9,242 bases of DNA from a candidate division WOR-3 bacterium (lineage in GTDB: Bacteria; Hydrothermota; Tepidihabitantia; Tepidihabitantales; CAIPLT01), in assembly GCA_965649215.1 (NCBI GenBank), contig CBFGJZ010000037.1, positions 1 through 9,242 on the forward strand, read 5' to 3'. The notes beneath the pieces were generated by a model. It was not told where the DNA came from. It saw nothing but the letters and a program-made list of their open reading frames with translations, and did not search any database. This document shows, piece by piece, positions 1 to 9,242 of this stretch. Numbering within the stretch: the first letter of the stretch is position 1; each line of letters opens with the position of its first letter. The position numbers and the translations under genes were made by a program.

Positions 1-114
1 CCAATATTCAGCGGTATTGCCACCGCCGAACTGAATTGTTTGTCCATACAGCGCCCAACTCCCGAAAACAATAAGTAAACTAAAGACAAAGAATAATTTA
101 TTTTTTACTGTCAT
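1..114 (-). CDS. 5' end of an exported protein, truncated by the window edge; possibly an outer-membrane protein
   Basis: Not in the ORF track. ATG at 112-114 overlaps the end of the upstream TlpA-like gene. The frame stays open to base 1 and reads MTVKNKLFFVFSLLIVFGSWALYGQTIQFGGGNTAEYW, with a basic N-terminus, hydrophobic core and likely cleavage before QT. Confidence 0.7.
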   Translation of the reverse strand, partial: MTVKNKLFFVFSLLIVFGSWALYGQTIQFGGGNTAEYW

Positions 115-625
115 CGCATTTTTTAGTTAATTCTCTAATCTTTTCCATAACTTTTTTCTCATCACCTGGCTTATAACCCTGATGGGTAAATATAATCTTC
201 TTGTTCTGGTCAACAATGAAAAAAGTGGGCATTACCTGCACATTATATGATTTACGCAGCTTATTTTCAGGATCTAAAACAATCTGATATTGCCATTTAT
301 GGCCTGCGGCAAAAGATTTAACTTCATCTTTGGACTTTGCTTTATCTTGGCTGATCGCTAAAAAACTAATACCCAATGAATCTATCTCTGGATAGTAAGG
401 TTTTAAGGCATCAAGTTCTTTAATACACATCTTACACCATAATGCCCAAAAACTCATTATCACGGGGCCCTTTTTGATGAGTGAATCAAGCACAACTAAC
501 TTACCATTAATATCATAAAGACTAAAACTGCTTGCATCTTTAAGAGTTATGGTCTTATCTTCTGCGTGCAGTCCTGCACTGATTAATAGTAATATTGATA
601 TTAAAGTTATAATTATCTTTTTCAT
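98..625 (-). CDS. TlpA/ResA-family thiol-disulfide oxidoreductase (redoxin), exported
   Basis: Motifs FSLYDING, SFWALWCKMCIKE (WCxxC), cis-Pro loop VMPTFFIVD and HQGY. Signal peptide MKKIIITLISILLLISAGLHA. ATG at 625, preceded by GGAG, is preferred over the track's start at 637. Confidence 0.9.
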   Translation of the reverse strand: MKKIIITLISILLLISAGLHAEDKTITLKDASSFSLYDINGKLVVLDSLIKKGPVIMSFWALWCKMCIKELDALKPYYPEIDSLGISFLAISQDKAKSKDEVKSFAAGHKWQYQIVLDPENKLRKSYNVQVMPTFFIVDQNKKIIFTHQGYKPGDEKKVMEKIRELTKKCDDSKK

Positions 626-626
626 A

Positions 627-1337
627 TCACTCCACAAACTTGGTTTTTATTGCTTGTAATATTTTTTTACTTTGTCGATCTTGCAGAAAAACAACTCCTC
701 GCATTTTAGGCGGGGCAATGTTGTGATTAAAATTAATAATTGTATCTAAACTATCTGGATAACTAACATTAATGGGTATCGTCGTGAGTTGTCTTACGAC
801 AAAATTAAAAGTACCCCCGAGATCACCTCGGATGCTATCCTCGCATATCGCAATAAAGGCGTAAACTGAATCGTGCCGAATGGTATCCGCAGCACCTATC
901 TTCAGGTGTAATTGACCGCTATTAACCGTCACACTACCCGTTAATTCTAAATTGTAACTTGGCACAATTGATTTGGCAACAATATAGTGCTGATTAAAAA
1001 CTGTATCATAAGCATTGGGATTATTCTCAAAAACAACATCTGTCCCATCAAAAACTACGGTTGGATAAGCTAAAATATTATAATAATTCATTCGTTCTTG
1101 AATCTGGGGTAGTTCAGGTTGTACAGAATGATTATAAGAGACAATCACTATTGAATCTCCATAATTAGTATGCAATTGAACAAGCGACTGCTCCGCAGCC
1201 GCACAAAAAGGTCAACCATCCTCAGTAAAAAACTCAACTAAAACAACGCGATTAGTTGGTGTCGGCAAGATGCGCGGTGCTTCCGAACAAAAAACAAAAA
1301 ACAGCGGTAATAACAATAAAAATCTCTCTATCTTCAT
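627..1337 (-). CDS. Omp28-like thioredoxin-fold selenoprotein, predicted lipoprotein, UxxC (U42-P-F-C), 236 aa
   Basis: The track ORF 627..1175 extends in frame through TGA at 1212-1214 to ATG 1337: MKIERFLLLLPLFFVFCSEAPRILPTPTNRVVLVEFFTEDG-U-PFCAAAEQSLVQLHTNYG. U occupies the first Cys position of a thioredoxin CxxC after the RVVLVEFFT strand. Later motifs YPTVVFDG and ICEDSI...FVVR. A SECIS-like hairpin follows the UGA. Confidence 0.88.
1184..1202 (-). promoter_or_regulatory. SECIS-like hairpin for UGA 1212-1214
   Basis: GCGGCUGC-GGA-GCAGUCGC: 8-bp stem (one G-U) with a G-containing loop, starting 9 nt after the UGA; GC-rich in an AT-rich gene. Confidence 0.75.
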
Positions 1338-1343
1338 TCTATT

Positions 1344-1371
1344 ATTATAACTCCGATATCTTTAATGTCAA
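1344..1371 (-). promoter_or_regulatory. sigma-70-type promoter, probably giving a leaderless mRNA
   Basis: TTGACA (1371-1366), 16 nt, TATAAT (1349-1344), then 6 nt to the ATG at 1337. Confidence 0.7.
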
Positions 1372-1376
1372 TTTAT

Positions 1377-2027
1377 TTACTTAACTTTAAGTTCGATGTC
1401 GTCAGCAAGGACCCTTGCTTCACATGAAGCACCTCAGCATCCATTGGTTGTATCCATAACAACAATTTGAAGCTTTTTTATATCCGAAACAGTAATTCCG
1501 GATAAGTGACTCAATTCTTCGCTAATCTTAAAGCTGTAATTGTACCAGCTGTCCATATGTGGTACATTTATTAAATGTAGCGTGCTAGTATTTTGCCAAG
1601 GGCAATGCGCTGTTTTAGAGACGATACGGGTTTCACCTAATAATTGGTAGCTGTCATTTAAATATCTTAAACAAATTGCCGCGGCTGCCCAATAAGAAGC
1701 ATTGGGGTTATATTCAATTGCTCGTAAATTTGCTTTCGCAGAAAACTGAAGATCACTTGTTGGAAAATCTATGGTCTGGTACAATTTAATGTGTCCGGCA
1801 TTGATCTTTTCTATAACTAACTCAAAATCATTATCTCCATCTAAGTTTTGATAGCGAGCAATCTCGTCTGAATAATTTAATCCGGAAGTATTCCTTTGCC
1901 ACCCGCTATTTAAGTCTTGCTCAAAATCACCATTAACAATCACTTTATTTATTATTGGCGATGAAGAATTACGATGGCAAGCACTAACAATAATAAAAAT
2001 TACTAATAGAAAAAAAGTTTTACGCAA
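1377..2027 (-). CDS. Lipoprotein with CBM4/9-like jelly-roll domain, selenoprotein with C-U198-GAS-C motif, 216 aa
   Basis: TTG start and lipoprotein signal MRKTFFLLVIFIIVSA-C. NGDFEQ...W opens the domain. The track stop TGA (1434-1436) is followed in frame by GASCEARVLADDIELKVK-TAA(1377), which matches the post-UGA sequence of the paralog (SGHCMARVLADDVAL). A SECIS-like hairpin is present. Confidence 0.87.
1404..1419 (-). promoter_or_regulatory. SECIS-like hairpin for UGA 1434-1436
   Basis: AGCAAG-GGUC-CUUGCU, starting 14 nt after the UGA, with possible lower pairing AUGU/ACAU. Spacing and loop are identical to the paralog's hairpin, with compensatory stem changes. Confidence 0.85.
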
Positions 2028-2036
2028 TTACCTTAA

Positions 2037-3950
2037 TTATTCCACTAATACTACTCGATAGCTAACTTTCTTGTGGTTATCAAGTACTAAATCAATGAAA
2101 TACACACCTGAATTTAGTTTCTGATTGTAGTCGTCTTTGCCATCCCACACTACAATATTTTCTTGATTATTTTTAGTATTTATAGTTTTAACACAATTAC
2201 CTAGTGTATTATAAATCCGCACTTTAATCTCTCGATGATTATCTGCTGAATATTGAAAATAAACCTGCTTACCAATTTTGATTGGATTAGGATAAATTCT
2301 AAATTGAGTTGAACTAATTTGGGTTTGGGGTGTTTCTTGAATGCCTGACAAGGTTATACCAAAAAATTTCATTATAGAATCAAGCAATATCTGTTTTGTC
2401 GAAGGTGCCGTACCATCTACCAAACTACCAAACTCAAACGAAACACCGATTGTCCGATAATTACCTGCATTATAAGCAACGCCACAATTATAACTATTAT
2501 TGCCGTCTTGGAATATCACATAACCAGTTGTCGCATTAATCCGATCCATATAGTTATTTTCTCCTGAATAATTGAAGTCCATTCCTGCAGTAAAAGTGTT
2601 ACTTACACCGATAACCGGTCCCATATCGCCGCTGCCATCGCTTACCCCAACTAAACCAAACATCGTATTAAAATTATGTCCGCCCACTTGTGGGTCATAA
2701 TACCAGACTTCGCCTCCTTCCATGTAAACTCGACCACCGCTGTTAAGATAATTAATTATCGCAGTTGCCTCAGCACCATTGGCAGCAATCCGATAATTAT
2801 TCGGGTAGACACCACAACAAACAAAGATCGACCGATAAATATCTAAGGTCGGTTCCGCAAGTAAATTAGTTGTAATCGCCCCAGTATAGCCATTAAAAGT
2901 TAAAAGATTGTGAATCGTTTGACCTGATGAAGGTGTGATATCTGGGTTCCAAACCAAATAATGATAAGAACCAACCACCAACGTGAAATTAAAGGTATCA
3001 GAAAAACTCCCTTCACTTGCAATTAATCTAAATACCGCATTGTGTCCCTGGGGACAAGAAGTGGAAACTGTAATTTGATAAGGATCCGCTGTATTCTCTT
3101 TAATGCTATCAATTAAAATACTTCCAAAATAGCCGCTATTATCGTTGATCGTTATATAGGGACTGCTACTCTGAAGGGTGGTGTTTAAATTGTTAAAATT
3201 AGCGCCACCAATATTGCGGAGAAGCGCGGTTAGATTAACGGTTTCACCTGGATCTAAACGCCCATTATTATTGCCACTTCCATCATAAACATTAGCTTTA
3301 ATAAAGCTCAAGTAATGATTGGTGCCATTATAATTTAAGGCCACATCATCGGCGAGGACCCTCGCCATACAATGACCACTTCAGCACCCATTGGTTGTAT
3401 CTAATAGAGCAATTTGAACTTTTCTAATTTGGGTTGGATTTACTCCTGGTAAATTAGCAAGTTCGTTATTTAAGTTAAAACTATAATTATACCAGTTATT
3501 CGGGTCCGTAACATTAATTAGATGAATCGTACTGGTACTTGTCCAAGGACTATGCGGGGTTTTGTAAGCAATACGGGTTTCGCCAAGTTGATTACCGTTT
3601 GCGTCCAGATATCTTAAACAAATCGCTGCGGCTGCCCAATAAGTTGCAGTTGGAGTATATTCAAGGGCATACAATTTTGCAGTAACCGAAAAATCCAAGT
3701 CAGTTGTGGGAATATTCACCGTTTGATATAATTTTGCATATATTTCATCATATTTTTTAACTCTTACCTCATAATCAGGATCAAGATCAAAATAAGTTTG
3801 ACGATCAATCGTATCTGAAGTATTCTGAAGTCCAAAAGCACTTGACCAACCAATATTCAAGGGTTGTTCAAAATCGCCATTTGTTAACAAACGTCCACCC
3901 AGACCAATACTTATTATTGATAAGAACAAGATCAAAAACTTTACCCTCAT
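2037..3950 (-). CDS. Secreted multidomain selenoprotein, 637 aa: CBM-like domain with C-U190-SGH-C, Ig-like domain, alpha/beta domain and C-terminal T9SS/FlgD-Ig-like sorting domain
   Basis: Track ORFs 3381..3965 and 2037..3368 are in one frame, separated only by TGA-AGT-GGT-CAT-TGT. ATG 3950 has AAGGAG 6 nt upstream and a signal peptide MRVKFLILFLSIISIGLG. Internal GNNNGRLDPGETVNL and YLNSGGRVYMEGGE segments. The C-terminus has IYPNP...IYNTLG...WDGKD...SGVYF. Confidence 0.87.
3339..3377 (-). promoter_or_regulatory. SECIS-like hairpin for UGA 3381-3383
   Basis: Upper stem GGCGAG-GGUC-CUCGCC (3366-3351) starts 14 nt after the UGA; possible lower stem GGUCAU/GUGGCC. Confidence 0.85.
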
Positions 3951-3967
3951 CGGGAACTCCTTCAATT

Positions 3968-5017
3968 TTATTTCAGTATTATTTTTCCTATTTTAGAGCC
4001 GGCGTCGCATTCAAACCGATAAAAATAAGTACCAGCACTCACCGAGTTAGAAAAATCACATTTCACCGATTCGTTATTACTACGAGTAACGCCTGATATT
4101 GTTTTCACATTTCGACCACTAATATCAAAGATTGTAATTTTATATTTACTTCCTTGGTTTAAAGCAAAAGTAAACCATACCTGATTATGAGCAGGATTTG
4201 GTGAAACTGAAATTGGATAATTATTAATTTTGCTTTGGTTGGGTTCTTCAACACCTGTTAAATTTAAATCTAGAAGTTTTATTTTTGCACCTTGATTAAT
4301 TCGTTTCGTAATATTCACATTCATTGGATCTTGAATCATCGCAATTATTTCAACTCGGCTTTCAACCCATCCCGATGCAATTGAAAACGGATAACTGACG
4401 GTTATGGAATCCTGGTAGTTTAAAGTTACTGGTGTACCAATATGGTCAGGCAGATAGTCGCGTGCGACATGATTATGCCACTGGTCACCATTAGGTGTTT
4501 GTCGATAAATACTATCTTCTGTAATTACAAATAATACATTGTGCTGTAAAGTCGTTACAGTATCACTGATAAAACGTACATAGATTGTACCTGTTCGAGT
4601 TGCTTGATTATAATCTCCCCAAATTCGTGCATTAATACGTGATTCCACTGCTGCCCGCTGTAATATTAAATTTTCCCAATTCGAATAACTACTACCTGCG
4701 CTATAGTCGCCATCTATCCACAACCATGGGGTATAATAAGTTGTACCCGGCATGGGTAGATAAAAAAATCGGTTGCGTGCTTTTAATAAATACATTCCAT
4801 AACTTGCATAACTAGAATTGACATGCATTTCCACCGCTGCCGTTGCTCGGGGATAATTATATGAGATTTGTGCCAGTACACTACTGGCCGTAACACAAGA
4901 AGCTCAGCCCTCTGAATATGCTTCTTCGCAAACCACTACGCGATCATATGCTTGAATTGAAGCAATGAGCCCCAATCCAACAATTATTAATAGGGTACTA
5001 AATAATTTATTAATCAT
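3968..5017 (-). CDS. Omp28-like thioredoxin-fold selenoprotein, UxxC (U38-A-S-C), with signal peptide and C-terminal T9SS-like sorting domain, 349 aa
   Basis: The track ORF 3968..4834 extends in frame through TGA at 4904-4906 to ATG 5017: MINKLFSTLLIIVGLGLIASIQAYDRVVVCEEAYSEG-U-ASCVTASSVLAQISYNYPRATAAVEMH. Motifs YTPWLWIDG and VITEDSI...HNHVARD. The C-terminus has VSPNP...IFDISGR...AGTYF...KI. GGGGG lies just upstream of the ATG. Confidence 0.88.
4868..4898 (-). promoter_or_regulatory. SECIS-like hairpin for UGA 4904-4906
   Basis: GCCAGUA-GUG-UACUGGC (4888-4872): perfect 7-bp stem with GU in the loop, starting 15 nt after the UGA; possible lower pairing UUGU/ACAA. Confidence 0.78.
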
Positions 5018-5041
5018 AATGCCCCCATTCTTTAATAGATT

Positions 5042-5070
5042 ATTTTATCAATCATTTTTTATATTGTCAA
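5042..5070 (-). promoter_or_regulatory. sigma-70-type promoter of the selenoprotein operon
   Basis: TTGACA (5070-5065), 17 nt, TAAAAT (5047-5042), with an extended -10 TG. Confidence 0.7.
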
Positions 5071-5087
5071 TGCTTTATTAAGCAAAC

Positions 5088-5116
5088 TTGACTATTAACA
5101 AATTATATTCTAAACT
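5088..5116 (+). promoter_or_regulatory. sigma-70-type promoter of tRNA-Sec
   Basis: TTGACT (5088-5093), 17 nt, TAAACT (5111-5116), ending 18 nt before the tRNA 5' end. Confidence 0.65.
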
Positions 5117-5134
5117 AAAAGAGTAACACCCGTC

Positions 5135-5228
5135 GGAGGCGGATGGGTGCTGGTGTGCCTGCTGGACTTCAAATCCAGGTGTTCTTCGAAAGGAGAACGG
5201 TAGGTTCGATTCCTACACGCCTCCGCCA
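5135..5228 (+). tRNA. selC: tRNA-Sec (anticodon UCA)
   Basis: 94 nt. Acceptor GGAGGCG(G)/(A)CGCCTCC-G-CCA; 6-bp D stem GGGTGC-TGGT-GTGCCT; anticodon arm CTGGA-CTTCAAA-TCCAG with TCA at 5169-5171; long variable arm GTTCTTC-GAAA-GGAGAAC; T arm GTAGG-TTCGATT-CCTAC. Adjacent to selB. Confidence 0.97.
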
Positions 5229-5231
5229 ATA

Positions 5232-7262
5232 TTAAATTTTATTTATAATTTTAAGCGAAAGCGTCCTCACATCTCCTTGTCGGACGGTAATCCCTTTAGA
5301 ATCAAAATAAATTAAAAGGGGTAGGACCGCTCGTCGACTGGCATTTAGTAAATCCCTAAATTGTGAAACTCTTATTTCTTTGTTGTGCTTTAAGAATTCA
5401 ATCAATTTTAACTCTGCTTCTTTAACATATTTGTGATGCAAAACTAAGCCCTCGCCAATATTAATTAAGATTTTATTGTCAAGCAAATACTGATAAGCTT
5501 TTTTAATATCATTCTCTTTGCCAATTATTTTCGATTTCACATCCTTAAAATCAAGCGGTTGAAACTTTTGTGCTAATATCAATTTTTCAATTCTTTCAAC
5601 ATAGTCGGCAATAGTTTTCTCTAAAGCCACCTTAAATTCACTAAGATATATTTTTTTATCTGCTGAAATTTTAATTACTCCNNNNNNNNNNNNNNNNNNN
5701 NNNNNNNNNNNNNNNNNNNNNNNNNNNNNNNNNNNNNNNNNNNNNNNNNNNNNNNNNNNNNNNNNNNNNNNNNNNNNNNNATCTTGTTGAAGTTCTTCAA
5801 TTGCCCAGTCAAAAAGTATTTTATCTAAAGCAGGGCTTGCCTTCTTTAATAATTCTAAAGCTGAAATACCAATACTACTCGGATTGTTTTTATGATAATC
5901 TTTTAGCTCTTCAATAATTTTTTGCTTTAATCTTTCTCTATTCTCAGTGTGATAGTATAGTTCTTTTTTTTCATCTAAACACAATACCTTACGCTGAGCA
6001 ATTAACTGTCCCAATAAATCTTTCACTTCATGCATCGGCAGATTAATATCTTTAGCAATTTCAATTGGTTTTTTAGCCAAGTCAAAATTTGTTCTTAAGT
6101 CTTCTTCAACCAAAACTATTGGTTCAGCCGTTTCGGTACGTGCTAAATGGCCTAATAATTCCTCATTATAGCCTTTGATTTTTATAGCTTTTGGTTCTAG
6201 AATAATGCCACCCCCTATGGTTGTTTGAGGCGAATAAGTTCTTATCACAAACCGGTCGTTGATGCCGCAAACCACAGATTCTTCTAAGCGGAATTGGACA
6301 ATCGCTTTATCCCCCGGATTTAATAATTTCTTATCCAGAAGCACAACTCGACCTAACACTTCTTTAGTACCGATATGAATTCGCAATCGTTCAAAGTTTC
6401 TTAGTGGCTTATCAATTCTACTTAACAGGTATAAGGAAGCATTTACAAACATGGATGGTTCATAAAAACCACCTTGCGCTAAAACATCACCTCTTTCAAT
6501 CTCGTCTTTTTCAACGCCCACTAAATTAATTGCCGCCCGAAATCCTGTACCGACTTCGTCTACTTGTTTGTTGTGTACTTCAATCCCTCGTACCTTAACT
6601 ATCTTCTTTTGAGGTAAAAGTTCCAATTCTGCTCCGACTTTGGTTTTCCCTGATAAAATAGTACCAGCCACCACGGTTCCAAACCCCTTAATGGTAAAAC
6701 AACGGTCTATCGGCATTCTAAAAATTCCTCGGTCAATTTTAGTTTCGGTCTCACCAATCAATTTATCTAATATGCGCTTTAGCTCATCAATACCTTCTAA
6801 AGTAACATTTGAAACCGAAACAATTGGCGCACTTTCCAGAAAAGAATTGCGCATTAACTCTTTAACATCATTCATAACAATCTTCAATCGTTCCTCTTTT
6901 ACTAAATCTTTCTTAGTAATCACTACGATTCCTTTTTTAATCGCCAATAGTTTTAAAATTTCTAAATGCTCATAGGTTTGGGGCATAATACCATCATCAG
7001 CCGCAATCACAAATATAACAATATCTACAGTCGAAGCACCGGCTACCATATGTCGAACAAATTTCTCGTGTCCAGGCACATCAATAATCGTAGCATTATC
7101 CCCATAAAAGACGAAACCTAAATCAGTGGTCATACCTCGTTCTTTTTCTTCTTTTAATCGGTCTGGATCCACACCCGTCAAAGCTTTAACTAAAGCGCTT
7201 TTACCATGGTCAATATGACCAGCCGTCCCAATAACAATGTGTCGTTTTATCGTATCAGTCAT
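5232..7262 (-). CDS. selB: Selenocysteine-specific translation elongation factor SelB (contains an assembly gap)
   Basis: [64 protein letters not shown], and a C-terminal winged-helix FRDLLNASR...PLLIYFD...RQGDVR. Located next to selA and selC. Confidence 0.97.
5682..5780. other. Assembly gap (99 N)
   Basis: Run of N inside selB. Confidence 0.99.
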
Positions 7263-7268
7263 ATTTTA

Positions 7269-8668
7269 CTACATTGTTTCTCGAAATGCTTGTAATATAA
7301 TCTCACCTTCGCCAGGAAGAATGGTACGAAAATCTAACATTAATGCGTTCGCTTGAACTCTACCAAAAATAGGTATTTTATATTGTCTCAATTTTCTTGC
7401 TAATTCTTGGCTGGGCATAATTTTTGGTTGGATCGAGACAACATAACTATCAAGTTCTTTGGTTGATAACGAACCGCCGCCAATTTCGGCNNNNNNNNNN
7501 NNNNNNNNNNNNNNNNNNNNNNNNNNNNNNNNNNNNNNNNNNNNNNNNNNNNNNNNNNNNNNNNNNNNNNNNNNNNNNNNNNNNNNGTCTGCAAGGTTGC
7601 TTCTAATACCGCATTTGTTAATTTATCACAACGCAAAGCCCGAGTGAGCGGGTGTTTCTTAATCTTTTCAATATATTCTTTTTTGCCAACAATAATTCCT
7701 GCTTGGGGTCCACCGATTAATTTATCGCCACTAAAACAGACAACATCAGCGCCTGTTTCGATACTTTCTCTAACCATTGGTTCTTTGGGTAAGCCGTATT
7801 TACTAAAATCAATCAACGCGCCACTTCCTAAGTCATCGACCACAGGAATATGATACTTTTTACCTAATGCGACTAGTTCAGACAATGGTACTTCTTTAGT
7901 AAAACCAGTTATTTGATAATTAGATTGGTGGATCCGAATAATTGCACCAGTTTCTGGCTCTAAACCTAATTCACTGTTGGATTTTTGATTAATTTTTCTT
8001 TCTCTCTTTTTGCCTTTATTTTTAATGTGTATCGCTTGTTCATAATCTTTAAGATGGGTCCGATTTGTTGTCCCAACTTCTTTCATAATACAACCTGATT
8101 GTGCCATAATTTCAGGAATCCGAAACGAACCGCCGATTTCAATCAACTGGCCACGAGAAACAATTACTTCTTTGCCTTGAGCTAATGCTCGCAAAACTAA
8201 TAAGGTTGCGCCAGCATTATTGTTAACTACAATACCTGCTTCGGCACCTGTTAAAATTTGGAGTAGTTTACTAATCTTTTTATAGCGGTCATCTCTTTTG
8301 CCTTCATCGTCAATTTGTAATCTTGAATATGCTTTAGCGACATCTGCCAATATCTCCGGGATACCACTGACAAAAGGTGCTCGACCAAGGCCGGTATGAA
8401 GCACAATGCCAAGGGCATTTATCGCATACTTAAAATACCTTTGAGTTAGATAATTCAATTCGCCAACTATCATCTGTCTTAAATTATCTGTATTTAACGA
8501 TTCGCCTTTAAGCAGTTTTTGTCTAAACTCATCAACCTTATCTCTAATAATCTTAACCAAGTATCTATGCTCTAATCTATCTTCAAACTCTTTAATTTCC
8601 TGCCAATTAAGAATTTTATCAACCGACGGAATATCTTTAAGTAATGATTTTTTATTAATCGTTGCCAT
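7269..8668 (-). CDS. selA: L-seryl-tRNA(Sec) selenium transferase SelA (the frame change falls inside an assembly gap)
   Basis: IPSVD, INALGIVLHTGLGRA, VVNNNAGA, VSRGQLIEIGGSFRIPEIM, EVGTTNRT, DLGSG and the PLP-lysine motif FSGDKLIGGPQAG. After the gap the correct frame is AEIGGGSLSTKEL...PIFGRVQANALMLDFRTILPGE...RETM-TAG(7269), 6 nt before the selB ATG. The track's end at 7400 is in the wrong frame. ATG 8668 is preferred as start. Confidence 0.96.
7491..7586. other. Assembly gap (96 N)
   Basis: Run of N inside selA. Confidence 0.99.
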
Positions 8669-8673
8669 AAACA

Positions 8674-8701
8674 ATTATAGATTAGAGTATTAAGATGTCA
8701 A
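8674..8701 (-). promoter_or_regulatory. sigma-70-type promoter of selAB, probably giving a leaderless mRNA
   Basis: TTGACA (8701-8696), 16 nt, TATAAT (8679-8674), then 5 nt to ATG 8668; no Shine-Dalgarno visible. Confidence 0.72.
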
Positions 8702-8822
8702 CGCTTAGAATCGTGATTTTAATTAATTATCAACATCTTTTTTTATGTTAGAATAAATTACTTGTTATTAAAGATTCTGTGATTAAATTTGTTTCAAGAT
8801 TATTATTAAAATTTCAATTGTA

Positions 8823-9242
8823 TTACGCTTCAATTCCTAAATCTTTCAGTTTTTTATATAATTGCACACGTTGAATATTTAATGCTTTAGCGGTTTTAGT
8901 TTTATTATAGTTGTTTTCCGCCAATACTTTTAAGATAAATGCTTTTTGAAATTCATTGGTTGCTTGTTTGAGTGTCTGATTGGTATTAACTTGCGAGTTG
9001 CTAGTCTGTTCGATTAATGGTATTAAATCTTTTGATTTGATTTCTTTTTCTTTAATTAAAATTGAAGCCCGCTCCATTAAGTTTTCTAATTGTCGGACAT
9101 TACCAGGCCATGATTGATTCATCAAAAATTCGATCGCACTTTGTGAAAGTCGCTTTTTCATAACACCGTTTTCTTCGCAGTATTTCTCTAAAAAATAATC
9201 AGCTAAAGCACCTATCTCTTCTTTGCGCTCTCTTAATGGTGG
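8823..9242 (-). CDS. Sigma-54-dependent transcriptional activator (NtrC/AtoC-like), C-terminal part with Fis-type HTH; 5' end outside the window
   Basis: The frame is open to the window edge: PPLRERKEEIGALADYFLEKYC..., WPGNVRQLENLMER, and HTH NKTKTAKALNIQRVQLYKKLK. Confidence 0.93.
   Translation of the reverse strand, partial: PPLRERKEEIGALADYFLEKYCEENGVMKKRLSQSAIEFLMNQSWPGNVRQLENLMERASILIKEKEIKSKDLIPLIEQTSNSQVNTNQTLKQATNEFQKAFILKVLAENNYNKTKTAKALNIQRVQLYKKLKDLGIEA

Follow-up and report, generated by a model that had tools for sequence, protein, structure and literature searches.

The window, by which we mean the whole 9,242-nt stretch of DNA analysed here, carries four consecutive genes, G1 to G4, that are each crossed by an in-frame TGA, next to genes for selenocysteine (Sec) decoding and followed by G5, which encodes a ResA-like thiol-disulfide oxidoreductase (Table 1). 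We built G1-G4 by reading TGA as U and joining the table-11 ORFs; the four TGA positions given in a preliminary description are exact on the minus strand, each joins two frames, and the reported intergenic gaps of 17, 9 and 39 nt are likewise correct. G4 itself ends in a TGA (627-629), with G5 beginning 1 nt later, and selB, selA, G5 and the regulator gene contain no in-frame TGA, so TGA still functions as a stop here. The tRNA-Sec gene, 117 nt away from the G1-G4 cluster and adjoined by selB and selA, lies on the strand opposite to that of every protein gene in the window; no selD was seen within the 9,242 nt. selA is read in two frames flanking a masked N run (7491-7586), and its last 49 amino acids (7272-7418), in the other frame, correspond to TIGR00474 profile positions 411-454; selB also contains a masked N run (5682-5780). 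The G5 product matches Pfam AhpC-TSA (74.5 bits) and Redoxin (62.1 bits), as well as NF002854 ResA at 79.9 bits, below the cutoff of 170. Past G5, residues 24-51 of the DUF6029 protein from a related locus (L002) match the edge of the window with 47% identity (tblastn, E = 0.003 within the window). Two promoter-like sites lie upstream of G1 and between G3 and G4, and across the region 22 such sites were found against 22.1 expected, no excess over chance.

Table 1. Positions, strands and supporting evidence for the features of the window
Feature	Position	Strand	Basis
sigma-54-dependent transcriptional regulator, C-terminal part, exits window	8823..9242	-	NCBIfam sigma-54 activators (PrdR, AtoC), all below cutoff
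selA (L-seryl-tRNA(Sec) selenium transferase)	7269..8674	-	TIGR00474 440.3 bits, cutoff 268, over 7403-8674
selB (Sec-specific elongation factor)	5232..7262	-	TIGR00475 333.6 bits, cutoff 242.25
tRNA-Sec (selC), anticodon TCA	5135..5228	+	ARAGORN; Rfam RF01852 77.5 bits, gathering score 47, E = 4.6e-15
promoter-like site TTGACA-17-TAAAAT, TG before -10, upstream of G1	5042..5070	-	11/12 consensus matches
G1, 349 aa, U38, motif EGUASC	3968-5017	-	signal peptide, thioredoxin-like/Omp28-like domain, T9SS type A sorting domain
G1 Sec codon	4904..4906	-	TGA, same position in 6/6 G1-like genes of related loci
G1 SECIS-like hairpin GCCAGU / loop / ACUGGC	4872..4888	-	begins 15 nt past UGA
G2, 637 aa, U190, motif NGCUSGHC	2037-3950	-	translation; alternative TTG start 3965
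G2 Sec codon	3381..3383	-	TGA at homologous codon in 39/39 loci
G2 SECIS hairpin GGCGAG-GGUC-CUCGCC	3351..3366	-	dG = -19.2 kcal/mol, z = -2.53; covariation
G3, 216 aa, U198, motif NGCUGASC	1377-2027	-	lipoprotein-type N-terminus (..IVSAC), beta-sandwich domain alone
G3 Sec codon	1434..1436	-	TGA at homologous codon across 39 related loci
G3 SECIS hairpin AGCAAG-GGUC-CUUGCU	1404..1419	-	fold and covariation with relatives
perfect sigma-70 consensus TTGACA-16-TATAAT, 39-nt G3-G4 gap	1344..1371	-	12/12; consensus match only
G4, 236 aa, U42, motif DGUPFC	627-1337	-	lipoprotein-type N-terminus (..FVFC), thioredoxin-fold/Omp28-like
G4 Sec codon	1212..1214	-	TGA, same position in 4/4 G4-like genes of related loci
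G4 SECIS-like hairpin GCGGCUGC-GGA-GCAGUCGC	1184..1202	-	hairpin fold and comparison with relatives
G5, exported ResA/TlpA-like thiol-disulfide oxidoreductase, Cys motif WCKMC, without Sec	98..625	-	
DUF6029-like gene, start only, exits window	1..96	-	tblastn against L002 DUF6029 protein

The TGA codons are conserved among relatives. Alignment to G3 retrieved 41 loci, from which an unrelated weak match (L041) and a locus cut before the site (L037) were left out; all 39 that remain have an in-frame TGA at the codon homologous to that of G2 and G3. The terminal stops of these read-through ORFs are 18 TAA, 12 TAG and 7 TGA, with 2 cut by contig ends, so that TAA or TAG makes up 81% of real stops in the 37 complete ORFs. 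Beyond the TGA, the ORF continues for a further 20 to ~970 codons, which encode a conserved motif, G-x(3-6)-A-x-V-x-A-D-[DNE]. A Cys does occur at the Sec site in the relative P0110, where it aligns to the Sec of the L028 protein (49% identity). The site is covered by 17 of the 150 top-ranking cluster representatives, but in 15 of them it is occupied by neither Sec nor Cys; P0118, for instance, has Ala while keeping both flanking Cys. The fold thus does not require Sec, and a non-redox role is possible. As had been claimed, standard annotation splits or truncates G2, G3 and G4 in the public protein sets searched: all 27 matches to G3 end at the Sec site, all 35 to G2 are post-UGA fragments, and the 24 non-self matches to G4 are without exception no longer than 194 aa, the length remaining after U42.

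A hairpin is present after each of the four UGAs. Compared with shuffled sequences, the G1-G4 hairpins fold only weakly better (z = -0.73, -2.53, -0.44 and -0.49, in order), with G2 alone standing out thermodynamically, and support for them therefore comes from comparison with relatives. The G2/G3 hairpin, NGCNNN-GGUC-NNNGCN, is 98.6% paired over 40 sequences (two from the window and 38 loci, L020 being omitted as cut), in an alignment that favours pairing because it was anchored on the peptide motif and the structure was read from the same sequences. Compensatory changes on both sides occur in 33 cells over four of the six pairs, with coordinated exchange among the codon pairs AAG/UUC, GAG/UCC, AGG/CUC and UGG/UAC. 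None of 500 shuffles, a control inflated by kinship among the sequences, reaches the observed percentage paired, the tally of cells with both-side changes or the covariation score, although 76 of the 500 reach the count of pairs with a both-side change; slid controls are 21-61% paired. For G1, 95.2% of cells are paired (seq­uences: 7), without covariation because four of the six pairs never vary, and for G4 81.3% are paired, with both-side changes in four of eight pairs among only four sequences. We regard G1-G4 as almost certainly genuine selenoprotein genes.

The four proteins form two paralogous pairs. In G1 and G4, UxxC replaces the thioredoxin CxxC, in agreement with the proposal that the UGAs lie in Cys-type redox motifs; this does not extend to G2 and G3, in which the flanking Cys vary. 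G1 matches Pfam Omp28 (35.0 bits versus 34.9) and Por_Secre_tail (41.5 bits), its sorting domain spanning ~3971-4207, and it scores 43.1 bits with NF045500 Omp28_seleno, far below the cutoff of 200. G4 has weak Pfam matches to Thioredoxin_2, Glutaredoxin and DUF1223, scores 31.5 bits with NF033782 and 25.8 bits with NF045500, again far below 200, and matches thioredoxin 1fo5 (E = 3.6e-4). Were the UGAs stops, all that G1 or G4 would encode ahead of them is a bare signal peptide of 37-41 aa.

G2 and G3 share a CBM-type beta-sandwich with a single Sec. In G2 a signal peptide precedes the sandwich (~3333-3893, containing U190), which is followed first by an Ig-like domain, then by an alpha/beta region and finally by a T9SS sorting domain (~2049-2297). 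The latter is matched by Pfam and NCBIfam and, in PDB profiles, by its counterparts in PorU and PG93. G3 has only spurious matches to Pfam and NCBIfam families at E <= 0.1; the sandwich domain itself has no model in either collection, we found no paper on it, and the family is not described as a selenoprotein in any database or literature searched. AlphaFold models of G3 (pLDDT 91.6, pTM 0.83) and of the G2 N-domain (pLDDT 80-96) place Sec in a loop just before the last beta-strand, a long one at residues 202-215 and 194-206, respectively, so that the table-11 ORF would be without an integral strand. In Foldseek comparisons the fold falls with CBM-type sandwiches (probability 1.00, target-length-normalised TM up to 0.68). 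Setting aside the last-strand residues that the SECIS encodes, Sec is the only invariant of the loop; the next residue is Gly in 33 of 39 loci, and the positions of flanking Cys vary. Each of 37 aligned domains has a partner Cys at U-1, within four residues of U, or just before a conserved Trp, the last in all 14 domains that have none nearby, a pattern that probably goes back to a small number of independent events. The modules C-terminal to the sandwich differ widely among relatives.

Export of all four products, claimed earlier, is very probable. G1 and G2 end in T9SS sorting domains (TIGR04183, 41.4 and 31.5 bits, cutoff 23) and should therefore reach the cell surface, whereas G3 and G4 begin like lipoproteins and should remain in the envelope; signal peptides and lipoboxes were assigned by visual inspection of the translated sequences. 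In the window each protein type is present once in a secreted and once in a lipoprotein form, which resembles a set of matched pairs.

Gene order is partly conserved. In five loci (L001, L002, L004, L019 and L037) a G2-like gene is immediately preceded by a G1-like one, and G4-like and G5-like genes then follow in L002 and L019; L003 has one gene each of the G2-, G3- and G4-like types, and in L023 the G4-like gene is placed upstream. However, in ~30 of the 39 loci the fetched flanks of the G2-like gene contain none of the G1-, G4- and G5-like types. The system is not self-contained, contrary to what had been suggested: in all three loci that reach that far (L002, L019 and L023), the cassette goes on past the ResA-like G5 with DUF6029, a protein reported to resemble an outer-membrane barrel, and a NapH/MauN-like membrane ferredoxin. 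Clustering with the decoding machinery holds in this window, but tRNA-Sec or selA is nearby in only three of the 39 loci.

Together, these features suggest that four Sec codons serve two exported paralogous pairs in a presumed relay, an overall reading to which we assign a probability of roughly 80%. SelA, SelB and tRNA-Sec, encoded next door, would decode each UGA with its downstream SECIS hairpin. NapH-like and ResA-like proteins may then bring reducing power to the periplasm and pass it to the UxxC thioredoxin-fold selenoproteins, which could maintain in reduced form, or cycle, a selenenylsulfide linking the sandwich Sec to its nearby Cys, with the sandwich presumably offering a substrate-binding surface. 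Of the Sec-based redox system in the preliminary description, the Sec coding is borne out by TGA conservation, the hairpins and, for G2/G3, the Cys homologue, while its redox function is a matter of inference; for a joint relay of the cassette proteins we see even odds.

It is very improbable that the TGAs are ordinary stops delimiting eight small genes, truncated pseudogenes or assembly errors. Gene callers do agree with such stops in every database entry seen, and three of the four hairpins are thermodynamically unremarkable, but TGA is kept in 39/39, 6/6 and 4/4 cases, the real stops of the 37 complete G2/G3-family ORFs are 81% TAA or TAG, the peptide past it is conserved and includes the last beta-strand, the hairpin covaries, and G1 and G4 would each leave a lone signal peptide of 37-41 aa. 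A reassigned code (tables 4 or 25), with TGA as Trp or Gly in ordinary proteins, would open the frames too; it is even less credible, since TGA terminates G4 1 nt before G5 and ends 7 of 37 related ORFs, TGG and Gly codons occur in selA, selB, G5 and the regulator but in-frame TGA does not, a non-Sec relative has Cys at the aligned residue, and the genes adjoin a complete set for Sec decoding.

More serious, though still unlikely, is the view that the selenoprotein genes are genuine but do not form a single machine and are clustered through shared regulation or joint acquisition, the sandwich proteins being surface adhesins or binding modules with the selenenylsulfide as a structural cross-link and the thioredoxin-fold proteins general envelope oxidoreductases or folding helpers. 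The ~30 loci without partner genes, the variable C-terminal modules, the 15 of 17 relatives with neither Sec nor Cys and the Foldseek neighbours, which are binding modules and not enzymes, all point this way. It is countered by the G1-G2 order in five loci and the G4-G5-DUF6029-NapH-like order in L002 and L019, by the appearance of Latescibacterota, Stahlbacteria and TA06 in the record titles of three such loci, by the secreted and lipoprotein copy of each type and by the constant retention of a nearby Cys. That last feature, fitting a selenenylsulfide better, also speaks against a sandwich Sec that binds a soft metal or chalcogen (for example reduced or elemental S or Se) at the cell surface and is loaded and unloaded by the thioredoxin-fold proteins. 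Such a role would suit a domain shaped like a binding module whose loop keeps Sec throughout, with Gly next in 33 of 39 loci and varying flanking Cys; we consider it improbable, as no metal-binding family was matched in Pfam or NCBIfam and no other invariant ligand-type residue was identified beside Sec.

One selenoprotein pair of the cassette, G2/G3, thus comes from a family without a selenoprotein description in the databases and literature searched. The other, G1/G4, bears a distant likeness to the NCBIfam Omp28-related selenoprotein, with UxxC at the position of the classical thioredoxin CxxC fused to an Omp28-like body.

The window has a G+C content of 35.7% and two masked N runs, and its protein genes are all encoded by the minus strand. 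The Sec decoding genes selA, selB and tRNA-Sec are present, and no selD was seen within the 9.2 kb window. Beyond the tRNA-Sec gene, after 117 nt, lie five close-packed genes, G1 to G5, of which G1 to G4 are read-through genes and G5 is a ResA/TlpA-like gene; a sixth gene begins at the very edge of the window. The four TGA positions listed in the preliminary description match the window sequence exactly, as do the intergenic gaps that it gives (17, 9 and 39 nt). The G2 product is read from the ATG at 3950, which is preceded by AAGGAG, with the TTG at 3965 as an alternative start. G4 is closed by a genuine TGA stop, with the G5 start 1 nt further on, and no other gene of the window contains an in-frame TGA.

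Features of the window, with in-frame TGA codons and read-through products (U, selenocysteine)
Feature	Position	Strand	In-frame TGA	Read-through product	Basis
σ54-type regulator, terminal part	8823-9242	-			family match
selA	7269-8674	-			family match
N run	7491-7586				
N run	5682-5780				
selB	5232-7262	-			family match
tRNA-Sec	5135-5228	+			tRNA and Rfam-type searches of window
σ70-like site upstream of G1	5042-5070	-			
G1	3968-5017	-	4904-4906	349 aa, U38	
G2	2037-3950	-	3381-3383	637 aa, U190	
G2 hairpin (SECIS)	3351-3366	-			
G2 low-confidence region	2455-2718	-			structure model
G3	1377-2027	-	1434-1436	216 aa, U198	
G3 hairpin (SECIS)	1404-1419	-			
σ70-like site upstream of G4	1344-1371	-			
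G4	627-1337	-	1212-1214	236 aa, U42	
G5	98-625	-			
Sixth gene, start	within 1-96	-			

Several further features of this layout were observed. selA is split over two frames: the main ORF (7400-8674) crosses one of the N runs and stops at 7400, and the final 49 aa of SelA (7272-7418) lie in a different frame, through either a real frameshift or an effect of the mask. The tRNA-Sec gene runs in the opposite direction to selA, selB and the four selenoprotein genes and ends 3 nt from the selB stop; in the related locus L002, tRNA-Sec (3249-3342) is likewise opposite in orientation to G1. The two widest gaps hold the best two minus-strand σ70-like sites. One of them, a perfect TTGACA-16-TATAAT, stops 6 nt short of the G4 start codon, so that a near-leaderless mRNA would result; the other, upstream of G1, is an 11-of-12 site with an extended −10. 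The pair hints that G1-G3 form one transcription unit and G4 and the genes after it a second, with the total of σ70-like sites being at chance level.

There is strong support for interpreting this region as four exported selenoprotein genes that lie hidden next to selA-selB-selC, and it is very unlikely that the TGAs are ordinary stops, errors or codons of a reassigned code. In related loci the UGA codon is conserved in 39/39 loci of the G2/G3 family, in 6/6 G1-like genes and in 4/4 G4-like genes. A hairpin follows every one of the four UGAs. Compared with shuffled sequence, G2 alone stands out (z = −2.53, against −0.73, −0.44 and −0.49 for the others), and the hairpins are thus weak evidence from the window alone, three of the four not being distinct from shuffles. 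The relatives add covariation for G2/G3 and for G4, and conservation of an invariant hairpin for G1. The alignment of the G2/G3 hairpin comprised 40 sequences (2 from the window and 38 from related loci; L020, which is cut, was omitted) and was anchored on the post-Sec peptide. This hairpin, with a GGUC loop, coincides with the five codons A-x-V-x-A after Sec; 98.6% of cells are paired, and both-side changes occur in 4/6 pairs (33 cells), the anchoring having been chosen, and the structure read, from these same sequences. None of 500 shuffles matched it for percentage paired, both-side-changed cells or covariation score, and 76/500 equalled the number of pairs with both-side change, in a test that is inflated by kinship among the sequences. 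Sliding one arm lowers the pairing to 21-61%. Pairing reaches 95.2% for the hairpin of G1 (7 sequences) and 81.3% for that of G4, where 4/8 pairs show both-side changes among only 4 sequences.

Within the G2/G3 hairpin, the codon pairs AAG/UUC, GAG/UCC, AGG/CUC and UGG/UAC swap jointly, so that it is the RNA that sets the coupled residues Lys-Phe, Glu-Ser, Arg-Leu and Trp-Tyr. The SECIS lies within the last β-strand of the encoded domain, with the coupled residues two apart, on each side of a fixed Val, and offers a clean case of RNA structure shaping protein sequence.

G3 and the first ~210 residues of G2 are paralogues (50% identity), and the four predicted Sec genes fall into two families, G2/G3 and G1/G4. 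The expectation that standard annotation splits or truncates these genes was borne out for G2, G3 and G4 in the protein sets searched. In a set of 5.8 billion proteins, G3 had 27 matches, all ending one residue before U and 24 of them ending in Cys. Residues 1-260 of G2 matched 35 proteins of 353-1124 aa, each covering at most 23% of the region, and all 35 are therefore fragments that begin after the UGA. The 24 non-self matches of G4 are all ≤194 aa, the length after U42, and were taken as cut at the UGA; no close Cys form of G4 was found among them. A scan of one genome per species, using the G3 alignment, gave 41 loci, of which L041 is an unrelated weak match and L037 is cut ahead of the site. 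The remaining 39 all have the TGA in frame at the homologous codon, with read-through frames that extend 20 to ~970 codons and terminate in TAA (18), TAG (12) or TGA (7), two being cut by contig ends. By eye, the frames end in type IX-sorting-domain-like sequence, except for the short G3-like gene of L003 and the two loci cut by contig ends. The peptide after Sec is conserved as G-x(3-6)-A-x-V-x-A-D-[DNE].

A domain profile built from 37 sequences (L017, L027, L033 and L040 were omitted for uncertain starts) gave 522 matches at E ≤ 0.001 among 1.84 billion cluster representatives. Of the best 150, 115 stop at the Sec site and 17 extend across it; 5 are without the C-terminal part and 13 are other fragments. 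The 17 spanning proteins carry Cys in the Sec column in two cases (P0110 and P0121) and other residues in 15. P0110 and the L028 protein, at 49% identity with Cys opposite Sec, form a classical Sec/Cys pair. P0118 (637 aa) is a full-length relative of G2 (36% identity over 340 residues) and reads C-A-E-G-H-C against C-U-S-G-H-C in G2, with Ala at the Sec position and both flanking Cys kept. Together, these alignments indicate that predicted Sec is the rule in the G2/G3 family and Cys forms are rare, with farther relatives carrying neither. With 115 of the best 150 matches stopping at Sec and only 2 with Cys, searches based on Cys homologues would tend to miss this family; discovery of bacterial selenoproteins relies on such homologues, according to an excerpt of the deep-Sep paper (PMC12013277). 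The family is spread over uncultured lineages labelled WOR-3, Latescibacterota, Cloacimonadota, Stahlbacteria, TA06 and Eisenbacteria, and reading its members at full length alters how this recurrent family of surface proteins is annotated. Tandem duplications are common, with two sandwich-domain genes in series in L039 (5426-7094), two G1-like genes in series in L019 (7584-9804) and, as in the window, one long sandwich gene next to a short one in L003 (23-2597).

The G3 model, computed from the read-through alignment (pLDDT 91.6, pTM 0.83), and that of the G2 N-domain (pLDDT 80-96) predict a β-sandwich in which Sec sits in a short loop followed by the long last strand (202-215 in G3, 194-206 in G2). 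This strand is encoded after the UGA, and a product stopping there would lack it. Foldseek returned 143 matches to the G3 model at E ≤ 0.001 (probability 1.00, E down to 7.7e-7, TM normalised by target length 0.4-0.68). The neighbours include CBM4, 6, 11, 16 and 61, the Fbs1 sugar-binding domain, a MAM domain and phage tailspike C-terminal domains, so the modelled fold resembles solved carbohydrate-binding modules. No Pfam or NCBIfam family matched the sandwich domain at E ≤ 0.1. Ribosomal L2 matches to G3 (E = 0.027 and 0.0014; Pfam, NCBIfam) were taken as spurious, and multi-domain GH2 glycosidase matches of full-length G2 (Foldseek, TM ~0.2) were used only for its sandwich and Ig-like domains. 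An α/β region between the Ig-like and sorting domains of G2 has a very-low-confidence model (pLDDT <50 for residues 412-509) and no family match; relatives carry quite different modules in its place, with total lengths of 300 to ~1150 aa.

In G1 and G4, a hydrophobic strand precedes the UxxC motif that holds the U, in the manner of thioredoxins. G4 matches thioredoxin 1fo5 (E = 3.6e-4) and, weakly, several thioredoxin and glutaredoxin models. G1 scores 35.0 bits against Pfam Omp28 (PF11551), only marginally over the gathering score of 34.9, and G4 is not listed for this family at E ≤ 0.1. The scores of G1 and G4 are far below the cutoffs of NF045500 (43.1 and 25.8 bits against 200) and NF033782 (43.2 and 31.5 bits against 150), so that both proteins are at best distant subfamilies. 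On these profile scores, G1 and G4 resemble a known Omp28-related selenoprotein family and cannot be filed as members of it. A Cys counterpart of their Sec was found only through alignment to CxxC thioredoxin-type models.

Export features differ within each family. G1 and G2 have signal-peptide-like N-termini, judged by eye, and type IX secretion (T9SS) type A sorting domains (TIGR04183/PF18962), which are absent from G3 and G4. The G1 domain scores 41.4 bits (cutoff 23, TIGR04183) and 41.5 (27, PF18962), and that of G2 31.5 and 28.3 against the same cutoffs; PDB profile matches were to the PorU and PG93 sorting domains, and a PDB sequence search with G1 matched the sorting domain alone. G3 (..IVSAC) and G4 (..FVFC) have lipoprotein-like starts by eye, and the Cys of the G3 start is kept in its closest relatives. 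Each family is thus represented by one predicted secreted and one predicted lipoprotein copy, and G1 and G2 would put selenocysteine on the cell exterior.

The selenoprotein genes had been described as a self-contained system; instead, they belong to a conserved cassette with G5 and, in relatives, with a DUF6029 protein and a NapH-like ferredoxin. G5 is of ResA/TlpA type (PF00578, 74.5 bits against 26; motif WCKMC), has a signal-like N-terminus by eye and scores 79.9 bits against the ResA subfamily model, under its cutoff of 170. Comparing window proteins with the loci by tblastn, we found G2-like genes immediately preceded by a G1-like gene in L001, L002, L004, L019 (two copies) and L037, with G4-like and G5-like genes next in L002 and L019. 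L003 carries a G2-like gene, a G3-like gene and the start of a G4-like gene. In L023 (TA06), a G4-like gene and selA are accompanied by a short G3-like gene, which has a sorting domain, and by a G5-like gene. Past G5, a DUF6029 protein (~510 aa) and a NapH/MauN-like Fer4_5 ferredoxin occur in 3/3 loci that extend so far (L002, L019 and L023). The start of the sixth gene of the window, which runs off its end, matches the N-terminus of the L002 DUF6029 protein (47% identity). An excerpt of one paper reports HHpred similarity of DUF6029 to Wzi-like outer-membrane barrels (PMC9603273). Gene order shows a conserved cassette with a predicted CxxC oxidoreductase and, in relatives, also a barrel-like protein and a membrane ferredoxin. 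Linkage to the sel genes is not general and extends to only 3/39 loci: tRNA-Sec beside G1 in L002, selA in L023 and selA ~6 kb off in L034. A selB-like match in L016 (31% identity, 160 aa) was not counted, since any translational GTPase could produce it. Genes upstream of the cassette vary, with a glycosyltransferase in L002 (710-2965), a PAS/GAF sensor protein and LuxR-type response regulator in L019 (4660-7307) and, in the window, a σ54 activator beyond selA.

The Cys residues flanking Sec vary among 37 aligned sandwich domains. The residue before Sec is Cys in 22/37 (L016 and L038, in which MAFFT misplaced Sec, were counted from sequence), other domains have CxxU, UxxC or UxxxC, and the 14 domains without a nearby Cys all have one directly ahead of a conserved Trp. 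A candidate partner Cys is thus present in 37/37 domains, which fits a selenenylsulfide, and the pattern probably reflects few independent events. Of the redox system put forward in the preliminary description, the four Sec genes stand, and its redox function we infer by reasoning. We give about even odds (roughly 0.5) to a thiol/selenol relay in which the UxxC proteins would be fed by NapH-like and ResA-like proteins and would in turn cycle a selenenylsulfide carried by the sandwich domain, the part expected to bind the substrate. As conserved partners, the ResA-like protein, DUF6029 barrel and NapH-like ferredoxin provide a testable hypothesis of an envelope redox pathway. The main rival is that the proteins act independently; around 30 loci show a lone G2-like gene in their fetched flanks. 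Sec may also be a ligand, not a catalyst, in a domain with a binding-module fold; the partner Cys fits a selenenylsulfide better.

A bolder version of the relay, which we regard as a long shot, would turn the cassette into an electron path that is based on selenium, does without heme and spans the entire envelope, ending in a sandwich-domain selenoprotein on the cell surface. Electrons would pass from a quinol-linked, NapH-like ferredoxin of the inner membrane to the ResA-like protein and the UxxC lipoprotein in the periplasm, then through the DUF6029 barrel in the outer membrane to the matching pair of UxxC and β-sandwich selenoproteins, which type IX secretion would anchor on the cell surface. 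If true, this would be a functional counterpart of porin-cytochrome conduits made of selenols and thiols, with an undescribed, almost always Sec-containing binding-module family as its terminal component.

Sec recoding, SECIS hairpins, UxxC thioredoxin-fold selenoproteins and the NCBIfam model of Omp28-related selenoproteins are already known. The sandwich-domain selenoprotein family looks new, being without a Pfam or NCBIfam model, with all retrieved database entries split and no paper in the literature searched, although BSepDB (111 families) might list it under another name. Selenoproteins with type IX sorting domains and the conserved cassette also look new, and the same literature yielded no paper linking selenoproteins to type IX secretion or to Omp28. 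Omp28, T9SS, lipoproteins and secreted selenoproteins go unmentioned in excerpts of a 2026 review (PMC13188914), of BSepDB (PMC13326102) and of a 2022 review (PMC9312934). Among the papers listed on selenocysteine in WOR-3, none was related by title, and the match for the Cloacimon- selenoproteome was a tRNA-Sec paper.

The hairpins resemble classical bacterial SECIS elements of the E. coli fdhF type in starting 9-15 nt after the UGA and in their G-rich apical loops (GGUC in G2/G3, GGA in G4); the fdhF loop also contains GGUC. For bSECISearch the expected distance of the loop from the UGA is 16-37 nt; the loops here start ~18-22 nt downstream of that codon. An Rfam search of the window gave no SECIS match at E ≤ 1. 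With CBM-type sandwiches, the G2/G3 domain shares its fold, an opening NGDFE and a closing ADD in the last strand, a start and end typical of carbohydrate-binding-type modules, whereas sequence identity is just 8-16% and the descriptions of the listed PDB neighbours name no Sec. Gly-Cys-Sec-Gly is the redox centre of mammalian thioredoxin reductase, and G3 has G-C-U-G and G2 G-C-U-S; by analogy, the adjacent Cys-Sec pair could form a selenenylsulfide of that type. The motif here is, however, inside a β-sandwich, whereas that of the flavoenzyme lies at its flexible C-terminus, and many relatives have Gly, Thr, Ser or Tyr in place of the pre-Sec Cys; no homology is implied.

G1 and G4 align with Omp28 families around Sec and across the protein body, and G4 shares the lipoprotein-like start of Omp28 lipoproteins, whereas G1 has a signal-peptide-like N-terminus and T9SS sorting domain and no lipobox. 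G5 is a clear CxxC member of the ResA/TlpA/DsbE-type oxidoreductases. The usual electron donor of ResA/TlpA is a CcdA/DsbD-type membrane protein; no such donor was seen here, and the cassette has a NapH-like ferredoxin instead. With the ResA/TlpA/DsbE envelope oxidoreductases, G1 and G4 share the order of β-strand, U/CxxC and helix, with UxxC at the start of the thioredoxin-like helix, as well as a predicted exported location, and they differ from them in carrying a large additional Omp28-like domain.

Follow-up and report, generated by a model that had tools for sequence, protein, structure and literature searches.

The bacterial SECIS model, as outlined in PMC13188914, describes a loop of 3-9 nt on an upper stem of 4-16 bp, with a G in the first two loop positions, pairable outer loop bases, a UGA-to-loop distance of 16-37 nt and a minimum free energy (MFE) of -7.5 kcal/mol or below, and the description given in PMC4605307 is of a 6-8-bp stem with a conserved G approximately 20 nt after the UGA. 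For E. coli fdhF, the fixed positions reported in PMC8659212 are U17, G23 and U24, the last two lying in the loop, at a distance of 11 nt. The K-12 record reads UGA, 11 nt, GGUUGCA-GGUC-UGCACC, which bears out the statement of an earlier note on the DNA studied here that the fdhF element has GGUC at its apex. On the protein side, Table 1 of PMC13188914, a 2026 catalogue, covers 119 families and subfamilies of selenoproteins and gives an identifier from Pfam, NCBIfam or a similar collection for every one.

Our analysis concerns two genes in the window, that is, the whole 9,242-nt stretch of candidate division WOR-3 DNA that was analysed. In both genes a hairpin lies within the coding region directly 3' of an in-frame UGA, an arrangement found in 135/137 homologues. 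Set against the PMC13188914 model, each hairpin has a 6-bp stem and a 4-nt loop with G within the first two positions, the outer loop bases pair in 100% of family rows, and the UGA-to-loop distance is 20 nt in both genes (14 + 6) and 17, 20 or 23 nt in the family. The 48 nt after the UGA fold at -19.2 kcal/mol in paralog A (z -2.8) and -11.1 kcal/mol in paralog B (z -0.28, no better than shuffles by energy), both within the MFE limit of the model, and the bare 16-nt hairpins reach -9.5 kcal/mol (z -2.9) in A and just -6.0 kcal/mol (z -2.3) in B; folding energy alone is weak evidence for the hairpins. Considering all the evidence presented below, both hairpins are very probably bacterial SECIS elements that would direct selenocysteine (Sec) insertion, a reading that is strongly supported, and from which we infer SelB binding, Sec insertion and a role for Sec in the protein.

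Two paralogous genes and their hairpins

Paralogs A and B (Table 1) are true paralogs and the only two copies of their family in the 1.64-Mb genome. Paralog A consists of a signal peptide, an N-terminal beta-sandwich of ~190 aa ending in ...DTTNGCU SGHC MARVLADD and a long C-terminal region that includes a T9SS sorting domain. Paralog B combines a lipoprotein-like N-terminus (..VSAC) with the same beta-sandwich domain, the 18 residues after Sec being its last strand, and the motif common to both is ...DTTNGC-U-xxxC-x-ARVLADD. The two genes encode the same residue at 106/208 aligned codons, with a nucleotide identity of 0.60, and their silent sites are near saturation, because the third base is equal at 17/42 four-fold sites within identical residues.

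Table 1. Features of the window, numbered from its first nucleotide.
Feature	Position	Strand	Details
Paralog A	2037..3965	minus	642 aa with readthrough, U195
Paralog B	1377..2027	minus	216 aa with readthrough, U198
In-frame TGA (putative Sec195), paralog A	3383-3381	minus	14 nt (3380-3367) before stem
Putative SECIS hairpin, paralog A	3366-3351	minus	GGCGAG (3366-3361), GGTC (3360-3357), CTCGCC (3356-3351); encodes (M)ARVLA
In-frame TGA (putative Sec198), paralog B	1436-1434	minus	14 nt (1433-1420) before stem
Putative SECIS hairpin, paralog B	1419-1404	minus	AGCAAG (1419-1414), GGTC (1413-1410), CTTGCT (1409-1404); encodes (E)ARVLA
tRNA-Sec (selC)	5135..5228	plus	anticodon TCA; RF01852, 77.5 bits; ARAGORN also
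selB	5232..7262	minus	GTPase, beta-barrel, SelB winged-helix 2 and 3 domains; N run 5682-5780
selA	7272..8674	minus	N run 7491-7586, reading frame changes across it

The earlier note had described these hairpins as carrying compensatory base changes, and the sequences and positions that it gave are correct: a TGA, 14 nt, a 6-bp stem and a GGUC loop occur in both paralogs, with the loop and the distance from the UGA being the same in the two. The four stem differences amount, as proposed, to two G-C to A-U swaps that keep the pairing (stem positions 1 and 4 with their partners), all at third codon positions (ATG/GAA, GCG/GCA, CTC/CTT and GCC/GCT), with the difference at stem position 1 falling in a non-synonymous codon (ATG/GAA, M versus E). 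The further claim, that these changes are within-window evidence of selection on RNA structure overlaid on the ARVLA coding sequence, divides into a selection that the family data support and a pair of genes that by themselves are modest evidence of it. If the peptide is kept constant and its codons are sampled at the frequencies seen in the window, chance yields a perfect 6-bp stem with a probability of 0.050 for MARVLA and 0.039 for EARVLA, a GGTC loop with a probability of 0.024, and stem and loop jointly with ~0.001 per gene. At the level of two genes, a perfect-stem chance of a few percent is not negligible, and it lends some weight to an explanation by protein constraint only, in which ARVLA is kept for the last strand and the swaps are chance events at silent positions that are saturated. 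An Rfam scan of the window matched the hairpins to no family, tRNA-Sec being the sole significant match.

The family, its domain and the in-frame UGA

Family members were called from six-frame pieces scored with HMMER, three match rows being excluded from the homologue set (one with TAG and TAA inside, two short partials without TGA). The domain was found in 53/61 related genomes, with as many as 9 matches in one genome and a single TGA within nearly every match, and the TGA is present at the homologous site in 135 of the 137 family members. The distance from Sec to the first Ala is 4, 5 or 6 codons in 68, 55 and 12 members (n = 135), and the UGA-to-stem spacing is 11, 14 or 17 nt, with 11 nt the commonest (68/135) and 14 nt that of the window genes. 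A profile search of 1.84 billion representatives returned 385 clusters at E <= 0.001, of which 258 reach <= 1e-10 and 114 reach <= 1e-30, and the named relatives are mostly Candidatus Stahlbacteria MAGs.

Modelling of 23 diverse members with AlphaFold2 yielded a confident beta-sandwich (pLDDT 95.5, pTM 0.91) in which residues 175-185, the hairpin-encoded ones included, form the last strand. Because the post-Sec residues make up this final strand, a stop at the UGA would remove an integral strand and truncate the fold. Foldseek relates the model to carbohydrate-binding modules (CBM; families 4, 11, 16 and 61) and similar jelly-rolls at a TM of ~0.45-0.5, matches that indicate a fold class rather than a function. 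Over residues 1-215 of either paralog we found no Pfam match and no credible NCBIfam match, the T9SS tail of paralog A being the sole part that these collections recognise. The protein is a beta-sandwich domain that resembles CBMs and is carried by lipoproteins and by T9SS cargo. A universal partner Cys for Sec was not found among 130 sequences: since the Cys columns differ between subfamilies, and 5/130 sequences have no common one, there is no single Sec-Cys motif.

Public gene calls treat these proteins as 177-208-aa 'hypothetical proteins' of candidate division WOR-3, ending at the TGA and without Pfam domains, and most of the best 150 of the 385 matches end at profile position ~165-169, just before Sec. 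Together with the ordinary TGA stop used at 627-629 in the window, these observations favour a reading in which the UGA is a true stop and separate genes are divided by a hairpin that acts as terminator, attenuator or stability element. We nevertheless consider this exceedingly improbable. In 135/137 homologues the frame is open through the TGA and continues, with no new start, into a conserved peptide and as many as several hundred residues; no U-tract follows the hairpin 3' in the window genes; and the residues after the UGA complete the fold in the AlphaFold2 model. Moreover, in one evenly drawn phylum sample of 101 genomes the family occurs only alongside SelA. With cut-offs of E <= 1e-8 for the family and E <= 1e-20 for SelA, the family was found in 21 genomes and SelA in 30, giving 21/30 SelA-positive versus 0/71 SelA-negative genomes with the family, a co-occurrence to be taken as an association and not a formal test, because relatives are non-independent and some genomes are incomplete.

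Readthrough by Sec insertion is consistent with the gene content of the genome. The genes for tRNA-Sec, SelB and SelA share the 9.2-kb contig with the paralogs, and selD lies on another contig, completing the set of selA, selB, selC and selD, with the caveat that the integrity of selA in the assembly cannot be judged because its frame changes across an N run. The best solved relatives of the selB product are E. coli and Aquifex SelB, and selD itself has a TGA in frame, after which comes a hairpin whose loop is AGUU (A-GU-U). Some other lineages reassign UGA, and it might accordingly be supposed that the UGA is decoded here as Trp, Cys or Gly (near-cognate or reassigned) and that the hairpin stimulates read-through in a generic way. 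This is very unlikely given a single UGA per domain at one fixed site, the presence of all four sel genes, a loop and spacing that match the SelB-type SECIS model, and the in-frame TGA and A-GU-U-loop hairpin of selD in the same genome. In addition, TGA is also used as a stop at 627-629, and wholesale UGA reassignment is therefore unlikely.

Further features of the same genome concern Sec candidates and the cell envelope. Two weak relatives of NF045500 flank paralogs A and B in the window; these are UxxC genes with SECIS candidates that have GUG and GGA loops. Both candidates, and that of selD with its AGUU loop, are different in sequence from the hairpins of the paralogs, yet their small loops likewise contain G or GU. 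The contig also encodes a secreted TlpA/ResA-like CxxC protein behind selA-selB-selC.

Covariation of the hairpin and its constraint on the protein

The earlier note had named covariation across homologous sequences as a check on its claim, and the outcome is clearly positive on 134 hairpins, as judged by RNAalifold, shuffles and independent contrasts. The alignment comprised 134 hairpin-anchored 58-nt stretches without gaps, one of the 135 members, truncated at the end of its contig, being left out, and pair counts were made on the 133 distinct rows. RNAalifold on the 134 sequences predicts exactly the 6-bp hairpin of the earlier note and nothing else. In the distinct rows the stem is 98.9% paired and the outer loop pair 100%. 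From the base of the stem upward, pair 22-37 is GC in 118 rows, AU in 4, GU in 3 and CG in 1, this terminal pair being broken in the remaining 7/133; pair 23-36 is GC in 131 and GU in 1, with one unpaired A-C; pair 24-35 is CG in all 133; pair 25-34, which joins two third codon positions, is GC in 113, AU in 15, CG in 4 and UA in 1, and unpaired in 0; pair 26-33 is AU in 66, GC in 64 and GU in 3; and the loop-proximal pair 27-32 is AU in 115, GC in 16 and GU in 1, with one unpaired U-U. The outer loop pair 28-31 is GC in 124 rows and AU in 9, reflecting a loop that reads GGUC in 125/134 sequences and AGUU in 9/134, so that the outer bases co-vary around an invariant central GU.

This pattern is further strengthened by controls in which 0/500 shuffles reached the observed paired percentage or covariation score, and in which slid partners were 33-59% paired versus 86% for the true pairs (9 pairs tested, two flanking pairs included). 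Extension of the stem is unsupported, with pairs 21-38 and 20-39 formed in only 44% and 37% of rows. A conserved lower helix was also considered and rejected: the one that RNAfold draws for paralog A is conserved neither among the 17 closest relatives (1-17/17 paired per position, with no pattern) nor, by RNAalifold, in the family.

Because the relatives are akin and many are paralogs, raw pair counts overstate independence, and kinship was controlled for with a FastTree tree of 128 rows built from the domain minus the Sec motif and hairpin peptide. This tree requires at least 11 state changes for pair 25-34, 11 for pair 26-33, 5 for pair 27-32 and 4 for the loop pair. Independent contrasts, counted on supported branches, were compensatory in 8/8 cases at pair 25-34 (p 0.0078) and ran in the same direction in 3.4 of 4 at pair 26-33 (0 opposite), 3 of 5 at pair 27-32 (0 opposite), 3/3 at the loop pair and 3.6 of 5 at pair 22-37 (0 opposite). 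Only pair 25-34 reaches p<0.05, and no opposite-direction contrast occurs at any pair.

To separate RNA from protein constraint, we used a synonymous null in which the residues are kept and codons are resampled from usage in the rest of the same genes (2000 draws). A perfect 6-bp stem is observed in 125/134 hairpins against a null mean of 14.6 and a maximum of 29 in the 2000 draws, and a GGUC or AGUU loop in 134/134 against a mean of 42 and a maximum of 63. The codons themselves are correspondingly skewed: Arg is written as AGG in 17/17 hairpin positions (8% elsewhere in these genes), Ser as TCN in 65/65 (AGY making up 40% elsewhere), the first Ala as GCG in 113/134 (27% elsewhere) and Val as GTC in 125/134 (42% elsewhere).

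The constraint extends to the residues. Hairpin peptides among the 135 members are AEVSA (63), AKVFA (49), ARVLA (16) and AEVFA (3), with ARVFA, AVVSA, AEVSV and TEVSA occurring once each. Within {R,K,E} x {L,F,S}, all five codon-pairable combinations occur (R-L, R-F, K-F, E-F and E-S) and the unpairable ones (R-S, K-L, K-S and E-L) are found in 0/135, the lone exception in the set being V-S, which gives the U-U noted above. Among 18 full-length non-Sec homologues, which are every match among the best 150 of the 385 that reaches the profile end, the peptide varies (ARAIV, AWAYA, TTYA, ATIYA, ADVYA, AELWA and others) and A[RKE]V[LFS]A is kept in 2/18. In the DNA of two non-Sec loci, such a hairpin is absent from one and present in degraded form, with an AGUC loop, in the other. 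These data show that the choice of codons, and even the pairs of amino acids encoded, are set by the hairpin and not by the protein; since one 16-nt sequence has to serve both for pairing and for coding, covariation arises at silent sites, and residue pairs are tolerated only if their codons can pair.

The explanation by protein constraint only can be weighed on this basis. It gains from the position of the peptide in a structured strand of the AlphaFold2 model and from the ADD that follows, which is also kept in non-Sec homologues. We nonetheless regard it as extremely unlikely, since resampling with residues fixed falls so far short of the perfect stems observed, pair 25-34 is never unpaired in 133 rows and all its independent contrasts are compensatory, the residue combinations seen are exactly the pairable ones, and the peptide varies freely where Sec is absent.

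Under the SECIS reading, the 6-bp stem and its G-GU-C loop would lie 14 nt downstream of the in-frame UGA, at the mRNA entrance of a ribosome that has reached this codon. SelB carrying Sec-tRNA(Sec) would bind the hairpin via its C-terminal winged-helix domains, most likely reading the central G and U of the loop, and would then deliver selenocysteine. Once unfolded, the hairpin would be translated to give A-[R/K/E]-V-[L/F/S]-A, which belongs to the predicted last beta-strand of the CBM-like domain. The pair of G-C to A-U swaps seen between paralogs A and B would thus be one instance of the constraint to pair and code at once.

Wider reading and comparison with known systems

Taken together, we hold it slightly better than an even chance that these genes represent an undescribed, lineage-expanded family of exported selenoproteins in WOR-3/Stahlbacteria-type bacteria (up to 9 copies per genome, 385 clusters). 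In this joint reading, Sec would lie in the last loop of a CBM-like beta-sandwich heading lipoproteins and T9SS cargo, rather than in a thioredoxin fold, and a near-invariant SECIS would hard-wire the final strand, its RNA pairing coupling residues (R-L, K-F, E-S). With the two UxxC Omp28-like candidates and the TlpA/ResA-like CxxC protein behind selA-selB-selC, the contig would form a cell-envelope selenoprotein island, whose surface selenol chemistry would be new to study.

The SECIS reading itself points to an uncultured phylum that uses selenium on the surface of its cells. It makes ~400 clusters of truncated 'hypothetical proteins' into probable full-length selenoproteins, for which GCN-[AG][AG]G-GUC-[CU][CU]N-GCN at 11-17 nt after the UGA provides a simple re-annotation signature. 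The family is also an exceptionally clear example, found in nature, of a protein sequence constrained by the structure of its mRNA, in which base pairing explains both the silent covariation and the 'allowed' residue pairs, and the switch of the loop from GGUC to AGUU gives comparative support for SelB needing the central GU over a closing pair. What merits follow-up is the near-invariant, residue-dictating hairpin, together with an expanded and so far unannotated family of exported beta-sandwich selenoproteins; as a SECIS, the element is of the textbook kind.

The family of proteins seems to be absent from the catalogue. In a comparison with the families and subfamilies in Table 1 of PMC13188914, the Sec domain matches no Pfam or NCBIfam model, and we found no published description of the family in the literature on selenoproteins or SECIS with type IX secretion, WOR-3 or Stahlbacteria. 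Like the Omp28-related selenoprotein (NF045500, 'GOS_C') and other extracytoplasmic predictions in that table (PMC13188914), these proteins are exported and belong to uncultured bacteria; unlike NF045500, paralogs A and B have a CBM-like beta-sandwich and no thioredoxin-like UxxC domain.

The hairpin itself is an ordinary bacterial SECIS, and its geometry in the window fits the description in PMC4605307. Whereas typical bacterial SECIS elements are characterised in PMC13188914 as poorly conserved in sequence, the one described here is near-invariant over 134 genes. It differs from E. coli fdhF in having a continuous 6-bp stem, with the bulged U17 absent in all 134 sequences, in the codon phase of its loop (G|GUC here, GGU|C in fdhF), and in a hairpin sequence that is nearly fixed across a whole protein family and lacks a conserved lower helix. 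With the fdhF minihelix, the 17-nt upper stem-loop, it shares a position in the coding sequence right after the UGA, a short stem and the same GGUC loop, and the 11-nt spacing of fdhF is also the commonest in the family, the window genes having 14 nt.

Loop variation in the paralog A/B family and in selD

The analysis of the gap-free alignment of hairpin-anchored stretches from the paralog A/B family reveals nine members in which the GGUC loop is replaced by AGUU (columns 28-31; e.g. loci L065, L091 and L106), with the codons GAA-GTT against GAG-GTC in the GGUC-loop members. The outer loop bases change jointly from G-C to A-U, and this was observed in all three independent contrasts (3/3). The same loop variant occurs outside the family, as selD of the same genome carries a hairpin with an A-GU-U loop after its own in-frame TGA. 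For paralog A itself, RNAfold adds a lower helix, GGUCAU/GUGGCC, to the hairpin region (3336-3383, minus strand; -19.2 kcal/mol), but the 17 closest relatives do not conserve this helix.

Members without TGA and cysteine positions in the family

The TGA is missing in only two of the 137 family members, L038 (G049:C1:2499912-2500875; ..SCPPPFDSVRVLADN) and L045 (G024:C3:201387-202350; ..AWAYADD). The former retains part of the stem, capped by an AGUC loop, and perhaps lost Sec recently; in the latter, the GGUC hairpin is absent. Cysteine positions vary among subfamilies: the window-type subfamily combines CU, UxxxC and HCPW, whereas the SGUG type has STCWP and the CUGL type xCGxA. No universal Sec partner Cys was found in the family alignment.

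Neighboring UxxC candidates, selenium genes and a thiol-disulfide oxidoreductase

Features of the window and selD of the same genome
Feature	Position	Strand	Detail
TlpA/ResA-like thiol-disulfide oxidoreductase, secreted	98-637	-	WCKMC (CxxC) site
Second UxxC candidate selenoprotein	627-1337	-	TGA at 1212-1214, ..EDG-U-PFC..
Omp28-like T9SS gene, candidate selenoprotein	3968-5020	-	in-frame TGA at 4904-4906
N run, 99 bases	5682-5780		inside selB
N run, 96 bases	7491-7586		inside selA
selD (L155)	G000:C3:99665-103573		in-frame TGA, ..KCAG-U-ASK..

The reading frame of the Omp28-like T9SS gene runs on upstream through its in-frame TGA. This codon falls in a UxxC motif (..SEG-U-ASC..) behind a signal peptide, and a 7-bp hairpin whose loop reads GUG follows it after 15 nt; the read-through product weakly matches NF045500, "Omp28-related selenoprotein" (43 bits against a cut-off of 200). 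The second candidate likewise has a signal peptide, and 9 nt past its internal TGA lies an 8-bp hairpin, here with GGA as the loop. It matches both Omp28 and Omp28_seleno weakly, and the TGA that serves as its stop codon (627-629) overlaps the following gene.

The frame of the SelA match changes across the N run in selA, so the integrity of this gene is not decidable from this assembly. The TlpA/ResA-like gene is the last in the gene row, and its product may act as a redox partner for the four Sec proteins predicted to be exported (paralogs A and B and the two UxxC candidates).

Follow-up and report, generated by a model that had tools for sequence, protein, structure and literature searches.

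The window analyzed here is a whole contig of 9,242 nucleotides from a 1.64-Mb genome that is 95% complete. On its minus strand lie the end of a gene for a sigma-54-type activator, selA (positions 7320 to 8674, where part of the sequence reads N and the end is approximate) and selB (5232 to 7262, assigned by a profile match). The gene for tRNA-Sec (selC) follows on the plus strand at 5135 to 5224, with the anticodon TCA and a score of 77.5 bits versus 47 for RF01852. Beyond it are four minus-strand genes, A to D, each interrupted by a single in-frame TGA that a hairpin follows, and then a TlpA-like gene. Gene A (3968 to 5017) encodes an Omp28-type thioredoxin-like selenoprotein with U38-A-S-C (TGA at 4906 to 4904) and a T9SS tail; it matches the Omp28 model at the cut-off and scores 43 bits with NF045500, whose cut-off is 200. 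Gene D (627 to 1337) encodes a thioredoxin/Omp28-like probable lipoprotein selenoprotein with U42-P-F-C (TGA at 1214 to 1212), scores 26 bits against the same cut-off of 200, and terminates on an ordinary TGA. The TlpA/ResA-like thiol-disulfide oxidoreductase (98 to 637, minus strand) has a C-K-M-C motif. The start of a further minus-strand ORF (1 to 114) runs off the contig end and resembles the N-termini of DUF6029 proteins found at the same place in two other loci of the family, L055 and L062; PF19494 was not found in this genome in a search that had no positive control.

Genes B and C share a domain that carries selenocysteine (Sec). Gene B (3950 to 2037, minus strand) gives 637 amino acids when read through its TGA, with U190. 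Its layout comprises a signal peptide identified by eye, the Sec beta-sandwich (3330 to 3896, approximately residues 19 to 207, galactose-binding-like, with the fold taken from the model of gene C), a middle part (2352 to 3329), and a T9SS type A/FlgD-Ig sorting tail (2040 to 2297; TIGR04183 at 31.5 bits against a cut-off of 23, PF13860 and PF18962 above cut-off). The middle part consists of an Ig-like domain of about 120 amino acids and a class I GATase-like, or GH42-trimerisation-like, domain. A sequence search of solved structures with this part returned no match, and the GATase-like domain aligned to the GH42 domain of 5xb7 with Z 17.2 and rmsd 3.2 over 185 residues. The E-G-G elbow of this domain has no Cys, and the domain would seem to be catalytically inactive. 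Gene C (2027 to 1377, minus strand) gives 216 amino acids with U198 and consists of the Sec beta-sandwich alone. It has no T9SS sorting tail and is a probable lipoprotein, with the lipobox V-S-A-C17 read by eye. Matches of gene C to ribosomal protein L2 were below cut-off and were set aside.

The in-frame TGA lies at 3381 to 3383 in gene B (C189-U190-S-G-H-C194) and at 1434 to 1436 in gene C (C197-U198-G-A-S-C202). An earlier sequence-only reading of this DNA had proposed that the similarity of the two paralogs continues past the UGA. The motifs that it quoted, DTTNGC-U-SGHC-MARVLADDVAL for gene B and DTTNGC-U-GASC-EARVLADDIEL for gene C, were confirmed to the letter, and identity between the two domains is 49% across 213 residues, through and beyond the TGA. 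The A-x-V-x-A similarity after the UGA is partly imposed by the RNA hairpin and is therefore not independent protein evidence. Such evidence for read-through is provided by the D-D-x-x-L motif beyond the stem, by the long open frames and by Sec-free homologs.

SECIS-type hairpins were located at 3351 to 3366 in gene B and at 1404 to 1419 in gene C, both on the minus strand. The same reading had described them as identically spaced, and this was borne out: each has a 6-bp stem and a GGUC loop that begins 20 nt after the UGA. The two stems differ by two G-C to A-U double changes. The bSECIS model, in the part of PMC13188914 available to us, has a loop of 3-9 nt with a G in its first two places, a stem of 4-16 bp, a distance of 16-37 nt from the UGA and an energy of -7.5 or lower, and the hairpins of both genes agree with it in loop (GGUC), stem (6 bp) and distance (20 nt). 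The best 45-nt windows at the gene B and gene C sites had energies of -19.2 and -11.1 kcal/mol, respectively, and the isolated upper stem of gene C had -6.0. Across the genome, only 10 of 62,015 TGA trinucleotides were followed by such a hairpin at the four spacings tested, a count that includes both real sites.

With gene C as the query, the Sec domain was found at 258 places in 107 of the 272 genomes of the phylum, with up to nine copies per genome, which makes this a large family within one phylum. Of 27 close protein matches, three bear the label candidate division WOR-3 and one Ca. Latescibacteria, so the phylum is probably WOR-3. Among the best 150 of these 258 places, 148 had an in-frame TGA, two had no stop and none had TAA or TAG. 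From most of these 150 places we read 143 distinct copies, one partial match being dropped. The homologs with conserved UGA and hairpin that the sequence-only reading had asked for were present: TGA stood at the aligned site in 141 of the 143 copies (140 by pattern, L143 by eye), and the stem covaried. The two other copies had Cys (L031) or neither (L032). Replacement by TAA or TAG, or a loss of conservation after the site, had been named as evidence against the proposal; TAA and TAG occurred in none of the 143 copies, and the frame stayed open beyond the TGA, the next stop being at least 16 codons away in the copies read. In five paralog-rich genomes, 33 of 34 copies had TGA at the site, and a divergent copy on a metagenome contig of 69% GC shared the TGA, hairpin and layout. 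When named genomes were scanned with patterns from single family proteins, no relatives emerged.

A library of 1.8 billion proteins contained 370 relatives. Among the best 150 of these, 122 stop just before U, no more than ten residues from the match, and Cys is the last residue in 88 of the 122; a further 17 continue without U, and 11 are partial or other. Most database entries are thus cut at the UGA, so that "hypothetical proteins" of 190 amino acids and separate tail fragments are single exported proteins. Homologs with Cys in place of Sec are rare (L031, which is the same as P0038, and P0096), and the U site holds no Cys in the majority of the 17 full-length relatives that lack Sec. The domain is N-terminal across the family, and the remainder ranges from a bare tail to 1669 residues. 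This constancy beside a variable remainder indicates that the Sec domain is the working unit.

The hairpin is conserved together with the TGA. Among 140 copies the loop was GGUC in 137 and GGUU in three, and all six stem pairs were formed in 136. The residues encoded by the stem were K-V-F in 101 copies, R-V-L in 16, E-V-S in 11, E-V-F in nine, and R-V-F, Q-V-C and W-V-Y in one each; these residues covary, so the stem is kept. In an alignment of 48 copies of equal spacing, from which two copies with another spacing were left out, 99% of cells were paired and 36 double changes were counted, numbers that are inflated by relatedness, as kin genomes are not independent, yet the changes are spread over several clades. 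In paired fraction, double-change count and covariation score alike, none of 500 shuffles came up to the real alignment, while the number of pairs showing a double change was ordinary (reached in 160 of 500 shuffles). Slid controls of the same alignment were 21-60% paired.

We considered whether the TGA is a true stop, so that gene B would be two genes, the second re-initiating at the ATG at 3368. Gene calling with table 11 does split gene B into ORFs of 194 and 443 amino acids, and TGA is a common stop in this genome. However, the ATG at 3368 falls in a variable column and is rare among homologs, the downstream part of gene B would carry a sorting tail and no signal peptide, and the Sec-free homologs P0046, P0068 and L032 are continuous with the same layout. 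Together with the lack of TAA and TAG in all copies read and the covarying hairpin, these observations make two separate genes highly improbable.

Recoding of UGA to Trp, Gly or Cys exists in other bacteria, and this is the only support for a reading in which an alternative code or suppression, rather than Sec insertion, carries translation through the site. TGA ends 144 of the 859 long ORFs of this genome, and the median distance from there to another stop is 5 codons; the only tRNA found with a TCA anticodon is tRNA-Sec. TGA is thus a normal stop here and the sole matching tRNA found is tRNA-Sec, which argues against general recoding. The fit of the hairpin to the bacterial SECIS model also speaks against it, as does the way in which the family tracks SelA. 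With SelA called at E <1e-10, the domain was found in 103 of 124 SelA genomes versus 4 of 148 others. SelA was thus present in 103 of the 107 domain-bearing genomes, and the four without it are fragmented assemblies of 170-300 contigs. In five SelA-free genomes the full family profile had no match. We regard such recoding as even less probable than a true stop, and the two together as very unlikely. SelA, SelB, SelD and tRNA-Sec are all present in the genome, and the SelD gene itself carries a TGA. We conclude that the UGA of genes B and C is almost certainly decoded as Sec by SelB and tRNA-Sec through the in-frame hairpin.

The read-through domain of gene C was modeled with a pLDDT of 96.2 and a pTM of 0.91 as an all-beta structure except for one short helix. 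In the model, U171 lies in a loop before the last strand (residues 175-188). Residues 1-189 aligned to galactose-binding-like modules with Z from 14.6 to 10.9: a tailspike domain (5w6h, Z 14.6, rmsd 2.6, 143 residues aligned), a hyaluronan-binding module (4d0q, 13.4), a porphyran CBM (13.0), a CBM16 (2zew, Z 12.6, rmsd 3.1, 137 aligned) and a CBM4 (10.9). These modules are covered to their ends, which makes the strand after the UGA their last strand, and the last strand of such CBM folds is central to its sheet. The model thus favors the earlier proposal of a CBM-like jelly-roll that is complete only with the strand after the UGA. The structural calcium site of CBMs is formed by an N-terminal G-x-F-E loop and an Asp of the last strand; in the family, E9 is 98% and D179 99% conserved. 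At the sequence level, PF02018 (CBM4/9) did not match genes B and C even with E allowed up to 0.1 and matched 6 of 52 members weakly (best E 4e-4), and a search of solved structures with the Sec domain gave one weak match (5x7o, E 0.019). Thioredoxin-fold models did not match gene B or C, and the fold is all-beta. By strand order, loops 49-50, 79-86, 112-122 and 168-174 of the model would be grouped at one end of the sandwich; these loops hold many clade-specific cysteines. The same strand order would place U near C113, W115 and H122.

The sequence-only reading had taken C-U-x-x-x-C as the family signature, and this did not hold. Both cysteines occur in 17 of 140 copies, mostly close kin, and are a clade trait; C-1 occurs alone in 90 copies, C+4 alone in one, and 32 have neither. 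Homologs with CCxxxC were looked for and none was seen, and the rare Cys-for-Sec homologs have other loops. The mark of the family is U, usually as C-U (107 of 140 copies), with a distant Cys in C-P-W and a His. The best-kept Cys is C113 of C-P-W (120 of 141 copies), and W115 and H122 are present in 128 and 136 of 141, respectively; gene B has Ser at the C-P-W site. The Sec-free relative P0046 retains C-A-x-x-x-C, which suggests that C-1 and C+4 may bond to each other in that clade, with U free or paired elsewhere. Cysteine parity was uninformative (75 even, 63 odd), and parity and co-occurrence named no partner of U.

Export of both proteins had also been proposed, and the signal peptide and T9SS type A tail of gene B, the lipobox of gene C, and SprA and PorV, both over cut-off in this genome, are all consistent with it. 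Gene B would be displayed on a stalk via its T9SS tail, and gene C would be anchored as a lipoprotein. Rough scans, not sensitive enough for a complete list, pointed to six likely selenoproteins in the genome: SelD, genes A to D, and a secreted repeat protein on another contig. The hairpin scan missed SelD, so this count is rough. Five of the six appear to be exported, the sixth being SelD. A molybdopterin oxidoreductase was not found in the genome, and its matches to NiFe hydrogenase contained no internal stop.

Among the 29 best loci, 15 have an Omp28-type gene no more than 1.5 kb away; of 20 further loci, mostly of more distant members, such a gene was found in 2. In nine larger regions, several of which were picked for a nearby selA, it was found in eight, with the lipoprotein and TlpA genes also present in five. 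The order lipoprotein UxxC, TlpA, DUF6029, NapH-like recurs in L055 and L062, and L055, L056 and L062 all continue with genes for DUF6029 and a NapH-like 4Fe-4S protein.

For the function of the domain, we give about even chances to an exported redox head whose selenol reacts with an oxidized sulfur or peroxide substrate and is recycled by UxxC thioredoxins. After SelB and tRNA-Sec had decoded the UGA through the in-frame hairpin, the product would adopt a galactose-binding-like beta-sandwich fold, and Sec, placed in the loop that leads into the last strand, would supply a redox-active selenol at the tip of the binding head. This selenol would attack an extracellular substrate, bound by the domain, at its disulfide, polysulfide or peroxide. 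A selenenyl-sulfide would then close with a neighboring Cys, which may be C-1, the C-P-W Cys or C+4 depending on the clade. Sec would be re-reduced by the Omp28-type UxxC thioredoxins encoded alongside, which would themselves draw on TlpA and on a NapH-like 4Fe-4S protein of the membrane. The cycle, its partners and its substrate are putative. This reading is favored by the Omp28-type neighbors, the recurrent UxxC/TlpA/DUF6029/NapH-like order, the frequent C-U, and the conservation of C113 and H122. It is disfavored by the lack of an invariant resolving Cys, since both C-1 and C+4 are absent from 32 of 140 copies and the C-P-W Cys position of gene B is Ser, and by weak gene linkage in distant members (Omp28-type gene in 2 of 20). 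The missing Cys at the U site of most Sec-free full-length relatives also suggests that the ancestral domain was not a thiol enzyme, which counts against a redox role.

Sec, often as C-U and together with the His, might instead serve as a soft ligand, either for capture of a metal or metalloid (Hg, As, Cu, Ag) or for storage of selenium on the cell surface, and the only task of the thioredoxins would then be to keep the site reduced. C-U dipeptides mark SaoL, HgcA, SaoC and MbdU in Table 1 of PMC13188914, as far as that table was accessible, H122 is kept in 136 of 141 copies, and the metagenome copy L156 lies back-to-back with genes for an ArsR regulator and an MTH895/ArsE thioredoxin. However, 33 of 140 copies have no C-1, none of 29 neighboring proteins scanned was a metal transporter, and the ArsR neighbor occurs at one place only, in two near-identical loci. 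We consider such capture or storage unlikely. We give the same low weight to a glycan-binding adhesin module in which the Sec of the binding loop would not turn over but form a selenenyl-sulfide, with a structural or switch-like role, or a covalent catch. The modeled fold does resemble CBM16, CBM4, CBM61 and modules that bind hyaluronan and porphyran. The stalks vary and the domain always precedes them at the N-terminus, a genome can hold up to nine paralogs, and the Sec-free relatives serve as accessory domains in secreted proteins of large size. PF02018, however, did not match genes B and C and was weak in the few members that it matched, and Cys, which would suffice for a structural bond, stands in place of U in only one of 143 copies.

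Gene C has a G-C-U-G stretch, and mammalian thioredoxin reductase ends in a C-terminal G-C-U-G, a vicinal Cys-Sec pair in a flexible loop. The likeness is an analogy only, because in gene C the fold is unrelated, the loop is internal and there is no flavin. The domain has the same beta-sandwich as the galactose-binding-like CBMs (CBM16 2zew, CBM4 1gui, CBM61 2xom, 4d0q and the tailspike 5w6h) and keeps N-G-x-F-E and the last-strand Asp. It differs from them in its 11-17% identity, which in genes B and C is below Pfam detection, and in extra loops with Sec, Cys and His; its sugar binding is putative. The Omp28-related selenoprotein (NF045500, GOS_C) resembles the neighbors A and D, with a thioredoxin-like UxxC, an Omp28 domain and a sorting tail, and not genes B and C. 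Porphyromonas HBP35 is described in the available text of PMC2907840 and PMC3120885 as T9SS cargo with a thioredoxin motif; unlike these two proteins, genes B and C have no thioredoxin fold.

A 2026 review (PMC13188914) lists 119 bacterial selenoprotein families in its Table 1. The family resembles the listed SelB/SECIS selenoproteins in its in-frame UGA, consensus hairpin, SelA/SelB/SelD/tRNA-Sec and database entries cut at the UGA. Most of those families, going by the accessible text of the review, are thioredoxin-like or metal/Fe-S enzymes, whereas the Sec domain here is galactose-binding-like. With SaoL (NF040728), SaoC, HgcA, MbdU and KCU-star it shares C-U, which is present in 107 of 140 copies. 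SaoL, according to the part of 10.1101/2022.07.06.499078 at hand, was discovered through proteins that all end on an aligned Cys. The family differs from these five in its fold, its T9SS-type export, its dispensable C-1 and the lack of an NCBIfam match among 52 members. No family was named or described as galactose-binding-like or CBM-like in the accessible Table 1, where the comparison was by name and motif only. With E allowed up to 0.01, no selenoprotein model of NCBIfam (June 2026) matched any of the 52 members; the Sec domain reached the cut-off of no Pfam or NCBIfam model, and full-text literature searches turned up no description of the family. The earlier suggestion of an uncatalogued family thus stands as far as these sources extend, and this is apparently a previously undescribed family of exported lectin-fold selenoproteins.

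The hairpin, whose pairing dictates amino acids, provides a natural test set for SECIS rules, and the domain size of 190 residues makes its function directly testable. We tentatively suggest, as a possibility less likely than the redox head itself, that the lineage keeps its Sec machinery mainly for a cell-surface selenoproteome. Here a selenium-based redox relay would start at a membrane 4Fe-4S protein, pass through TlpA and the Omp28-type UxxC proteins and end at heads displayed via T9SS, in which a lectin fold may have turned into a selenoenzyme or a covalent catch for extracellular sulfur substrates. These findings point to cell-surface selenium chemistry in an uncultured anaerobic lineage, which may explain why Sec is retained in these genomes.

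On the minus strand of the window, the end of a gene for a sigma-54-type activator (8823-9242; AAA lid and Fis HTH) lies directly upstream of selA. At the other side, the contig end (1-114, minus strand) interrupts the operon where the relatives L055, L056, and L062 carry genes for DUF6029 and a NapH/MauN-like membrane 4Fe-4S protein, which extend the operon in these regions. Two Omp28-type thioredoxin-like selenoproteins are encoded on the same strand of the window, one with U-A-S-C and a T9SS tail (3968-5017) and the other a lipoprotein with U-P-F-C (627-1337), and the TGA is also present in their orthologs from other genomes. Because both score far under the cut-off of NF045500, the NCBIfam model for Omp28-related selenoproteins, they may form subfamilies of their own.

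Variant copies of the exported Sec beta-sandwich family were also observed. A divergent member (L156:2733-4754, minus strand) stands back-to-back with genes for a regulator of the ArsR type, a thioredoxin of the MTH895/ArsE type, a probable permease, and additional thiol-redox functions. In one copy (L050:4695-5255, minus strand), another in-frame TGA replaces the conserved Trp16 codon; this copy may be broken or misassembled, or the additional TGA may also be read through.

Elsewhere in the genome of the window (G000), SelD carries C-A-G-U-A-S-K (C3:101165-102073, plus strand); its hairpin failed the filter used in the hairpin scan of this genome. At C1:31413 (plus strand) and C19:3320 (minus strand), an in-frame TGA links long ORFs that had no Cys nearby and no match in that scan, and that are probably adjacent genes.

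A secreted, propeller-like repeat protein with G-C-U and a T9SS tail (G000:C3:30512-31927, plus strand; L053:4513-5928, L063-L074) is a candidate for a second selenoprotein family. One in-frame TGA was found in all 14 of the best phylum matches, the G000 copy included, and most copies read had a CGGGU-loop hairpin; paralogs of approximately 900 aa are without the TGA. In L056, a gene adjoining selA and an Omp28 lipoprotein gene encodes a 240-aa secreted protein with W-C-I-G-G-S-U-S-P and a T9SS tail (7715-8434, minus strand), which is perhaps a third selenoprotein absent from the published list.

Follow-up and report, generated by a model that had tools for sequence, protein, structure and literature searches.

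The window, by which we mean the whole 9,242-nucleotide stretch of DNA analyzed here from a candidate division WOR-3 bacterium, carries two genes on its minus strand whose open reading frames both reach the residues DTTNGC and then encounter an in-frame TGA. When this codon is translated as selenocysteine (Sec, written U in sequences), the long gene continues with U-SGHC-MARVLADDVAL and many further residues, and the short gene continues with U-GASC-EARVLADDIELKVK before its stop codon. The coordinates of these genes and of the associated features are collected in the accompanying table.

Features of the window. Positions are those of the forward strand, and assignments of UGA to selenocysteine are predictions.
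Feature	Position	Strand	Remarks
Long gene	2037..3950	-	637 aa from ATG at 3950, Sec190; single in-frame TGA, TAA stop
UGA predicted to be read as selenocysteine, long gene	3381..3383	-	In-frame TGA; TGA at 39/39 related loci
bSECIS-type hairpin, long gene	3351..3366	-	GGCGAG-GGUC-CUCGCC; encodes part of M-A-R-V-L-A
Sec-containing CBM-like beta-sandwich, long gene	3321..3893 (approximate)	-	From about NGDFE to ADDVALNY
T9SS type A C-terminal sorting domain, long gene	2064..2297 (approximate)	-	Pfam and NCBIfam
Short gene	1377..2027	-	216 aa, Sec198; lipoprotein-like signal (…VSAC) and beta-sandwich domain alone
UGA predicted to be read as selenocysteine, short gene	1434..1436	-	In-frame TGA
bSECIS-type hairpin, short gene	1404..1419	-	AGCAAG-GGUC-CUUGCU
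Omp28-like/thioredoxin-like candidate selenoprotein	3968..5017	-	Sec38, U-x-x-C, T9SS sorting domain; directly upstream of long gene
Smaller thioredoxin/Omp28-like candidate selenoprotein	627..1337	-	Sec42, U-x-x-C; genuine TGA stop at end
TlpA/ResA-like CxxC thiol:disulfide oxidoreductase	98..637	-	Pfam and NCBIfam
tRNA-Sec, anticodon UCA	5135..5228	+	Rfam RF01852, 77.5 bits vs gathering score 47
selB-like gene	5232-7262	-	Named from translation
selA-like gene	7400-8674	-	Named from translation; tblastn matches in L022 and L034

The product of the long gene is a multidomain T9SS cargo protein with a jelly-roll domain at its N-terminal head. In order, its parts are a signal peptide, the Sec-containing beta-sandwich head, a CARDB-like Ig domain, an alpha/beta domain and the T9SS type A C-terminal sorting domain, which scores above threshold with both TIGR04183 (31.5 bits; cut-off 23) and PF18962 (28.3 bits; cut-off 27). 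A TTG at 3965 is also a possible start, and full-length homologs of the gene exist. The initial annotation had presented the two copies as paralogs. The two do share the domain, but the first copy does not stop soon after the TGA; its frame continues to position 2037, and what had been called a paralog is the head of the 637-residue cargo protein. The short gene carries no T9SS sorting domain, and its product looks like a lipoprotein. Its signal scores 14.9 bits with the Pfam model LPAM_1, which is under the cut-off of 20 and makes this assignment tentative; close homologs share a conserved Cys behind the signal, with H-R-N as the next residues.

Genes resembling selA and selB lie in the window together with a tRNA-Sec, and no selD is present there. 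Support from tblastn is limited to selA, at two loci, and does not extend to selB. The Omp28-like U-x-x-C candidate selenoprotein is also found directly upstream of the jelly-roll gene at five related loci (L001, L002, L004, L019 and L037). In L002 and L019, the jelly-roll gene has a homolog of the smaller thioredoxin-like candidate on its downstream side, the TlpA/ResA-like gene has homologs in L002, L019 and L022, and the two occur together downstream in L002 and L019. Among 53 flanking ORFs from 15 further loci (two to five per locus), neither an Omp28/TlpA neighborhood nor any other conserved partner was detected with Pfam at E <= 1e-5.

Comparison of the two copies indicates that coding continues beyond the TGA. 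They are 50% identical across the domain (106/213, E 2e-75) and the alignment runs unbroken through this codon, which bears out the similarity past DTTNGC-TGA that had been noted from the sequence. Related loci show the same arrangement. Forty-two were fetched, of which one (L037) stops short of the site and two (L041 and L042) are not family members. Each of the remaining 39, which come from several phyla, has an in-frame TGA at the aligned site, never TAA, TAG or a Cys codon, and the downstream frame is conserved. Because all 39 share both the TGA and the continued frame, this combination is more than chance. TAA or TAG codons at this position, or a loss of conservation after it, had been named in the initial annotation as signs against read-through, and neither was seen at these loci. 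In the protein databases, all 27 homologs of similar length end at the same column, 24 of them in Cys, and among the 150 top-ranking representative clusters the protein records of 115 end exactly at the site, a count that refers to protein ends and not to codons.

Covariation supports a hairpin downstream of the predicted Sec codon. In both window genes, a 6-bp stem closes a GGUC loop that begins 20 nucleotides downstream of the UGA, so the identical spacing originally reported is correct, and the stems of the two copies differ by compensatory changes. Over 40 sequences, pairing is preserved in 98.7% of 234 stem cells, and compensatory changes occur at four of the six stem pairs (34 cells). 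The covariation score of 0.447 compares with 0.190 +/- 0.020 in shuffled alignments, none of which reached it in 500 trials, and control stems slid along the sequence pair in only 20-62% of cells. Homologs in which UGA and hairpin are conserved together had been proposed as a check in the initial annotation, and they were found.

The GGUC loop is present in 37 of the 40 sequences, the UGA-to-loop spacing ranges from 17 to 26 nucleotides across the family, and the mean energy of the 20-nucleotide core is -10.0 kcal/mol. Judged by bSECIS criteria, loop and spacing are acceptable in all 40 sequences and core energy in 38, the exceptions being the short copy of the window and L038 (-5.5 kcal/mol). 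The hairpin of the long gene (-11.0 kcal/mol) appears in the minimum-energy fold (z -2.49). That of the short gene is weak (-7.1 kcal/mol), and the minimum-energy fold of 73 nucleotides favors another, competing hairpin that follows the UGA without a gap. An Rfam scan of the window at E <= 1 returned no SECIS family, only the tRNA-Sec and a chance match to CrcZ. The nucleotides of the hairpin also code for A-[K/E/R]-V-[F/S/L]-A-D, with which the last beta-strand begins, and thus compensatory changes in the stem show up in the protein as paired residues (K/F, E/S or R/L). It is the SECIS stem that dictates this A-x-V-x-A-D stretch.

The structure predicted by AlphaFold for the short protein (pLDDT 90.4) is a CBM-like beta-sandwich. 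Its last strand, residues 202-215, is encoded after the UGA and lies confidently within the sandwich, in agreement with the original proposal that the domain is complete only with read-through. Sec198 is placed in the turn that joins the final two strands, where the block 191-200 has the lowest confidence of the domain (pLDDT 82). Foldseek matches include CBM11, CBM16, CBM61, CBM4, MAM and F-box sugar-binding domains (E 1e-5 to 5e-7, query-normalized TM-score 0.37-0.52, identity to solved structures 9-16%), which places the Sec domain in the same fold class as these galactose-binding-like beta-sandwiches. Like CBM4/9-type domains, it begins with N-G-D-F-E and finishes with D-D-x-x-L. It does not exceed the threshold of any Pfam CBM model; the modeled likeness is at the level of the fold. 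The earlier assignment to a CBM4/9-type fold thus survives as a structural resemblance but not as membership in Pfam CBM_4_9 (PF02018): neither window protein matches this model, and the single match among ten homologs remains below the gathering threshold (17.2 bits vs cut-off 25.9). None of the matched CBM-type structures is described as a selenoprotein.

A sequence search of the PDB with the domain gave only one marginal match (E 0.0012), to the C-terminal module of a GH31 enzyme, and a search with the tail of the long protein found no solved relative. The full-length model of the long protein is poor (pLDDT 69.5, with residues 412-506 below 50). No longer homologs of the domain were recovered by a word-index search, which is weak evidence on this point.

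Both genes belong to a single large family, whose members occur in FCB-related anaerobic candidate phyla. The family has 498 representative clusters at E <= 1e-3, and the hosts given in record titles are WOR-3, Latescibacterota, Cloacimonadota, Stahlbacteria, TA06 and Eisenbacteria. The family-wide pattern is [C/G/T/S]-U-G, then three to six residues, then A-x-V-x-A-D. Among 40 DNA-verified sequences, Cys immediately precedes U in 20 and Gly follows it in 32, and the Cys at position +4 is restricted to near relatives of the window genes. Thus, the C-U-x-x-x-C motif first described is valid for the window subclade but does not define the family.

The Sec-containing forms make up almost a single clade on the tree. 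No CCxxxC homologs, which had been suggested as a check, were found, and the one clear Cys-for-Sec homolog (P0041) belongs to another subclade, where it is nested in a Sec clade with SH-aLRT 100. Other relatives that read through the Sec site carry Ala or Val there, a shorter loop, or loops that cannot be aligned. The presence of Ala or Val at the site in relatives that lack Sec implies that the fold is independent of the Sec residue.

This family appears to have been missed by current catalogues and by public gene annotation. The Sec domain has no Pfam or NCBIfam release 20.0 match at E <= 0.1, nothing comparable is included among the 119 families and subfamilies in Table 1 of a 2026 list of selenoproteins (PMC13188914), and no published description was found in the literature; the supposition that it lies outside known selenoprotein families is upheld in each of these sources. 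We also considered the deep-Sep families DG, DW and DF, which were rejected as its identity since they originate from Desulfobacterota and the accessions listed for them in Table 1 gave no match in the NCBIfam scan. Every new family of the deep-Sep paper is reported there to have homologs with Cys, whereas the jelly-roll family almost never exchanges Sec for Cys.

Two groups of known selenoproteins share some features with the family. The Omp28-related selenoprotein (NF045500; 'hypothetical protein GOS_C' in PMC13188914) is likewise an exported candidate from the same kind of organisms, often has a T9SS sorting domain and, in the window and at the five loci named above, is encoded adjoining the jelly-roll gene. 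However, it has another fold, with a thioredoxin-like U-x-x-C near its N terminus, and the jelly-roll domain gives no NF045500 match. Adjacent Cys and Sec residues occur in SaoL, SaoC, HgcA, MbdU, KCU-star and CopZ-family form 2 (PMC13188914, Table 1). These families have the C-U dipeptide in common with the jelly-roll proteins but are otherwise unrelated, and their NCBIfam models do not match the window proteins at E <= 0.1.

Judging from domain order and signal sequences, long forms would be surface proteins that carry the Sec domain as their N-terminal head, with a CARDB-like Ig domain, a middle domain that varies and the T9SS sorting domain behind it. In short forms, the Sec domain would stand alone on a putative lipoprotein. 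Sec might provide an exposed and reactive selenol(ate), cycling as a selenylsulfide with a nearby Cys, which would be the vicinal residue in C-U-G forms and a Cys located elsewhere in other clades. A candidate partner Cys is present in all 40 DNA-verified members, in the form of vicinal C-U (20), a Cys on the 'CW' strand (15), CxxU (2), or UxxxC, UxxC and CxxxU (one each). In the clade of the window, the U-x-x-C thioredoxin/Omp28-like selenoproteins and the TlpA-like reductase encoded nearby could service this center.

Mammalian thioredoxin reductase has a vicinal Cys-Sec redox center at its Gly-Cys-Sec-Gly end, and this local motif resembles [G/x]-C-U-G, the commonest form in the jelly-roll family. 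In that flavoenzyme the motif sits on a flexible C-terminal tail, whereas the jelly-roll proteins have it inside the chain, where a beta-hairpin of the exported lectin-like domain turns, and the vicinal Cys is missing from half of the family. A selenylsulfide redox mechanism is our tentative proposal and the most likely reading of the chemistry, but several observations weigh against it. Among the 33 representatives without a vicinal Cys, 12 show no upstream Cys candidate in the upstream part, which is the only part visible, and the Cys-for-Sec homolog P0041 lacks the 'CW' Cys. A phylogeny-aware analysis of the complementarity between vicinal and 'CW' Cys found four and three changes, respectively, and two independent pairs, with which a sign test has no power (p = 1). 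Furthermore, a T9SS cargo at the cell surface has no obvious electron supply from a periplasmic TlpA. The lack of Omp28/TlpA neighbors among the flanking ORFs sampled at the 15 further loci, and the Ala or Val of relatives without Sec, also speak against a redox pair. It is conceivable, but rather unlikely, that a near-obligate-Sec, 'selenol-tipped' lectin-fold head, located distally on T9SS-anchored surface proteins, captures its targets covalently via Se-S bonds instead of acting as an oxidoreductase, with the SECIS stem and the final strand forming one co-evolving element. Polysulfide, elemental sulfur, and the thiols or disulfides of particles, prey or hosts might be captured in this way.

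Explanations that dispense with Sec have little in their favor. If the TGA codons were ordinary stops, the N-terminal and downstream ORFs would be separate genes and the hairpin an attenuator or coupling element. Public gene calls do divide the long locus: its first part, about 188 aa, is labeled 'hypothetical protein' and its second part, about 440 aa, 'T9SS type A sorting domain-containing protein'. The downstream ORF has an ATG at 3366-3368. This arrangement is nevertheless highly improbable, because the part of the short copy after its TGA consists of 18 codons with no start codon, yet is conserved as protein, and because the frame is kept across the site at all 39 loci with spacers that differ by whole codons. 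In addition, 17 relatives without Sec cross the site in an uninterrupted frame of sense codons, the AlphaFold model needs the post-UGA strand, and the separate downstream product would have a T9SS sorting domain but, as judged by reading the sequence, no signal peptide. Translation of TGA as a standard amino acid under genetic code 4 or 25 is hardly credible. One JGI protein (P0238) has W at the site, suggesting a code 4 gene call, but the selA and selB frames of the window are free of TGA, the codon occurs in frame only once in each of four genes and each time ahead of a hairpin, one further TGA is a genuine stop, and tRNA-Sec and Sec machinery are present. We predict with high confidence that both UGAs are decoded as Sec and that both genes belong to one family.

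Other functions for Sec would leave this recoding unchanged. Together with the neighboring Cys or the backbone, Sec might bind a soft metal or metalloid (e.g. Hg, Cu(I), As or Cd), with the module being secreted or displayed at the surface. Several C-U selenoproteins are related to metals or organometals, including MerB-like SaoL, HgcA, MbdU, SaoC and the CopZ-family form (PMC13188914), and the domain has a conserved Asp-rich loop, D-P-D-P-D-Y-E. The C-U pair that would suit such a site in 20 of 40 members is missing from the other half, however, and the conserved neighborhoods hold proteins of the thiol:disulfide type. No metal-transport or resistance genes were present among the 53 flanking ORFs sampled at 15 loci, and no metal-binding domain model of Pfam or NCBIfam was matched, so we regard a metal site as unlikely. 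It is less probable still that Sec acts neither in catalysis nor in binding and serves to staple the last beta-hairpin together, or as a selenium-dependent expression switch that yields a non-functional truncated head when selenium or SelB is lacking. The placement of Sec in the turn of lowest pLDDT and the retention of the fold-defining end strand by relatives with Ala, Val or a shorter loop would fit such roles. On the other hand, the 115 of 150 clusters that stop at the site are taken as Sec, the Sec-containing forms are nearly one clade, just one Cys replacement was seen, and keeping so costly a residue would be unexpected for a mere staple. Overall, the best explanation, which we consider likely, is that UGA encodes Sec in an exported beta-sandwich with what would be a selenol or selenylsulfide center.

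The family is distinct in that it is large, has an exported lectin-fold domain and almost never swaps Sec for Cys. It shows that a whole class of surface proteins from little-studied anaerobic phyla is systematically split or truncated by genome annotation. It is also a clean natural case in which the stem of an RNA element (SECIS) determines amino acid pairs of a structural beta-strand. Covalent Se-S capture, if true, would represent a new functional class of selenoprotein. The family offers a testable way into the role that selenium plays on the surface of uncultured bacteria related to the FCB group.

When TGA is read as selenocysteine (U), the long jelly-roll gene continues as ...DTTNGC-U-SGHC-MARVLADDVAL..., and its shorter neighbouring paralog as ...DTTNGC-U-GASC-EARVLADDIELKVK before reaching a stop. 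The two domains share 50% identity in an alignment that spans the TGA, which bears out the similarity past this codon reported in the initial annotation. Both open reading frames do appear to end at DTTNGC-TGA, as was also described, but the domain context differs, because the long copy continues for 447 further residues and bears a T9SS type A sorting domain (Pfam, NCBIfam).

A word-index protein search recovered 27 homologs of 177-208 aa, and the ends of all 27 coincide with the ends of the window ORFs (Cys in 24, including 20 with NGC, and Gly in three). With P0002 and P0009 excluded as near-copies of the window proteins, the 25 aligned homologs have a common stop at a single alignment column. 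At the genome level, a search limited to a single genome per species yielded 42 loci, and all 39 that contain the site carry an in-frame TGA, with the frame conserved beyond it. Locus L037 stops short of the site, and L020 carries the TGA and hairpin but is absent from the alignments because its contig ends 35 nt further on. Two others, L041 and L042, were rejected as family members, their likeness being limited to an N-terminal NGDFE-type stretch. The loci are labelled as Latescibacterota, Stahlbacteria, Cloacimonadota, TA06, and Eisenbacteria/Eiseniibacteriota, with some bins labelled Desulfuromonadaceae, and the sources of homologous proteins include candidate division WOR-3. Loci L003 and L039 each give two tblastn matches (>120 residues) to the jelly-roll domain, which suggests tandem or nearby paralogs like those of the window.

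Covariation supports the hairpin as a SECIS-type element. For 40 sequences (38 loci and the two window copies), RNAalifold predicts this hairpin alone. Its stem is paired in 98.7% of 234 cells, versus 20.5-61.5% in slid controls, and double-sided changes occur at 4/6 stem pairs (34 cells). The covariation score of 0.447 was reached by 0/500 shuffles (0.190 +/- 0.020). A GGUC loop is found in 37/40 sequences, and the loop lies 20 nt (n=23), 17 nt (n=15), 23 nt (n=1), or 26 nt (n=1) past the UGA. For the 20-nt core, energies fall between -5.5 and -13.2 kcal/mol (mean -10.0). These values agree with the consensus bSECIS model given in section 5 of a 2026 review (PMC13188914). The identical spacing of the two window hairpins noted earlier is confirmed, and compensatory changes distinguish their stems. 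The long-gene hairpin is present in the minimum-energy fold (z -2.49; equalled by 3/200 shuffles), and the 73-nt fold of the short gene favours a different hairpin (z -1.49; equalled by 17/200 shuffles). Because the stem is built from the codons for A-x-V-x-A, in both window copies and at all loci in the alignment, its compensatory changes are seen as coupled residues (K/F, E/S, R/L), which sit in the last beta-strand.

Features of the window
Feature	Position	Strand	Remarks
TlpA/ResA-like CxxC gene	98-637	-	
Second thioredoxin/Omp28-like ORF	627-1337	-	single in-frame TGA; candidate selenoprotein (Sec42, U-x-x-C)
Short jelly-roll gene	1377-2027	-	
6-bp hairpin, short gene	1404-1419	-	GGUC loop 20 nt past UGA
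Sec codon, short gene	1434-1436	-	
Long jelly-roll gene	2037-3950	-	
6-bp hairpin, long gene	3351-3366	-	GGUC loop 20 nt past UGA
Sec codon, long gene	3381-3383	-	
Omp28/thioredoxin-like ORF	3968-5017	-	single in-frame TGA; candidate selenoprotein (Sec38, U-x-x-C)
tRNA-Sec	5135-5228	+	Rfam 77.5 bits
selB-like gene	5232-7262	-	
selA-like gene	7400-8674	-	
3' end of gene running off window	8823-9242	-	helix-turn-helix end; sigma-54-type response-regulator-like by sequence reading

Every protein gene of the window (G+C 35.7%) lies on the minus strand. All four candidate selenoproteins are encoded with exactly one in-frame TGA, and selA and selB have none. The remaining genes stop with TAA or TAG, and TGA is the terminal stop only of the second thioredoxin/Omp28-like gene. 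Since this stop is genuine, TGA has two meanings, stop and Sec, at sites only a few hundred bases apart. It occupies 627-629, in an 11-nt overlap with the start of the TlpA-like gene (627-637). By manual count, the first and second Omp28-like ORFs carry hairpins with G-first loops 22 and 17 nt past the UGA. Their NF045500 scores (43.1 and 25.8 bits) are far under the cut-off of 200, and thus they are at best divergent relatives. Masked N runs fall within the selB-like (5682-5780) and selA-like (7491-7586) genes, and the name of the gene running off the window is supported solely by one tblastn match in L021 (33% identical).

An Omp28-like U-x-x-C gene also lies directly upstream of the jelly-roll gene in L001, L002, L004, L019, and L037, a downstream thioredoxin-like selenoprotein and TlpA are found in L002 and L019, and genes for SelA, TlpA, and an Omp28-like protein are close by in L022. 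Such Omp28, thioredoxin, or TlpA partners are absent among 53 flanking ORFs sampled (2-5 per locus) at 15 other loci.

The proposed C-U-x-x-x-C motif holds for the window's near relatives, to which the +4 Cys is restricted, but not family-wide. In 20 of the 40 sequences Sec is preceded by C, and in the rest by G (11), T (5), S (2), Y (1), or R (1); the following residue is G in 32/40. All 40 sequences contain a candidate partner Cys: vicinal (20), at the 'CW' strand position (15), or as UxxxC (1), UxxC (1), CxxU (2), or CxxxU (1). In a set of 111 representatives, 1/78 vicinal-Cys forms has the 'CW' Cys, versus 15/33 others; six more of these 33 have just a Cys 2-5 residues upstream, and 12 have no upstream candidate. 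The pattern involves very few evolutionary events and a phylogeny-aware test has no power, so the apparent complementarity of vicinal and 'CW' Cys is suggestive only.

Of 1.84 billion representative proteins, 498 matched the family profile at E <= 1e-3; the count falls to 243 at E <= 1e-10 and to 99 at E <= 1e-30. Among the best 150 of the 498, 115 end at the Sec site, as judged from the protein sequences alone; their final residues are C (81), G (25), S (3), T (3), Y (1), A (1), and R (1). Another 17 run through the site, 5 end earlier, and 13 are fragments or unclear. The expected Cys-containing homologs are represented among the 17 by P0041, with Cys at the site. The other 16 depart from the expectation: P0053 has Ala flanked by two retained Cys, P0084 has Val, and in the remainder the loop differs or is shorter. 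A quick maximum-likelihood tree was built from 57 rows, with the Sec column kept and coded C; on it, the Sec versus non-Sec state requires at least three changes. Nine of the non-Sec rows group together at a distance, and P0041 falls inside a Sec clade (support 100).

The short-copy domain is predicted to be a beta-sandwich by AlphaFold with the 40-sequence alignment (pLDDT 90.4, pTM 0.83). In the model, Sec198 occupies a turn between strands 185-195 and 202-215, and thus the final strand is encoded past the UGA, as had been anticipated. Foldseek against the PDB returns many CBM, MAM, F-box sugar-binding, and tailspike beta-sandwiches (E down to 5e-7; query-normalised TM-scores 0.37-0.52). Pfam and NCBIfam scans give no model for the domain, with CBM_4_9 sub-threshold in 1/10 homologs and otherwise absent.

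Public gene calls (P0179-P0298, P0002-P0028) split or truncate the protein at the UGA; the products appear as a 'hypothetical protein' (~188 aa) and a 'T9SS type A sorting domain-containing protein' (~440 aa). The JGI protein P0238 (628 aa) has W at the site, probably from a gene call under code 4.

Table 1 of PMC13188914 lists 119 selenoprotein families and subfamilies, including the Omp28-related GOS_C (NF045500), and has no entry resembling the jelly-roll domain. Passages of the deep-Sep paper describe new families DG, DW, and DF from Desulfobacterota, all with Cys homologs, and BSepDB is described as covering 111 families reported before. Literature searches turned up no description of the domain; the supplementary tables of these surveys may list further candidates. 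Judged from Table 1 and these passages, the family is apparently uncatalogued. The main proposal of the initial annotation, a new selenoprotein family, is supported.

The Sec head and a CARDB-like domain are common to the full-length homologs, which then differ in their middle domains before reaching the sorting domain; other members have head and sorting domain, or the head alone. The same tail (CARDB, alpha/beta, and sorting domain) stands behind other N-terminal parts in P0272, P0284, P0289, and P0295, and the P0284 head includes a C25-peptidase C-terminal Ig-like domain (PF03785). Thus, the Sec domain fills a 'head' slot that is open to an enzyme too. Overall, this is a large, genuine selenoprotein family in a lectin-type fold, in which the Sec residue has a putative chemical role.
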